Notes: a model not told the origin generated them from the sequence alone. A stretch of DNA of 64,000 nt from Candidatus Altiarchaeota archaeon (GCA_043800705.1 JAZDMS010000034.1:13831-77830), one strand, 5' to 3'. Shown: positions 1-64,000, counted from the first letter of the stretch. Translations and numbers: made by a program.

Positions 1-2
1 CT

Positions 3-2087
3 GACTTCCTGGAAGGCCTTCTCGAAGTGTTTGGAGTCCACGTGGGATGCGGCCGTATCCTCCCTCATGGCAGCCATCGCGGCCTCCCTGCAGAGGGCTT
101 CTATGTCGGCTCCGGTGTAGCCTTCGGTCTTGCGGGCGAGCTCTTCGACGTTGACTGCCCGCAGGGGCATCCCCTTCGTGTGCACGCGCAGGATCTCCTC
201 CCTCGCCTCCTTGTCGGGAAGCGGGACGAGGACGAGGCGGTCGAATCTGCCTGGCCTGAGCATGCTGGGATCCAGCATGTCAGGGCGGTTCGTCGCCCCC
301 AGGATTATGACGTTCTCCAGGCGTTCTATGCCGTCCATCTCGGTGAGTATCTGGTTGACTACGGTCTCGGTGACGTGGGAGCCGAACTCCATCCCCCGCC
401 TGGGGGCCATCGCGTCCATCTCGTCGAAGAATATGATCGTGGGGGCGGTCTGCCTCGCTTTCTTGAAGATTTCCCTTATGCCCTTCTCGGATTCGCCGAC
501 CCATTTTGAGAGGAGCTCCGGCCCCTTGATGGCTATGAAGTTCGCCTCCGACTCGGTGGCGACCGCCTTTGCCAGCATCGTCTTCCCGCAGCCTGGGGGG
601 CCGTACAAGAGGACCGCCTTCGGGGGGTTTATCCCAAGTCGCGTGAACGCCTCCGGCTTCTTGAGGGGCCATTCGACGGCCTCCATCAATTCCTCCTTGA
701 CCTTCTTCAGGCCGCCGATGTCCGTCCAGTGGACATCTGGGACTTCGACCATTACTTCCCGCAGGGCGGATGGTTCGACCACCTTCAATGCCTCGTTGAA
801 GTCCTCCTTCGTGACCTGCAAAGTCTCCAGGACCTCCGCGGGTATGGTCTCGCTGTCGAGGTCGATCTTGGGCAGTATCCGCTTGAGCGCGTGCATCGCG
901 GCCTCGCGGCCGATCGCCGAGAGGTCGGCGCCTACGAAGCCGTGCGTAATCTTGGCTATCCGGTCTATGTCGACGTCCTCCGACATCGGCATGCCCCGGG
1001 TGTGTATCTGGAGTATCTCCTTCCTGCCGTTGACGTCAGGCACGCCTATCTCGATCTCCCTGTCGAATCGGCCGGGCCTCCTGAGCGCGGGGTCGAGCGA
1101 GTCCGGTCTGTTCGTGGCTGCGAGGACTATCACGTTGCCCCGGCTTACGAGGCCGTCCATCAGGGCCAGAAGCTGGGCGACAACCCTCCGTTCGACTTCG
1201 CCCTTGGTCTCGTCCCTCTTGGGGGCGATGGAGTCGAGCTCGTCTATGAATATGATCGATGGCGCGTTCTGCTGGGCATCATCGAATATGTCGCGGAGCT
1301 TCCGCTCGGATTCGCCGTAGAACTTGTCCATGATTTCGGGGCCGTTCAGGTGCAGGAAGTGGGCGTTCGATTCCGATGCGACGGCTTTGGCCAGGAGGGT
1401 TTTGCCTGTTCCTGGGGGGCCATATAGTAGTACGCCTTTTGGGGGTTTGATACCTAGTTTTTCGAACAGCTCCGGGTGCTTCATCGGCAGCTCCACCATC
1501 TCCCGGACCCTCGACACCTCGTCCTTGAGGCCTCCTATGTCCTCATACCTGATGGCGAGGCCCGCAATCGACTGCGGAGACATGGGCTTGTTCTTCACCT
1601 CGACGACGGTGTGTTCGTTGATTGTGACCACGCCCTCCGGCTTCGTGACGCCGATGGTGAACGAAATCGGCTGGTTCAATACCGTGATATAGAATATGTC
1701 GCCCGAAATGACGGGCCTGCCCATCATCACCCGCTGCTTGATGTATGCGTTGAAGTCCTCGCCGAACTTTATCTGCTGCTCAGTCGGGGCGATAACGACC
1801 TTCTTCGCGGGCTTAACGTCCGCCTTCCTGACCCTGATCTTGTCGCCGAGGGATGCGCCCGAGTTCTGGCGGATCGTGCCATCCATCCTGGCAATTCCGC
1901 GGCCGTCGTCCTCCTGATGCGTCTGCCAGACCTTGGCCGTGGTCGTCCTGCGGCCCTCGACCTCGACTATGTCCCCGGTCGTGACGTCGATCCGTTTCGC
2001 CGACATGGAATCGATCCTAACGATGCCGCGGCCTACGTCGTTCTGCAGCGCCTCTGCGACCTTCAACTCGATTTCCTTCTCAGACAT
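3..2087 (-). CDS. cdc48: CDC48/VCP (VAT) family AAA+ ATPase, 3' end runs off the window
   Basis: Not in the ORF track because it is truncated. Read manually from ATG at 2087: [26 protein letters not shown]. Two Walker A motifs ([16 protein letters not shown]) and [11 protein letters not shown] / [11 protein letters not shown] second regions of homology. Confidence 0.95.
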
Positions 2088-2214
2088 CGGGTAGTATATA
2101 GTACGGGACGCCTTTAAATACTTTGTGATTACCCATAGGTTAGCCTGTATAGTGGTTTTTTGCTTTGTCACTGCCAGCCTGCAGCCTAATGCCTTGGCCT
2201 GTGGAAAGACGACA

Positions 2215-2367
2215 GAGGACTGGAGACAGAGGACCGAGGACGGGAGACCGGAGACAGTAAACTGAGGACGGGAGACAGGATGCCGGTCTTCGGTTTTCAG
2301 TTTTCGGTTTTCGGTCTTCAGTCACCGCTATCTTAGAGGGAGGACTGAGGACCGAAGACTGAGGACG
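2215..2367. repeat. Degenerate 7-bp tandem repeat array with an internal inverted block
   Basis: Nine GRRRACN-type units (2215-2277), 5-6 inverted units GGTCTTC/GGTTTTC/AGTTTTC (2285-2326), then 4 forward units (2340-2367). Confidence 0.85.
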
Positions 2368-2510
2368 TAATAGTGTTGGGTTGGGGCCGGAGGGGGTGTC
2401 CTGTGTTCGATGTCCTTCTCATCTAGGGGGGTGAGAAAGAAATAAATCCCATACCGACCCCAACCTTATGTACTAAATTGTGTCCGCCGATATTTAATCT
2501 AAATAGATAA

Positions 2511-2672
2511 CGCCGGTTACTATGGCATAAGACCGGGCTGTTCCGATGCCGTGCCCCGGGGAACGGACCAAACTGCCGGCTCAGGGTTCATATGGCCTAA
2601 ATCCCCGCCTAACGCGTATGCTTGAACGGGTTGTATGAGCCGTTATCCCGCATTTTCCGATAGGAACCGGCG
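2511..2672 (+). ncRNA. Candidate structured small RNA, family unknown
   Basis: Closing helix CGCCGGTT/AACCGGCG; internal helices GGCTCA/TGAGCC, GTTCA/TGAAC, GTTCC/GGAAC; TATA-like TATTTAAT at 2491-2498; T-tract downstream. Confidence 0.35.
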
Positions 2673-2715
2673 AGGGCTATGTTTTTCAAGTATATGGGAC
2701 GAAGGTTTTTATGGG

Positions 2716-3876
2716 TCAGTCCTTCATGTACTCCCGTAGGAGGACGGTGGCATAGCTCCCCTTCCCGAGGCTGAAGCCGAACGTCGCATCGCCCCCTTCG
2801 AGGGAGTATGTGAAATCTTCCGCAACCGAGTATGCGTCCCTGTATTCGCCCTTACTTGCCAGCTCCCCCATGCCCGCGACCTTGAAATTTTCGCGGCGTA
2901 TGCCGTCTGCTTCCAGAATCCTCGCTGAAATGTCGTCGGCCTCTACATCCCACCCGACAAGGGGCAGTGACTCAACTGTCAGGCCTCTGCGGATGCATTC
3001 GCTCAGGGCCCTGTTGAAGATGTGGCTCTGGTAGGCGTGGATGAACATCTTCTGAAGGCCCCCCGGAAAGGTCCTCAGCGCCCCTTGCCAGTCGCCGGGA
3101 TATTGGATGAGATGGTTGAGGAGGGATTTCTCGTACCCCAGGTTGGTTGGAAAATTTTCCAATGCGGCCTGGAAATCCCTGGATTCTGCTAAGGAGTCTC
3201 GAAGGGCCGTCGTATCCGGACCCTCTCCTTCGAACGATTTGCCGACGTATGTCAACACCGCGCCTTCGAAGTCGCCCACCAGCATCATCTTCCCGACCTC
3301 GTGTGTTATGGGCCGGACGTCGCCGAACCTCTGATGCCCGTAGAAGTTCGGGAATCCGGATGTCAATTGGGCTGAGGTGGCTTCGATGAGGTCCTTCGCT
3401 CCGGGCTTGACGCCCCTAACTTTGATGGTGAATCGGTTGCCTTTGAGGCTGCCAAGGCCGAGGTTCTCGTCGGCGTATGTGAAGTCCTTGAGTACGATGT
3501 CCTTGATCTTCACGCCCCTGAGCCGCTCGAGCGGTACCTTGTATGCAGAGACCCTCTGGGCGGTAAAAGCCCGCTTGTCCTTTGTGCCTGCGAACTGGAA
3601 GCGGTCCCTTGATACCCCGATCCTCTGGGCGACCTCCTTCAAGGCCCTCATCGTGTCCCAGTTCTCCTTGACGAGGGTGAAATGTGTATAGGCTCCGGGG
3701 GACATGTCGCCCGGCTTGTCGCCGTCGAAGCCGAGGACCGCGCCCTCCGGAGTGATCTCCGCGACCATGAAATCCCCAGGCTCCCCCTTGATGGTGCCGC
3801 CGATGCCGGAGGTGGACGAGACATATTCCGCCATTCCTATGTAGATGTCGCGCGCCGGAGGTCTTATTCGGGCCAT
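2716..3876 (-). CDS. truD: tRNA pseudouridine(13) synthase TruD
   Basis: Motifs DFMVAEI, FAGTKDKRAFTAQ, GNRFTI, PNFYGHQRFG, FSLGKGSYAT. Start placed at ATG 3876. Confidence 0.93.
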   Translation of the reverse strand: MARIRPPARDIYIGMAEYVSSTSGIGGTIKGEPGDFMVAEITPEGAVLGFDGDKPGDMSPGAYTHFTLVKENWDTMRALKEVAQRIGVSRDRFQFAGTKDKRAFTAQRVSAYKVPLERLRGVKIKDIVLKDFTYADENLGLGSLKGNRFTIKVRGVKPGAKDLIEATSAQLTSGFPNFYGHQRFGDVRPITHEVGKMMLVGDFEGAVLTYVGKSFEGEGPDTTALRDSLAESRDFQAALENFPTNLGYEKSLLNHLIQYPGDWQGALRTFPGGLQKMFIHAYQSHIFNRALSECIRRGLTVESLPLVGWDVEADDISARILEADGIRRENFKVAGMGELASKGEYRDAYSVAEDFTYSLEGGDATFGFSLGKGSYATVLLREYMKD

Positions 3877-3946
3877 CACATTAGAATACGGAACAGCCAT
3901 AAATGAGCTGCAGAGGCGAGTCAAGGGAGAAATTAGCCTTGGCAGA

Positions 3947-4534
3947 TCAGGGCCTGTCCACGATTATCGCCCGTGTATTTGGGATTTTGCCCTTCAGTAG
4001 CCTGGTTAGGGACTCCAATTCTTTCCCGCGGTCAATTCCGTCGGTTGCCTTAAGCGGGATCGTAATCTTCCGGAGGCCAAGCCCCTCCTCGACAGGCCCT
4101 ACCGTCTCAAGAATGCAAGCGGAGATGGACTCTCCCCAGATTTCACAAGGCGTCTCTGGGCTTATCCCCAAGTCTCTTTTGGCCAATTCGGTTTTAAGCA
4201 TGCTGATGCTGCTCATGTCGTTATCATCGAAGAGAAAACTGGGACTTGGCAACACTATCAGCCGCCTTCCGCCGAGCCTCTCCTTCGCGTAATTTTCAAC
4301 CTCGGTCCAGACCCTCTTTCTGCGATAATCGTCTTTATATTCCCTCTCCCTTGAAGGGGAAAATACGGCCAAAACATCTTCCTGGCCGAGAAAGTCGATC
4401 TTCCCCTTATACACTTCAAGCAAACGTTCGCCCATTACCCTGTCCTGGGCAGTTAGTGGAGCCTCAGGCTCTATGTGTTCGCTGTAGAAGCCAAAACACG
4501 GATGGAGGAGTATATGCAGCCTGCCAACCTTCAT
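3947..4534 (-). CDS. Hypothetical protein (195 aa)
   Basis: ATG start, fills the intergenic space, normal composition. HILLHP N-terminus and IWGE..SACI segment, no firm family. Confidence 0.6.
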   Translation of the reverse strand: MKVGRLHILLHPCFGFYSEHIEPEAPLTAQDRVMGERLLEVYKGKIDFLGQEDVLAVFSPSREREYKDDYRRKRVWTEVENYAKERLGGRRLIVLPSPSFLFDDNDMSSISMLKTELAKRDLGISPETPCEIWGESISACILETVGPVEEGLGLRKITIPLKATDGIDRGKELESLTRLLKGKIPNTRAIIVDRP

Positions 4535-4634
4535 AATAATCAGATGTCTTAGATGCTATAATAGCCCACTTGTCCAGAATCATCCGGTTAAGCCTTACGC
4601 TGCCATTTATTCCAGGCATCACATAATATTCTGC

Positions 4635-4919
4635 ATGTCGCTAAATGAACTCCAAATGCAGGTGAAGGCCTACGACAGGAAGAAGGGATGGTCTAAGGAC
4701 ACACCCGAGGAGGCCCTCATCCACATGCAGGAGGAGCTCGGCGAGATAGCCAGGGAAATCCTCAAGAAACGCGGATACAAGAAGGGCGGATACGAGCCGG
4801 ACAGGCTCAACGACGAGATGACGGACCTCATATACCTCACCATGAAGCTCGGAAACCTCCTCGACCTCGACCTAGAAAAGGGATGGGGCAGGATGGAGAA
4901 GAGGTTCGAGGGAAAGTGA
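4635..4919 (+). CDS. MazG-like nucleotide pyrophosphohydrolase
   Basis: EELGE and DEMTD acidic metal-binding motifs in a 94-aa all-alpha protein. Confidence 0.8.
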   Translation: MSLNELQMQVKAYDRKKGWSKDTPEEALIHMQEELGEIAREILKKRGYKKGGYEPDRLNDEMTDLIYLTMKLGNLLDLDLEKGWGRMEKRFEGK

Positions 4920-4960
4920 TTTTTCTGCTGGATTTTAATTAGTCCGTCTCAGTCGGTTAT

Positions 4961-6130
4961 ATGGGCAGTCTCCACGGCGACGTGCGGCCATACAAAGGTG
5001 GAGAAGTCAAGCCGTATCATGGCGGAGAAGTGAAGCCGTTCCCCCACAGGAATCCTTTCGAGACCGCTCCGAAGAACGCAGAGCGTAGCATGAACGCCGT
5101 CATCAATCCCATAATAGCCAAACTGGAAGCGCATGGGATTATGCCCTCGCAGGACAAACACGGAAAATATGACCGCAGATCCTACCGCAACGTCAAAGAG
5201 CACCTGGACACCTACGACCTTGCGGCGATCGAGTATACATACGACGATGTCCGCCGCCTGCTCACCGACCCTTGGGCGAACATGTTCAGAAGGCCCCTCC
5301 TAAGCGGCATAACATACGACCACCTCAGGAATTACCCCGCCTCGACTGATAACCAGAGAGGCCTCAGGGACGCCGTCATACGGTCGGCGAAGGGCTACGG
5401 ATGGGAATACTACCATTCTGACGAGAGACAGGAATGGTACGAGGTCATCAGCCGCATAAAGGCGGACAAGCATTATTCGCGGGCGATGGGGAACACGCTG
5501 GCGCTCAGGTATGAGGGGGTCGCGAAGCAGATGTACGAGCTCAACGAGGACTTCTACAGGGACAAGGGGGAAGGTCGCGACTGGATAACCGACGTGGGGC
5601 ACGGGATCACGCAGGTCACCTGGCCGGCGATTCTGGTCGTCCCACTCGAGGACGAGATCGTCCTGAAGCGGCCCATAAGGCACCTCCTCGTGGAGGACCA
5701 GATACGTTCGCTGTGGCCGGCCCTTTTCAGGAAGAGTCTGGGATACCTCAGTTATCCCAACGACGATAGCAGGGTATGTCCGACCGCGGAGAAGGCGATT
5801 GAAATTCTGGAAGGAAATCCGCCGCCCGACGTCATCACCACCGACATCGAACTGGGCAAGGGGATGGACGGCCTTGAATTCGCCGAAAGGGCGAGGAAGC
5901 TGCTTCGGCCAAGGACGCAGATCTACGTATACTCGAGTTATATCCCGGAGCATGAGGGACGACTAAAGGAGATGGTGAAGGAGGGCATATTGCAGGGATA
6001 CTTCAGCAAACAAGGCTATGAGCCCAGGCTGAAGGCCATGGTGGCGGACGAGACGATACAGGGGTATTTCAGCAAGCACGGATTCCACATAGACCAACTC
6101 ACAAGTGAAATCAACAAGCGCCTGGATTAA
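4961..6130 (+). CDS. Protein with a C-terminal CheY-like receiver domain
   Basis: LLVEDQ ... PDVITTDIELGKGMDGLEF ... IYVYSS ... GYFSK receiver signature. N-terminal region unknown. Confidence 0.75.
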   Translation: MGSLHGDVRPYKGGEVKPYHGGEVKPFPHRNPFETAPKNAERSMNAVINPIIAKLEAHGIMPSQDKHGKYDRRSYRNVKEHLDTYDLAAIEYTYDDVRRLLTDPWANMFRRPLLSGITYDHLRNYPASTDNQRGLRDAVIRSAKGYGWEYYHSDERQEWYEVISRIKADKHYSRAMGNTLALRYEGVAKQMYELNEDFYRDKGEGRDWITDVGHGITQVTWPAILVVPLEDEIVLKRPIRHLLVEDQIRSLWPALFRKSLGYLSYPNDDSRVCPTAEKAIEILEGNPPPDVITTDIELGKGMDGLEFAERARKLLRPRTQIYVYSSYIPEHEGRLKEMVKEGILQGYFSKQGYEPRLKAMVADETIQGYFSKHGFHIDQLTSEINKRLD

Positions 6131-6214
6131 GTCAGGATATAAGCGATTGTTCAATTAGATTATCAGATGGATCCTTGGACCGTCGGCGAGGTGGCCGATT
6201 GTTGGGGCTGACTG

Positions 6215-7126
6215 TCATCGCGTTTGCATGTATTTTTTTACGATATACGCTATGAACGGCTTTTCGTCCTTTTCTATCTGGTATTTGTCGAGGACGTTGT
6301 AGTATTCTTCGAGGTCTTCGACTGGTATGTCTATGAGGGGGTATCGTCTCTTCCAGAGTATCCAGTTCATAAGAAGCCTCGACACTCTGCTGTTTCCGTC
6401 GGCGAACGGTTGCATCGAGATGACTTTCAGGTGTACCAGCGCTGCGAGCTCCAATGGGTGGAGCCTTTTGTTTTCCGCCCCGTACCATCTGAAGAAGTTT
6501 CCGATCTCCTTCGGCAGGCTGTCCCAGTGCGGCGGAACGTATGGGGTGCCGGCGATTTTAACGTCTCTTTCAAGTTCGTCCCTGAACTTTCCAGTGACTG
6601 TGTCGTCTACGCCTGAAAAAAGTATCCTGTGGATTTTTTTCATGAAACTCCTGTCGAGAACTCCCTTATGCTTGGTTATTGCCGCCACCCCCAGCTTATG
6701 GTTCTCAAGTTCCCTGACAGTGAGAAGGCTCTTGATGTCCTTCGGCACGATGCCGTCCTTCAATATAAGCGCAGTCTGCCTGAGCGTCACGTTTACGCCC
6801 GATAGTTTGCTGCTGTCATAGGTAAATCGTATGGTAAACTCCTCAGCCCTCCTTCGTCTCTCAACCAGGCTCATGGATTCATTCTCCACTCTGGAGGCTT
6901 CCCTCTTTTCCTCTATTTTTTTGGCCTCCTCGGGGGAAAGATATGCGAATATTCTCCCAAGCGGCCGCTTTCTCAAATCTTCCTCCATCTCCCTCAGCCG
7001 CTCCTTAGAAGGCAGTGTTTTTCCGATATAGCTTGTAAGATGAGCAATTTTGCCGTTTCTGCGCACGGTCCGCACAAGCCGGTAATATGTTCTGCCCCTT
7101 TGAGTCCTTTTTTCGATTGAGACCAC
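6215..7126 (-). CDS. Fic/DOC family protein
   Basis: Fic-like motif QPFADGNSRVSR (canonical HPFxDGNGRxxR), DSSKLSG segment, basic N-terminal extension. Confidence 0.85.
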   Translation of the reverse strand: MVSIEKRTQRGRTYYRLVRTVRRNGKIAHLTSYIGKTLPSKERLREMEEDLRKRPLGRIFAYLSPEEAKKIEEKREASRVENESMSLVERRRRAEEFTIRFTYDSSKLSGVNVTLRQTALILKDGIVPKDIKSLLTVRELENHKLGVAAITKHKGVLDRSFMKKIHRILFSGVDDTVTGKFRDELERDVKIAGTPYVPPHWDSLPKEIGNFFRWYGAENKRLHPLELAALVHLKVISMQPFADGNSRVSRLLMNWILWKRRYPLIDIPVEDLEEYYNVLDKYQIEKDEKPFIAYIVKKYMQTR

Positions 7127-7236
7127 ATGCCATTATAGGGGATACAAATATATAAATGTTAAATTTGGGGGATACATAGCTGGCTGATGCCGGGATACGG
7201 CCGTATTAACTACTAAATAGGGCAAAAGTAGTATTA

Positions 7237-8343
7237 TTGATGGGAATGGACCCGTGGACCGTCGGCGAGATAGCCGATTATGGGAAGCTGATGAAGGAGT
7301 TCGGGATGGAGCCGATGCAGGACTACCAGAAGCGCTTCGACGGCTTCCGCTATATCAGGAGAGGCATCATCTTCGGCCACAGGGACCTGGGGAGAATCGT
7401 CGAGGCCAAGGATAAGGGCATGCCGTTCGCCCTCATGACGGGGCTTATGCCGTCGGGGAACTTCCACATGGGCCATAAGATGGTGGCCGATGAGATCATC
7501 TGGTTCCAGGAGATGGGCGCGGACGTATTCATCTGCGCCGCGGACATCGAAAGCTACCTGATGAGGGACGTCGGGTTCGAGAAGGCGAAGGAGATCGCGG
7601 TCATGGAGTATCTGACCAACTACTTCGCGCTGGGGCTCAAGAGGAAGAATCTCCACTTCTGGTTCCAGAGCGACTACGTCAGCGAATACTACAGGCTCAG
7701 GGACATGGCATCGAAGAGGGTGACCTTCAAGGAGTTGGAGGCCATCTACGGGGAACTGTCTCCTGCCAAGATCGTGTCCGTCCTAACACAGGTCGCCGAC
7801 ATACTGCATCCGCAGCTGCCGGGATTCGGTGGGCCAAAGCCCGTGGTGGTTCCGGTTGGCGCGGACCAGGACCCCCATATCAGGCTCACGAGGGACATCG
7901 CATCGAGGCTTAACGCGGAAAGGGAAGGGAGGCAGGATATGAGATGCATCCCGCCGTCTGCGACCTATCATAAGTTCATGGGCGGCCTCCAGGGCGGGAA
8001 GATGAGCTCCTCCGACCCGAAGAGCCACATCGCATTGAACGAGGACCCGGCCGCCGCGAAGAGGAAGATCATGTCCTCCAAGACCGGGGGACGCGATACG
8101 CTCGAGGAGCAGAAGAGGATAGGGGGGCAGCCGGAGAAGTGCATGATATACGAGCTATACCTCTACCACCTAATAGACGACGACCTCGAGTTGAGCAGGA
8201 TATACCACGCATGCAAGGACGGCACGCTCCTTTGCGGGCAGGACAAGATGCATTGCGCAGAGCTGATGGAGAAGTTCCTCAAGGAGCACCAGAAGAAGAG
8301 GCAGCATGCGCAGAAAGAGGCTGAGAAGGTCCTGGAAAAATGA
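7237..8343 (+). CDS. trpS: Tryptophanyl-tRNA synthetase, archaeal type
   Basis: TGLMPSG.FHMGH (HIGH), VPVGADQDPH, KMSSS, KTGGRDT.EEQ. Confidence 0.93.
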   Translation: MMGMDPWTVGEIADYGKLMKEFGMEPMQDYQKRFDGFRYIRRGIIFGHRDLGRIVEAKDKGMPFALMTGLMPSGNFHMGHKMVADEIIWFQEMGADVFICAADIESYLMRDVGFEKAKEIAVMEYLTNYFALGLKRKNLHFWFQSDYVSEYYRLRDMASKRVTFKELEAIYGELSPAKIVSVLTQVADILHPQLPGFGGPKPVVVPVGADQDPHIRLTRDIASRLNAEREGRQDMRCIPPSATYHKFMGGLQGGKMSSSDPKSHIALNEDPAAAKRKIMSSKTGGRDTLEEQKRIGGQPEKCMIYELYLYHLIDDDLELSRIYHACKDGTLLCGQDKMHCAELMEKFLKEHQKKRQHAQKEAEKVLEK

Positions 8344-9062
8344 ATGTCCCCGAAGGCGTCATGGACGACTCGTACGCCAGGGAGAGGAAGCTGAAGAAAA
8401 GCCTCATCTTCAGATATAAGGTGAGGGCGAATGTGGTGGCAGAGGCTTCCAGGAGATTCCTAGAGCCGGGAAAACCCATCAGGGTCCTGGACTTCGGCTC
8501 CGCCGACGGCCTCACGCTCATCGAACTCGGCAGGCTCCTGCCTGATGCGACGTTCCTGGGCATAGAATATTCCGAGTCGCTCCTCAGGTGCGTCCCGAAG
8601 CTGCCCGAGAACATGCGGATAGTGAGGGGCGACATCACGAGCCTGCCGAATGAGGCCGGCGGCGGATACGACCTCGTCAGCGCATTGGCGGTCCTCGAAC
8701 ACCTGGATGACCCCAAGAAGGCGGTCATGGAGGCTGCGAGGGTCCTTCGGCCGGGGGGGATATTCGTCGCCACATGCCCGAATCCCTTCTGGGAGGGTCT
8801 GTCTTCCCGCATGGGCCTGCTCAAAGGCGACCACCACACGACGGAACTCGACCTGAAGAGGATGGAGGAGATCGCCGTGGGATGCGGCCTGGAGGTAGTG
8901 TCCAGGGAAAGGTTCATGCTCGCCGCCGTGACGTTCCTGCCTTATTTGGGGATACAGGTCTCCCCGTCCGGGTCCTTGGGCATCGACCGGGCGGCTTCGA
9001 GGCTTCGGATGCTGGACTGGCTCTTCACCAACCAGCTCATAATCGCCAGGAAAACCACGTGA
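8340..9062 (+). CDS. Class I SAM-dependent methyltransferase
   Basis: VLDFGSADG motif I, AVLEHL, RVLRPGG. ATGA overlap with trpS. Confidence 0.85.
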   Translation: MNVPEGVMDDSYARERKLKKSLIFRYKVRANVVAEASRRFLEPGKPIRVLDFGSADGLTLIELGRLLPDATFLGIEYSESLLRCVPKLPENMRIVRGDITSLPNEAGGGYDLVSALAVLEHLDDPKKAVMEAARVLRPGGIFVATCPNPFWEGLSSRMGLLKGDHHTTELDLKRMEEIAVGCGLEVVSRERFMLAAVTFLPYLGIQVSPSGSLGIDRAASRLRMLDWLFTNQLIIARKTT

Positions 9063-9097
9063 TAAGCATTTATTCCTAATGTGGCCTAATAATAGGC

Positions 9098-9967
9098 ATG
9101 TATTTCAGGCATCTGCGCAGGCTCATATGGTTGACGCTTTTCTTTTCCGCCGCGGGGTACGCCTCCGCCTACTACACGATGGGCATGTACATAACGCCGC
9201 CCGACTTCAGCGAAAGCCTCAATTCGACGATGGATGTGAGGCTCATTAACAGCGGCGACGAGATGGCCTACAAAGGCACCCTCCAGGTCATGCACCCGAC
9301 GAGCCTAAAGTCCGATCCCATCACCTTCGGCACCATGGCCCCGAACGTGACGAACAACATGACGGTCAGAGTCCTTGCGGATGCGACCATGAAGCCGGGG
9401 ACATATCCCCTGGTCACCTCGCTGGAGTTCATGGACGGCAACAATTACCCGATATACATGATATTCGAGACAGGATTCGAACTGGGCAAGACGTCGACGA
9501 CGAAGGTCTACGGGACCCTGTCCACGGCCGAACTTCCATCAGACGGGCAGGGAACGCTGACCTTGAAGATAAAGAACATGGACGAAGTCCCCCGCACCGT
9601 GAAGACCCGCATCTTCCTCCCGGCCAGCCTTACCGCGGACAGGACTGAGGAGGATGTCCCGATCGAACCCCAGGGGGAGGCTAAAGTTGAATACCAGATT
9701 TCCAACTTCATGGCGCTGCAGGACAGCAACTTCATGGTCCTTGCCACGATAGAATACGACGACGACACCCATCATGCGACCATTGCGAGGGGGAGGGTGA
9801 AGGTGCTGGCTTCGGGCCAGGACAATGACCCGGATTATCTGTTGCCTGCCGCCGCGGCAGTCGTGGTCCTTTGCATCCTTGGCTTCGGCTACTGGAGGCT
9901 TGGCGGCCTCGGGCAGATGAAGAGGTGGCTTCTGACGCCCGGTAAAAAGCCCAGGCAGGCTAGATGA
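9098..9967 (+). CDS. Secreted/surface protein with Ig-like (CARDB/S-layer-associated-like) domains and a C-terminal TM anchor
   Basis: Signal peptide, beta-rich segments (LINSGDE, PGTYPL, LKIKN), C-terminal hydrophobic helix with basic tail. Confidence 0.65.
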   Translation: MYFRHLRRLIWLTLFFSAAGYASAYYTMGMYITPPDFSESLNSTMDVRLINSGDEMAYKGTLQVMHPTSLKSDPITFGTMAPNVTNNMTVRVLADATMKPGTYPLVTSLEFMDGNNYPIYMIFETGFELGKTSTTKVYGTLSTAELPSDGQGTLTLKIKNMDEVPRTVKTRIFLPASLTADRTEEDVPIEPQGEAKVEYQISNFMALQDSNFMVLATIEYDDDTHHATIARGRVKVLASGQDNDPDYLLPAAAAVVVLCILGFGYWRLGGLGQMKRWLLTPGKKPRQAR

Positions 9968-11006
9968 TGGCCCTGAAGATGTCTCCACAGTAGATAGCGC
10001 TCGGTATCACTTCGCAGCCCGCCCAGCATCCAGGGCATTCGCGAACGACCTTCCTCTGCGTCTGTATCTCTTTGCCGAACCATATCTCGTCCAGCCCCTG
10101 CCTAAGCAGGTTGCCGACGATCGCAGGATGGTAAAGGCATACGGGAACGTCCCCATCGGGGAGAATCCGTATGTGCGCACCCAATGCGGCGCATTCCGGG
10201 TTCGGCTTCGAGACCCCCTTGAGTATGCGGTTCTCCAGGCCCGAGAGGTAGTATCTCTTGACCATCCTCTCCTTGAAGTCCGGTATCCGGTGCGCCGACC
10301 TCATCTTCCCGATGATCGCTGCAGCCTCCTTTTTCCCGTAGCGGTTGTAGGCTTCCGTTATGTTCCCCCCATCGGCCCCGTACAGGGGGCAGAAGTCGTA
10401 GGCCAATACCTGATGTAGACCGACGCCGAGTCCGTCGCAGAGGGTGCGCATCCCGTCGGTCAGCTGGTCTGGATTCACGATCGTCTGGTCTATCCCAAGG
10501 TAGAATCCCAGCTTCTCCCTCAGTCGGGAGAGCTCCTTCAGCGTCGAATGCGCCCGATCGAACGCGCCTTCGATCCCGCGCAAACGGTCGTGGCGCTGGT
10601 CTGGGTAGTCCAGGCTGATCTTTACGTGGAGGTTGTCCGTCCTCTTCAGGGACTTGACGGTATCCACGATCTTCGATGTGAGAAGGCCGTTGGAGGTGAT
10701 GTGGACCATCCCCGGCCGGATTATGCTGTCGGCCGCGTCTATGATCTGCCCTATGTCCGGGCGCAGGAACGGCTCGCCGCCGGTCAGCCGGAGGGCATCT
10801 AGCCGCCCCAGTTTTGAAAAGACGGAGCTTATCTGGCCGAGGTCCATCTCGGAGGAGGATTTCTTCCTCCAGATGTCGCACATCACGCATCTGGCGTTGC
10901 ACCTCCATGAAACGATGAACGTGCAGAAAGACGGCCTTCTCCTTAGCCCCAACCTCGAAGCCGCGATGGAATGGAGCACCGATGACCCGCCCGACAACCC
11001 GACCAT
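9960..11006 (-). CDS. Radical SAM protein with SPASM/twitch domain
   Basis: CNARCVMC, LTGGEPFLR, C-terminal PDGDVPVC and CPGCWAGC. Confidence 0.88.
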   Translation of the reverse strand: MVGLSGGSSVLHSIAASRLGLRRRPSFCTFIVSWRCNARCVMCDIWRKKSSSEMDLGQISSVFSKLGRLDALRLTGGEPFLRPDIGQIIDAADSIIRPGMVHITSNGLLTSKIVDTVKSLKRTDNLHVKISLDYPDQRHDRLRGIEGAFDRAHSTLKELSRLREKLGFYLGIDQTIVNPDQLTDGMRTLCDGLGVGLHQVLAYDFCPLYGADGGNITEAYNRYGKKEAAAIIGKMRSAHRIPDFKERMVKRYYLSGLENRILKGVSKPNPECAALGAHIRILPDGDVPVCLYHPAIVGNLLRQGLDEIWFGKEIQTQRKVVRECPGCWAGCEVIPSAIYCGDIFRAII

Positions 11007-11050
11007 GCTTAATTAACCCCCGCTGACATATTTCCTATTTACCGGTTAAA

Positions 11051-13393
11051 ATGAAGGTAAACGGCCGTAAAAAAAGAAAAGATGCCGCCTCGGGGCGGGA
11101 TTACGCGCGGGTGGCTTCATTGCTGATGGTCGCAGCTGCGATAGCGTTCAACCTGTACATCACACTGCCGCTCATGTCCTTCGGCCTCAACGACGCCGGC
11201 GACGACGGCTATCACATATCCCAGGCCTATTACCTCAAGAAGATGATCGTCGAAGACCATACCATCTTCGGGGTCGTGAACGCGCAAGGCGCAGGATACC
11301 CCTGGAACAACAACCACCAGTTCCTCATGTACCTCACCGAAGCGCTGATAAACATCATCTCGTTCGACCGGATATCCCTCATATTCGCGCACAAGGGGCT
11401 CCTTGTGGTCTTCTACTCGTTCTACCCGGCGGGGGTCTATTTCCTTCTTCGGAAGTTCAGGCAGGCCCCGCTGGTTTGCGGCCTAGGAGCCCTGCTCGCC
11501 CCCCTACCCATCTCGGGATGGGGGCATACGACGAACGCATATTTTGTGATCGGCCTGTCTTCCCAGGCTATGGGGGCGTTCATGTTCCCGTTCGCCTTGG
11601 GCAGCTTCCATGAGGCGCTGACCGAAGGCAAAGGGCAAAGGAGGGCTGGACTCCTTTACATACTCACCCTTTTCGCCCACCCATATTACGGATTCTTCCT
11701 GTGCTTCCTGAGCGTCGTCGATCTTGCGATCCAGCTAGCAAGAAGGAGCATGGATGAGATGCTTTCGATCGTCAGGAACGCCGCCTATGCGGGGGTAATC
11801 GGGCTCCTTCTGGGCGCCTTCTGGCTCGTGCCGCTGCCGACCGCCCTCGAATACGTCCCGAGGGCCATACACATGCAGACCGCAAGGACAGCCTTCTCGC
11901 CGATGATGGAGGCGAAGGCATTCATCGGCGGCGAGCTCCTGGATGTGTCGAACAACTTCGGAGGACCGAAGGACAAGAACCTCAGATGGCCGGTCAACAC
12001 GGGGAGGGGGCGGCTTCCGATACTTACTGCGCTCACGATCATCGGGCTCGGATATGCGCTCGTAAGGAGGGACCGCTTCAGCATATTCTGCCTCCTCGTC
12101 TTCGGCATGTCGATGGTCCTCATGATCGGGGAGAGCGGGCTTTCAACCCTGGAGTATCTGCCTTTCGCAGACCATGCGAACCCGAAAAGGTTCATCTTCG
12201 TCTTCGACCTGTTCGCGGTGCTTCTATCGGCCCAGGCGCTGCACATGATACTTGACAAGTCGTTCGGTTTCTTAACAAGGTACGTCAACAACATCGCCGC
12301 CTTCGCGGTCTGCGGGATGCTCCTTGCGGTGGTGGTATACACGCCCTACAACGAGCGGATGCTCTCCGCAAAGAAGGACGTGAACCTGATATCGTATTGG
12401 CTGCCTAGCTTCGAAAAGATACGGAATGCCATCGACTCGGACGGATTGGACGGGAGGATGTATGGCGACGGGGAGACGGGGGTCAATACCGCGCCCATAA
12501 TCTTCTCCCAGTCGTGGCTCCTTGACAATCCCTACATGCGCAGGATCTATGTGACAAGGTTCTACGGGAACCTGATGGACTACCCCAACATATTCCGCCT
12601 GTTTAACATAAGATACATGCTCATGGGCGCAGGCCAGAAATTGACAGACGTGATGGAGCCCATGACAGAACAGCTCTACAAGGACAGGCTCTACAGGCTG
12701 TACAGGGTCGACGGAGACTTCGGATACCTGTCTATGAACCACAAGAAGCCGGCGCTCGTTGCGACTAGCGAGGAGGGATGGAGGGAGATCTCTGAGACCT
12801 GGATAAGATACTACAAGAACGCATCCAACCCGGACCACATGCCCCTGCTTGTCCAATACGGCGGCCCGGACGTCTCCGCAGAGGATTATTCGCAGCTTAT
12901 CCTCTACGACAGGACCGTAGAACCATCGGTGTATTCCGGATTCGGGAACAGGACCCTCGTAACCACCGTCCTCAACACTCTTGTGAAGGCGGCGATAAAG
13001 GACTCGAAAAAGGGCAAGGTATCCGACAGTATAGACGTCGTATCCCACAAAGGCCAGTCGATCAGGGCGAACGTCGAGAGCGACGGGGGGCTCCTCGTCT
13101 TGAAATACACATACCACCCCAACTGGAGGGCATACGTGGACGGCAGGGAAGAGAAGACCATGCAGGCATCTCCTGAGTTCCCCGCCGTATTCCTGAGCCC
13201 CGGAAGGCACGAAGTCGAGTTCAGATACGAGAAGGCCCCGTGGCAGAAGGCCCTCGACATGGTCTCTGCGCTCACGCTGCTTTTCGTCCTAATCCCGTCC
13301 TGGGCGCTGGATAGGGCTTCTTCGGGGCTGATGAAGAGGCTGAGGGGGAGACGCCCACCCCGTTTGCCAAAACCAGGGAGGAAAAGGCCCTAA
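11051..13393 (+). CDS. Multi-pass GT-C-like membrane protein with YfhO-like C-terminus
   Basis: Many TM helices; C-terminal YHPNWRAYVDG ... PGRHEVEFRY, typical of YfhO-like proteins. Confidence 0.7.
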   Translation: MKVNGRKKRKDAASGRDYARVASLLMVAAAIAFNLYITLPLMSFGLNDAGDDGYHISQAYYLKKMIVEDHTIFGVVNAQGAGYPWNNNHQFLMYLTEALINIISFDRISLIFAHKGLLVVFYSFYPAGVYFLLRKFRQAPLVCGLGALLAPLPISGWGHTTNAYFVIGLSSQAMGAFMFPFALGSFHEALTEGKGQRRAGLLYILTLFAHPYYGFFLCFLSVVDLAIQLARRSMDEMLSIVRNAAYAGVIGLLLGAFWLVPLPTALEYVPRAIHMQTARTAFSPMMEAKAFIGGELLDVSNNFGGPKDKNLRWPVNTGRGRLPILTALTIIGLGYALVRRDRFSIFCLLVFGMSMVLMIGESGLSTLEYLPFADHANPKRFIFVFDLFAVLLSAQALHMILDKSFGFLTRYVNNIAAFAVCGMLLAVVVYTPYNERMLSAKKDVNLISYWLPSFEKIRNAIDSDGLDGRMYGDGETGVNTAPIIFSQSWLLDNPYMRRIYVTRFYGNLMDYPNIFRLFNIRYMLMGAGQKLTDVMEPMTEQLYKDRLYRLYRVDGDFGYLSMNHKKPALVATSEEGWREISETWIRYYKNASNPDHMPLLVQYGGPDVSAEDYSQLILYDRTVEPSVYSGFGNRTLVTTVLNTLVKAAIKDSKKGKVSDSIDVVSHKGQSIRANVESDGGLLVLKYTYHPNWRAYVDGREEKTMQASPEFPAVFLSPGRHEVEFRYEKAPWQKALDMVSALTLLFVLIPSWALDRASSGLMKRLRGRRPPRLPKPGRKRP

Positions 13394-13425
13394 TTATGGC
13401 AATTTGCCAATAGGTTTATCCCACC

Positions 13426-14118
13426 ATGAAAGCATCCGTGATTGTCCCGACCTACAACGAAGCCAACAACCTAAGAAGCCTCGTCAAGAGAATCGCTGCG
13501 GCAGCAGATGTCGAGATCATCGTCGTCGACGACGCAAGCCCCGACGGCACAGGGAACGTGGCGGACGAGCTGGCGAGGAAGTACCAGCTGAAGGTGATCC
13601 ATCGTAGCGGGAAACTGGGCTTGGCGTCTGCGATAATCGAGGGGTTGAAGGCGGCATCCTGCGACATAGTGGGTGTCATAGACGCGGACCTAAGCCATCC
13701 GCCGGAACTCTTACCGAGGCTGATCGAGCCCATTATGTCTGGTAAGGCTGACCTGGTCCTCGCAAGCAGATACGCGGACGGCGGCGGCGAGGAGAACTGG
13801 CCGTTCTGGCGAAAGATTACCTCCCGCGGCGCGGTCATGCTCGCAAGGCCGCTGACGCCGCTTCGGGACTCGATGACCGGATACTTTTTCATGAGGAAGT
13901 CCGTTATAGACGGGGTGCCCTTGGATGCGGTCGGATTCAAGATCTGCCTCGAGGTGCAGGTGAAGGGGAAATACAACAAGGCTGTCGAGGTCCCCTACAC
14001 GTTCCACAACCGGAAGCTGGGGAAGAGCAAACTGAACTCGAAGGAGTACACGAACTACATCAGGCACCTGATAAAGCTCTACATGTACAGGCTGAGGGGC
14101 GCAAGACGCGCGGCGTGA
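13426..14118 (+). CDS. Polyprenol-phosphate mannose synthase-like GT2 (Dpm1-like)
   Basis: VPTYNE, VVDDASPDGT, DADLSHPP, ASRY, GKSKL. Confidence 0.88.
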   Translation: MKASVIVPTYNEANNLRSLVKRIAAAADVEIIVVDDASPDGTGNVADELARKYQLKVIHRSGKLGLASAIIEGLKAASCDIVGVIDADLSHPPELLPRLIEPIMSGKADLVLASRYADGGGEENWPFWRKITSRGAVMLARPLTPLRDSMTGYFFMRKSVIDGVPLDAVGFKICLEVQVKGKYNKAVEVPYTFHNRKLGKSKLNSKEYTNYIRHLIKLYMYRLRGARRAA

Positions 14119-14162
14119 TGGGAACGGCATTATTATTTACCTATTTGCCCCTATCTTAAGGG

Positions 14163-14846
14163 ATGGACGACGCCGGAGCGGTCTGGAGCAAGCATTGGTA
14201 CGAGCTGAAGCACGGCAGGTCCTTCCACGGCGGGCTCTTCAGCCTCTACAGGTTTCACATCAGGGCCAGGGCTGTCAACAGGTACCTGGACAGGCATTTT
14301 CCAAAAGACGGCGTCCTCGTGGAGTGCGGCTCCGGCTCCTCCCAGACATCGGCCAGGATCGTGAAGCGCGCAAGGAGGCTCTTCGCCATGGACATATCCT
14401 CCGTAGCATTGGACGAGGCGCGCCAGATGAAGGTGCTCGACGGCCTGGTCAGGGCCGACATAAATAACCTCCCCTTCAAGGACGGGTCGCTGGACGGAGT
14501 GTGGAATCTCGGAGTCATCGAACACTACGGCATGGAAGAGATCCGCGCCGCCCTGGGGGAATTCCACCGCGTCATGAAGGGTGGCGGGACCCTCATGATG
14601 TTCTGGCCGAGCAGGATCGCCCTCGACCGCGCCGTCTTCATGGTCCTAGAGTTCTTCATCAACCTCTACGCCGGAAACGACTTCAGGTTCTTCCCGGACG
14701 AGCCAAGCAGGCTGAAGTCGAAAGATGAGGGAAAGGCTATAATGGGCAAGGCCGGCTTCTCCGACTGCGAGGTTCATTTCCCTGTTTGGGACATGTTCAC
14801 GGAATACGTCGTCATCTGCAGGAAACCGTCAACCGAACAGGATTAG
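14163..14846 (+). CDS. Class I SAM-dependent methyltransferase
   Basis: VECGSGS, LPFKDGSLD, GVIEH, RVMKGGG. Confidence 0.82.
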   Translation: MDDAGAVWSKHWYELKHGRSFHGGLFSLYRFHIRARAVNRYLDRHFPKDGVLVECGSGSSQTSARIVKRARRLFAMDISSVALDEARQMKVLDGLVRADINNLPFKDGSLDGVWNLGVIEHYGMEEIRAALGEFHRVMKGGGTLMMFWPSRIALDRAVFMVLEFFINLYAGNDFRFFPDEPSRLKSKDEGKAIMGKAGFSDCEVHFPVWDMFTEYVVICRKPSTEQD

Positions 14847-15971
14847 GGCGGCGTTGAGGACGAAGCCGTAGCTTATCAGGGCCGCATATGACCAGCTTCG
14901 CAGTATGCTGTCCCGGATCCTCGAGACTCCGTAGAACAGCAGGCCGAACCATGCCATGGATGGGACGTAGAGGTATCTGCCGATGCTGTAGACGTCCCTG
15001 AAGTTGGTATACACGAACATGGAGATGGAAAGGGCTAGCCAGACGCCCATGTAGGCCAGCATCCTGTCGCGGGATGCGTAATAAGCCAGGATCGGCAGGA
15101 TAAGGAGCGCCGCATACGCGAAGACGAGCCTAAGCCCCAGGCTGATCGGCACCACAGACGCCAGATACGACAGGTAGTCCATGAACCGGTAAAGCATGTG
15201 CACCCCGAAGTTGACCCCGCCCCATTCGGACATGACGACGGACCTGGAGAGGATGACGCGGGAGATGTAGACGAAAGGCAGGACCAACGCCGCGAAAGGG
15301 ACGACCTTCAGGTCCGACGAAACCGGCCTCAACCCGCCCCTGCGCTCCAAGAGGACATAGTATGCGAAGATTATCGGCACTGCGAACACGGTTATCTCCT
15401 TTGTCAGTACGCCGACTGCGAACGCCGCGACTGAAAGCGCGTAATACGTCCGGGACCCCGTCTTGGAGTGCCTAACGTACATGAGGAGCGTCGTAGCGAA
15501 AAACAGCCCGGTCAGGCCGTGTGTTATCGCCGCCGATATCCAGGAGAATGTCTGATAGTTTGGGAAGAAGACGGCAAAGCTCGCTGCCGCTCCGAAGGAC
15601 GGCAGGAATTTCCCTGTCAGCTCGTGCATGAGAAGGAATAGGACGATGGCGGATGATGCGTGGATCGCCATCCCCAAGGCGTAATACCAGTAGGGTTCAT
15701 TGTCGACTGCCTTAACCATCGCAGCCCATACGAGCGTCTGGACCGGCTGGTAGTAGGTGCTCGGCGTGTATCCCGTGTTCTGCGTGTAGTCTAAGGCCTT
15801 CCAGAGCGTGTTCCTTGCCTTAGCCTCACCGTACCATTGGCCGTTGTCGAAGTCGCCGAATCCGAGCGACAGGTGCGGACTGAACAGGGCGGCGACCAGC
15901 AATACGAGGGCTATGCATAGCCCGGCCGTCAGAAGCGCGTGCCGCTGCTTTTCCTTTCCATTTTTTGCCAT
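14829..15971 (-). CDS. Integral membrane protein, GT-C/ArnT-like
   Basis: YYQPV, LTKE and RYLYVP motifs as in GT-C (PMT/TMTC-like) proteins; about 10 TM helices. Confidence 0.65.
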   Translation of the reverse strand: MAKNGKEKQRHALLTAGLCIALVLLVAALFSPHLSLGFGDFDNGQWYGEAKARNTLWKALDYTQNTGYTPSTYYQPVQTLVWAAMVKAVDNEPYWYYALGMAIHASSAIVLFLLMHELTGKFLPSFGAAASFAVFFPNYQTFSWISAAITHGLTGLFFATTLLMYVRHSKTGSRTYYALSVAAFAVGVLTKEITVFAVPIIFAYYVLLERRGGLRPVSSDLKVVPFAALVLPFVYISRVILSRSVVMSEWGGVNFGVHMLYRFMDYLSYLASVVPISLGLRLVFAYAALLILPILAYYASRDRMLAYMGVWLALSISMFVYTNFRDVYSIGRYLYVPSMAWFGLLFYGVSRIRDSILRSWSYAALISYGFVLNAALILFG

Positions 15972-15972
15972 C

Positions 15973-16845
15973 TCAAACGCCCTCCGTCTTCGCGTCGAAG
16001 CAGTAATGCCGTCTCTCGTCGTTGTCGGCGGAAACTCTGAACCTGATCTCGGAATCCTCCGAAGAGTATGCGGAGGTGTCGAATGATGCCCCGACCCATC
16101 CCGGCTTGTCCGGGTTCGTCAACTTCCCGAGCGCCGTTCCTGACACAGACACCTCGAGGTAGACCGTTCCCCCGGTTGTGCCTACCTTGTCGTCCGCCAC
16201 TGCCGAAGAGACCGTCAAACGGTTCCCGAGGCGGACGCCGCTGAAGACGAGTTCTATCGTCGTGCCGTTCCTAGGATGCACGAACATGCAAAGCCTACTT
16301 TGGCCGCCGGAGGTGACGACCTTCCGTTCGATCTTCTGCCAGTACTCGGTGTAGCAGTCCCTGCTGAGGGCCCCCTTAGTGAACCCGCATCTTCTCGTGC
16401 CCGATGCGGAGATCATATAGATCGAGGGGTCGGCGGCGATGAGGCTCCCCTGCCTCTGTGCCTTGGAGCCGACTGCAGCCGCCTTCCTCACGAGGATGCC
16501 CTGCACATTCTGGGAGTACACGGCCTGGTATCCCTGCGGCAGCGGGTTCTCGTCCAGTGTCAAGAGCCAGTATGATTCGCAGCCGCGGCATTCGCTCAGG
16601 TTGAAGCCCCCGAACCTTCCGAGGTCCGTCGCGTAGTTGTAAAGCCAGCCGGGGTCGAATGCTATGGGTTCGCCGCCGTAGCCGGAGGCTGACATGACCG
16701 ACTTCGCCTGATCCCATGCCTGCCCCCCAGGCTTGTTAAGGAATATCCCGAAGTTCTTGAGATATGCTGCGCCAAGGACAGCATATACTGCAAGGGACAG
16801 GATCAGGATCGTCCACGCAGTCTTGGCGCTGAGCTGTTTTTTCAT
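15973..16845 (-). CDS. Membrane-anchored protein with one C-terminal Cys/AHP domain
   Basis: N-terminal TM helix; CMFVHP ... RRHYCFDA domain shared with neighbouring ORFs. ATGA overlap with the upstream gene gives start 16845. Confidence 0.7.
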   Translation of the reverse strand: MKKQLSAKTAWTILILSLAVYAVLGAAYLKNFGIFLNKPGGQAWDQAKSVMSASGYGGEPIAFDPGWLYNYATDLGRFGGFNLSECRGCESYWLLTLDENPLPQGYQAVYSQNVQGILVRKAAAVGSKAQRQGSLIAADPSIYMISASGTRRCGFTKGALSRDCYTEYWQKIERKVVTSGGQSRLCMFVHPRNGTTIELVFSGVRLGNRLTVSSAVADDKVGTTGGTVYLEVSVSGTALGKLTNPDKPGWVGASFDTSAYSSEDSEIRFRVSADNDERRHYCFDAKTEGV

Positions 16846-19403
16846 TTTAGGTAGGCGTTGAAAAAGAAGTGGGCCCACCTGTCGCTTCGGGCCTTCGTCT
16901 CGAATGTTATGTTCGCGGGACCTCGCGGGAGGCTGGTGAGCTCAAAACTGGTCCAGCCTTCGCGTTTCCAAAGCGTGTCGGACAAGACCCGTTTCCCGTT
17001 CACATAGACGGTGAAGGTTGTGTCGGTCCCCTGCGGCATCTCCTTCAGGGCGACGTCGTCGAATCCAAAGAAGCCTTCGAGCGCTCCACGGGATGGCACG
17101 TTGAAGTATTCGATACGCTTCGTCTTCCCGGCATGGGGGTGGACCCATAGGACATCCTCGTATATTCCCCCGTTCGAGGCGTATGTCCTTGCGTAGGTCC
17201 TCCAGATGGCGTTCTTCCTGGCTAGGTCGGGTTCGCAGTCCCATCGCTCATACAGCTTGAGGCTCTGGAAGGGCGGCGCCTTCTCGGCGTGCGGGTATAT
17301 GGAGTCGTTCTGCCAGATGCCGCATGCGGCAGAATCCCCCTTTTCGTCTATGAGGGAGACCTTCGCCAGCCCTATGTTGCGGAAGAAGTAGTCGTCCGAG
17401 GCGAGGAGGCGCTCATCGGAGACCTCTGCGTTGAAGCACAGGTGCCTCTTCTCGTCGTAGTCCGTGTATATCCTGAAGCTGACGCCTTTTCTGCCGGCAT
17501 ACGCAGACGTGTCGACCGTGTATGCGAAGTATCCCGGAACGCTCGGTATGATGACTCTGTCTATCATCTGGGCGCCCGCCAGGACGTCGACGTAGCAGGG
17601 GGACATCAAATGTTCCTCAGCCACGAAACCGTCCTCGATGCCGGCCCAGACCGTGAGGCTTTCGCGGAGGGTTTCGTCCTTGTAGGCGATCTCCACTGTC
17701 TGGTTCTGCCTCGGATGCGCGAAGATGCACTCCCTCTCCTGAGCGCCTACCTGCAGGCTGACGACGTCGATGTTCTGCCAGTATTCCCCGAAGCACTGCT
17801 GAGCGTTCTCTGCCCGCCGGCAGTCGATTGTCCTGCCGTTTTCTATCAGGTTCACGCCGGCTTGTTTGAATTTTCCAGACAGCAGGTCCGTCGGCTTGAT
17901 TTTCTTCAGCTCATGGACGTACACGCCGTCCATAGCCCAAGTCCTTGTGAATCGGAAGACTTCCTTGAATTTCTCCGTTTTCGTCGGCCAGTCATCGTCG
18001 TCGTGTATGAGTATTATGTTGTCGGCATTTGGCAGCCTGACGTCCTTGAGGCTCTCATACGCCCGGACCTTTTTGCCGTCGAGGTACAGCTTGCTGAACG
18101 CGTCCTGGAACCTCCAGCCGTGGACGACGACTATCTCCTGTCCGTCGTATATCCCGTTCACTATCTGGCCGGCATCCTTCCAGTCTGGGAAGGCGAGCCC
18201 CTGGAAGAAAACACAGAAGAAAGCGGAATAGGATACGATGAGGAATGCGGTCGCGACATTCAGGACCCATTTGAACCGTATCCTGGGCAGGGCGTTGGCG
18301 GCAAGGAATACGATGATAGGGGCTGCGAGGATGAAGTATCGCAGGCGGACTATGGTGTATTTAGACGCTATGAAGCCCCCGACCAGGGTGATTATCGCCT
18401 GCAGAATGAGGAGGCGCGCGAAGCCGTTTCGGACATTGGATATGATGCCATATGCCGCCAGGATGAGAAGCAGACACATGAAGGCCTGCCGCCATACCCC
18501 CTCTACGCTGTCAAGGAGGAGTATGTGATTGGACACTGCCCGGTAATAGTCTGCGATCTCCTTCAGGCTCAGCTGCCCGACGTCCAGGCCCTTGGCCCCC
18601 CCGGACTGGCTCGTGGTCAGGTGCTGCTGGGCCTTACCGAGCTGATACGAGACCGGGGCCGAGACGATAAGGATGATGACCGCAGGTATGATGAATTTTT
18701 TCAGGCTCATCCTGCGCAAGACGATGAGGGAGAGGGAGTAGACGGAGTATCCGAGGACTACCCCGAAACCCGGCAGACAGATTCCGGGCAGTATGGCCGC
18801 CGACAGGCCCCACAGGAGCTGATGCTTCAGCGACCCGGTCTGCCTGAACCTGATGAAGAACACATACGACAGGAGCGACAGGAATGCGAAGACCATCCAA
18901 TACTTCGGATCGAAGACAAACCAGACCACGAGCGGATTCAACGCGACCAGGAACGAGGACAGGAGCGCGCCGAAGCGGCTGCCGAACGTCAGCATCGAGG
19001 CACGGTACGTCGCGACTATGAGCCCCATATAGCACATGAAAAGGAGCGACCTGATGGAAACGCCCCCCATGCCGAAAAAGGCGGTCCAACCCTTCAGGAT
19101 CAGGAAGTAGACGGGCGGCTGGTCCGCCCAGACCTCCTGGTTGATGAGCTTTCCAACCGGGTTCGTGGAGATGTTGACGTACTCCATACCCTCATGGAAT
19201 GACATGAAGACCTTCGCGTTCCATACGACGAGGGCACCGATGAATAGGATGGCAATCAAGGCCTTGTCACGGGGCACGAGGCCGAGTATCAGCCCATTGG
19301 CTTCCGGCGTCTTTGGCGAAGCGGCACCTGCCGCAGCCTGATCTGTCGAGGTATCCGCGTTCGCCGTTTTCTTCGTTTGTTGCGTCTTTCGATGAATTTT
19401 CAA
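16842..19403 (-). CDS. GT-C (ArnT/PMT-like) membrane protein with two C-terminal Cys/AHP domains
   Basis: DQPPVYF motif, TM-rich N-terminal half, RYF; C-terminal CIFAHP...RHLCFNA and LWVHP...HFFFNA repeats. Confidence 0.72.
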   Translation of the reverse strand: MKIHRKTQQTKKTANADTSTDQAAAGAASPKTPEANGLILGLVPRDKALIAILFIGALVVWNAKVFMSFHEGMEYVNISTNPVGKLINQEVWADQPPVYFLILKGWTAFFGMGGVSIRSLLFMCYMGLIVATYRASMLTFGSRFGALLSSFLVALNPLVVWFVFDPKYWMVFAFLSLLSYVFFIRFRQTGSLKHQLLWGLSAAILPGICLPGFGVVLGYSVYSLSLIVLRRMSLKKFIIPAVIILIVSAPVSYQLGKAQQHLTTSQSGGAKGLDVGQLSLKEIADYYRAVSNHILLLDSVEGVWRQAFMCLLLILAAYGIISNVRNGFARLLILQAIITLVGGFIASKYTIVRLRYFILAAPIIVFLAANALPRIRFKWVLNVATAFLIVSYSAFFCVFFQGLAFPDWKDAGQIVNGIYDGQEIVVVHGWRFQDAFSKLYLDGKKVRAYESLKDVRLPNADNIILIHDDDDWPTKTEKFKEVFRFTRTWAMDGVYVHELKKIKPTDLLSGKFKQAGVNLIENGRTIDCRRAENAQQCFGEYWQNIDVVSLQVGAQERECIFAHPRQNQTVEIAYKDETLRESLTVWAGIEDGFVAEEHLMSPCYVDVLAGAQMIDRVIIPSVPGYFAYTVDTSAYAGRKGVSFRIYTDYDEKRHLCFNAEVSDERLLASDDYFFRNIGLAKVSLIDEKGDSAACGIWQNDSIYPHAEKAPPFQSLKLYERWDCEPDLARKNAIWRTYARTYASNGGIYEDVLWVHPHAGKTKRIEYFNVPSRGALEGFFGFDDVALKEMPQGTDTTFTVYVNGKRVLSDTLWKREGWTSFELTSLPRGPANITFETKARSDRWAHFFFNAYLK

Positions 19404-19453
19404 GCTAGGCTGTAGGTTATTAACGATTCAGGTTTTATATCTCAAACAAAACA

Positions 19454-20056
19454 ATGGAGCCCGACAAATCCCTGGAAAAAATGCTGTACATCGTCGCAGT
19501 GTGCGCGTTATTCGCCTACATGTACTTCAACCTGAACGATATGAGGGCGCAGAAGGTCTATGAGATCGGCTCAGCAGCGGATGGCTCCTTTTCCGCATCC
19601 GACCTTATCCTGCAGGCGAAGGTCGCCGCGGGGGGAGAAAGTGGGTACGCTATTTGTCAGCCTTCCCCTAGCGGGGACATACGCAGGTGCGGGCCCGGCG
19701 ATTGGAGCTACGTCGGCGCCACGGCGAAGAAGATGGCCGGCACTCTCAGAAAATGCGTGTGGGCGCACCCCATATCGGGCAAGACCATCAGGATAACGTT
19801 CGAAGACGCAAATGTCGGGGATTCCATCGGCGGTTTCTACGGACTCTCCGACGGCTCGGAACTGGACAATCCGGGGACCGTAAACTTTACCATGTCGGTC
19901 GGCGGAAAGACCGTCTTCGATGGGGCGGCCGCCTATGCGGGGGCGCAGGAGTTCACGGTGGACACGGAACCCGGAAGGCAGACCGTGGAATTCAAGGTCT
20001 TTACAGACAACGACAGGCGGCGCTACTTCTGCTTCGACGCCTCAAGCAGCGGCTAG
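19454..20056 (+). CDS. Membrane-anchored protein with one Cys/AHP domain
   Basis: N-terminal TM helix; RKCVWAHP ... DNDRRRYFCFDA. Confidence 0.7.
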   Translation: MEPDKSLEKMLYIVAVCALFAYMYFNLNDMRAQKVYEIGSAADGSFSASDLILQAKVAAGGESGYAICQPSPSGDIRRCGPGDWSYVGATAKKMAGTLRKCVWAHPISGKTIRITFEDANVGDSIGGFYGLSDGSELDNPGTVNFTMSVGGKTVFDGAAAYAGAQEFTVDTEPGRQTVEFKVFTDNDRRRYFCFDASSSG

Positions 20057-20856
20057 AACCCCTTTGCCGCTATTATTTCAGGCACGGTCGCGAACATTAT
20101 GCCCCTGCCCTTGAAAGAGACTATCAGTTTCTCCAGGTCGTCCAAAGCCTTCTTCCCGACGCCGTTCGTCATGTGCGAAGGCAGCCCCTTGACGGAGGGC
20201 AGGTCGGTGAACTCCCATGGGTGGAAGTACAGGAGGGAATATCCCCTCAGGGCGAGCGCCACCCTGCAGCCAAGCATCGTGTACCAGAGCCCGATGTTGC
20301 GCATCCACCACCACGAGATCGGCAGCCCCAGGAGCGTCGACATCGGGACTTCGACTATTTTGCCGAACGTGCGGATCCCCCTCGGCTGCATCACGTCGAA
20401 GAGCCTGCCAGGAAGCACCGCGGGATGGATGGAACTGTCATATTCGAATTCAAGGTCGGTGAGGACATCGTAGAGCCTGGGATTCACGCTGTTCCTTGGG
20501 CTTCGAAAGCCCTTCGGCTTCATCCCCGCTGCGGCCTGGACGGAATCCATCCCAGCCCGTATCTCCCTCGTCAGCCTATCCGGGGACATTCCCTTCAGTT
20601 CTATGTGTTCGTTTGCGTGGCATCCGACGTCGTGTCCCTTTTCCACGAGCTCCCGGATTAGCCCGGGATAGTTCCTCGCGAATACTCCCGTGACGAAGAA
20701 GCTGGCCCTGATGCCGTGTTTCTGCAGAAGGTCGATGAGGCTCCGAAGGCCCCTCGCGGAGAAGACGTCCGACATAGTATGTTCGCTTTCCACGCCAAAG
20801 ACGGCGGGCGAGTCCCATTCCTCGACGTCGAAGGACAGGCAGACTAGTGATCCCAT
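20053..20856 (-). CDS. Polysaccharide deacetylase (CE4, DUF3473-like)
   Basis: SFDVEEW, ASFFVTG, GHDVGCHANEH, GFRSP, YDSS, YFHPWEF. Start placed at ATG 20856. Confidence 0.88.
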   Translation of the reverse strand: MGSLVCLSFDVEEWDSPAVFGVESEHTMSDVFSARGLRSLIDLLQKHGIRASFFVTGVFARNYPGLIRELVEKGHDVGCHANEHIELKGMSPDRLTREIRAGMDSVQAAAGMKPKGFRSPRNSVNPRLYDVLTDLEFEYDSSIHPAVLPGRLFDVMQPRGIRTFGKIVEVPMSTLLGLPISWWWMRNIGLWYTMLGCRVALALRGYSLLYFHPWEFTDLPSVKGLPSHMTNGVGKKALDDLEKLIVSFKGRGIMFATVPEIIAAKGF

Positions 20857-20992
20857 CAAGGAGAATAAGGACTGGGCGGATAAAAGTATTCCAGAATGGA
20901 TGACAACGATAAACTTCTCAGCCACTATTTTAAGAGTGCGGCCCAAATAGTGATGAAAGTTGGAGGTTAATCCTCCCCGCTGACGGTAAAAA

Positions 20993-22840
20993 ATGCGCAT
21001 ACCCGACTTTTTCACGACAAAGATCGGCCGATTCAGGGCCTGGATGATGAGCCGTGGGGGGAGGTTCCTCAATGTTTTCACCATATTGCTTCTTTTTGCC
21101 GCCGCCCTGTCCGCAATGTATTTTGGGATGCTTTGGTACGTCCAGGAGACTTCCCAGAACACCATATACTTCACGAACTCGGCGGACTTCGCGGGATGGA
21201 CGACCTCGGACATCGACGAGTCCGTCTGGACGAAGGGGCCCATACCGTTGAATTCAGTCTACAGCGACAGCCAGCTTCTGGTGAGGACCACGCTGGTATC
21301 GGGGGGCCTGCCAGGATACGAGCAGGTCTCCGCAAGGGTCATAGCAAACGACTGCCTGAGCGAATTTTACATGAACGGACAACTTATCTTCAACGAGACC
21401 AACTGCGGGGGGTGCAGCCACTGCGTCTTGGGCGTCCAGGTCAACCTGACGGAACACCTAAGGCCTGGCGTGAACACGGTGGCGTTCAAGATACTCAACA
21501 GCGGCGGCGCCCAGGTTGGGTTCACATGGGCGCTTGAAGGCGACCTGGGGGTCAAGCTGCTTTACAGCGTGCTTCTCACACTCCTTCTGGCCGCCGTCGT
21601 ATACCATATGAGGAAGGGCTTCAGGCTCCTTTCGGAGGACGTCTCCGGAAGGCATAATGCGGCCGTCTTCCTCATCCTGTGCCTGCTCGTCTACTCTTTG
21701 GTCGCCGGAGAAAGGAACTTCCAGGTGTCGGTAAGCCCCCAAAACGTCTACCTCGCTGAGGCGTACGCTCAGGGGAGGCTCGGGATGGACATGTGCCTGG
21801 AGGAGATGGTCCAGGGCGTGGACGGAAAATGCTACAACCCCCAGGGCCCGATGCCGGCCGCATTGATGGCGCCCTTCGCATATTTCTTCGGCCATAACGT
21901 GAGCGACTACTCCTTCACCGTCTTCCTCGCCAGCCTCGCCGGGGCCGCATTCATGCTTGTGATGTTCGCTGTCAGGGCCAGGGGCGCAGGCTTGTCCGTG
22001 AGGGACGCGTGGACCTATTCGGCGCTGTTCTCCTTCGGGACCATAATGCTCGTGTACTCGACGTACGGCTCGTTCTGGATAGTGAACCAGATAACCTCCG
22101 TTTTATTCATCACCCTATTTCTCCTGTTCGTGGTGAGGGGCACGAACCCCTTCCTGGTCGGGGCATTCCTCGGGGCGAGCATGCTGGCCAGATACCATAC
22201 CGTCCTGTTCATCATCATATACTTCGCATACCTGGCCATGGACAGGGAAAAGAACTTCTGGAAGAAGGTTCATTCCGCGGCGCTCGCATCGGTCGCCTTG
22301 TCTTTGTTCCTGGGAGTGTTCCTTGCCCACAACTTTGCCAGATTCGGGGACCCGCTGGACGCGAGCTATTCCAGGTTCAACGGCGGCGTCTACTTCGATC
22401 TGAACAGGCTCGGTCCCCACCTTTCCAACGTCTTCTTCTCCCTGCCGACGAGGGTGTCGTATTATCCGTATTTCATGGTCCCGATGGAGGGCTTGAGCGT
22501 ATTCCTGACGACACCCCTGTTCCTCTACATCCTAAGGATCAGATACGGTACGCCCCTGCTGAAGTCGCTGCTCATAGGATGCTCTGTATATTTCCTCTTC
22601 ATCATGGCCTACCCCACGAACGGCTGGGCCCAGTTCGGGTACAGATACCTTCTGGAGATAAACCCGTTCCTGGTGGCGATGCTCGCCCTGAACAGGGAAA
22701 ACTTGAAGCCTGGAAAGCTTTTCATCATGCTTCTTGTGTTAGGGATGGCCGTCAACCTGTTCGGGGCCCTTACCTTCAAGAGGCCGCCCATCGACCAGAT
22801 GATTTACACGTTCGAAACCTTCCTGACGCAGACGAAGTGA
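20993..22840 (+). CDS. Membrane protein: galactose-binding-like jelly-roll followed by a GT-C-like TM domain
   Basis: ANDC..FYMNG ... HLRPGVNTVAFKI beta domain, then GPMPA, NFARFGDPL, QFGYRY. Confidence 0.65.
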   Translation: MRIPDFFTTKIGRFRAWMMSRGGRFLNVFTILLLFAAALSAMYFGMLWYVQETSQNTIYFTNSADFAGWTTSDIDESVWTKGPIPLNSVYSDSQLLVRTTLVSGGLPGYEQVSARVIANDCLSEFYMNGQLIFNETNCGGCSHCVLGVQVNLTEHLRPGVNTVAFKILNSGGAQVGFTWALEGDLGVKLLYSVLLTLLLAAVVYHMRKGFRLLSEDVSGRHNAAVFLILCLLVYSLVAGERNFQVSVSPQNVYLAEAYAQGRLGMDMCLEEMVQGVDGKCYNPQGPMPAALMAPFAYFFGHNVSDYSFTVFLASLAGAAFMLVMFAVRARGAGLSVRDAWTYSALFSFGTIMLVYSTYGSFWIVNQITSVLFITLFLLFVVRGTNPFLVGAFLGASMLARYHTVLFIIIYFAYLAMDREKNFWKKVHSAALASVALSLFLGVFLAHNFARFGDPLDASYSRFNGGVYFDLNRLGPHLSNVFFSLPTRVSYYPYFMVPMEGLSVFLTTPLFLYILRIRYGTPLLKSLLIGCSVYFLFIMAYPTNGWAQFGYRYLLEINPFLVAMLALNRENLKPGKLFIMLLVLGMAVNLFGALTFKRPPIDQMIYTFETFLTQTK

Positions 22841-22880
22841 GCATGTCGCATTTATTTTCCGCCTGCTTATCTATCTTATT

Positions 22881-23693
22881 ATGAGGCATTTTGCGAGCCT
22901 GGTCCTGCTGTGCTCCTATTTCATGCTCACAGTCTGCCTCGGACTATATACCGCCCACGTTACATACCCCCTGATGTATCCGCCGCCGGGGCAGGTACAG
23001 GTGATCGAGCCCATCGTCGCCGACCCGCAGGACGTGTCCTCGACGTTCTGGTTATTCGTCTACGTCATCATCGTGACGGCGGTCATGCTGGCCTTGATGA
23101 GGCTGGGCCTCGGGGGGATAATCCAGGCGGCCATGTACATGTCGTTCTTTGCGGGAAGCTTCATCACGTTTTCGGCCTTCCTTGGCGAACCTGCTGCCCT
23201 AACCCTAAGCCTCGCTTCGCTGGCGGCCCTCCTAATGAGGCGCGGCGACCTCATCCTTGCGAACACCGCCATGGTGTTCACCATCTCGGGGGTGGGGGCA
23301 ATACTCGGCCTCTCGCTCGGCATATGGCCGGTGTTCGCATTCATCGTCCTGTTGTCGGCCTACGATTATGTCGCGGTGTTCGTGACGAAGCATATGGTGA
23401 CTTTGGCGAAGGGCAGCAAGGGCAGGTTCGGGCTGATGTTCCTGGTCCCTGTGGGGGATAGGATGATGGGACTTGGCGCCGGCGACGTCGCCATACCGAC
23501 GACGTTCGTCGTCTCGGTCTATGTGGCGCACGGCATAGGATACGCGGTCCCGACCGCATACGGTGGCCTCATCGGAGTCGTGTCGCTCTTCTATTATCTC
23601 ATGGACAGGGAAGGCGCCACGCTGCCCGCGCTTCCGCCGATAACTGCGGGACTCCTGATAGGATACGGCCTGTGCCTCTTGATACTTCGATAG
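22881..23693 (+). CDS. Presenilin-family (GxGD) intramembrane aspartyl protease
   Basis: YD motif (AYDYVAV), GLGAGD, PALP. Confidence 0.9.
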   Translation: MRHFASLVLLCSYFMLTVCLGLYTAHVTYPLMYPPPGQVQVIEPIVADPQDVSSTFWLFVYVIIVTAVMLALMRLGLGGIIQAAMYMSFFAGSFITFSAFLGEPAALTLSLASLAALLMRRGDLILANTAMVFTISGVGAILGLSLGIWPVFAFIVLLSAYDYVAVFVTKHMVTLAKGSKGRFGLMFLVPVGDRMMGLGAGDVAIPTTFVVSVYVAHGIGYAVPTAYGGLIGVVSLFYYLMDREGATLPALPPITAGLLIGYGLCLLILR

Positions 23694-23696
23694 GCC

Positions 23697-23820
23697 GGTC
23701 TGCAGTCCACGGTTTTCAGTTCTCAGTTTCCAGTCTTGAGCCCGAAGTCCTTAGTCTTTCCTAAGACTGAAAACCGAAAACTCCGTCAAGACCTAAAACC
23801 GTGACCGAAGACTGGAGACC
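23697..23820. repeat. Fold-back array of degenerate 7-bp repeats
   Basis: Nine RGTYYYN-type units (23697-23759) followed by about 7 reverse-complement units (23762-23820). Same unit family as 2215-2367. Confidence 0.85.
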
Positions 23821-23844
23821 AAGCAGTATAAAGAGACTCTGAAA

Positions 23845-23972
23845 AGCCGATACACCAGGGGGAGCCTGGCGACCTGTTTCGGTCGCCAGACCCCGTGGGG
23901 TGTATTAGCTGTCTGATGAAGCCTGTGAATCGTCCGCAGGTTTCGAATAATGCATATGCAGTCTGCGGTTAA
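23845..23972 (+). ncRNA. Candidate structured RNA: long hairpin plus a degenerate hammerhead-like core
   Basis: AGCCGATACACC/GGTGTATTAGCT and CTGGCGACC/GGTCGCCAG helices; CTGATGA at 23913, a stem, GAAT at 23945, GTC at 23961. Confidence 0.3.
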
Positions 23973-24022
23973 AAACCCCCTCTTTTTCTTCTATTATACT
24001 AACCTTACGATATAGTTTTCTG

Positions 24023-24394
24023 ATGGACTTCAACCTCATCAACGTAGTCGAGAAGCCGTGGGGCAGGGAGATACACTTCGCGCTCGAGGGGGAGTACGTC
24101 GGCAAGATACTTGAAGTCAAAGGCGGCCAACGACTCAGCCTCCAATACCACAAGAGGAAGAAGGAGACCATGTACCTAATCAAAGGCCGGATCAGGCTCA
24201 CATTGGGCGACGAGGTCGAGGAGCTCGGGGTCGGAAAATCCGTCACTCTGGCGCCGGGGGTCACCCACCGCGTCGAGGCCCTGGAGGACAGCCAGATAAT
24301 CGAGGTATCGACGAACCATCTCGAGGACGTCGTACGCCTCGAGGACGACCACGGCAGGCATATATCATCCAAATCCGCTACAAGAAGACAATAG
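24023..24394 (+). CDS. Cupin domain protein (mannose-6-phosphate isomerase C-terminal-like)
   Basis: KPWG, RLSLQYH..K.ET, PG.THR, EVST, DVVRLED. Confidence 0.85.
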   Translation: MDFNLINVVEKPWGREIHFALEGEYVGKILEVKGGQRLSLQYHKRKKETMYLIKGRIRLTLGDEVEELGVGKSVTLAPGVTHRVEALEDSQIIEVSTNHLEDVVRLEDDHGRHISSKSATRRQ

Positions 24395-24469
24395 GAGTAG
24401 GATAGAAATTTTAGTAAGGAGACTTGTAAATAACCCTGATATATACTGTTTAAGCGATAGTAATAGTTA

Positions 24470-25555
24470 TTGAAAGATGAAGAGGCTAGTAGGTTGGATC
24501 TTTTTATTTCAAAAAGAAATTTTAGTGATTTGACTAAAATCGAAGATATTGTCAAAAAATTATCAAATGAGGTTGATAAATCATTAAAATCATCAATGCG
24601 ACCAATAGGCGCATTACCATTAGGACGTAAAGGAAAAGCATTATTTACTGATGTTAAAAGACGATTAGGTATTTTTAAGGATTGGATAGATATCGATCAA
24701 AATAATATTTTAGAAGGGAAAAATTTTGAATCTATTTACATTTTTGATGATTCGATTCGAAGAGGTAAATCGGCAAGAGACAATATTAGGTTGGTTCAAA
24801 AAATATGTAAAAGGATATATTTTTTTTCGTTGGTAGCCAAAGAGGACTCGTTTAAAGTACTTAAAAATGAATTTCCAGAAGTCAATTTTTCAATACAAAT
24901 TTTTACTAAAGATAACAGTGAACATGAAAAATTTTATCGGGAAATTATGTTCCCTTATTTTGATTATTTAGGTCAACCAATGGATAACGATCATTTTGAA
25001 ATAACACTATATTTAGCAAAAAATGTGTCTTTAGACGATATTGCGAAAGGTTTTAAAGAATTTCCTAATCGAAAAATAATTTCTTATCCAAGGATTTTAT
25101 CAACAGAAGAAAAGTTTAAAGTATCTATCGAATTCAATCCTAAAAAAAATAAATGGAATAAAAAAATTGGAGATGTACTTGATTTTATTGAAATTAGGGG
25201 CTATATTGATAATTCGCAAAAAGAGATGATTTTAACACCCATAGTTGGTGGAAAATTCCCTAATGTAGTATGTGATCAGACACAGTGTGAATTAAAGAAT
25301 CAGGATTGGATTTGTCTAAGGGAACATATTACAAATAAAATAAAGGAAGAAAATGAAAACGCGATTTGTAGGGATTGTATTATTTATAATATCCCTTTGG
25401 ATCAGATAATTGAAGTAATTAAAAAAATTGGAATCGAAAATATTTACAATTTTGATTTTGAATGTACTGCTTGGAAAGGATGCTATGGGGATAAAATACT
25501 TAATCCAATAAAGGAAAAAATAATAAAAGGGAAAATTATAAAGGAAATTCCCTAA
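24470..25555 (+). CDS. PRTase-like protein, AT-rich
   Basis: PRPP-binding-loop-like IYIFDDSIRRGKSA, upstream LGRKG, Cys-rich C-terminus. Much more AT-rich than its flanks. Confidence 0.65.
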   Translation: MKDEEASRLDLFISKRNFSDLTKIEDIVKKLSNEVDKSLKSSMRPIGALPLGRKGKALFTDVKRRLGIFKDWIDIDQNNILEGKNFESIYIFDDSIRRGKSARDNIRLVQKICKRIYFFSLVAKEDSFKVLKNEFPEVNFSIQIFTKDNSEHEKFYREIMFPYFDYLGQPMDNDHFEITLYLAKNVSLDDIAKGFKEFPNRKIISYPRILSTEEKFKVSIEFNPKKNKWNKKIGDVLDFIEIRGYIDNSQKEMILTPIVGGKFPNVVCDQTQCELKNQDWICLREHITNKIKEENENAICRDCIIYNIPLDQIIEVIKKIGIENIYNFDFECTAWKGCYGDKILNPIKEKIIKGKIIKEIP

Positions 25556-25890
25556 TACTGTTTTGACTTTGCATAGTCATATAGACTAGCAAACATATTT
25601 GTTGCTTCACCAGCAATTGAGAAAGGACGTACCCATTTATTTGATGAGGGTTCAATAGCCCAATCAGCTTTAATTATTCCTACATCAAGTAAATTATCAA
25701 TTGCTCTTTTTACAGTTACTTTACTAACTGATCCTGTTAATTCATCCACGATTTTTGAATAATATGCTAACTCTTTTCGTTTTTCTTTTATTTCATAAAC
25801 CTTTATCCCAACACAATATTCAGGAGATAATATTTTTTTTAAATATTTCAAATTCCCCAGGCCAGCATCCTGGGAATTTTTATCACTCAT
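25552..25890 (-). CDS. Small winged-helix-like protein, AT-rich
   Basis: YSKIVDEL...SKVTVKRAIDNLLDVGII helix-turn-helix pattern plus a beta wing; GAGGTGA RBS just upstream. Confidence 0.65.
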   Translation of the reverse strand: MSDKNSQDAGLGNLKYLKKILSPEYCVGIKVYEIKEKRKELAYYSKIVDELTGSVSKVTVKRAIDNLLDVGIIKADWAIEPSSNKWVRPFSIAGEATNMFASLYDYAKSKQY

Positions 25891-26181
25891 AGTTCACCTC
25901 GTAAAGCATAGATTTTATGCCTCCACCCCTGTTTATTAGTATGTGCATACCCACTTAAAAATGAATGAACGTTCAGATTTGTTCAAAATTCAGCATATAA
26001 GCCTTATTTGAAGGAAAGTATCCTGTAGCATAGAAAATATGCAGCTTATATATAAGTTAGGTACATAGGTAAGCATGGATGAAACGTCCAAATGCGAATC
26101 TCACCTTCGCTATACAAAGGATTTGGTGAGTGGTTTTGAAGACGCTAAAAGGCTAAACCGTTTTACCCAGGAGGTCTAAGA

Positions 26182-26376
26182 ATGATGCTTGAGGTAGTTG
26201 GCTTGATGACTGTCGTGTTGTTCATAGTCATCTGCGTAATGGCGGTTGCACGAATGATATCAGCCTTCGCTGGCTGGTTGTACGATGTCGCATTGGGTCT
26301 TTCGAGTATTCTCTTTGTGATCCTAGTGCTGACATTGATGTTTGAAGGGACATTGCACCTAGTAGGTGTTGTGTAA
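26182..26376 (+). CDS. Small two-TM hypothetical protein
   Basis: GGAGGT RBS upstream; two hydrophobic helices. Confidence 0.45.
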   Translation: MMLEVVGLMTVVLFIVICVMAVARMISAFAGWLYDVALGLSSILFVILVLTLMFEGTLHLVGVV

Positions 26377-26427
26377 GGTTAGCGGGGTATAGAACATCTA
26401 TACCCTGCATTACCCCTTTTAATTAAC

Positions 26428-27735
26428 TTAGCCGAGCCCGAACTGCTTCATCATCCGCTGCAGTTTTCTTCCGCCGCCCATGCCCTTCATCATCTTCTTC
26501 ATCTTCTTGTAGTAGTTGAGGAGCTCGCGGACGTCGGCTACGTTGGTGCCGGACCCGTTCGCTATCCGCTCGACGCGCTCGTGCTTGATGATGTCTGGGT
26601 CCTCCTTCTCCGCCGCCGTCATCGAGTCCATGATGACCTTGTATTTCTTGATCTTCTCCTCCTGGACCGCCATCAGCTCCTTGGGTATCTTCGAGCCTAT
26701 AGGCAGCATCTCCATGACCTTGTCCATGCTGCCCATCCCCTGCATCTGCTCTATCTGCTGGTAAAGGTCGTCCAGGGTGAACTTGCCGGAGAGCATCCGC
26801 TTCGCGCTCTCCTCGTCGAAGTCCATCTCCTTCGCCTTCTCAAGGAGGCCTTCGAGGTCACCCATGCCAAGGAGCTTTCCGACGAACCTCTTCGGCTCGA
26901 AGACCTCGATCTCTTCTATGTGTTCGCCGACTCCGATGAAGTATACCGGGCTCTTGGTCTCCGCGCATGCGGCGATGGCCCCCCCGCCCTTCGCGGAGCC
27001 GTCGAGCTTGGTTATTATGATGCCGTCTATCTTGCATGAGGCGTTGAAGGCCTTCGCCTGCTCACCCGCCGACTGGCCGATGGTACCGTCAAGGACGAGG
27101 AGGGTCCTGTCGGGCTTGATCTCCCGGTGTATCCTGTTGATGTCCTCCATCAGCTTCGAGTCCAGCTTGTGGCGGCCTTCGCTGTCTATGAAGATGAGGC
27201 CCTGGCCGTGGCGACGGAGGCCTTCCTGGATTATCTTCAGCGTGTCCTTCTGCGAGTTGTCGCCGTAGAACGGGATTTGTACCTCCTCAGCAAGCTGCTT
27301 CAGCTGCTCGTATGCGGCGGGCCGGAATGTGTCCGCGCAGATGAGTTTGGGGTTGAGGCCCTTCTTCTTATAGTGTCTGGCGAGCTTCGCGGCCTGCGTA
27401 GTCTTACCGGACCCCTGGACTCCGACGAGTAGGACCCGCATACCGTCCTTCAGCTCCAGGTCGCCGCCTTGACCGAGGAGGTTCGTGAGCTCGTCGTAGG
27501 TTATCTTTACGAGATTCTCCTTCCGGGTCAGCGTCCCAGGAGGCTTCTCCAAAAGTCCGCGGTCCTCTATCCTCTTTGACAGCTCCAGAATCAGTTTGAC
27601 GTTGACGTCGGCGGATATGAGGGTCTTCTGTATCTCCTTCAGATACGCCTTTATCGTATTCCTGTCAACGACGACGGCCTTTCTCAGGTTGTTTATAGCG
27701 CCCTGCAGGCCATCCCTCAACTTGTCGAATGCCAT
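26428..27735 (-). CDS. srp54: Signal recognition particle protein SRP54
   Basis: GVQGSGKTT, DTFRPAA, DSEGRH, TKLDGSAKGGG, Met-rich M domain. Confidence 0.95.
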   Translation of the reverse strand: MAFDKLRDGLQGAINNLRKAVVVDRNTIKAYLKEIQKTLISADVNVKLILELSKRIEDRGLLEKPPGTLTRKENLVKITYDELTNLLGQGGDLELKDGMRVLLVGVQGSGKTTQAAKLARHYKKKGLNPKLICADTFRPAAYEQLKQLAEEVQIPFYGDNSQKDTLKIIQEGLRRHGQGLIFIDSEGRHKLDSKLMEDINRIHREIKPDRTLLVLDGTIGQSAGEQAKAFNASCKIDGIIITKLDGSAKGGGAIAACAETKSPVYFIGVGEHIEEIEVFEPKRFVGKLLGMGDLEGLLEKAKEMDFDEESAKRMLSGKFTLDDLYQQIEQMQGMGSMDKVMEMLPIGSKIPKELMAVQEEKIKKYKVIMDSMTAAEKEDPDIIKHERVERIANGSGTNVADVRELLNYYKKMKKMMKGMGGGRKLQRMMKQFGLG

Positions 27736-27770
27736 ACAAGAATGACTAGGAATAGGGTGATAAAAAAGGT

Positions 27771-27800
27771 TTAGACTAACCGTGTTGCGGGTTAGTCTAA
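27771..27800. terminator. Perfect 11-bp inverted repeat, possible terminator of 27809-28615
   Basis: TTAGACTAACC-N8-GGTTAGTCTAA just past the stop codon, followed by a T-run on the minus strand. Confidence 0.55.
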
Positions 27801-27808
27801 TGTTGTGT

Positions 27809-28615
27809 TCAGTACGTCATCGAGAAGGACTTTATCCACATGTCCCCCCAGGAGTACTGGAATTCATGTAGTGCTTCGACTTGGTAGATTTTCAGGTATT
27901 TTTTGTTGTATCCGACCCCTTTTGCTGAAGCAGCCCGTATTGCGTTGTCTATCTGTGTCGCCAGGTTCGTATTCACTGTGGTCCATTTGTTGTTGGATAC
28001 GCTGGCGATGGTGTTTGCGTAGTGGACGATGCCGTCGCTGCCGACCCATGTGCCCTTCCCCTTGTTTGAGCCCCACTGGCCGAAGTAGAGATCCATCATC
28101 AGAATCCTCCCCGTTGATTCGTCCTTCATCCAGACGTTTATTATGCCGTTTCTTAGGCTGCTCTTTCCTGTCGGCACATTAAAGTTCCCCCCGTTCTGTT
28201 TGACGACCAACGTCAAAGGGATGCTGGTCTTCCCGTAAACGGCGAGCGGGACCGGCCTGTTCCAGGATGCTGGCGGAGAGCCGCCCCACACCCAGCCTTG
28301 TATGAGGGTTACGACTGCGTATTTTCCTGAGTCGTCCTTGCCGTACATCTTGAGTTTGTAGTCTGAGCCGCCCGATGATGTGAAGCCGCATTCCTTTATT
28401 GTTGTCCCTGTGCCACCCCACGTGTATCCATGTAGGCCCCATGCCCAGCCGGACGGAGCGGATTTGTAATCTTGGTTTGACTTTATCCCTGTGTCGAATG
28501 CTGCAGTCGGGTTGTTGAATCCGGGGTTCTTCAGCCAGTCTGCCGCGTTTGCGTTGCCTGCCATGCCCATTACCAGGCATATTAGCAGGATGCCAAGTTT
28601 GTTTTTGTTTTTCAT
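27809..28615 (-). CDS. Secreted hypothetical protein (Trp/Gly-rich, beta-rich)
   Basis: Signal peptide ending ANA-A, LKNPGF start of the mature part, GAGGTGA RBS. Confidence 0.7.
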   Translation of the reverse strand: MKNKNKLGILLICLVMGMAGNANAADWLKNPGFNNPTAAFDTGIKSNQDYKSAPSGWAWGLHGYTWGGTGTTIKECGFTSSGGSDYKLKMYGKDDSGKYAVVTLIQGWVWGGSPPASWNRPVPLAVYGKTSIPLTLVVKQNGGNFNVPTGKSSLRNGIINVWMKDESTGRILMMDLYFGQWGSNKGKGTWVGSDGIVHYANTIASVSNNKWTTVNTNLATQIDNAIRAASAKGVGYNKKYLKIYQVEALHEFQYSWGDMWIKSFSMTY

Positions 28616-28794
28616 TTTGTGTCACCTCACGTCCAATGCCGAACGTCGGTCTAAATCTGTTGGCTGCAAATAAAAACCGGTAGAGTAAATGGTAGTAATA
28701 TAGTTGAAGTTTCAAGGTGTTGGTCTTGGCCTCGCTACTGAGTCATATGGGCTGGACAACAGGCCCAAATAGGGACAATGCATAATGTCTGAAA

Positions 28795-30069
28795 CTATCT
28801 GGTCTTCTCCCATATGTTTACATGGCTTTCGGCCTTTTTTAGCGGGTTCAGTTCAAGAATCAGCGGGAAGCAGAAGAAAGTGAGAGTGAAGAGGTAGTAT
28901 GGGAAGAAGAAGAACAGGACGAGGGGGACTCTGGGGGTGAGCCTCGACATCCTCAATGCTGCGATGACGTTGTACGCGGTTATGACGAGCATCGATGCGA
29001 GGAAATACGGGAAGGATGCGCTCATCGGCCAGACGCCCGTGAGCGTGTTATGCACGTATTCTATCGTCCCGAACATGCACAGCCAGCCGATGAAGTATTT
29101 CACGACGAGCCAGGAGAGGTAGTTGCCGTACTGGGCGAAGTAGATCATGTAGCCGTGGAATATCTGGTAGAACGTTATGGGGAGGATGACGGAGCCCTGA
29201 ATGTAGAAATACAGCTGGTTAGGGAGGCCGTAAAATCCTATGAAGCCGTATCGGGGGTTGAGGAACATGTCCCTGTGTTTGCGCATGACCTGCAGCGCCC
29301 CCCTGCCCCACCGTATCCTCTGCTTCGCTATCCCCCCGAGCGTCTGCGGGGCGGTCGTGTACATGGTCGCGCCGCTCATGATGAGCTGCCAGCCCCTCTT
29401 GCGCATGCTGAGGCCGATGTCGCAGTCTTCGGAGAGGGTGTCGGTGGCGAAGAGGCCGGCTTCCACGATGGCCTTCCTCCTGAAGGCCGCGAAGCCCGGG
29501 AGTATGTATGTTCCGCCGACGCGGTCGAAGATGTACCGCCACATGCTCGACAGGACGTATTCGAAGTCCTGGTACCATGTCAGCGGGTTCCCGTTGGTCT
29601 TGACGGCGATTATGCCGGATACCGCCCCGACCGCGGCGTCTATAAACGGCTCAGTGAATCTCCTGAGGGCGTCCTTTGAGAGCGTCGAGTCGGCGTCGAG
29701 CATCACGATTATCTCGTTTTTCGAGTTCATGATGCCCTTGTTGACGGCCAGCGCCTTGCCGAGGTGGTCCGTATTGATCACTCGTATGCGTCCGTCGCCC
29801 CCGGCGAGTCTTGAAAGGATATCGCATGTTCCATCGCTTGATCCGTCGTCTACTACGACCACATCTATCTCGTTCGGGTAGTCCGACTTGAAGACGCTGT
29901 CGACCGTGGACTCGATGCAGGACTCCTCGTTGTGCGCCGGGATCACGACGCTGACAGGGGGATAGAAACCTTCCATCCGTCTCCGCCTCGGCAGGATGGC
30001 AACGAGCGTGGAAGGCATGAATGTGACTATCGAAATCACGAAGAAAATGGTCAGTATCTCGTCGATCAT
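28795..30069 (-). CDS. Processive GT2 glycosyltransferase (cellulose synthase/PgaC-like)
   Basis: PAHNEE, DDGS, DAD, SED, QRIRW, C-terminal TM helices. Confidence 0.88.
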   Translation of the reverse strand: MIDEILTIFFVISIVTFMPSTLVAILPRRRRMEGFYPPVSVVIPAHNEESCIESTVDSVFKSDYPNEIDVVVVDDGSSDGTCDILSRLAGGDGRIRVINTDHLGKALAVNKGIMNSKNEIIVMLDADSTLSKDALRRFTEPFIDAAVGAVSGIIAVKTNGNPLTWYQDFEYVLSSMWRYIFDRVGGTYILPGFAAFRRKAIVEAGLFATDTLSEDCDIGLSMRKRGWQLIMSGATMYTTAPQTLGGIAKQRIRWGRGALQVMRKHRDMFLNPRYGFIGFYGLPNQLYFYIQGSVILPITFYQIFHGYMIYFAQYGNYLSWLVVKYFIGWLCMFGTIEYVHNTLTGVWPMSASFPYFLASMLVITAYNVIAALRMSRLTPRVPLVLFFFFPYYLFTLTFFCFPLILELNPLKKAESHVNIWEKTR

Positions 30070-30070
30070 C

Positions 30071-30766
30071 TTATGTGCCGGCTTGCGCGCAAATCGACAG
30101 GTAGGGGGTCTTCTCGCAGAGGACCCGCTCTATTGTCTCCTTGTCCTGTAGGCCGCAGTATGTGCCGTCCTCAATGACTATGCAGGGTAGTTCACCAACG
30201 TTGTAGACGTCCTTCAAGACGCTCACTGACGGGAGGTCCAGGTCGTAGTCGAAGCTGAAGATGGATATCTCCTGGTCCATCTTCTGGTGCAGGTGGGTGA
30301 GGACGAACGCCTGCTGGTCGCATTGTTGGCATTTTTTCGGGTTCGAGTAGAAGTAGAGGATAATGGACTGGTTTAGGGAACATTTGTCCCTGATCTGCCT
30401 CAGGAGGGACAGGTACATGACCTCCTGGCGGTTGAATTTCCTCTTCTGCTTGTAGTATTCCGGGTTGCTCATGTACTCCTGCGTGAGCTTGTGGTAGTCC
30501 TCTATCTTGTTCCCGAGCTTCCACGTCTGCGTGTCCAGGAGCTTTAGCTGGGACTTGAGGGTGACGCAGGTCTCGTTGTCGTGAAAGAGCGGGGCCAGAT
30601 AGGTGAGCGCCTGCATCTCCTCCATGGTCTCGAGGCTCGCGTCCATGTCGTCGGTGATGCTTATCTCCCGCTTGGAGTTGAGGAAGACGTTCAGCGAATA
30701 GATGATCACAAGCACCAGGACCGTGACTACGAATGCTTTGGCGAAGACCCAGTGGCTCACCTCCAT
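30071..30766 (-). CDS. Membrane-anchored thioredoxin-fold protein
   Basis: N-terminal TM helix, YFYS...CQQC, ELPCIVI. Start placed at ATG 30766, overlapping the upstream GT2 end. Confidence 0.7.
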   Translation of the reverse strand: MEVSHWVFAKAFVVTVLVLVIIYSLNVFLNSKREISITDDMDASLETMEEMQALTYLAPLFHDNETCVTLKSQLKLLDTQTWKLGNKIEDYHKLTQEYMSNPEYYKQKRKFNRQEVMYLSLLRQIRDKCSLNQSIILYFYSNPKKCQQCDQQAFVLTHLHQKMDQEISIFSFDYDLDLPSVSVLKDVYNVGELPCIVIEDGTYCGLQDKETIERVLCEKTPYLSICAQAGT

Positions 30767-32004
30767 TTTACCCTCTTGCCCAAAATGACAGAATAGAAGG
30801 AGCTGAACCAGAAGACCTGGTAGAACAGAAAGAAGAGCATGAAGCCGATCAGGCCTTGGACATTCTCCCGCATCCTCCGCTTGAGGACCGACATGCTGGC
30901 CTTCGTGAGGGAAAGGACCGACAATATGGCGGTCACCATGAGGAAGTGGAATATGCTCAGCTTGAGTATGTCTATGTCGGGCATCGTGAAGGGGAGTATC
31001 TCGAAGTTCGTAATTATCAGGTAGTTTATCTGCTTCACTACCGCGGAAACGAATAGTGCCAGGGAGTATACGGCCAGTATGAGCCCGAGCGTTATGGTCG
31101 CATAGTTGACTGGCAGGAAGAACATGCCGAACGCGCCGAGGTTCCTGTTGAACATCACGTCCCTGTGCTGCATGAGGGTGATGAGGGAGCCCGAATACCA
31201 TCTCTTGCGCTGGTTGTAAAGCCCCTTAAGGGTCGACGGGATCTTGGTGAAGACGCCGGTCTGAAGCGTGCATGCGATCCTATAGTCGGACTTGTGGATC
31301 CTGAAGGCAATCTCCATGTCCTCTGTGATGTTGTCGACGTTGAATCCCCCTATCTCCTCCATCATGGTCCTGCGGTATATGCTGAAGGGGCCGGGGGTGA
31401 CGTGCATGCAGTCGAGGTAGGATAGTATCTTCATCGAGAGGGACAGGCCGACGACGTATTCTATGTCGACGATCCGCTCGAGAAGGTTCTTTGGCTCCTG
31501 GACGTGGACCCTTACCGTGACCGCCCCCGTCTGCGGGTCTTCGAAGAAGCCGACGGTCTTCCGGAGTATGTCAGGCTTGACGACGCTGTCGGAGTCCATG
31601 CATGCGACGAATTCGCCCCCGGAGGCCTTTATCCCCTCGTTCAGGGAGTGGGCCTTGCCCTTGTTCTGTCTGCGGTCTATGAACCTGAACTTCGTGGAAT
31701 TATGGGAGGCAAGGAATTCCTGTATGTATCTTGTCGTGTTGTCCGTGGATCCGTCGTTGACGACGACAACCTCATATCTGTCCTTGGGGTAGTCTATGCT
31801 ACAGAGGGACTCCAGGGCCGGCAGGACGCTGGATTCCTCGTTGTATGCTGGCATCACTATCGCGACGTAGGGGGTCTGGTGGTCGGGCGAGCTGGAAGAG
31901 GTTATGTCCCGCTTCTTCTCGAAGACTACGAGCAGGACAAGGACCACGAAGTATGTGGACAGGAACCATACCGCGAGTGTCAAGAGGGAGTACATTAAGT
32001 CCAT
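30757..32004 (-). CDS. Processive GT2 glycosyltransferase (cellulose synthase/PgaC-like)
   Basis: PAYNEE, NDGS, DSD, TED, QRKRW. Confidence 0.88.
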   Translation of the reverse strand: MDLMYSLLTLAVWFLSTYFVVLVLLVVFEKKRDITSSSSPDHQTPYVAIVMPAYNEESSVLPALESLCSIDYPKDRYEVVVVNDGSTDNTTRYIQEFLASHNSTKFRFIDRRQNKGKAHSLNEGIKASGGEFVACMDSDSVVKPDILRKTVGFFEDPQTGAVTVRVHVQEPKNLLERIVDIEYVVGLSLSMKILSYLDCMHVTPGPFSIYRRTMMEEIGGFNVDNITEDMEIAFRIHKSDYRIACTLQTGVFTKIPSTLKGLYNQRKRWYSGSLITLMQHRDVMFNRNLGAFGMFFLPVNYATITLGLILAVYSLALFVSAVVKQINYLIITNFEILPFTMPDIDILKLSIFHFLMVTAILSVLSLTKASMSVLKRRMRENVQGLIGFMLFFLFYQVFWFSSFYSVILGKRVKWR

Positions 32005-32107
32005 TGTAACCCATAAATATCATCAACCCCCTAATAAAAGGAGGCTTTCGGAGAATAAAAAAGGCGTTTAAAGGCTTAATAGCGCGTTTCGACAATATAT
32101 TGTCCTG

Positions 32108-32701
32108 GTGGTCGTTTTGGATGAGGACAGGCTCGAATTCAAGAGGCAGTTGATCCATTTGCTGAACGGCTCCGCAATCTCCGTCGCAGTGTGGTTTTTT
32201 AAGCCGGCCATTGGATTATATGTGCTTGTTCCGCTTCTGATCGCGCTGATGCTCCTGTATTTCACCCCGAGGCTGTGGCCTGATCTGAAGGTCTCAAACC
32301 ACCTCATGCACCACTTCGAAAGGAGGGAGGACATCAAGAACTTCCCCTTCAAGGGGGCGATAATGTACGGCCTCGGCATCATCCCCCCGATAGTCCTGCT
32401 GCCTGTGAACTACGCATGCGCCGTGATCCTCATACTCAGCGTGGGGGACGCCTTCTCGAACCTCGTCGGCAGAAGATGGGGCATACACAAAGTAGGCCAC
32501 AGGAGCCTCGAGGGGTCGTTCGGGTTCCTGGTGACATCCTGGGCCGTGTCGGGCTTCTTGATAGATCCCCTTCAGGCGGGGTTATTGGCTTTTGTCGGGA
32601 CGCTGATAGAGTTGTTCATCCCATTTGACGACAACCTCACGATACCGGGGGGGCTTTCGCTGGTCGTCCTGGCCATGGGATTCGCCCCTCTTGCAGTGTG
32701 A
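32108..32701 (+). CDS. Polyprenol/dolichol kinase-like (SEC59/DGK1/VTE5 family) membrane protein
   Basis: RQLIH, GDAFSNLVG, RSLEGS, DDNLTIP. Confidence 0.82.
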   Translation: MVVLDEDRLEFKRQLIHLLNGSAISVAVWFFKPAIGLYVLVPLLIALMLLYFTPRLWPDLKVSNHLMHHFERREDIKNFPFKGAIMYGLGIIPPIVLLPVNYACAVILILSVGDAFSNLVGRRWGIHKVGHRSLEGSFGFLVTSWAVSGFLIDPLQAGLLAFVGTLIELFIPFDDNLTIPGGLSLVVLAMGFAPLAV

Positions 32702-32705
32702 CCGC

Positions 32706-33347
32706 TCAGATGACCCTTAGGGTCTTCCCGGCCTGTTTCAGCCCGCGAACCCTGACCTTTCTGCCTGCGACCTTCAGCCGTCCCTCCGCGAACCACTGCA
32801 CTGCCTGCGGGTAAATGAGGTGTTCCTGCTCCAGTATCCTCTTCGCCAGCGATTCCTCTGTGTCGTCCTCCAGGACCGGTACCGCGGCCTGTACGATTAT
32901 CGGGCCGTGGTCGACTTCCGAGTCTACGAAGTGGACGGTGCATCCGGCGACCTTGACGCCGTACTCTATGGCCTGTTTCTGGGCGTGCAGTCCCGGGAAG
33001 CTCGGAAGGAGCGCGGGGTGGATGTTCATGACCCTGTTCTTGAACGCGTCCAAGAGGACGGGGGTGACTATGCGCATGTAGCCTGCGAGAAGGACCAGGT
33101 CGGTTTTCCTCCTGATGAGCAGGTCCGCCACCTTCCGGTCGTATTCCTGCCGGGTCATGAAATCTTCGGGGTCGACATGCAACGCCTCTATGCCGTGGCT
33201 TTTCGCCCTCTCGAGGGCGTATGCGTCCGCCTTGTCCGATATTACCGCCACTATCCTCGAGCGGGGGATAAACTCTGATTCGACGGAGTCTATGATCGCC
33301 TGGAGGTTGCTGCCGCGGCCCGAAGAGAGGACTCCGATGTTGGCCAT
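32706..33347 (-). CDS. purN: Phosphoribosylglycinamide formyltransferase
   Basis: SGRGSNLQA, LAGYMRI, NIHPALLPSFPG, GCTVHFV, DHGPII. Confidence 0.95.
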   Translation of the reverse strand: MANIGVLSSGRGSNLQAIIDSVESEFIPRSRIVAVISDKADAYALERAKSHGIEALHVDPEDFMTRQEYDRKVADLLIRRKTDLVLLAGYMRIVTPVLLDAFKNRVMNIHPALLPSFPGLHAQKQAIEYGVKVAGCTVHFVDSEVDHGPIIVQAAVPVLEDDTEESLAKRILEQEHLIYPQAVQWFAEGRLKVAGRKVRVRGLKQAGKTLRVI

Positions 33348-33387
33348 CTGTATGGAATATTAAGCGCCCTGTATTTAATTATAGGGT

Positions 33388-33837
33388 ATGAGGATTTTCA
33401 CCTTCCTGTTCGCCGTCCTGCTGATTTCCGGGTGCCTGTCATGGGGGCAGGACGAGAAAAACGCGACGAACGATGACAGAACCCAGGAGGACGAGGTCAT
33501 AGGGGAATACGTCGCCAAACAGAAGGCCGAGTCGGCGAATGCGACGGATGCGCCGGTTCCCTCGACCACGACGGCATCCACATCGACGTCGGCGACGACA
33601 TCCACCACATCGTCGACATCGACGACGTCCACCAGCACGACCTCGACTACATCGACGACCGCCACGACCACTTCGACATCAACCACTACGACGTCGACTG
33701 CCCCCTGCATGCAGTCCTGCTACGACATCAAGTATCCGAGCCCGAGGACCTGTGTTACGGGATGCTGCATCAGCGAAGACACAAGGTGCGTCTACCAGAG
33801 CAGCATAGGAGGCGGACCAGCGTGCAGGTGCAGGTGA
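33388..33837 (+). CDS. Putative lipoprotein with Thr/Ser-rich linker and Cys-rich C-terminus
   Basis: ISGC lipobox-like motif, long S/T tract, 8 C-terminal Cys ending CRCR. Confidence 0.7.
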   Translation: MRIFTFLFAVLLISGCLSWGQDEKNATNDDRTQEDEVIGEYVAKQKAESANATDAPVPSTTTASTSTSATTSTTSSTSTTSTSTTSTTSTTATTTSTSTTTTSTAPCMQSCYDIKYPSPRTCVTGCCISEDTRCVYQSSIGGGPACRCR

Positions 33838-33838
33838 C

Positions 33839-35074
33839 TTAGGCCCTATCCCAGAGCACGACCGCCTCGCCGACCACATATATCGACCCGGTCACCAGTA
33901 TGATGTCGTCCTTCTTCGCCTTAGACAATGCTAGGCTTACTGCCTCTTTGACCGTTGATGCCGGCTCCCCTTTGACTGCCGTCAGGATATCCTTCGCCTT
34001 AAGCGAGCGCGGATTGGCGTATTCGGTTGCGATGAACATGTCCGCCTCGGAGAGCGTCTTGGCCATCTTCGGCCAGTCTTTGTCCTTCGAGAATCCCGCG
34101 ACGACGATGAGCCTGCAGTATTCCAGCCCCTTGACGAATTCCATGCACCTTGCGACCCCGTCCGGGTTGTGGGCGCAGTCGAGTATGACGGTCGGATCCC
34201 TCTGCACGACGTCGAGGCGGCCGGGCCATTTCGCCTTGTAGACGCCGGAGAGTATTGATTTTTCCGACGCGCCCAGCTCTTCGGCGGCGAGGACTGCACA
34301 GGCTATGTTTTTTGCCTGGAAGGCGCCCCTCAGACCCGAACGGAGCGCGTAATCCCTGCGCGACGTCCTCAAACCGAACGATGTCCCGTCGATGGATGTC
34401 GAGACCGACTCTGGCCACGCGTCATATCCGACACGCGCCATATTCGCTCCCTTCGCCTCGCATTCCGCGGCCAGCACGTCCAATGCCCCACCCTTAGCCG
34501 CGGTTATCAGGGTCCCGCCTGCGCTGATGATCCCCGCCTTCTCCTTCGCTATCTGCTCTACGGTGTTCCCCAGGTGTTGCATGTGGTCGAGGGCGACGTT
34601 GGTGATGACTGATAGTTTTGAAGGCATCACATTCGTGGAATCTAGCCTTCCGCCCATGCCGGCCTCCAAGACCATGACGTCTACCTTCTCGTCCGCGAAA
34701 TATTTGAGTGCGAGCGCGGTCGTCGCCTCGAAGAACGTCGGAGGCTCCTTCATCGACTCGATGACGGGCTTCAAGAGGCCGGTGATCCTGGCGAACTCGT
34801 CCTTCGGGATCTGCCTGCCGTCGACGACTATCCGCTCCTTGAACTCTACCAGCTCCGGCGACGTGTAGAGGCCGACTTTTCTCCCGTCCTCCCGGAGGAT
34901 CCTCGCGAGGGTGGCGGCGCAGCTTCCTTTGCCGTTGGTGCCCGCTATGTGTACGACCCGCCCGCCGTATTCGAATCCGATTGCGGACAGGAGGTCGCGA
35001 GTGTTCTCGACCCTGAACCTGATCCCAAGCCGCTCAAGCCCCTTGAGATAGGAAAGCGACGAATCGTAGTCCAC
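33839..35074 (-). CDS. folC: Folylpolyglutamate/dihydrofolate synthase
   Basis: HIAGTNGKGS, YTSP, EAGMGGRLDSTN, DH...LG, EKAGI, WPGR, DCAHNP, TGSIY. Confidence 0.93.
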   Translation of the reverse strand: MDYDSSLSYLKGLERLGIRFRVENTRDLLSAIGFEYGGRVVHIAGTNGKGSCAATLARILREDGRKVGLYTSPELVEFKERIVVDGRQIPKDEFARITGLLKPVIESMKEPPTFFEATTALALKYFADEKVDVMVLEAGMGGRLDSTNVMPSKLSVITNVALDHMQHLGNTVEQIAKEKAGIISAGGTLITAAKGGALDVLAAECEAKGANMARVGYDAWPESVSTSIDGTSFGLRTSRRDYALRSGLRGAFQAKNIACAVLAAEELGASEKSILSGVYKAKWPGRLDVVQRDPTVILDCAHNPDGVARCMEFVKGLEYCRLIVVAGFSKDKDWPKMAKTLSEADMFIATEYANPRSLKAKDILTAVKGEPASTVKEAVSLALSKAKKDDIILVTGSIYVVGEAVVLWDRA

Positions 35075-35106
35075 TATATCTCATAAGCGAAGGGCGTATT
35101 AAGGGA

Positions 35107-36324
35107 TTATTCGCCCCTGAGTTTTGCCAGGTTTTTGCTGAACCAGGCGTCGGCTGCCGCCTCATATCGACTGCCTGCCTCGATCCCGTAGAGGGGGTTG
35201 AATACCCCATACCTTTCCGTGTCGACGACGTCCCTCAGCTCATAGAATCCCGGGACGCCAGATTTATCCAACCATGCGCCAAGCTCATCTATGGATTTTT
35301 TGCTCTTGAGTTTGACCCCTTTAAGGGATTCGTCCAGCCTCCTGCCAAGATCGTCGCTCAGGTTGAGGGCGTCCGGGGCGGTAGGCTGCAGGATCTTTCG
35401 CTGTTCGAACCCTTCGACCCTCCTCCAGAGCTTCCGGGAGGCGCTGTGGTAGAAGACCATGTCTGCTCCTGCGAGACTGGCCCGTACGAACGTCCTTTTG
35501 CCGTCGGCGGTTTCCAGTTTCAGCCCGCTGAGGACGACTATGTCTTCCCTGCCTGCCTCAGAAAGCCGTCCCTGGCCTATTATGATTCTTTTCGGGTCCA
35601 GGTCCTGATTATGGAAATGGTCGCCGAAGACCCGGTAGAAGTACATCCTCGACCGGAGATAAGCCTTGGGGTCAATCCCGCCCCTCATCCCGTTCTCCAC
35701 GGCAAGTGCCATCTTCACACGATCCCTGATGAAATGCGGGGCCTCCACTGTGGCAAGCGCCGGGTGCTGCTGACGCGCAAGGAACAGGTTATATTCTTCC
35801 TCGAAATCTCTGCCGAGGTGTCTGGTGCGGACCCGCGCAAGCAGGTTCCCCCCAGCTTCGCCAATGAATAACGGCTTAAAATCGCTGAGGACGCCTGCCA
35901 CCGCCGCTTTGACATCCGATTCCTCGGACAGCTCGACTGTGAGGTCGCGCGCAATCTTCCGGAAAGGATCTATCCTCTGATCAATGTTCTTGGCGTCTGC
36001 CCGCATCAGCTCCAGTTCGCGGATCGGAACATTCGACTCAATCTCATCCTCGGGGAACGCGGAGAACACCGCGGCATGGAGGTAGATCCCAGTCGCCTCG
36101 GCCCTGGTGCGGGCCTCCATCTGCCCGCCCGCAGGGTGAAGGGAAGCCCCGAGGCCGGCCAGCTGCCTTAGGTCAAAAAGCCTCAGGAATCTTGGCACGT
36201 CTTTGGGCTCTAGCCGCCCCGTCTTCGCCTTCGGGAGCAGATCGAACAGGGCTGCATTCCGTAGGTCGGCCTCCGATACGGTGGCCTTAAGCCGCCCATC
36301 TGCGGTCCTCTCGATCAACGCCAT
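35107..36324 (-). CDS. Hypothetical protein (~405 aa)
   Basis: Long open frame; start placed at ATG 36324 to avoid overlap with the divergent gene. No recognised motif. Confidence 0.6.
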   Translation of the reverse strand: MALIERTADGRLKATVSEADLRNAALFDLLPKAKTGRLEPKDVPRFLRLFDLRQLAGLGASLHPAGGQMEARTRAEATGIYLHAAVFSAFPEDEIESNVPIRELELMRADAKNIDQRIDPFRKIARDLTVELSEESDVKAAVAGVLSDFKPLFIGEAGGNLLARVRTRHLGRDFEEEYNLFLARQQHPALATVEAPHFIRDRVKMALAVENGMRGGIDPKAYLRSRMYFYRVFGDHFHNQDLDPKRIIIGQGRLSEAGREDIVVLSGLKLETADGKRTFVRASLAGADMVFYHSASRKLWRRVEGFEQRKILQPTAPDALNLSDDLGRRLDESLKGVKLKSKKSIDELGAWLDKSGVPGFYELRDVVDTERYGVFNPLYGIEAGSRYEAAADAWFSKNLAKLRGE

Positions 36325-36430
36325 ATTGTAGGATTTGGGAAGGCATTGGATTAATAGTGGCATAGGATGACCCTTCACCATGCCTTTGGCGCTCGCCCAG
36401 GATATATCCCCAGGATGCCCTAAGGTTACT

Positions 36431-38311
36431 ATGGCAAGCTCCGGCGAGTCGTTGGCGGGCCCCCGCGACAAAGGCGATGTCGAAGCCTCCCGGCTGCCCG
36501 GAATCATCGATGGGCCAATGCTCGGCAGGAGGTCCGTTGACTTTGCCCGAAGCCTGCCGTCTTACACGAAAGGCCAGCTGGCGTACTATTCACGGATTAA
36601 GGGAAAGATAAATCCGAAGGACGTCGATGCGATATTGGAAGGCGACGGAGGCGCCAGGGAAGAATACGGGAAGCTCGAAGCCCAGGAGGCAACGCTGGTG
36701 CGAGGAGACCATTCGCTGAAGCTTGGAACCGCAGTCGTCGGCGTCGAGCTCCAGGCGTATCAGCCCCGCGTGAACAGGAGCGTCGTGCGCAAAACGTCGG
36801 ACCTCGCGGGGGTGTATTCCCTCGCCGGCTCGACCATCCAGGGGAACGAGTTCATAGACAGGGTGAAGGAGTTCGTGAGCCAGACCCCGAGCCCAAACGA
36901 GAGTGGTGGGGCCGTGACCTATTTCGGCGAATTCGTCCGAAATACCCTGATACAGATCGTCGTGATGGGGGAGATGCTAACCGAAAAGGGCGTCGCGAGC
37001 CCCCTGACCCTCACGATGCCCGAGACTACATTCAGGCTCGTGAGGCAGTTTTATCCGAACGTCTTCGAGAGGGTGAGGCGCGCACATGAATCCGGCGCCC
37101 TGGACGTCGGCCTCTCCAACGCCCACCACACCATCGCCCCGCTTCTGTCGAAGGACGACCTTCATAGGGAATACTCACATTCGCTGGAGTATTATCTAAA
37201 GCACTTCAAGCCTAGGGACGGGAAGGTGTGCCTCCACATCCCCGAGCAAGCGAAGACCGGCGACCTGCTCGAGGTGCTGACGAAGGTACAGAAGGACCAC
37301 GGCGTGAAGTTCATAGTGTGCTTCGACTCAAACCACCACAACGACGGCTTTGACATAAGCAGGGCTGTGCGGTTCCAGTCAGCAGACCCGCCCGTCGACC
37401 TGACCGCATTCTTCCGCGCGTTCAACGCATGCGACACCATGGCCTTCAAGGTGACCAACAGGGGCGACCCATTGTCTGACGACGAGAGGGCAAAAAGGGA
37501 CCCCTCCGGGCTGAATCCCGAAAGGGAGGAAGGATGGGCTAACCAGGAGGCGAAGCGGCTCTTCGGCCTCTTCGCATGCGACCTCTTCGGCACGAACCGG
37601 GAGCAGGCGATCTGGCGAGATCCGCTATATGAAGGCAGGGACTCCGCCATAATCCTCGCCAATGACGCCGAATTCATCGGCCTGCACCATCCAGGAGAGG
37701 GTTACCCCTTCCTCACGTTCCTTGAAACCCTCGGGGATTTCGGAATAAAGACCGCGTCGTTCCATAGGACCCTCGACATGGTCGGCGCCGCGACAGAATC
37801 GCAGAAGCGCCCGCACGACGCCAGCTGGAGCGGCGGATTCGGCCTATGGATCAATCCGAGGACTCAATGGCTGAGGGACATCGTCGGAGGCACGCTCTCC
37901 GAGTACAATAAACCGCTGCTTGAGGCCACCGCACTTCTCTCCAAGCACAACACCGGAATGAAGGAGAAGGACCTGCCCAGGGAACTGAGCGCAGCATGGG
38001 AGAATTACGGCCTTTCTCTCATATCATGCCCATACTGGTGGAGCGGGTGGGAGGCCGACTACCCCAACAACGTGCCGGTGATACCGGAACTCTTCCGCAA
38101 CATCGCATCATGCGGCAAGGACCTGGATACGATGCTGTCCCGCATGATCGAAACACCCGGGAGATACGGACTCCCTGCAGCCGAAATCGACGGCCTCAAG
38201 GCAGCGCATGCTAAACTCAGGGAGGCTGACGGGCGATTCCGCGAAAGCCCGGCTGCGAGGCAGTACGGCCCCCTCAAGGACATACTCGACAATTACAGGA
38301 GACTCGATTAG
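36431..38311 (+). CDS. Glycoside hydrolase family 57 protein, divergent
   Basis: ELQAYQP, HTIAPLL, HIPEQ (candidate nucleophile Glu), NDAEFIG (candidate acid/base Asp), ASWS, SCPYWW. Confidence 0.75.
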   Translation: MASSGESLAGPRDKGDVEASRLPGIIDGPMLGRRSVDFARSLPSYTKGQLAYYSRIKGKINPKDVDAILEGDGGAREEYGKLEAQEATLVRGDHSLKLGTAVVGVELQAYQPRVNRSVVRKTSDLAGVYSLAGSTIQGNEFIDRVKEFVSQTPSPNESGGAVTYFGEFVRNTLIQIVVMGEMLTEKGVASPLTLTMPETTFRLVRQFYPNVFERVRRAHESGALDVGLSNAHHTIAPLLSKDDLHREYSHSLEYYLKHFKPRDGKVCLHIPEQAKTGDLLEVLTKVQKDHGVKFIVCFDSNHHNDGFDISRAVRFQSADPPVDLTAFFRAFNACDTMAFKVTNRGDPLSDDERAKRDPSGLNPEREEGWANQEAKRLFGLFACDLFGTNREQAIWRDPLYEGRDSAIILANDAEFIGLHHPGEGYPFLTFLETLGDFGIKTASFHRTLDMVGAATESQKRPHDASWSGGFGLWINPRTQWLRDIVGGTLSEYNKPLLEATALLSKHNTGMKEKDLPRELSAAWENYGLSLISCPYWWSGWEADYPNNVPVIPELFRNIASCGKDLDTMLSRMIETPGRYGLPAAEIDGLKAAHAKLREADGRFRESPAARQYGPLKDILDNYRRLD

Positions 38312-39966
38312 AACAGCCCGTGTATCATCCCTTCGTCGTCTATGCTGATGTTCTCCGCCGCCGGCTTCTTTGGAAGGCCTGGCATCGTCAGTATCTTGCC
38401 ACAGTAGGCGACGAGGAATCCGGCGCCCGCCGAGGCCTTTATCTTGCTGACGGTTATCGTGAATCCCTTAGGTGCGCCAAGGAGGTTCGGGTCGTCCGAG
38501 AGGCTCTTCTGGGTCTTGCTCATGCAGATGGGCAGCTTCGCGAACCCCTGCTTCTCCAAAAGGCCCATTAGATTGTTGGCTTCCTCGGTGAATTTGACGT
38601 CGTCTGCTCCGTAGATCTTCGTCGCAATCGCCTTGATCTTTTCCTTTATCGGCTTTTCCGGGTCATATAGCCTGCGGTATGCGTTCGGTTTTTCAAACGC
38701 GGCGACGACCTTCTTCGCCAGATCGAGCCCGCCTTGCCCGCCTTTTGCGTGGACTTCGGACATCGCGACATCGACTTTGAGCCTCCTGCATTCGCCGAGG
38801 ACATAATCCAGCTCCTTTTCTGTGTCGGTCGAGAACCGGTTGAGCGCGACGACGAGGGGGACGCCGAACTGGCCTACGTTCTCCATCTGCTTCTTCAGGT
38901 TCTGGAAGCCTTTTTCCAATGCCGCCATGTCCTCCTTCGAGTAATCCTTAGCGCCGCCGTGGTGCTTGATAGCCCGGACAGTGGCGACGAGGACGACGGC
39001 GTCTGGCCGGAAACCCGCCTGCGGGCAGACTATGTCGAGGAATTTTTCCGCGCCGAGGTCGGCTCCGAATCCCGCCTCGGTGACGACGACGTCGGACAAC
39101 TTCAAAGCGATCTTCGTGGCGATTATGGAATTCGTCCCGTGGGCTATGTTCGCGAACGGGCCGCCGTGGATGAACGCCGGCCCGCCTTCAAGGGTCTGGA
39201 CAAGGTTTGGGTTGAGCGCGTCGCGAAGAAGCGCAGCCATCGCCCCCTCGGCCTTGAGGTCTGACGCCCTGACAGGCTTTCCGAAGAACGTGTATGCGAC
39301 GACCATCCTGCCGAGACGCTCCTTGAGGTCGTGGTAGCTCTCCGACAGGCACAGGACCGCCATGACCTCGCTTGCCGCGGTGATGTCGAACTTGTCCTCC
39401 CTGGCCAGGCCCGCCGATTCCCCGAGGCCGATGAATATCCTCCGAAGGCTTCGGTCGTTCATGTCGGTGACTCGTCTCCAGACGACCTTGGTCGGATCTA
39501 TGTTTAGGTCGTTGCCTTGGAATATGTGGTTGTCTATCAGTGCTGAGAGGAGGTTGTTGGCTGCGGAGACCGACGGTATGTCGCCTGTGAAGTAGAGGTT
39601 GATGTCCTCCATCGGAAGCACCTGGCTGAATCCTCCCCCGGCCGCGCCGCCTTTGACGCCCATGACGGGGCCTAGGGACGGCTCCCTCAGGCACGCCGTC
39701 GACTTTATGCCAATCTTTCTGAGGGCCTGGGCCAGCCCGACTGTGGTGGTGGTCTTGCCTTCGCCTGCAGGCGTCGGATTCATCGACGTGACTAGAACCA
39801 ATTTCCCGCTCTTTTTGGCGTCAAGCCTCTTCAGGAGCTTCAGCGAGACCTTGGCCTTGTACTTGCCGTAGAGCATCAGGTCATCTCCCGGGATTCCAAG
39901 CTCCTTCGCAACCTCGCCGATCGGCCTCAGAGCAACCTTGTGTGCGATGTCGATGTCCGAATCCAT
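38308..39966 (-). CDS. fhs: Formate--tetrahydrofolate ligase
   Basis: PTPAGEGKTTT, KGGAAGGG, HGGPFANIAHG, TEAGFGADLGAEKF, TMPGLP. Start at ATG 39966. Confidence 0.96.
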   Translation of the reverse strand: MDSDIDIAHKVALRPIGEVAKELGIPGDDLMLYGKYKAKVSLKLLKRLDAKKSGKLVLVTSMNPTPAGEGKTTTTVGLAQALRKIGIKSTACLREPSLGPVMGVKGGAAGGGFSQVLPMEDINLYFTGDIPSVSAANNLLSALIDNHIFQGNDLNIDPTKVVWRRVTDMNDRSLRRIFIGLGESAGLAREDKFDITAASEVMAVLCLSESYHDLKERLGRMVVAYTFFGKPVRASDLKAEGAMAALLRDALNPNLVQTLEGGPAFIHGGPFANIAHGTNSIIATKIALKLSDVVVTEAGFGADLGAEKFLDIVCPQAGFRPDAVVLVATVRAIKHHGGAKDYSKEDMAALEKGFQNLKKQMENVGQFGVPLVVALNRFSTDTEKELDYVLGECRRLKVDVAMSEVHAKGGQGGLDLAKKVVAAFEKPNAYRRLYDPEKPIKEKIKAIATKIYGADDVKFTEEANNLMGLLEKQGFAKLPICMSKTQKSLSDDPNLLGAPKGFTITVSKIKASAGAGFLVAYCGKILTMPGLPKKPAAENISIDDEGMIHGLF

Positions 39967-40027
39967 AAAAGTGATTAAAGAACATGCGGATAAAAGAGTG
40001 GAGAAAGTTACGCGGCTTCTCGGCAGG

Positions 40028-41344
40028 TCACGCGTCCTGGCTCTTCGGCCTAGAAAGCAGATCGACTGCGTCGAGGAGCCTTTCAATGGCGATGTCTTCC
40101 TCGCCCGGCTTCTTATATCGTATCGCAAATTCGGCAACGGGATTCGAGACGTCTTTGCGCCCGATTTTCATGCATTGGGCCATGACCCGGATAATCCTTT
40201 TTTCCAGAGGTATCCCTATCTCGCGGACGTTCGGTATTTCGATGCCGAGCTGGCATTCGATGACGCCCATGAGCTCTTCAGCCAAGGCCTGATGCTGGCC
40301 TGCCGCCTCAAGATTAAAGCATTCGGCCAGCCCCCGCGATTCATGTCCGTGTGCGACGCTTCCGAATCTTGCTCCGAGTTCCATGAGTTTATCAGCCAAC
40401 GAAATACCATTCCATTGGGGGGGTGCGGATGCCAATTGAGGCTCACGCCATACCGGCTCGACCGCTCCTGGGACGGGTTTGGCCGCTGGCGCCGGCTTCA
40501 GCGCAGACTCCAAATTCTTGACCCTGATATCGAGCAGACACTCCCTCACGTAACCGATCCCACGACCCATGCGAGATGCTACTCGGCGCTCATAGTGTCC
40601 GTATGTGGTGTCTGTCCCTTTCAACGCGGCTAGGTCAACGCTCCTTAGCGTCCCGGGTTCCCTGTACCAACCCTCGCTCGGATTCGAGGCGCCCGGCCTT
40701 TTCGCCTCCTCCAAACCGGCAGGGGTCAGGTAGCTCCTGTCGTCCACCGGATCGAATATGTCAAAATCCGGCGGGAGGGGCTGTGAAATGACCTTCAAGC
40801 CTTCGACAGCCCTTTCGAGGCCGCCAAATCCTTTTAAGACGTTTGAGGGATGTTCCCTGTCCGCTCCCCGGAAGAACGACTCAAGTGACGTGCGCATGAC
40901 AATCCCCACATCAGCCTTCATCTGAGGGTCGGCATCCCTTGACGCTGCGAAATGCCAGCATCCGAGCCTTGTGGTCGCATCGCGGTGGCTGTTGGACATC
41001 CTGGACTTGGCGGTAAGGACTTTCTCGCCGTCTTTCCGCTCATACGGGACATTCTGCAGGAGCCACGACACCCAAACACCCATGTCCTCGGCGTTCAACG
41101 GCCCCATGCCATCGTATACGAGAGCCCGCATCACCCTGTCGAAGGTGTCGAATCTGCATTCATCCCTGATCTCCCGCGCCATGGTCTGGGAGAGGGGGTC
41201 ATCCATCCTGCGGAAGCAGTTCAGCTGCCCGAGCCTCAGCTCCTGCTGGGGAGCCCCTATACGCGTGTCGTTGAGGGGGTCCTGCCCCAAGATGAGCCGC
41301 CTCATCTCATCGTCATTTAGGGCCTGGATTTTGCCGTGAGCCAT
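40028..41344 (-). CDS. Hypothetical protein (438 aa)
   Basis: ATG start, fills the gap between fhs and the divergent gene. No recognised motif. Confidence 0.6.
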   Translation of the reverse strand: MAHGKIQALNDDEMRRLILGQDPLNDTRIGAPQQELRLGQLNCFRRMDDPLSQTMAREIRDECRFDTFDRVMRALVYDGMGPLNAEDMGVWVSWLLQNVPYERKDGEKVLTAKSRMSNSHRDATTRLGCWHFAASRDADPQMKADVGIVMRTSLESFFRGADREHPSNVLKGFGGLERAVEGLKVISQPLPPDFDIFDPVDDRSYLTPAGLEEAKRPGASNPSEGWYREPGTLRSVDLAALKGTDTTYGHYERRVASRMGRGIGYVRECLLDIRVKNLESALKPAPAAKPVPGAVEPVWREPQLASAPPQWNGISLADKLMELGARFGSVAHGHESRGLAECFNLEAAGQHQALAEELMGVIECQLGIEIPNVREIGIPLEKRIIRVMAQCMKIGRKDVSNPVAEFAIRYKKPGEEDIAIERLLDAVDLLSRPKSQDA

Positions 41345-41501
41345 ATCGCACAGAAGTATATCTAAGATACTGGCAGGCTAAGGATTAATAAGGGGTCTCG
41401 GGGATTACCGCCGCCGCTTCTTTCCATGACGAGGCCTGGCAGGATTTGGCGAAAAAAGAGGAGTTACAGGGATTAATATCTATTCTTCCTAAAGGGTAGC
41501 T

Positions 41502-43241
41502 ATGCCAGACAATACCAGTTCGCCAACCGGGATTCAACCCCTCGGACAGATGCCGCTGCCCGAGATTGTTTTGGCTCTGCAGGACGACCAGATTGTTTAC
41601 CTGAAAAAACCGGGCAGTGAGCTCGTCATGGACGGCAAGATTATGAGGGGGCCGGTCATTGACTCGAAGGGGGGGATGCAATATGTCGTCGGGGAACGGG
41701 ATAGTTCCTTTACGGAAGAAGACCCGAAAAGGCTGAATCAACTGCTTCATTTTGAGGAACTTGCCAGGACAGGGCAGATAATCGCGACGACGCCTGAAGA
41801 GATTTTTTTGAACGGCATCGGCGGCGACCGGAGCAAACTAGCCATGTTCCATACCTGCGGAGGGGAGGGATCGTCTTTCGGAGTCAACATAGCCACAGTC
41901 AGCGACGCCATATCCGACGAGTATGTTGTTTTGGGGTCCTGGCAGGGGTTTGGGAGTGCGGTGAAGAAAAAGGGGGAGTTCGCTAGATCATTAACCGTCC
42001 TGAATGCGGCGCATGTCCGTGAGAGGATCGGACACACCGCCGGATCGCCGCTTGGAATGTCCAGGATCAAGCCTGGGTTTGGCTCACCCGAGGAGACGCA
42101 ATTCATGGAGAACCACGAAGGGGTGGGAATAATCTACGGCACGGGCGGGGGAGACCTTTCCAAGAACTTTAAGAGGGTATACGACCTCATGCGAGAGGAC
42201 CCCGGAAGATACGGGAACATCCCCGTCGGCGTCACCCCAAAAAGCATGGACAACGACCTGGGGATACAGCTGGCTGACGGCACAACCGTCAATTCGCTGA
42301 TGCTCGGCTATCTCTCAACAGCCCACGCCATGCGCAGACACTGGTTCGACGAATTTCAAAGCGCAGCGGGAGCGGGGAGGGGGGTTGTCGGGTTCTTCTT
42401 CGGAAGGGGAGCGGGATGGACCGTCCTTGGCGCGATCAGATGCGACGAAGCCTATAAGCAGAGGATGAGGGAGGAGGGTATCCTGACAAGAGACCTGGAG
42501 AACAAGATGGACGGCCTGGGGTCAAAGCAGATCGGCCTCGTACCCGAGGAGGAAGTCACGATACAACAGCTCGTGGATGCCGTCAAACTCGTATACGGCA
42601 GGGGCAGAGACAAGACTGTCGGTGTGGCGTGCTCGGAGGGGGCGATGATAGTCGAAGTGGATAATGAAGGCAGAAGACTCAACAGGATACTCAAACAAAA
42701 AGAGGCCGAAGGACCGGACGCATTAAGGGAATGGAAGGCGAAGGTCATGGCCAAGGCGCAAAAAGGCGAGTTTGAGGGCGTCATTGTAGACGAAAAGCTG
42801 GGGGAGGTTTTCAAAGCCAGGCCTGACGTGGGCCTCGAGTTCATCAATGATGCGGTAATCGAGCCGAAAACGGATGCCTGGGGCCACACCCACGTAAAGA
42901 TGATACCGAAGATAGTCGATGCCATCGTGAATGTGCTTGCAGGGATAAAGACAAACTACGTGGAGATCAGATACGAGGCGCGAACAGGCGAGACCATACC
43001 ATCAGACAGGGCTCTTGGCGAAAGGACGGGAAAGTTAGCCGGCGAAAAACTCATGGAAGGCAAGTCGGGCCTCACGACAGTCGTCTACAAGGCCGGGGAA
43101 GACCCGCTGCTGATGGATCCAAGCCGAATGGAGGCCACATTCACACCTTTTGACCAGATTAGGGGGATGACGGAGCACGACAACAACCTCAAACAGCTGG
43201 ATAGGGGATACATTCGCGGCCTCGGCATCCTAACTGCGTGA
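41502..43241 (+). CDS. Highly divergent PfkA-family phosphofructokinase-like protein
   Basis: TCGGEG, GTGGGD, PKSMDND, LGYLSTA, FGRGAGW, VPE, SEG, YEAR are collinear with PfkA motifs; several catalytic positions are changed. Confidence 0.7.
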   Translation: MPDNTSSPTGIQPLGQMPLPEIVLALQDDQIVYLKKPGSELVMDGKIMRGPVIDSKGGMQYVVGERDSSFTEEDPKRLNQLLHFEELARTGQIIATTPEEIFLNGIGGDRSKLAMFHTCGGEGSSFGVNIATVSDAISDEYVVLGSWQGFGSAVKKKGEFARSLTVLNAAHVRERIGHTAGSPLGMSRIKPGFGSPEETQFMENHEGVGIIYGTGGGDLSKNFKRVYDLMREDPGRYGNIPVGVTPKSMDNDLGIQLADGTTVNSLMLGYLSTAHAMRRHWFDEFQSAAGAGRGVVGFFFGRGAGWTVLGAIRCDEAYKQRMREEGILTRDLENKMDGLGSKQIGLVPEEEVTIQQLVDAVKLVYGRGRDKTVGVACSEGAMIVEVDNEGRRLNRILKQKEAEGPDALREWKAKVMAKAQKGEFEGVIVDEKLGEVFKARPDVGLEFINDAVIEPKTDAWGHTHVKMIPKIVDAIVNVLAGIKTNYVEIRYEARTGETIPSDRALGERTGKLAGEKLMEGKSGLTTVVYKAGEDPLLMDPSRMEATFTPFDQIRGMTEHDNNLKQLDRGYIRGLGILTA

Positions 43242-44261
43242 GACTGGCTTGAGGGCATATGCCCTTTTTCCAAGGCCGATCTTTTCGGCATATTCAAGTA
43301 TGTGGGTCCCGTCGATTTCGTGTTTCTTGAGGAACGGGTCTTTTCCGTTGCTCCTCTCCTTGACGAGGTCGAAGGCGGCCTGGTCGCATGCCACAGGATC
43401 GTCGCTCAGGACGATGCCTATGTCCTTCATGAACGGCTTCTGGTCAGTCCCCATGCAGTCGCAGTCGTATGTGAGGTCGGTTATGAAGTTCATATGCCAC
43501 CACCTGCGGCCCCTGACCGCCGCCAGGGCGTATTCCGCTATCTTCTCCATTAGGACGTTGTTGACCTCATTCGACATGTTCCAGGGTATGTCTAATGCCC
43601 CCCTCGGGCAGACGGCGATGCAGTGGGCGCAGCCGACGCATTTGCCCGAGTCGATGGCTGCCACGTCGCCGAGGGTGATGGCGCCGACGGGACAGTCGGC
43701 GACACAGGTCCCGCATGCGACGCATTTGGCGCCATTCACTATCGGGGATATGATGGAGTGCATGTCCATCTTCCCGCCGCGTGAGCCGAGGCCCATCCCG
43801 ATGTTCTTCAGAACTCCGCCGAATCCCGTCGCCATGTGGCCTTTGAAGTGCGAGACCGAGACGAGTCGGTCGTATTTTTCCAATCCGGCTCCGAGCTTAG
43901 CGGCCTTCGTGCGGCCGACGTTCACCGGGACCTCCATCGATGCCTCCCCCATCTCGCCGTCGAGTATGTCTATGTCGATGAAGCCGAACCCGTGCCTCTT
44001 CGCAGTGGCGACGTGGTCCGCCTTCCTCGTCCTTGAGCCCCGATACATGACGTTGCATTCGACGAAGACCGGCCTGTCGAAGATGGTCTTCGCATCCCTG
44101 AGCCACTCCGGTTTGACGTGTGTTTTATTGCCCTCCTCGCCGAAGTGGACCTTGAAGCCGACCATGCCCGGGCAGAGAACGTCGCGTATTATCTTGAAAC
44201 ACTCTGATGCCCCATCCCTGAGCCTGGAGACATCGCTCCACAGGTAAACAGATGAGGCCAT
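43230..44261 (-). CDS. DUF362-type protein with a 2x[4Fe-4S] ferredoxin domain
   Basis: KVHFGEEGN, SHFKGH, GFGGVLKNIGMG, CVACGTC...CP, CVGCAHC...CP, CDC, DPVACD. Confidence 0.85.
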   Translation of the reverse strand: MASSVYLWSDVSRLRDGASECFKIIRDVLCPGMVGFKVHFGEEGNKTHVKPEWLRDAKTIFDRPVFVECNVMYRGSRTRKADHVATAKRHGFGFIDIDILDGEMGEASMEVPVNVGRTKAAKLGAGLEKYDRLVSVSHFKGHMATGFGGVLKNIGMGLGSRGGKMDMHSIISPIVNGAKCVACGTCVADCPVGAITLGDVAAIDSGKCVGCAHCIAVCPRGALDIPWNMSNEVNNVLMEKIAEYALAAVRGRRWWHMNFITDLTYDCDCMGTDQKPFMKDIGIVLSDDPVACDQAAFDLVKERSNGKDPFLKKHEIDGTHILEYAEKIGLGKRAYALKPVSRS

Positions 44262-44320
44262 AATAGAGTATCGAAGGGGGGATAAAAATGGATATATTTT
44301 CGTATAATCCCATTAATAAT

Positions 44321-46015
44321 ATGATGAAAGAGGCGGTAAAACCCCCGGTGGAAGGCCGGGAAGACCTTGGGATTCCCGCCCCTAAGCTGACTCTGGGGAC
44401 GAATTATTTCATAATCGACAGGGATACAGGGAAAGTCTTAGAGAGACTGTCCACCAGCGGTAAAAGAGTCCTCAGGACCAAAGGCCTTTACGAATTCAAG
44501 GTCCAGCCGGAAGGAGACAAAGAGACCGCGGGCAAGAGAAGGCTCACTGACAAAGACATGGTCGAGGGAGTGTCGAGCGGCCGCCTGATAGTGATGAGCC
44601 ATGAGGAGATCCTCGGCGCATTGGACAGGTCCAAGACGGGGATAGGCATCACCGGCGGCGGAGACTGCGCAGGGATAGCGGATTTCCTGGCCTCATTGCA
44701 GCACAACCTGAACCCCGAACTGACGATGCTGGGGGTGAGGAACGCCGGCAAAGGGTTGAAGACGAAGCCGGAAGGATTCGATGAGAAACTGATAATAGTC
44801 GACGGACTCGCTGCCGACGACTTCGAAGGCCAATCCAGCACGCCCTACGGGTCTGCGAGGGAGGATCCTTTCCCAAAGAAGTTCGACACAGACCCCGGCA
44901 AGAGGGCTAAGCAGGAGGAGGAGCAGGCGAATGCGACGGAGAACATCAGACCGTTCATGTTCTTCTATGGCACCGGCGGCAACGACCATCTCGCTCTCCT
45001 TGAGAGGATAGCCAGGAGGTTCCCGGACAAGATAGTGGTGGGAACGTTCAAGAGCATAGACGGAGACGGATGGATCGCAGGCAGGCCTGCGCAGATGCTC
45101 GGCTTCAACACCGCAGTCAGAGACTATCAGAGGGCCGTCTGGGCCGCAGCCCAGAATGCCGACACCCACAACCAATGGCATGTGGTCGAGACATTCGGGC
45201 GGGGAGCGGGCAAACTCGCATACGAGGCGGCACGCCGATACCCGGCGAATTTCGACGAACTCCCGGCGGAGGAGAGGAGGAAAGTCACCGAATACCGGCG
45301 AGGGATTATGATACTCGTCCCCGAGAAGCCGACGACATTCAGGAGCCTGGCAGCCGAGGCGAGGGCGATAAATAGTAGGGAGGGGCACATCGTCGTTGTC
45401 GCAGCAGAAGGTTTCATGCCGCCCGAGCTGAAGTATGAGATGAACAGGCTTGTGAAGGACCAGGGACTGAAACGGAAGTGGCTGAGCCGTGAACTAAAGG
45501 TCGAGGACATACCGGGACTTGTTGAGGTCGTCGACGAGAACGACCCCAGAGCCGATTTGAAGAAGATGCTGGAAGACCGCGAGCTTGCTGCGCAGTTCGG
45601 CAAGACCATATGGGAGAGCAAACTCGACCCCCACGATAACGTCGAAAAGCTCGCGGGGATTGGCAGGTTCATCATGCAGGCGCTAGAGAAGTTGGCGGGC
45701 GCCAGCAAAGTCAACCAGCTTCTTGAAAACTATGAGGCACGGGGGGCTACGCCGACCGAATACGATATGATAATGGGGCGAAAAATCGGAGAGACTATGG
45801 CAAAGCTGGTAAACGACGGCGTCAAGGGAGGCAAGGCCGTCGTCTATTTCGAAGGCATGAACCCCATCCTTGAAGATCCCGTCGTAGTGGACCTGGTCGG
45901 CGTATCCGATAAAAACAACCTCAACAACAGGGAACTCTACCCTGAGGAAATACTCCAAGAAAACGGCGTGTTCTGGAAAGTCGAAGACCTCGGAAGGTAC
46001 CTACAGGCGGCGTAG
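44321..46015 (+). CDS. Divergent PfkA-family (probably PPi-type) phosphofructokinase
   Basis: TGGGDCAG, GSAR, GTGGNDH, KSIDGD, GFNTA, VETFGRGAG, AEG, YEARG. Confidence 0.78.
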   Translation: MMKEAVKPPVEGREDLGIPAPKLTLGTNYFIIDRDTGKVLERLSTSGKRVLRTKGLYEFKVQPEGDKETAGKRRLTDKDMVEGVSSGRLIVMSHEEILGALDRSKTGIGITGGGDCAGIADFLASLQHNLNPELTMLGVRNAGKGLKTKPEGFDEKLIIVDGLAADDFEGQSSTPYGSAREDPFPKKFDTDPGKRAKQEEEQANATENIRPFMFFYGTGGNDHLALLERIARRFPDKIVVGTFKSIDGDGWIAGRPAQMLGFNTAVRDYQRAVWAAAQNADTHNQWHVVETFGRGAGKLAYEAARRYPANFDELPAEERRKVTEYRRGIMILVPEKPTTFRSLAAEARAINSREGHIVVVAAEGFMPPELKYEMNRLVKDQGLKRKWLSRELKVEDIPGLVEVVDENDPRADLKKMLEDRELAAQFGKTIWESKLDPHDNVEKLAGIGRFIMQALEKLAGASKVNQLLENYEARGATPTEYDMIMGRKIGETMAKLVNDGVKGGKAVVYFEGMNPILEDPVVVDLVGVSDKNNLNNRELYPEEILQENGVFWKVEDLGRYLQAA

Positions 46016-46217
46016 GCTTGTTTTTGGGATCCTCAGGGCAGGTAACTCCCGATTTTTTTATCTTATTACACCCTGTTACGCCAACCAACCGACTTTAACC
46101 CACAGTACCCCTAGTACTGTATCCATCACACTTTTGAGGATCCCATAGATAATTGGGAGGGAAGGTATATATGGCATCTGGATGGGGCATTCCAGCCCCA
46201 GCTGAGGCATATACAGG

Positions 46218-46480
46218 GTCTTTTTTCCTGCTATCCTTCAGCGCATATATGCATCCGGGGGGGTTTGTCGTTAGTCTCCTTCGAGTCGGTCAAGAGCTCC
46301 TTGTGGCGTATGCCAAGCTGACGGTAGCAGAAGTACCTAACAGCCTCCTTTTTCGCCGATATCTCCTCAAGTTCGTCGAACAGCTCCTTCTTCGTCAGCC
46401 TCTCCCATATCCAGATGGAACCCCTCCTCGGACAGCCAGGAGAGGATCTGGCCCTTCATTGACTCGTAATCGACTGCCAT
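46218..46480 (-). pseudogene. Possible short gene remnant split over two frames
   Basis: MAVDYESMKGQILSWLSEEGF from ATG 46480, then protein-like WERLTKKELFDELEEISAKKEAVRYFCYRQLGI in another frame. Confidence 0.3.
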
Positions 46481-46509
46481 GAAGCGTATTTGAGGTAGTA
46501 GTATAAAAT

Positions 46510-48060
46510 CTAGTGCAAGAAGCATCTGACGCCCGTGAACACCATCGCCATCCCGTGCTCGTCCGCGGCCTGTATCACTTCGGCGTCCCGGATGGAGCCG
46601 CCTGGATGTATGGCCGCGGTAATGCCTGCCTTGGCGGCTTCGTCGACGCCGTCGCGGAACGGGAAGAACGCGTCCGAGGCCATCGCAGCCCCCTTCGAAA
46701 GAGCCCCGGCCTTCATGGCCGCAATCTTCACGGCGTCGACCCTGCTCATCTGGCCCGCACCCACGCCGACGGTGTGGTCCTTCTTGGCGAATATGATGCT
46801 GTTGGATTTGGTGTGGCGGCAGACCTTCCAGGCGAAGAGCATCGCATCTGTCTCGTCCCTTGACGGCTTCCTCTTGCTCACGACATTGAGGTCCTTCTCC
46901 GTGAGCTCCCGCAGGTCCAGTGTCTGCACCAAAAGGCCGCCGACAACCCCCCGGTAGTCCAGGGATTTCTCCGATGTTTTCCTGATTGGGCCGGTCTCCA
47001 AGAGGCGCATCTTCTCCTTCTTGGCGAATATGGGTAGCACCTCCTTCGGGAAAGACGGGGCTGCGACGACTTCGACGAACGTGGACGTGATGTCCTTCGC
47101 GACCGCCTCGTCAGGTTCGCGGTTGAGTGCGACGATGCAACCGAAGGCGCTCTGCGGGTCGGCGCTGTGCGCCAGCTTGTACGCCGAGGCGATGTCCGCT
47201 GCGACACCGACGCCAGAGGGGTTCAGGTGCTTTACGATGACCGCCGCAGGCTCGTCGAACTCCTTCACCAGCTCCAAGGTGGCGTTCACGTCGATGATGT
47301 TATTGAAGGAAAGCTGCTTGCCGGCGGATATGACCGTCGCATTGGCTACGCAGCATTCCCCGGAGCCGTCCGTGTAGAATGCCGCCCTCTGGTGGGGATT
47401 CTCCCCGTAGCGTAGGTCATATGCCTTCTTTAACGGGATGATGAGGTCGTTCGGAAATCTCCCGGGGAGAAACTGCCCAGCCAGATACCTGTGTATTATC
47501 GCATCGTATTCGGCGGTGTGGGCGAATGCCTTGAGGGCTAGAGCCCTCTTCGTCCCGTCAGTCACTGACCCGGCCTCAAGCTCAGTAAGGACGAGACCAT
47601 AGTCCGCGGGGTCCACGACTATAGCGACGTCGTTGTGGTTCTTCGCAGCGGCACGGACGAGGGACGGCCCGCCTATGTCGATGTTCTCTATCGCATCCTC
47701 GAAGCTCGCATCAGGCCGTTCGATCGTGGACTGGAAGGGGTAGAGGTTGACTGCGACGATGTCGATTGGGGGGATGTTGTGCTGGCGGATCTTGTCCATG
47801 TGCTCCTTATTCCCCCTTACTGCGAGGATGCCGGCATGGACCTTCGGGTGGAGGGTCTTGACGCGCCCGTCCAGCATCTCAGGGAGGCCGGTGTGGTCCG
47901 AGACCTGGATTACGGGGACGCCGGCGTCCTTCAGGACCTTTGCGGTGCCGCCGGAGGAGATGATCTTTATCCCGAGTATATGGAGACCCCTAGCAAAATC
48001 GACGACGCCCGCCTTGTCATAGACGCTTATCAGAGCATGAGAGGCAACCAAGCCAAACAC
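46510..48060 (-). CDS. purH: Bifunctional AICAR transformylase/IMP cyclohydrolase, bacterial type
   Basis: ALISVYDK, GRVKTLHP, ENIDIGGP, LRYGENPHQ, KSNSI, ASDAFFPF, PGGSIRD. Confidence 0.96.
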   Translation of the reverse strand: MFGLVASHALISVYDKAGVVDFARGLHILGIKIISSGGTAKVLKDAGVPVIQVSDHTGLPEMLDGRVKTLHPKVHAGILAVRGNKEHMDKIRQHNIPPIDIVAVNLYPFQSTIERPDASFEDAIENIDIGGPSLVRAAAKNHNDVAIVVDPADYGLVLTELEAGSVTDGTKRALALKAFAHTAEYDAIIHRYLAGQFLPGRFPNDLIIPLKKAYDLRYGENPHQRAAFYTDGSGECCVANATVISAGKQLSFNNIIDVNATLELVKEFDEPAAVIVKHLNPSGVGVAADIASAYKLAHSADPQSAFGCIVALNREPDEAVAKDITSTFVEVVAAPSFPKEVLPIFAKKEKMRLLETGPIRKTSEKSLDYRGVVGGLLVQTLDLRELTEKDLNVVSKRKPSRDETDAMLFAWKVCRHTKSNSIIFAKKDHTVGVGAGQMSRVDAVKIAAMKAGALSKGAAMASDAFFPFRDGVDEAAKAGITAAIHPGGSIRDAEVIQAADEHGMAMVFTGVRCFLH

Positions 48061-48093
48061 CAGTAAAAGACTAAGGATAGGCGAGTTAAAAAA

Positions 48094-48927
48094 TCACTTC
48101 GATTTTTCCGCTGCAATAAGGGTGTTCTCCAAGAGGGCGGCAATTGTCATCGGCCCAACGCCACCGGGCACCGGGGTGATGTGTGATGCTTTCTCCTTCA
48201 CTGTCTCCAAGTCGACGTCGCCAACCATCTTGCCGTCGACGAAGCTTATCCCAGCATCTATCACGACCGCTCCCTTCTTTACCATGTCAGCCCTAATCAG
48301 GCTGGGGACTCCCGCACCGCTTATGAGGATGTCGGCCTGGAGGGTGTGCTTCTTGAGGTCGCGGGTCTTATGGTTGCAGACTGTGACGGTGGCGTTGCGG
48401 TTTAGAAGGAGCATCGAAAGGGGCCTGCCGAGGACGATGGTGTGGTTGACGATGACTGCCTCCCTGCCTTCGAGGATTATGCCATATTCCTCCAGGAGCT
48501 GGATGATGCCCTTAGGAGTGGCTGAGACGAGGAGTTCCTCGCCGTCCATGACGGCTCCGTTGTTGTAGGGATGGAATCCGTCGACGTCCTTCCCCGGCGA
48601 GACCGCCTTCACCACGTTCCTGACGTCGATGTGCTTCGGAAGCGGCATCTGCACAAGGATCCCGTGGATCTTCGGGTCGGTGTTCAGTTTTTGTATGAGG
48701 ACGATGAGATCCTTCTCAGTGGCGTCGGCCGGAAGCTCATGCCGCTCAGAATAGAAACCTACCTCGTCGCACGCCTTCTCCTTCAGCTTCACATAAAGCT
48801 GACTGGAAGGATTCGATCCGACAAGGATGGCGGCAAGGCCGGGCTTGGCCTTCAGTTTGGCTGCCTGCGCCTTAAGTTTGCCCATATGTTTGGCTGCAAC
48901 CGCTCTGCCGTCCAGTATGATTGTCAC
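48094..48927 (-). CDS. folD: Methylene-THF dehydrogenase/cyclohydrolase
   Basis: YVKLK, GILVQMPLP, KDVDGFH, ATVTVC, TPVPGGVGPMT. Confidence 0.95.
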   Translation of the reverse strand: MTIILDGRAVAAKHMGKLKAQAAKLKAKPGLAAILVGSNPSSQLYVKLKEKACDEVGFYSERHELPADATEKDLIVLIQKLNTDPKIHGILVQMPLPKHIDVRNVVKAVSPGKDVDGFHPYNNGAVMDGEELLVSATPKGIIQLLEEYGIILEGREAVIVNHTIVLGRPLSMLLLNRNATVTVCNHKTRDLKKHTLQADILISGAGVPSLIRADMVKKGAVVIDAGISFVDGKMVGDVDLETVKEKASHITPVPGGVGPMTIAALLENTLIAAEKSK

Positions 48928-48984
48928 GGTTGATTATATGAGGGTAGGTGGTATTTAATTATCCGATAATGCCCGATATTTGAT

Positions 48985-51297
48985 GTGTCTGTCCCGCACG
49001 AACCGATAGAACCGTCAACCCCTCGAATAAGGGCCCAGTTTTCACAGGACCAGTTAAGGGTTGTCGACGACTGGGATATGATGGAGACCAGACTCCGGAA
49101 AGAAAGAACACTTAACGGGGGGGACGGATATGGTGTCTTGTGCATGCATTCCTTCATGAAGGGATGCGGGTTGCCGACCATTCTTTTTGAGAGGGATGCT
49201 AAGTTGGTTCCTAAGGCCCTAAAAGACTACGGGCCTAAGGTGGCATTTACTCTTGGGGAAATAACGGACCCACAAGAAGTAGACCATGCATTCAAGAGGA
49301 TTCTTCAGGTAATCACCCTTTGGCCGCTAGATGACCAGGGAAAGCAGTACTCAGTCACCAATGTGGAAGTCATCAAAACGGGAAAGGAATGGATGGTGAC
49401 TGCGAACAAGAAGGACGGACAAAACCCTAGAAGATGGAGGATGAGAATCGACGGGGATTTGCTTAAGGTGACCTCTCAGCCACGACAGGAACCGGAACAC
49501 TACAAAGAACTGAGAGTAGCTCAAAATACGCGAGCAGAGCCCACGTTTTACGAAAAAAACCAACCAATCAAGGCTCTTGAAGTGCATTCGCTTGCTAAGC
49601 AATTTGAAATACCGACCAATGTTTCTGAGATTGATAAGAATATTTGGCTGCATGAGTTGGAGGAGTATAGAAGGGGTAGCAGGAAAGGGACTGTAACTCA
49701 AAGGGCAGCAGCGGGATATAAACTTGCAAAAATGCGATATCATCTCAGCAGGCTTGGAATCGACTCCGAAGACGTAAATGATGAAAAACTCATTAGAAGA
49801 AGCCTGGCGCATAATTCAAAGTCAAGTAATGACGGCCTGAAAGCCGCGGGACTTTTGATGTTCATGCAGGCGCTTGGAATGAATGTGACTGCTGCAGAGA
49901 AAACAAATGCTGAGAAAAACGTGCGTAAGGCACTTCTTGAAAATAGGGAGGACACTGCTGACTCGACACCCGAGAGGGATGGCGAATCCGCTGCATGGCT
50001 TCGGATGGCACTTCATCAGGTTTATGGGGATGAGCCACTGTACAATTATTTGAGGGGTGTACTAATTGTGCTTGGTTGGGACATGTTTCCATTTACCACT
50101 GAACCATTGGCTAAATTAGTAGTTCAACAGCAAACACTCCCGGATCAAAACTTACTCCCTAATTTAATGCCGATTGGGCCGTCACAAGCCAAAGCTAATT
50201 TGGGCGAAGTATTCCAGCTTTTTTCAGACGGCTCTAAGAAAAAGTCGCCTGCACAATCCAATGATTTAGCATCAAGGCTTGTTTCAGGAATAGATGCGGA
50301 TCAATCGGTGTTACAGGGATTCATCGATGGGGAACTGGTTCAACGCAGGGATGCTTTCTTAACGGCTAACAGTAGGGGATTAAAACAACTGAATATTCAG
50401 GGTACAACCATGACCTCGATAAGGCGCGAACTAGTGGGTAAGGGATTAAGAACGACAGCTGATGATAGCCGGTTATTGGATGACTGCACCAAGTTCCTGG
50501 ACGATGCGGGCATATTCATCAGCGCCCTAATGCGCCAAATACCAGATAAAAGGGTTGCCGTGGATATGAGCAGAGCGTGCGAGGAATTTAATTTTCTGGG
50601 CTCATTCTTAGACAGATCCAAGGAAATATCGATAACAGGGCTTGTCGGGGACAATTTCGCGGCACATTCTAAAAAAGGCAAGATAACTGCCCGCGGCAAT
50701 GTGGGTAATTTCGCGTTTGCAAATCTTAGAGGTGCCGAGACCATAGTCGAAGGCAACTGTGGAAGAGGGGCCGGGGACATGGCACAATCAGGCTTGGCAA
50801 AAGTCAAAGGCCTGGTTGGGGAGGTCGGGGTTCCGGGGAGGAAATTTGTCCTATTGCATGGACCGGAGGACAACATTCTCTGGCCTCCACTGGGCGTCAG
50901 CGACATAGTTCGGGATAATCTTGTCCCAGAACTGAGAACACCCCTTATTTACGGGACTGCGAACCTAAACGTCCATGATGATGGATTCGATCTGGGCTTA
51001 TGCGGCCTAAGATGCTTCCAAGGCAAGGGGAGGGGCGAAGAAAATATCGGCATAAGGGTTGAGACAACAGACACAAATACGTCCGAAGCCGTCGCAATTT
51101 TGGTTATAAAGGCCGAACGCGAGGAATTGTTCAGAGGGCTAAATAAAACCGTTCTTGAAGTTTCACATGAAACTGGCAGTCGAGGGAATTTCTACGAAAT
51201 CTGTTTAACAACAAAACCAAATGCAACTAGAGATTATCAGGAAAAAGTGGCCGAATTCGCAAATGAGGTATACAGGTTACAGCAGCCTCAAACGTAG
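48985..51297 (+). CDS. Large hypothetical protein with a GXGXG (GltB-C/FwdC-like) beta-helix segment
   Basis: 770-aa ORF, more AT-rich than its neighbours; GLVGDNF..GKITARGNVGNF..IVEGNCGRGAG repeats. Confidence 0.65.
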   Translation: MSVPHEPIEPSTPRIRAQFSQDQLRVVDDWDMMETRLRKERTLNGGDGYGVLCMHSFMKGCGLPTILFERDAKLVPKALKDYGPKVAFTLGEITDPQEVDHAFKRILQVITLWPLDDQGKQYSVTNVEVIKTGKEWMVTANKKDGQNPRRWRMRIDGDLLKVTSQPRQEPEHYKELRVAQNTRAEPTFYEKNQPIKALEVHSLAKQFEIPTNVSEIDKNIWLHELEEYRRGSRKGTVTQRAAAGYKLAKMRYHLSRLGIDSEDVNDEKLIRRSLAHNSKSSNDGLKAAGLLMFMQALGMNVTAAEKTNAEKNVRKALLENREDTADSTPERDGESAAWLRMALHQVYGDEPLYNYLRGVLIVLGWDMFPFTTEPLAKLVVQQQTLPDQNLLPNLMPIGPSQAKANLGEVFQLFSDGSKKKSPAQSNDLASRLVSGIDADQSVLQGFIDGELVQRRDAFLTANSRGLKQLNIQGTTMTSIRRELVGKGLRTTADDSRLLDDCTKFLDDAGIFISALMRQIPDKRVAVDMSRACEEFNFLGSFLDRSKEISITGLVGDNFAAHSKKGKITARGNVGNFAFANLRGAETIVEGNCGRGAGDMAQSGLAKVKGLVGEVGVPGRKFVLLHGPEDNILWPPLGVSDIVRDNLVPELRTPLIYGTANLNVHDDGFDLGLCGLRCFQGKGRGEENIGIRVETTDTNTSEAVAILVIKAEREELFRGLNKTVLEVSHETGSRGNFYEICLTTKPNATRDYQEKVAEFANEVYRLQQPQT

Positions 51298-52534
51298 ATT
51301 TTGAATGACTTACACATTAGCGCAGCATCATTCCTAATCTTCTCCTTAAGCTTCGCATCCTGCGGTTTCCCGACGACTTCACTGATCCATCCCGCGATCC
51401 GCCTCATCTCGGGCTCCTTCATCCCTCGAATAGTCACGCACGGCGTCCCGATCCTGATCCCCGACGTCACAAACGGCTTCTCCTTGTCGTAGGGGACCGC
51501 GTTCTTGTTGAGTGTGATACCCGCCTCCTGGAGGGCGGCCTCCGCGTCCTTTCCTGTGACCTTCTTATCGGACAGGTCGCAGAGCATGAGGTGGTTGTCG
51601 GTGCCACCGGAGACCAGGTTGAATCCGTCCTTCAATAGGGCTTCCGCTAGCGCCTTCGAGTTCTTCACTATCTGCTCATGGACCTTCCTCCGCTCAGGCG
51701 TCAGGTTCTCCTTGAAGCAGACTGCCTTGGCGGCGATCTGGTTCATTATAGGGCCGCCCTGCATCCCTGGGAACACAGCCCGGTCTATGTCCTTCGCATA
51801 TTTCTCCTTGCACATTATCATCGCGCCTCTTGGGCCCATGAGGGTCTTGTGGGTGGTTGTCGTGACGAAGTCTGCATACTTTATCGGCGACGGATGAACG
51901 CCTGCGCCAATGAGGCCTGCAATGTGGGCAACATCCGCCAAAAGCAGGGCTCCGACTTCGTCCGCAATCTCGCGGAACTCCTTGAAGGGGACGACCCGCG
52001 GATAGGCGCTGTATCCGCAGACGATGATCCTTGGCTTGACATCCTTCGCCCTCGCCAGCACCTCAGCAGGGTTGATTATGCCAGTCTCCTTCGAGACCGT
52101 GTAGAATTCTCCCCTGTAGATCTTTCCGGACTCGTTTATCTTGTAGCCATGGCTAGGTGTCCGCCATGGGACAGCTCCATGGAAAGGATCGTTTCGCCGG
52201 GCTGGAGAGCGGCAAGATACACCGCCAGATTGGCCTGTGTGCCACTGTGAGGCTGGACGTTAACGTGCTCGGCGCCAAAAAGCTTCTTCGCCCGCTCGAT
52301 CGCAAGGTCTTCGACGACGTCGACGAACTCGCAACCGCCATAATACCGCTTATGCGGATAGCCTTCGGCGTACTTGTTGGTCATGACGGAACCTGAGGCC
52401 TCGCGGACTGCGGCGGATGTCAGGCTCTCGGACGCTATGAGATTGATGCCTTCCTGCCTCTTGGTCTCGGAGGATATCGCAGACGCTACATCAGGATCGA
52501 CTTCAGACAGTTTCTTGTAAAAGGATGAATCCAA
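51288..52534 (-). pseudogene. glyA: Serine hydroxymethyltransferase, bacterial/THF type, with a 1-nt frameshift
   Basis: [30 protein letters not shown] in one frame; SHG...TTTHKTL.GPRG, GGTDNH, SGIRIGT in another. One base is missing near 52155. Confidence 0.9.
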
Positions 52535-52681
52535 TGCGAATCACCGAGATAGAATACATGGTAAAAGGAGATAAAAATGCAGAAGTAGCCCAAAGGGAAA
52601 AAATAACAGACTACAGCCGATAAAATCGACATTTGCAGGATATTCGACGTAACCCTCATCATTAAACAAGGACCTGCCGAC

Positions 52682-52706
52682 CGAGCCTTTTTCATAAAAA
52701 GGCTCG
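52682..52706. repeat. Perfect 11-bp inverted repeat
   Basis: CGAGCCTTTTT-CAT-AAAAAGGCTCG in the glyA/tRNA intergenic region. Confidence 0.7.
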
Positions 52707-52794
52707 CGAAAAAAGGGCGACCTCACTAACGTTCGGTCCCCCAACAAAACGACCACATAAAACCCCAACCAACATTAAACAAATACACACAAAA

Positions 52795-52886
52795 GGACCT
52801 GCAGCCAAGCCTGGATACTCGTGAACCTGCGAGGTTCACCCGCCCCGAACAGACTACGTCTGTTCAGGGTGGCGCCAGCCTGCATA
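52795..52886 (+). other. tRNA-Arg-like 5' half with a 52-nt two-hairpin insertion in the D-loop
   Basis: GGACCTGCAGCCAAGCCTGGATA [52818-52869] TGGCGCCAGCCT matches the tRNA-Arg 5' half; no 3' half follows. Confidence 0.85.
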
Positions 52887-52940
52887 CAACTGAGGCATGA
52901 ACACTCTTAACCCAATCTAACATTAATCATATAACAAAAA

Positions 52941-53015
52941 GGGCCCGTAGCCAAGCCTGGATATGGCGCCAGCCTTCTAAGCTGGAGATCGTGGGTTCAA
53001 ATCCCGCCAGGCCCG
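52941..53015 (+). tRNA. tRNA-Arg (anticodon TCT)
   Basis: Cloverleaf: anticodon arm CCAGC-CT-TCT-AA-GCTGG, T arm GTGGG-TTCAAAT-CCCGC, acceptor GGGCCCG/CAGGCCC with one C-A mismatch. No encoded CCA. Confidence 0.93.
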
Positions 53016-53044
53016 TATAAGTGCGGATTTCAAAAAGCTATAAT

Positions 53045-53098
53045 ATCATGAAACCCGCGGGATGCAAAAAGCCCGAATGGTTTTTTCAAGAATCCCGC
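53045..53098. repeat. 54-bp dispersed hairpin repeat, copy 1
   Basis: 46/54 identical, ungapped, to 60354-60407. Confidence 0.8.
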
Positions 53099-53110
53099 CA
53101 GGTCCACTCC

Positions 53111-53824
53111 ATGCAAATAATAGGCGCCTTACTGGCAGCAGCCGGTGCTGGGATCGTCTACTCGGCTGTGAAGACGTACAGAAGGGACGAATTGATCACT
53201 AATACGCCCACGTCCAAGGTCCGTTCCATCGCAGTCGGAAGGGTAGAACTATACGGGCTGGCCCTGCCATATGAGAAGAACAGGCTGAAGACGCCGTTTG
53301 GCGGCAAAGACTGCATATACTGCAGTTGGTCCGTAGAGTCCCTCGCCCAAGACCGCGGACACAACGACCGCAGATACCGGACCGTAAAGGAAGGCGAACG
53401 TGCAGGGCTGTTCTACCTCAAAGACGACACAGGCAAAGTCCTCATATACTCCAAAGGGGCGGACGTGGAGACGAAGTATCAGCGACAATACGACAAAATA
53501 CCAACCAATGACGCATATGAATTCCTGGCCAGCCAGGGAATCGACTTTGAAAAAATACTAAGCCCCCGCCTGACCGAATCGTTCATAGCGCCGAATGAGA
53601 ACGTATACGTCCTCGCCACCGCGAAGACCAACCCCCACAAAAAAGACCCTACCGAACAGCAGGAGGACGAACTGATCGTCTGCAAAGGCGACGACGTCTT
53701 CTATATCTCGCCAAGGCCGTACGATAAGATCCACAGATACGCCGCAGGGAACATCAGCACATACCTGCTGGCTGGATCCGCGATGATCCTGGCCGGCCTA
53801 GCCCTGATATTCATATACCCGTGA
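53111..53824 (+). CDS. GIDE-domain membrane protein
   Basis: N- and C-terminal TM helices, TPTSKVRS, VELYG, FYLKDDTG, adjacent to lemA. Start placed at ATG 53111. Confidence 0.72.
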   Translation: MQIIGALLAAAGAGIVYSAVKTYRRDELITNTPTSKVRSIAVGRVELYGLALPYEKNRLKTPFGGKDCIYCSWSVESLAQDRGHNDRRYRTVKEGERAGLFYLKDDTGKVLIYSKGADVETKYQRQYDKIPTNDAYEFLASQGIDFEKILSPRLTESFIAPNENVYVLATAKTNPHKKDPTEQQEDELIVCKGDDVFYISPRPYDKIHRYAAGNISTYLLAGSAMILAGLALIFIYP

Positions 53825-53840
53825 CCCGAATAATTGAGCG

Positions 53841-54422
53841 ATGCCCCCGGTCGTGGTCTTCCTAATCGGCGCGTTCGCTTTGCTAGTGATGGCAGAGGCG
53901 GCATACTATTATGTGAAGACATACAACGGCCTGGTGGATTCGAGGAACAACATATTGAGGGCGTGGTCTAACATAGACGTCCTATTGAAGCAGAGGATGG
54001 ATGAGATTCCGAATCTCGTGTCGACGGTGAAAGGCTACGTGGCCCACGAACATGGGATATTTGTCGAGGTTGCGAAGGCCAGAACTACTTTGGAGCAGGC
54101 CAGAACGGTAGGGGAAAAGGAGGCGTCGGACAACATCATCCGCGAAACGCTCGGAAGGCTTTATGCCGTCGTCGAAGACTATCCGGTCCTCAAGGCAGAC
54201 CAGTCGTTTCTGAAACTCCAGGTGAGGATAACACAGATAGAGAACCAGATAGCGGACAGGAGGGAGTTCTACAACAGCGCAGCGACAATCTATAACACAC
54301 GAATCCAGTCGATACCTGACAATATCGTCGCAAACCATTCAGGATTTGGCAGAATCCCCCTCTTTAAGGCCTCCGACGAGGAAAGACGGCGCATAGAGGT
54401 ATTTTTCAGAGGAAATGGGTAA
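53841..54422 (+). CDS. lemA: LemA family protein
   Basis: YN.LV, AWSNIDVLLKQR...IPNLV, EDYP.LKA, RREFYN. Confidence 0.9.
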   Translation: MPPVVVFLIGAFALLVMAEAAYYYVKTYNGLVDSRNNILRAWSNIDVLLKQRMDEIPNLVSTVKGYVAHEHGIFVEVAKARTTLEQARTVGEKEASDNIIRETLGRLYAVVEDYPVLKADQSFLKLQVRITQIENQIADRREFYNSAATIYNTRIQSIPDNIVANHSGFGRIPLFKASDEERRRIEVFFRGNG

Positions 54423-54513
54423 GGCTGCCATGCACGGGAGTATATGGCTTATATTCACTGTTTCTCTAGGATTGAGGGAATTGTTCACTTTGCGGGACTG
54501 AATTCGAATACAA

Positions 54514-57363
54514 ATGTCTTCAAAGAAAAGAAACAAACGGAAGGAAAATGAGGAAATCGTCCTGCCCATTCCCGTAGGCCGATTCAGCGGCATAACAAGC
54601 ACTCCGGTCATCGCCGCCTTCGCCATACTGCTGTTCACAGTCATGCGGCTGTCCGGGCTCGGAGTCCTCGCAACCCCCATACTCTCCGGTATCGCGACCA
54701 TCTGGATCGCATCCAGCGTGTATGGCCAATCCGGCGGTAAAAAAGACCCGTGGGCCTGGGGCACCCCCGCGCTGGCCTTGATCACGTCCACTTTCCTCTA
54801 CTACTCCGTAAGCTACGACTATCCGCTGGACGCCGACTACCCCTACTTCGCAATATCAGCCGCAATCTTCACCCTTTTCTACGCACTCGCTCAAGTGAGG
54901 ACGATAAGCTTCGAATCCTCTGCAGTCACCGCCCTGTTCATCAGCGCCATCATCATACACCTCGTCCCGGCGGTAAGCCACAACCTAATGGGCGACCTCG
55001 ACAGCTACTGGCGGCTGAAATGGATGGAGGGAGTCTACGACAACGGCTACCCGACCGAATTCGACCCCCTCACATACCCGATGATGGGAGGCCTCGCACA
55101 CCACGAGGACTTCGCCAAATACACCAACCCCAACGACGGGCTCGGATTCGGACTCACACAGAAGGACACTCCGATGCTCATGGAGCTCGCATACGCCGCC
55201 ATCGCATTGATGATGAAGCCCTTCGGATTCTCCCTCTACCAGACCGCGATGCTAGTGCCGGGGATATTCGCAGCCCCCATAGTCGTTTTGATGTACCTCC
55301 TCGTCAAGGAACTGTTCTCCGGCATGAGGCCATACAACCAGATAGCCGCCTTTCTCGCAGGATTCATGTACATGCTCACACCCGTCCTCGCGGCCAAGGT
55401 CATAGCCACGAACTGCGAGAACGAAGCCTTCGGCATGTTCCTGATGCTCTCGACCCTTTACCTCTTCTTCGCCGCATTCCACAGGAAGAGCTTCAGATAT
55501 GCGATACTCTGCGGATTCACCATGCTGATGCTAAGGATGGTCTGGAGCGGGATAGGGTATACGCTGATAACAATAGGCATCTTCGGGACGCTCTACTCCA
55601 TCGTAAACTTCATCCGGAACAGGAATGCGATGGAACACCTGCCGTATCTTGTCATACCGCTGCCCATCTACCTCTCAATCGGGGTCTTCGCGCACGCCAG
55701 AGGCGGGCTTCCGATATTCAACGTGCCTGGTTCCATTGAGAGCTACCCCATGATCGTAGCCATCGCAACGTCCATCTTCCTCGAATTCATAAGGACCAGG
55801 AAAAACGGGCTCCAGCTAATCGGCGATGCGACCCTGGAGGGGCGAACCGCCGACTGGGCCGAAAGGAACATAAACACAATCTGTGCAGTCGGGGCGGTGA
55901 TCTTCATAGCGTCGCTCCTCTTCTACACGACGCCGACAAATTGGATCAACTTCATCAACAGCGCATACCATGCGGCAAGCGGGAAGAAAAGCCTAGTCCA
56001 CCAGACGGTTTCGGAACAGAACCCGATGGCGACCTCCTTCGGCGAATACATCAGCCAAGGATACAGACAATACGGCATAGCCGTCTACCTAAGCATAATC
56101 GCCATTCCCGCGATGGCGTACCTGGCCATAACCGAAGGCAGCGTGGGGGCCATATTCCTCCTGGCATGGGGCCTTCCGATGATGTATGCAGCGTATAACA
56201 GGAGCGTCTGGGTACTGGGCGCCAGCGCGTCCGTAATAGCCCTCTCCGCGTCGCTTGGTCTCTTCGTCGCCCTGAAAAAATCTCGGCTAAACGCCGTCAC
56301 GGCAGTCGGCACGATCTTGTCGATAATAATCATCCCCGCCTATGTGCCGATGTTCGGCCCATTCCTCTTCGGACAATCCGTAGGATACGTCGTGATGCAC
56401 ATGGGCCCGTCGTCGGATATCTACATGTGGCAGCCGATGCTCGAATGGCACTACAACAACACGCGACAAGGCGATGCGATACTCACATGGTGGGACTACG
56501 GCCACTGGATCACGGCGGTCGCCAGAAGGCCGGTCATAGCCGACGGCCTCCAGGCCGACTACTACCAGATACAGGATGTGGCGAGGATGTTCATGAACAA
56601 GACCACGGAGGAGGAGTCGTTCGAGATGATCAGGGCATATGACCGGGCGTACAAGGAGCACAACCAGACCTGGGGCCTCAACTATGCCGCCATAGACTGG
56701 ACGATGATAGGGAAAGCCAGCGCATTGCACTTCATCGCCACCGGCAACATAGAGAACGCGACCCCGGGCGCCTGGGGGAACTACGCCCAATGCCAGTTCC
56801 TCCCGGACCAAAGCAGGCTCGACGACCAGGTGACGGCAGCCGGAGGAACCTTCTCAAAGGAGAAGCAGCTCGTATTCGGATGCCAGAACGGGATGGGATT
56901 ATTGTTCATTGTGACCGAAAACAACATAAAGGAAGTGAACGTAATCGTCGGCCAGGGCCAGCTCATACCGTGGTCGCAGTGGATGAAACAGCAGGACGCG
57001 TCCATCCTCGGAGTCCAACCCCTTATGAGGAACAACGACCAGGAAAAGGTGCCGAGCATACTCTTCTGCGCAATGAACTGGAAAAGCCTGCAGGGAGGAA
57101 GCATATGCCGGCTGCCCCAGTTCACAAACCTAATCTACGTGCCGCAGCAGTTCCAAGACTACCTCATGACCCGCATATACCTCGGAAAATACATCGACGA
57201 ATATGCGGCCGCGGGCCTGTACAACAGGCCGGTGGTGCCGCTGAAACACTTCAGGGAAGTCCCGGACTACAACAACGACGGCACACCAGACGGCGAATTC
57301 AGCTTCGGATACGTAAGATCCTACGAGATAAGCTACGAAGGATTCAAAGACACACAACAATAG
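54514..57363 (+). CDS. aglB: Archaeal oligosaccharyltransferase AglB/STT3
   Basis: DSY, ENE, TVSE, WWDYG and DWTMIGK (DK-like) motifs; multi-TM N-terminus. Confidence 0.92.
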   Translation: MSSKKRNKRKENEEIVLPIPVGRFSGITSTPVIAAFAILLFTVMRLSGLGVLATPILSGIATIWIASSVYGQSGGKKDPWAWGTPALALITSTFLYYSVSYDYPLDADYPYFAISAAIFTLFYALAQVRTISFESSAVTALFISAIIIHLVPAVSHNLMGDLDSYWRLKWMEGVYDNGYPTEFDPLTYPMMGGLAHHEDFAKYTNPNDGLGFGLTQKDTPMLMELAYAAIALMMKPFGFSLYQTAMLVPGIFAAPIVVLMYLLVKELFSGMRPYNQIAAFLAGFMYMLTPVLAAKVIATNCENEAFGMFLMLSTLYLFFAAFHRKSFRYAILCGFTMLMLRMVWSGIGYTLITIGIFGTLYSIVNFIRNRNAMEHLPYLVIPLPIYLSIGVFAHARGGLPIFNVPGSIESYPMIVAIATSIFLEFIRTRKNGLQLIGDATLEGRTADWAERNINTICAVGAVIFIASLLFYTTPTNWINFINSAYHAASGKKSLVHQTVSEQNPMATSFGEYISQGYRQYGIAVYLSIIAIPAMAYLAITEGSVGAIFLLAWGLPMMYAAYNRSVWVLGASASVIALSASLGLFVALKKSRLNAVTAVGTILSIIIIPAYVPMFGPFLFGQSVGYVVMHMGPSSDIYMWQPMLEWHYNNTRQGDAILTWWDYGHWITAVARRPVIADGLQADYYQIQDVARMFMNKTTEEESFEMIRAYDRAYKEHNQTWGLNYAAIDWTMIGKASALHFIATGNIENATPGAWGNYAQCQFLPDQSRLDDQVTAAGGTFSKEKQLVFGCQNGMGLLFIVTENNIKEVNVIVGQGQLIPWSQWMKQQDASILGVQPLMRNNDQEKVPSILFCAMNWKSLQGGSICRLPQFTNLIYVPQQFQDYLMTRIYLGKYIDEYAAAGLYNRPVVPLKHFREVPDYNNDGTPDGEFSFGYVRSYEISYEGFKDTQQ

Positions 57364-57432
57364 ACATAAGACTACGAGGCAGCCCCCAAAGCCGGTATAT
57401 TAGAAACAACCCTCACCATAAAACACTCGACT

Positions 57433-57578
57433 GGACCTGTAGCCAAGCCTGGATACCCGTGAACCTGCGAGGTCCACTCGCCCTCGAACAGCCCACGGCT
57501 GTTCAGGGTGCTCGGACTGCCCCGCAGTCCGGCAACCGAGACCGCCCGAGGCGATCTCTGATGGCGTCAGCCCCCATA
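57433..57578 (+). other. tRNA-Arg-like 5' half with a 106-nt four-hairpin insertion in the D-loop
   Basis: GGACCTGTAGCCAAGCCTGGATA (identical to the first 23 nt of the downstream tRNA) [57456-57561] TGGCGTCAGCC; no 3' half follows. Confidence 0.85.
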
Positions 57579-57630
57579 ACAGGCCAAACAACGCTAATAA
57601 CCACAACCAGCATTATTCAATAAACACAAA

Positions 57631-57705
57631 GGACCTGTAGCCAAGCCTGGATATGGCGTTAGCCTCCTAAGCTAAAAATCGTGGGTTCGAATCCCACCGG
57701 GTCCG
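57631..57705 (+). tRNA. tRNA-Arg (anticodon CCT)
   Basis: Acceptor GGACCTG/CGGGTCC, anticodon arm TTAGC-CT-CCT-AA-GCTAA, T arm GTGGG-TTCGAAT-CCCAC. Confidence 0.95.
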
Positions 57706-57716
57706 CTGAGTTTTTT

Positions 57717-58700
57717 CTATTTTAGTAGTTTGTTTAGGCTGGTCTTTTTCAGGTATGCGATTAGGAATCCGGCGGCGGTCTGGGGTAGCACTACAAGGGC
57801 GAATGTCAGTATGCCCAGGGTGAGCATAGTCTGTGCCGGCGCGCCGAGTACCGAGAAGACCAGTATGAGGCCTGCTTCCCGCGTTCCAATGCCTAGGATT
57901 GATACCGGTATCAGTTCTATGACGACGACCACCGGCATTGTAAGCAGGAAGTATAGGGGGTTGATGTGATATCCCAGGCCTTCTGTGATGAAGTACGGGC
58001 GGATGGAAAGGATTGTCCACCAGGCTATGGTCAGGATTATAATCTGGGTTAGAAGTTTCGGTTCTCTGATTTCCCGCATGGTCTCATTGAATGTGCCGTA
58101 GAGGGCTTTGCTTTGGTGCTTGTATTTCTCTGGGACGAATAAGTTGTGGGCGATGCCGAGTATGCGCTTGGTGGACGAGGTGAAGAACATCAAAGTTGTG
58201 AGTGAGGCCAGGGCGGCGAGTATGAGGGTAAGGAGCGGCAGGCTCGGTTCGGCCTTGGTGATCACGATGGCGAGGAAGAGGTAGCCGCATGAGGCCAGCA
58301 GGAATATGTAGAATAGGTCGATGAGCCGGTCTACTATCTCGATGCTAAGGGCCTTGTTGAAGTCGACTTTACCGCCCCTGATGCTGACTGCCTTTATTAT
58401 GTCGCCTACGCGGCCGGGGGTAATCGCGCCGAATGCGACACCCATCAGCATGGCCTCGAATGCCTCCCTGAGGGAGTATTTTGGCCTGTAGCGGTTTACT
58501 AGTATCTTCCACCTAAGGGAGCGAAGCAAGACTTCCAATACGACGAAAATGCTGAAGGAGATTATATATGCCGGTTTTATGCTCAACGCCAGCATCAGTG
58601 TCGATTTCGCGTCGAATTTCAGGAGCAATGCGGCGAATAGTATTAGTCCGAGGACTGATAGGTGGCGGGTGGACGGCATCCATCCCCTTTTCCCCTTCAT
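57717..58700 (-). CDS. Lysylphosphatidylglycerol synthase TM-region (flippase-like, UPF0104) protein
   Basis: RW..L, TPGRVGD, DRLID, P...GIGTRE. Confidence 0.82.
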   Translation of the reverse strand: MKGKRGWMPSTRHLSVLGLILFAALLLKFDAKSTLMLALSIKPAYIISFSIFVVLEVLLRSLRWKILVNRYRPKYSLREAFEAMLMGVAFGAITPGRVGDIIKAVSIRGGKVDFNKALSIEIVDRLIDLFYIFLLASCGYLFLAIVITKAEPSLPLLTLILAALASLTTLMFFTSSTKRILGIAHNLFVPEKYKHQSKALYGTFNETMREIREPKLLTQIIILTIAWWTILSIRPYFITEGLGYHINPLYFLLTMPVVVVIELIPVSILGIGTREAGLILVFSVLGAPAQTMLTLGILTFALVVLPQTAAGFLIAYLKKTSLNKLLK

Positions 58701-58736
58701 GGCGTCCTATCTTAGGTTTGTCCGATAAAAAAAGGT

Positions 58737-60215
58737 TCATGTTACCTTCATTATGTCCGTAACAAGTCCGAAGAGCTTCCACTCCGGGGCTAGGTGGAAG
58801 TATCTGTGCCGCCACCTGAAGCTGGCATCCCATGAGAGGATTGCGGAGCCCACTACCCATGCGAGGTTTTTTAGCCGTCCTATCTTTTGCTTCCTGAACT
58901 CGTCGCCGTAGCTTCTGAAGCGGTCCCGCAGGAATTGGAACAGGACTATCTTGGAAATCGTGAAGAGGCGGTTCCTATCCCTTGGGCTCAGCCAGGTGAG
59001 ATTGGAGGGGTGGCTGAACTTCCACGCAGCCCATTCCTCAAGTGTCTGCTTCTCCCGGTAGCCGAGTTTGATGGCTTCCTGGTAGATCGGGGTGCCGGGG
59101 TATGTCGTGAACAGATATAGGCCGTTGATTTCCACATCGTCCGATATTGCCTTTAGCCTGTCGTATACGTCCAGGGTCTGTCTGAGGTCTTCTTCCGTTT
59201 CATTCGGTATTCCGACAATGAAGCTCAGGACCGGGCGTATGCCGGCTCTGGCGCAGTTTCTGGATGCATTGATGATTTCTTCGACCGTGATGTCCTTCTT
59301 TATGTAATCTAGGAGCCTCTGGCTGCCCGATTCCGCACCGATTGCGATAAACTCGAGGCCTGCCTTTTTCAGGGTCTGCATTTCCTCGTCCGTGAATGAG
59401 GCTATGTAGTTGGCTCTGCCTTGGGTGAACCATTTGTAGCCCTTGCCGGACGCTATCAGGGCAGTGCATATCTCGAGAACCCTTTTCTTGTCTGTGAAGA
59501 AGTTGTCGTCGCATATGAAGAAGCTGTCTACGCCGTATTTTGCTGCGATGTAGTGAAGCTCGCCCAAAACCTTCTTTACGCTCTTCTTTCTCCATCTTCT
59601 CTTGTGGAAGTCGTGTACGTAGCAGAATGAGCACCTGTGGGGGCAGCCGCGGCTGGTCTCAACACAGATCATGCCAAGGCCGTCCTGGTATTTTTTCAGG
59701 TCGACAAGGTCGTATGATGGGTGGTCGAGTTCCTCCATGTCCATGAACTTCCTGTCGCCGTTTCTAGCGGTTATTCCGTCTTTTTTGTGGACGAGACCTG
59801 CAATGTCCGACACCTGCGGGCTCTTCTCGTCTTTCTCAAGAGCTCTTAGAAGCTCTAGAAATGTGATTTCGCCCTCTCCGATGACGACGTAGTCCGCCAG
59901 TGCGCTGTCGCAGGTCTGTTGGGGGTAGGTGGACGGGTGCGGGCCGCCCCATATTATGGGCGCAGTCGTTTTTTTTCTGATGTGCTTTGCGACTTTCACA
60001 GCTGATGACAGCTGTTCCCCGGTCTTTACGCTCAAACCAATTGCTAAGTATTTGGTGAAATCGAAGTTCCGGTAGTCGTCGACGCGTGTGTCCAATATCC
60101 TGGGCTTGAAGCCGTATCTGCGGATGTGGCTTGCCAGCACAATCACAGAAAACGGAGCCCTGGGCATCCTCTCAGGCGCCCCGGGAAACACCAGTAAGAC
60201 CTCTTTCCCTGTCAT
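58737..60215 (-). CDS. Cobalamin-binding radical SAM protein
   Basis: WGGPHP, GEGE, ETSRGCPHRCSFC, DDNF, GAESGS, YPGT. Start placed at ATG 60215. Confidence 0.88.
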   Translation of the reverse strand: MTGKEVLLVFPGAPERMPRAPFSVIVLASHIRRYGFKPRILDTRVDDYRNFDFTKYLAIGLSVKTGEQLSSAVKVAKHIRKKTTAPIIWGGPHPSTYPQQTCDSALADYVVIGEGEITFLELLRALEKDEKSPQVSDIAGLVHKKDGITARNGDRKFMDMEELDHPSYDLVDLKKYQDGLGMICVETSRGCPHRCSFCYVHDFHKRRWRKKSVKKVLGELHYIAAKYGVDSFFICDDNFFTDKKRVLEICTALIASGKGYKWFTQGRANYIASFTDEEMQTLKKAGLEFIAIGAESGSQRLLDYIKKDITVEEIINASRNCARAGIRPVLSFIVGIPNETEEDLRQTLDVYDRLKAISDDVEINGLYLFTTYPGTPIYQEAIKLGYREKQTLEEWAAWKFSHPSNLTWLSPRDRNRLFTISKIVLFQFLRDRFRSYGDEFRKQKIGRLKNLAWVVGSAILSWDASFRWRHRYFHLAPEWKLFGLVTDIMKVT

Positions 60216-60353
60216 TTGGGTAAAGAATAACCTCGGCGAGTATTTAAGCGCACTCCGAATGTTCTGGTTTTTTCGCGGAGGATGCGATTTCCCCACGTTT
60301 GCTGATGCCGAAAGGATGAATAATGCCAAGAGTCGGTGATGGCCTGCCAGCAG

Positions 60354-60407
60354 ATCACGAAACCGGGGGGATGTAAAAAGCCCGAAAGGCTTTATCTAGA
60401 ATCCCGC
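60354..60407. repeat. 54-bp dispersed hairpin repeat, copy 2
   Basis: 46/54 identical to 53045-53098. Confidence 0.8.
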
Positions 60408-60567
60408 ATTGTCTGGGTTTTTTTCTTTTCAGGAGTGTTGGTGGTTCGGGGTTTTAATTCTGCTGTATTCCATATTAGTGTATTTATTTTATAGTGGAAT
60501 GAGTTCGAGTCGTAGCTCTTCGGGAATCTTTTTAACTGATAGGGCGACTTTGCAGGAAGAGTCACTT

Positions 60568-62058
60568 ATGCCCTTTGAAGGACAGAGGCGGGCTTTGGGC
60601 ACCAGAATCGATATGGGGGGCCATTTTCAGGTTCGTTTGAGCATCAACCCCCAGAAGGGTGTTGGCGGGGTGGACCAGTTCTCCGACTGCCTCGAACAGT
60701 TTGAGAATGTGATAAAACGCGAAAAACTGACGCTCGGCCATGCTGTTCAGATGACGGTTTTCATACCTTCTGATAGGTATGAGGAGACAGTAAAGTCGTA
60801 TAGGAGGCGTCTTGAGGCCTTCTGCGGCGGCCCGGAGAATGCCCCGCCAGTCAGCTTCATTGGGCAGGCGCCAGTCAGGGGGAAGATGGCTGCGATGGAG
60901 GCGGTGGTTCTCGCACCGAAGGAGGGGCATACGTTGATGATAAACAGGGGGGGAATACTCACAGACGAGGGTCCTGTCGTCGGAAGACCTCTAGTTATCG
61001 GAGAGGACGATGTCAGGTCGCTGGTCGGGCATGGCACAGTCCCTGCAGGCGTAGGAGATGCCCGCTATTGCATCGCGGAAGTAGACGGAAAAAAATGGGT
61101 CTATTCCGCCGGCCTCTGCGGGAATCCTTCATCGTCATTACCTTCTGAGAAGGGCCTTGGCGCATTAGCTAAGGAGATGGCGATACTCTTAAAGGAGGGG
61201 GTATTCGACCCGTGCTCGCCGAACAACCTAGGGCTCCTGAATTCCCACCACTACGTCCACGACATCGTCGGCAACAACTACAACGATGCGTTGAATGTCC
61301 CACGCGATTTCTTGTACACCATGTTCGGTGTCAGGGTTTATCCATCTGCTACCGGCATCGGCCAGTTCAGCACCACAGGCGACATGATAGTCGAGTTCAC
61401 AGCCGCAAAAGGCGTGGAATACACGCCGGTCATTGTAAAAGAACATGGTGAAGCCTACCAGTACGCCGATACCTGGCTAAGTCAGCAGGCTGCCGGCCAG
61501 GCCATCGGCAGACAGGTCAGCGGAGGCGCGGGCGGGAAGGTCTCGCCGCCGAAGTTCTCTCGGGCGATATATTTGCCGGGGGAGAGGTTGCTGATTATTT
61601 CCGGGACCGCATCTGTGGAGAAGGGGAAGAAGCCGCCGCTTTATTCTCCGGAGGACTTCATGGGCGAGAAGGCCGAAACCGGGGTATTGGGCGTCGACAT
61701 CGACGTGACGGAGATCGAAGAGTCCGCGGGACGGCAGAACCTGATGGATCGTGGGTTGAAAATCTTTGATGGCCCTTCAAAGAGGCGCTTTTTAAGGGTG
61801 CAGACGGCTGCCGAGGCGCAGGCCATAGTCACCATCAGGAACAAGGTGAGACTCATGAATGCTGCGGGGCTGACGATCGGGGATATGGCGCAGTGCCGCG
61901 ACTACATCACACACCCCGAAGACGAGGAGCGGGTGATTTCCATTTATGAGAAAGTTTATGGGAATGTTCCGATGGTCTTCGTCCGCGGGCCAGTATGCTA
62001 CAGGAACTGGATCAATGAGTCGGAGGGGATTGCGGCGAAGAAGGTCGAACGCTTCTGA
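60568..62058 (+). CDS. FkbO/Hyg5-like (tandem Rid/YjgF-fold) protein
   Basis: YPSATGIG, AYQY, PKFSRA, ISGTASV, PVC...ESEG. Start placed at ATG 60568. Confidence 0.65.
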   Translation: MPFEGQRRALGTRIDMGGHFQVRLSINPQKGVGGVDQFSDCLEQFENVIKREKLTLGHAVQMTVFIPSDRYEETVKSYRRRLEAFCGGPENAPPVSFIGQAPVRGKMAAMEAVVLAPKEGHTLMINRGGILTDEGPVVGRPLVIGEDDVRSLVGHGTVPAGVGDARYCIAEVDGKKWVYSAGLCGNPSSSLPSEKGLGALAKEMAILLKEGVFDPCSPNNLGLLNSHHYVHDIVGNNYNDALNVPRDFLYTMFGVRVYPSATGIGQFSTTGDMIVEFTAAKGVEYTPVIVKEHGEAYQYADTWLSQQAAGQAIGRQVSGGAGGKVSPPKFSRAIYLPGERLLIISGTASVEKGKKPPLYSPEDFMGEKAETGVLGVDIDVTEIEESAGRQNLMDRGLKIFDGPSKRRFLRVQTAAEAQAIVTIRNKVRLMNAAGLTIGDMAQCRDYITHPEDEERVISIYEKVYGNVPMVFVRGPVCYRNWINESEGIAAKKVERF

Positions 62059-62063
62059 ACCCA

Positions 62064-62780
62064 TCACTTACAAGCGCAGTGGCCGGTGTCTCCTTCGCCG
62101 GCGATGAACTGGCAGGTGTATGTCCTTCCGCCCCCGACCGCGCCGCATCTGAGGTTCTCACAGTCGCCTTCGCTCCTCGCGGTCCCCGAGGCGGAGCGAC
62201 CCATGCAGGTAGTCGCGGGCGGGATCGTGTTGGTGGTCGTGCTCTGCTTCGGCATGACGAATTTGATCGTAGCCGAGGTCGTCGTCACGGAGGAGGGTGT
62301 GACGTCGGAGCTTTCGGTCTTGCGCCTGCATGTGGCGTTGTCGCAGAAGTAGCTGTCGGAGCAGGACTCATAGATTGACCGCTTCTCCTTTCCGAGACAG
62401 TATGAGCCCTCAGGGGACTGCACACACGTGTATTTCAGCTCTATGGACATGACGTTGTTGCTCGAGCAGACCTTATACGACTTCGGGGGGCAGTCCGCGT
62501 CGGAACCGCACCCCTTCAGTTCGAGGGTCGTCGTTGTGGTCGAAGAGGTGGAGGAGGTGGTCGTCGCCTTTTTCACTGTGGATGTGGTCGTACGCTGGGT
62601 GGAGGAGGTCGTCGTAAGGGTTGTGATTGTCGTTGGCGAGGTTGTGACCACCTGTACGGTGGTGGTCGTGAGGTTGGACGAATCGTTTTGCCCGGTTGCC
62701 GGCGCTCCGATGCCGGGCAGGTTTGAGCAAAGGCACCCGGATAGGATAACCGCCAGCGCCAGAAGGTATCCTGAGTTCAT
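62064..62780 (-). CDS. Putative lipoprotein with Thr-rich linkers and Cys-rich domains
   Basis: LSGCLC lipobox-like motif, Thr tracts, C.SDADC motif, C-terminal CACK. Confidence 0.7.
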   Translation of the reverse strand: MNSGYLLALAVILSGCLCSNLPGIGAPATGQNDSSNLTTTTVQVVTTSPTTITTLTTTSSTQRTTTSTVKKATTTSSTSSTTTTTLELKGCGSDADCPPKSYKVCSSNNVMSIELKYTCVQSPEGSYCLGKEKRSIYESCSDSYFCDNATCRRKTESSDVTPSSVTTTSATIKFVMPKQSTTTNTIPPATTCMGRSASGTARSEGDCENLRCGAVGGGRTYTCQFIAGEGDTGHCACK

Positions 62781-62823
62781 GGAGTAGTAGATGGAGTCTG
62801 GGTTTTATAATCCAATCGACCGC

Positions 62824-63264
62824 TCATTTGTGGTATCGTTCGCCGCCGATTATCGTGTATCCGCGGTATATCTGCTCAATCAACATGACCCTCGCAAGCT
62901 GGTGGGGGAAGGTCATCTGCGACAGGCTTAGGACACGGGCCGCTCGCCTTATGACGTCGTCGGAGAGGCCGTCCGGGCCGCCGATTATGAAGGTGACGTC
63001 GGGTTTCTTCAAAAGTTCGCTGAACTCCTCTGATGATGCTTGTTTCCCCTTGTTATCGAGGGCAACGACATAGGAGCCGGCCTTCAGCCGGCCGAGTATG
63101 AGTTTCGCCTCCTTCCTCTTTGAGACGTCCGGATTCTTGTCTGTCTGCTCCCTGAACTCGACGACTTCGAGTTTCTTGTAGCGTGTTATGCGCCTCAGGT
63201 ATTCATCTGCCGCCGCCGTATAGTGCCTCTCTTTGAGTTTGCCTATGCAGATGATGGAAAACAC
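62824..63264 (-). CDS. rlmH: 23S rRNA pseudouridine(1915) N3-methyltransferase, SPOUT family
   Basis: IGKLKE, FIIGGPDG, SLSQMTFPHQLARVML.EQIYR, YHK terminus. Confidence 0.92.
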   Translation of the reverse strand: MFSIICIGKLKERHYTAAADEYLRRITRYKKLEVVEFREQTDKNPDVSKRKEAKLILGRLKAGSYVVALDNKGKQASSEEFSELLKKPDVTFIIGGPDGLSDDVIRRAARVLSLSQMTFPHQLARVMLIEQIYRGYTIIGGERYHK

Positions 63265-63363
63265 GATAACCTATGAACCCGAAGATATTTATCTAGATGC
63301 TTCGGTATTCTTGAGGATATATTATTGGTCTTCCCGTTATCATTGAGTATACTGGCTTCCAAC

Positions 63364-63942
63364 ATGCAAAAGCTAAAATATAAGCAGCGGTGGGGGGATT
63401 TCCTTTGCGACGATGGCTTGATCAGCCTCGCCGAGATTGCGGCCGCGAAGGAAAGGGGCGAGATAAGTTTATCCGGGCTGCCGGGGGTGAAAAAGTTCGG
63501 AAAATTCATGTTTCAACCCGAAATGGTTAAGATGAGGAATGGCGGCGACCAGGATGCCTTGAAGACCCATCAGGAAGGCAGCGACAATAAACCGTACGAT
63601 TTCATCGTTACACTCAATCCAGCAAGGAGGTCCGGAATCTCGGTTTTTATAAAAAGAAATCATGCGGGGCCAAGCGCCCACGTGGGCGACGTAGTAGATG
63701 AAACACCGGAGGATATATGGAATCCGGACGGAAGCCTTCGGGGGGGATTCATTCGAGAGATAGCGAAAGAGAGAGGCGTAGTGCTGTTGGAGGATGTGAC
63801 AGTCAGGAAATTCAGCCTAAGGGGCGACACGATAACAGAGCACATCCAGACAAGACATGCTAATGGCCCGATAACGCACAAGCAACGCAGATACTATTTA
63901 GACAATGGCCGACCAGCCGATCCCCCGACACAGCGCGATTGA
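63364..63942 (+). CDS. Hypothetical protein (~192 aa)
   Basis: Open frame divergent from rlmH; start placed at ATG 63364. No recognised motif. Confidence 0.5.
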   Translation: MQKLKYKQRWGDFLCDDGLISLAEIAAAKERGEISLSGLPGVKKFGKFMFQPEMVKMRNGGDQDALKTHQEGSDNKPYDFIVTLNPARRSGISVFIKRNHAGPSAHVGDVVDETPEDIWNPDGSLRGGFIREIAKERGVVLLEDVTVRKFSLRGDTITEHIQTRHANGPITHKQRRYYLDNGRPADPPTQRD

Positions 63943-64000
63943 AACCAACGGGGGATGCAATAATGCCACATATGAAACACACAAGTTTTTATGCTTAGCG

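Follow-up and report, generated by a model that had tools for sequence, protein, structure and literature searches.

Both tRNA-Arg genes in a 64,000-nt window of a Candidatus Altiarchaeota archaeon genome (JAZDMS010000034.1:13831-77830) are preceded by a partial duplication of themselves, which takes in the upstream region and tRNA positions 1-35 and has unique GC-rich hairpins inserted in its D-loop. The two loci belong to a lineage-wide class of terminal self-copies, in which a gene's own 5′ end recurs upstream of it and its own 3′ end downstream. The original prediction had placed half copies upstream of both genes, which direct reading and measurement of the repeats bore out, and its placement of both inserts at one shared D-loop point held as well. 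All features described below lie on the plus strand and are numbered from the first letter of the window.

At the first locus, the intact tRNA-Arg(TCT) (52941-53015; called by ARAGORN, Rfam 63.4 bits) has a C6.A67 mismatch in its acceptor stem, marked in the Rfam alignment, and its half copy lies ahead of it in two parts. Part a (52795-52817) corresponds to positions 1-23, spanning the acceptor 5′ strand, D-stem 5′ strand and D-loop, and departs from the inner tRNA at positions 3, 6 and 8; part b (52870-52881) corresponds to positions 24-35, spanning the D-stem 3′ strand, the anticodon stem 5′ strand and CT, and is identical to 52964-52975 at 12/12 letters, with divergence starting at position 36 (GCATA...). 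Between them sits a genome-unique D-loop insert of 52 nt (52818-52869) with two hairpins, H1 (52821-52839; arms 52821-52828/52832-52839) and H2 (52847-52865; arms 52847-52854/52858-52865, lengthened by CCC/GGG). The repeat between 52791-52817 and 52937-52963 (27 nt, 89% identical) takes in AAAAG ahead of the +1 position. Farther upstream, a promoter-like, A-rich stretch (52761-52794) carrying AACATTAA duplicates the one preceding the intact tRNA, with 52761-52785 and 52909-52933 identical at 80% across 25 nt. As predicted, the AACATTAA / AGCATTAT motif precedes the locus-1 half by 24 nt and each intact tRNA by 22 nt, and its presence within this longer duplication confirms the suggestion that motif and 5′ half were copied together. 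Upstream-40 identity at this locus was 0.66 against a null 99th percentile of 0.65, and the 59-nt spacer (52882-52940), which holds the second copy of the upstream stretch, has no run of at least 5 T. The repeats are spaced 146-148 nt apart, a distance made up of 93 nt and the insert of 52 nt; at locus 1, tRNA positions 1-35 and about 58 nt of sequence ahead of them are duplicated in tandem.

The second locus repeats this arrangement ahead of the intact tRNA-Arg(CCT) (57631-57705; ARAGORN, Rfam 66.8 bits), which is followed by T6 at 57711-57716. Here part a (57433-57455, positions 1-23) is identical to 57631-57653 at 23/23 letters, part b (57562-57575, TGGCGTCAGCC) shows one difference from the tRNA before the sequence diverges, and the 106-nt D-loop insert (57456-57561) carries four hairpins: H1 (57459-57477), H2 (57486-57504), H3 (57513-57531) and H4 (57538-57558). 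The spacer (57576-57630) contains AGCATTAT at 57609-57616 and, again, no run of at least 5 T. A possible older remnant at 57380-57395 (CAGCCCCCAAAGCCGG versus CAGCCCCCATAACAGG) weakly resembles the end of this half copy, at a level that chance could produce (81% over 16 nt, spacing 188). Both inserts fold far beyond their shuffles, the shorter at -27.7 kcal/mol against -13.1 +/- 2.9 (z -5.0; 0/200 equal) and the longer at -54.7 kcal/mol against -36.0 +/- 3.5 (z -5.4; 0/200 equal). In H1 of locus 2, one A.C mismatch leaves 7/8 pairs. The genes neighboring the two loci are housekeeping genes (SHMT, GIDE-like, LemA, STT3/AglB, LPG_synthase_TM and a B12 radical SAM protein), with no integrase among them.

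Although the original prediction treated the two loci by themselves, they are instances of a genome-wide and lineage-wide pattern. We counted exact copies of at least 11 nt within 400 nt of a tRNA, with wrong-side and non-cognate copies as controls. In this genome, 11/32 tRNAs have an upstream copy of their 5′ end, 11/32 a downstream copy of their 3′ end and 19/32 one or the other, against wrong-side counts of 0/32 and 0/32 and non-cognate counts of 13/992 each. A congener gave 9/30, 10/30 and 18/30 (controls 1/30 and 1/30), and genomes from other families gave 2/30 5′ and 6/30 3′ copies (G024; controls 1 and 1) and 5/22 and 1/22 (G026; controls 0 and 0). Self-copies occurred at 14/30 mixed loci across the order, four of them from this genome, and at 0/34 in three unrelated archaeal MAGs. 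Some protein-gene ends are duplicated too, in addition to both ends of most tRNA genes, and several duplications have their start precisely on the first base of a gene (tRNA +1 or ATG) or their end on the discriminator base. Small hairpins are inserted at loop positions of the lineage's terminal self-copies (D-loop, T-loop, junction 8/9).

H1 and H2 occupy the same place at both loci of this genome, at both loci of the congener (G001) and in a metagenome contig (L218), and the recurrence of the architecture in a second assembled genome and a metagenome contig argues against an assembly artefact. Identity among the genomes bearing these hairpins is 72.8% over 24 coding-length HSPs; of 82 kb of tRNA-flanking sequence only 30% can be aligned between them, yet the half-copy region aligns at 74%. 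Across 91 stem cells of H1 and H2, 97.8% pair, 4/19 pairs have changed on both sides, and the covariation score was reached by 0/500 shuffles, with slid controls 25-49% paired; the predicted homology of H1 and H2 between loci, with a compensatory change, holds. This conservation of pairing looks like purifying selection, and a real function has to be taken seriously. Where positions 1-34 of the CCT tRNAs differ between this genome and the congener, each half copy carries the letters of its own genome; within any one genome, the copies track the tRNA they belong to. The region is also variable: a contig from a relative of ~91% identity has 130 other letters in place of window positions 52677-52935 (259 nt), and in the stretches fetched from three further members of the genus (G002, G003 and G004) no half copy precedes tRNA-Arg(TCT). 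The TCT half copy has a degenerate acceptor strand in G001 and an intact one in L218.

A copy of the 3′ end, unmentioned in the original prediction, lies downstream of tRNA-Arg(TCT). This unit (53054-53106) opens with an arm (53054-53063) complementary to the T-stem 3′ strand, continues into an A-run/T-run hairpin (T6, 53081-53086) and closes with the copied tRNA 3′ end (53091-53106, ...CCCGCCAGGTCCA); 53000-53014 and 53091-53105 are 93% identical. It folds with a z of -3.45 and stops 4 nt short of an ATG at 53111; between its 3′ strand (CAGGTCC) and the half copy 1 acceptor strand (GGACCTG), 7/7 pairs can form. The same type of unit occurs at other tRNAs and in relatives, and there are arrays of up to four 87-nt units. 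Units of different tRNAs have a common core (TCAYGNA box, GGAT-G, A-run/T-run hairpin, RAAT) with tRNA-specific arms, and show inverted and direct copies of adjoining sequence. The first run of at least 5 T after tRNA-Arg(TCT) is at +66, and for 6/11 tRNAs of this genome with an exact downstream 3′-end copy it falls within the unit at +60 to +66; in the remaining 5/11 it lies at 121-291 or is absent within 450 nt, and nine tRNAs of this genome that lack such a copy have it at +3 to +12. G.T outnumbers A.C by 11 to 2 in units with at least 9/11 Watson-Crick pairs (a hand count, with the threshold set post hoc), which hints at pairing in sense-strand RNA; over all 41 units with an arm the counts are 15 and 8 (p 0.21), and a broader hairpin test gave 19 and 18.

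One rival reading holds that the half copies are exons of a split or multi-intron tRNA, in which the half copy minus its insert (junction CCTGGATA-TGGCG) would join a 3′ half, either the 53054-53106 unit or the 3′ half of the inner tRNA, with a further tRNA-Arg nested around the intact one. The GGACCTG/CAGGTCC pairing is better than the inner tRNA stem with its C6.A67 mismatch, tRNA-Arg(CCG) was not found by ARAGORN, relatives' tRNA-Arg(TCT) genes have 30-200 nt introns at positions 37/38, and an Asgard preprint describes D-arm tRNA introns in other archaea. Against this, as had been predicted, there is no canonical BHB: both inserts score 8, and 6-7 as an alternative 5′ exon with exon skipping, against a null median of 7, with 751/2000 random 52-nt placements scoring at least 8, whereas 13 ARAGORN-called anticodon-loop introns of this genome score 8-12 (10/13 at least 10). 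By the archaeal BHB rule, the half copies cannot be spliced into a tRNA. The loop past the anticodon stem reads CTGCATA or CCCCATA and so holds no Arg anticodon, the 3′ unit lacks positions 38-48, locus 2 has no 3′ unit, and the single EndA match lies in a 185-aa open frame. Rfam matches at E<=10 numbered 10, and the two intact genes, with neither half copy, were the only tRNAs among them; no partner 3′ half was found elsewhere in the genome, and 13-mer matches for a complementary spacer partner (direct or reverse-complement) numbered 0 and 2 against 3.6 expected, with no complementary leader/trailer pair. For want of a BHB, an Arg anticodon, an Rfam match and a complementary pair, we disfavor exons as barely credible. 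Split tRNA genes have a complementary GC-rich intervening sequence, a BHB motif and a separate 3′ half. Like those in Nanoarchaeum equitans and Caldivirga maquilingensis, the half copies are 5′ halves that stand alone, each with an upstream region of its own, and end in the anticodon loop, but they have none of those three features, and an intact gene for the same kind of tRNA follows after 55-60 nt. Like non-canonical D-arm introns of archaeal tRNAs, they contain a D-loop intervening sequence, here made of small hairpins, as are the lineage's anticodon-loop introns; unlike them, they show no defining BHB motif, and the interrupted copy has no 3′ half.

A mobile origin fares little better. As its main idea, the original prediction proposed a tRNA-targeting palindromic element that inserts in the D-loop while a clean tRNA is retained; such an element would be of REP/MITE or single-stranded-DNA type, with a duplicated clean tRNA rescuing the cell. 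Insertion with duplication does happen in the lineage, since another multicopy structured element (SAGCC-loop-GGCTS-GCGAAR plus a second stem-loop; 16 matches in 4/41 genomes, reversed control pattern 0, with variants in other families) lies directly after truncated tRNA 5′ copies and within protein genes, with exact duplications of 22-145 nt on either side. The Arg-locus hairpins, however, are copies neither of that element nor of anything else in the genome: at up to 3 mismatches in 2.0 Mb, H1 and H2 occur only at the two Arg loci and H3 and H4 once each. There are no terminal inverted repeats, the 87.6%-complete genome yielded no match to Y1/HUH transposase (Y1_Tnp), TnpB or reverse transcriptase (RVT_1), and plain tandem duplication including the upstream region explains locus 1, making such an insertion unlikely. 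REP/BIME and MITE repeats are likewise small GC-rich hairpins in non-coding DNA, sometimes arrayed, but they are multicopy with a cognate transposase, whereas H1-H4 occur once or twice each, and the genome yielded no HUH transposase. In animal mitochondria, tandem duplication with random loss leaves partial tRNA pseudogenes adjoining the functional gene; these decay quickly, keep no likeness to the gene and have no hairpin arrays. Partial tRNA copies in archaea are known to arise as attachment-site remnants of integrated plasmids or viruses that target tRNA genes, and those described in PMC9897764 and PMC3293823 likewise lie beside an intact gene, forming a direct repeat and no functional tRNA. 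There, however, the fragments accompany kilobases of element DNA and an integrase, with about 9-23 kb of foreign DNA between the partial and the complete copy (PMC9897764) or a 5′ fragment 1.8 kb upstream (PMC3293823); here copy and gene are 50-200 nt apart, cargo and integrase are absent, the neighbors are housekeeping genes, the upstream region is co-duplicated, and more than half of all tRNAs are affected, at both ends, each with its own sequence and with hairpins at loop positions. We consider such remnants very improbable. A more serious, though still doubtful, contender is that the 5′ half copies and minihelix-like 3′ units are selected cis-acting RNA modules of the pre-tRNA, serving as a platform for folding, processing or termination or as a decoy for a factor recognizing the cognate tRNA; copies would then match their own tRNA because function needs mimicry. 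Hairpins kept with compensatory change at about 73% genome identity, copies that track their own tRNAs, the common core, tRNA-specific arms and arrays of the 3′ units, the placement of the first T run, the G.T excess in good stems and the lack of a terminator between 5′ copies and tRNAs all speak for it. Against it stand the missing TCT half copies in three congeners, the length difference in the ~91% relative, the degenerate acceptor strand in G001, the unequal hairpin number (2 versus 4), the unselected G.T/A.C counts, and the capacity of template switching to imitate covariation (PMC8794818).

On balance we lean towards reading the half copies as partial self-duplications that are transcribed together with the tRNA and form a structured leader of the pre-tRNA. 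They may have originated in errors of local replication at tRNA genes: a backward template switch or slippage would duplicate part of the gene in tandem, and a jump to the complementary strand would yield a perfect hairpin. Survival would be limited to events that spare one intact gene, leaving 5′ pieces upstream and 3′ pieces downstream. According to PMC8794818, template switching in replication produces perfect hairpins and compensatory-looking changes; the short stems here are similarly perfect, each unique, with apparently compensatory changes, but that work concerns rRNA and other RNA alignments, whereas these arrays lie inside partial tRNA copies. None of the 14 5′ copies in this genome has a run of at least 5 T between it and its tRNA, so a transcript begun upstream would continue into the tRNA, which fits the proposal of a tRNA-derived leader growing by hairpin units. 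Transcription from the duplicated upstream region would thus pass through the half copy to give a long, tightly folded 5′ leader that RNase P would remove. Short-tract gene conversion may keep the tRNA-like parts alike, and pairing in the stems may be maintained by repeated template switching, by selection in favor of an inert leader with a stable fold, or by both.

Several observations sit uneasily with the self-duplication reading. H1 and H2 are conserved in place, with covariation, across 72.8% identity; insertions at loop positions are easier at the RNA or single-strand level than as random DNA events; exact gene-boundary starts and ends are unpredicted by plain replication slippage; and G.T exceeds A.C in well-paired 3′ units, subject to the post hoc threshold and the weaker result over all 41. 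The variability of the region among close relatives, in turn, supports viewing the copies as by-products. The architecture appears undescribed. In our view the half copies, rather than being tRNA exons or mobile elements, are tolerated by-products with a modest cis role at most.

The window holds two tRNA genes called by ARAGORN, tRNA-Arg(TCT) at 52941-53015 and tRNA-Arg(CCT) at 57631-57706 (Rfam bit scores 63.4 and 66.8 against RF00005), and upstream of each lies a copy of tRNA positions 1-35 whose D-loop is interrupted by a hairpin insert. At tRNA-Arg(TCT) (locus 1), half copy 1 begins at 52795-52817 with positions 1-23, part of a 27-nt repeat that includes the AAAAG before +1 (89% identity), runs through a 52-nt insert of two hairpins, H1 and H2 (52818-52869), and resumes at 52870-52881 with positions 24-35 (12/12), separated from the intact gene by a 59-nt spacer. 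At tRNA-Arg(CCT) (locus 2), half copy 2 matches positions 1-23 at 57433-57455 (23/23) and continues, after a 106-nt insert of four hairpins, H1-H4 (57456-57561), with TGGCGTCAGCC, which differs from the tRNA at one letter. All hairpins have stems of 8-9 bp and 3-nt loops, with one A.C mismatch in H1 of locus 2, and both inserts fold far better than shuffled sequences (z -5.0 at locus 1 and -5.4 at locus 2; 0/200 shuffles as good). Direct reading and repeat measurement thus bear out the anatomy in the original prediction. Its further claim, that the upstream region was duplicated together with the 5′ half, holds at locus 1, where 52761-52785 is 80% identical to the stretch before the tRNA (52909-52933); at locus 2 the upstream similarity is weak (0.53). 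Because the upstream stretch, positions 1-23 and positions 24-35 are all repeated in register (80%, 89% and 100% identity), locus 1 is a tandem duplication of ~93 nt, comprising the upstream region and tRNA positions 1-35, into which 52 nt were inserted later. The repeat is head-to-tail, includes non-genic flank and has one breakpoint inside the gene. The elements at both Arg loci are partial duplications.

A hairpin unit overlooked in the original prediction lies downstream of tRNA-Arg(TCT), at 53054-53106. The 3′ strand of the unit (53091-53106) repeats the tRNA's T-stem and acceptor 3′ strands (15 nt, 93%) and is the sole occurrence of this 3′-end motif in the genome; its 5′ strand (53054-53063) is complementary to the 3′ strand, and its top is an A-run/T-run hairpin with T6 at 53081-53086 (fold z -3.45). 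The acceptor strand of this 3′ unit, CAGGTCC, pairs at 7/7 positions with GGACCTG of half copy 1, and the intact tRNA-Arg(TCT) carries a C6.A67 mismatch in its own acceptor stem. Half copy 1 (T6) and the 3′ unit (A67, and T70 with A3) are predicted to form a perfect mutual stem. The unit ends 4 nt upstream of the ATG of a gene for a GIDE-like membrane protein (53111-53824). In the minimum-free-energy fold for this genome, the half-copy acceptor strand pairs with the 3′ arm of H1; this pairing was not seen in the sequences of a congener (G001) and of a metagenome contig (L218), and was therefore dropped as a general mechanism.

The copies at the Arg loci are part of a lineage-wide pattern. We searched for exact self-matches of at least 11 nt, comparing the first 25 nt of each tRNA gene with the 400 nt upstream and the last 20 nt with the 400 nt downstream. 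In this genome (G000), 11/32 tRNA genes have a 5′ copy upstream and 11/32 a 3′ copy downstream, 19/32 having either, with wrong-side matches at 0/32 for each end and non-cognate matches in 13/992 pairs for each end. The congener gave 9/30, 10/30 and 18/30, respectively (wrong-side 1/30 and 1/30), while two genomes of other families gave 2/30, 6/30 and 8/30 (G024; wrong-side 1 and 1) and 5/22, 1/22 and 6/22 (G026; wrong-side 0 and 0). Mixed loci from across the order, four of them from this genome, gave 9/30, 7/30 and 14/30 (wrong-side 0 and 0). The outgroup of three unrelated archaeal MAGs gave 0/34 in every category, wrong-side matches included; the genome sets drawn at class and phylum level all belong to the same order. 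The literature searches brought up no account of tRNA genes being mostly flanked by short-range copies of themselves.

Hairpin inserts occur at loop positions in further 5′ copies as well. Upstream of tRNA-Glu, a gene that ARAGORN miscalls as 'Stop(tta)', there are two tandem units with two D-loop hairpins each; the tRNA-Cys copy has a hairpin insert at junction 8/9, and the tRNA-Phe copy has inserts at two sites. The downstream 3′ units are ~87 nt long. Each opens with a spacer bearing a TCAYGNA box, followed by an arm whose sequence complements the T-stem 3′ strand plus acceptor positions 66-69, then a hairpin and finally the tRNA's closing 13-17 nt, repeated exactly up to the discriminator base. 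They occur in tandem up to three or four times. Arrays of two to four units, each closing with an exact repeat of the final 16-17 nt of the tRNA, lie at C5:61388-61720 and C35:49800-49990 of this genome and downstream of tRNA-Val(TAC) in the congener (L092), where four units form two identical pairs (a, a, b, b). The downstream copy in genomes G006 and G019 is simply the 3′ third of the tRNA (30 nt), with T-loop hairpin inserts in G006, so the 3′ units read as a mirror image of the 5′ half copies.

Several observations on tRNA annotation accompany this pattern. Two 93%-complete genomes (G014 and G023) yield only 11 and 14 tRNAs when scanned with the Rfam tRNA model, and G010 yields 120; the low counts suggest many heavily interrupted genes. 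In this genome, the 'tRNA-Stop(tta)' at C24:1772-1945 reads CTTTCGG and probably represents a miscalled tRNA-Glu(TTC) whose intron is ~99 nt long. The 'tRNA-Arg(cct)' with a 148-nt intron at C19:3434-3656 has the anticodon loop CTCCAGC, with ATGACGAC and CTGA boxes in the intron, and is probably an ARAGORN miscall of tRNA-Trp(CCA) with a C/D-box intron. Dispersed runs of a ~7-nt periodic motif (GACCGAA, GACTGAA, GGAAACT) occur at C1:190-310 and 22180-23040, C12:76899-76950, C30:46700-46780, and C35:50200-50300, 170720-170750 and 185876-185990, several of them adjoining tRNA loci.

The half copies are not tRNA exons. Upstream of the intact genes, nothing tRNA-like was found in Rfam at E<=10, the RF00005 matches being confined to 52941-53015 and 57631-57705, and the covariance model recovers no full cloverleaf from either half copy; the loop after their anticodon stem reads CTGCATA or CCCCATA, with no Arg anticodon. 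Were the inserts D-loop introns, splicing would create the junction CCTGGATA-TGGCG and, like split tRNAs, would depend on a motif of the bulge-helix-bulge (BHB) kind, as reported in the literature for non-canonical introns. By a simple scheme of our own, which seeks two 3-nt bulges, a 4-bp helix between them and cleavage that restores the tRNA, 13 anticodon-loop introns called by ARAGORN in this genome score 8-12, with 10/13 scoring at least 10. Both D-loop inserts reach a best score of 8, where the outer helix spans 0-1 bp and the boundaries are displaced, against a null median of 7 (751/2000 random 52-nt placements score at least 8), in agreement with the absence of a canonical BHB noted in the original prediction. 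Treated as a substitute 5′ exon of the inner tRNA, the half copies score 6-7, and five other inserts in 5′ copies (two in the congener, two at tRNA-Glu and one at tRNA-Cys) likewise score 6-7. A single EndA match lies in a 185-aa open frame. A split tRNA was rejected as well: this 87.6%-complete genome holds no 3′ half elsewhere and no complementary partner of the spacers, with 0 and 2 direct or reverse-complement 13-mer matches against 3.6 expected.

Nor are the inserts multicopy mobile elements, as would befit the proposal of a palindromic element that targets tRNA genes. Across the 2.0 Mb genome, allowing up to 3 mismatches, H1 and H2 occur at these two loci only and H3 and H4 once each, and searches for a Y1/HUH transposase of the kind expected for REP/RAYT or IS200/IS605-type elements (PF01797), for TnpB (PF07282) and for a reverse transcriptase (RVT_1) gave no match; since the genome is 87.6% complete, the absence of these enzymes is unproven. 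Retro-copying would call for a reverse transcriptase and for copy boundaries at the ends of the mature RNA; no RVT_1 match was obtained, yet the discriminator base is the end point of many 3′ copies, and +1 is the first position of some 5′ copies. Partial tRNA copies are known from CRISPR spacers and from mobile-element integration, which leaves kilobases of foreign DNA between the copies (PMC9897764, PMC3293823), whereas the repeats at the two Arg loci are only 146-198 nt apart. The att-remnant reading also lacks an integrase: none of the nine neighbouring proteins, two of which have no Pfam family, matches an integrase family. The neighbours include SHMT, the GIDE-like membrane protein, LemA, an STT3/AglB-like protein, an LPG_synthase_TM protein and a B12 radical SAM protein. 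A radical SAM protein has only distant matches (best 52%, in MAGs labelled Woesearchaeota), and a protein-atlas lead for the STT3-like protein points toward Thermoproteota or Bathyarchaeota; a search for MCR gave no match. At 52136-52259 (minus strand) the SHMT (serine hydroxymethyltransferase) gene occupies two frames, with the break near 52150, where it reads ...GGACACCTAGCCATGGCTACAAG...; a C run seems to lack one base, through either a frameshift or an assembly error.

The placement of T runs bears on how these loci may be transcribed. None of the 14 5′ copies in this genome has a run of at least five Ts between the copy and its tRNA, so transcription that begins in the duplicated upstream region would give a pre-tRNA with a half-copy leader. 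Downstream, the first such run lies at +3 to +12 in nine tRNAs without a 3′ unit and at +60 to +66, inside the unit hairpin, in six tRNAs with one.

Comparison with related sequences indicates that the hairpins are maintained. This genome and the congener are 72.8% identical over 24 HSPs of at least 300 nt, with 30% of 82 kb of tRNA flanks alignable; the half-copy region aligns at 74%, and H1 and H2 recur at an identical D-loop site in both of the congener's Arg loci and in the metagenome contig, the one true relative in a metagenome pattern scan that also returned one chance match in a coding region (L219). Over five sequences, 97.8% of 91 cells in the H1 and H2 stems are paired, and pairs are kept through two-sided changes in 4/19 cases, as at the second pair of H1 (T-A, A-T, C-G). 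No shuffle of 500 reaches the covariation score, and slid controls are 25-49% paired; these values come from few related sequences, from which the structure itself was derived, and a palindrome acting at the DNA level would give equal counts. Wherever tRNA letters differ between the genomes, each half copy matches its own genome's tRNA, which argues for gene conversion or selection for mimicry. Against strict constraint, the fetched stretches of three other genomes of the genus (G002-G004) have no half copy before tRNA-Arg(TCT), the acceptor strand of the congener's TCT half copy is degenerate, and a contig of a ~91%-identical relative has 130 other letters in place of 52677-52935. G.T pairs outnumber A.C mismatches 11 to 2 in well-paired 3′-unit stems, by a hand count with a threshold set post hoc; unselected 3′ units give 15 versus 8 (p 0.21), and all hairpins at tRNA loci an uninformative 19 versus 18.

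A conserved structured element recurs at other loci, extending to protein genes. It reads SAGCC, a TTAYTAA loop or T-rich hairpin, then GGCTS and GCGAAR, followed by another stem-loop that contains TTCGC...GCTCGAT, and the stem of the element covaries (CAGCC, GAGCC, CGGCC, CAACC). The pattern has 16 matches in 4/41 genomes, with 0 for a reversed control and variants in other families; sites in this genome are C23:480-657, C33:4112-4135, C35:50128-50151, C42:25486-25509 and C19:~20100, and further loci are L067-L082, L146, L150 and L179. It stands directly behind truncated 5′ copies of tRNAs, directly behind the 3′ ends of tRNAs, and within protein genes or at their ends, with exact duplications of 22-145 nt on its flanks; in protein genes the duplicated stretch belongs to the gene that is interrupted. 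A leuA-like gene carries a 66-67 nt exact direct duplication at its 3′ end flanking the element. In an ABCE1-like gene (C19:~19950-20320; L077 in the congener), the duplication of 50 nt or ~145 nt begins exactly at the ATG in both genomes, and the truncated upstream copy stays in frame through the element, its stop codon lying at the intact copy's ATG or 1 nt ahead of it (in the congener TGA overlaps the ATG; here TAA is followed by A-ATG). The two Arg loci lack this SAGCC-type element and share a common logic with it, in that every arrangement observed leaves one gene intact. Eight loci carrying the element matched no Rfam family, and the stretch of the window searched matched none besides tRNA; an sR47 C/D-box match (E 0.51, 20.9 bits; gathering score 40) was disregarded, and K-turn, C/D-box and hammerhead readings of the 3′ units and the element did not fit by eye. 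Another conserved element, GGGTCAGGA...AAAAC-YGGGGAGGGGC-loop-GCCCCTCCGCGGTTTG, immediately precedes the downstream 3′-end copies in G024 (L117, L129, L131) and also occurs in this genome at C42:~29870-29940 and C33:~12260-12320.

These partial duplications may have originated in replication template switching, for which hairpin creation by template-switch mutation is a precedent (PMC8794818). A backward switch would yield a tandem partial duplication, a switch to the other strand would yield a perfect hairpin, only events keeping one intact essential gene would survive, and the half copies would now act as a structured 5′ leader. Such an origin poorly explains insertions located in loops, duplications that start at +1 or ATG and 3′ copies that end at the discriminator base, the core common to 3′ units of different tRNAs, and the excess of G.T over A.C (11 versus 2) in well-paired 3′-unit stems. 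For these reasons we retain, as a tentative minority view, a reading in which tRNA genes are wrapped in mimics of their own ends, with a 5′ half bearing an expanded D-loop upstream and arrays of ~87-nt T-arm/acceptor minihelices downstream. The mimics could be selected parts of the pre-tRNA, which would serve folding, processing or termination, or would decoy a factor that recognises tRNA. Alternatively, they could stem from an undescribed mode of insertion tied to RNA ends and loops, which would duplicate 11-145 nt of its target and would affect protein genes too, there with the SAGCC-loop-GGCTS-GCGAAR element.

Partial tRNA copies are usually taken as integration scars; here they are a regular feature of the locus, conserved throughout an uncultured archaeal lineage, that keeps in step with the gene, and in these genomes they will confound the annotation of tRNAs and the search for attachment sites and split tRNAs. 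If either branch of the mimic reading were true, it would constitute a new class, a tRNA-locus architecture not described before. According to an Asgard preprint, the way in which tRNA introns arrive has yet to be settled. If the copies are by-products, the lineage would offer a natural laboratory for how structured genes under heavy transcription acquire hairpins, introns and duplicated ends; if functional, they would represent a new kind of cis-acting tRNA mimic.
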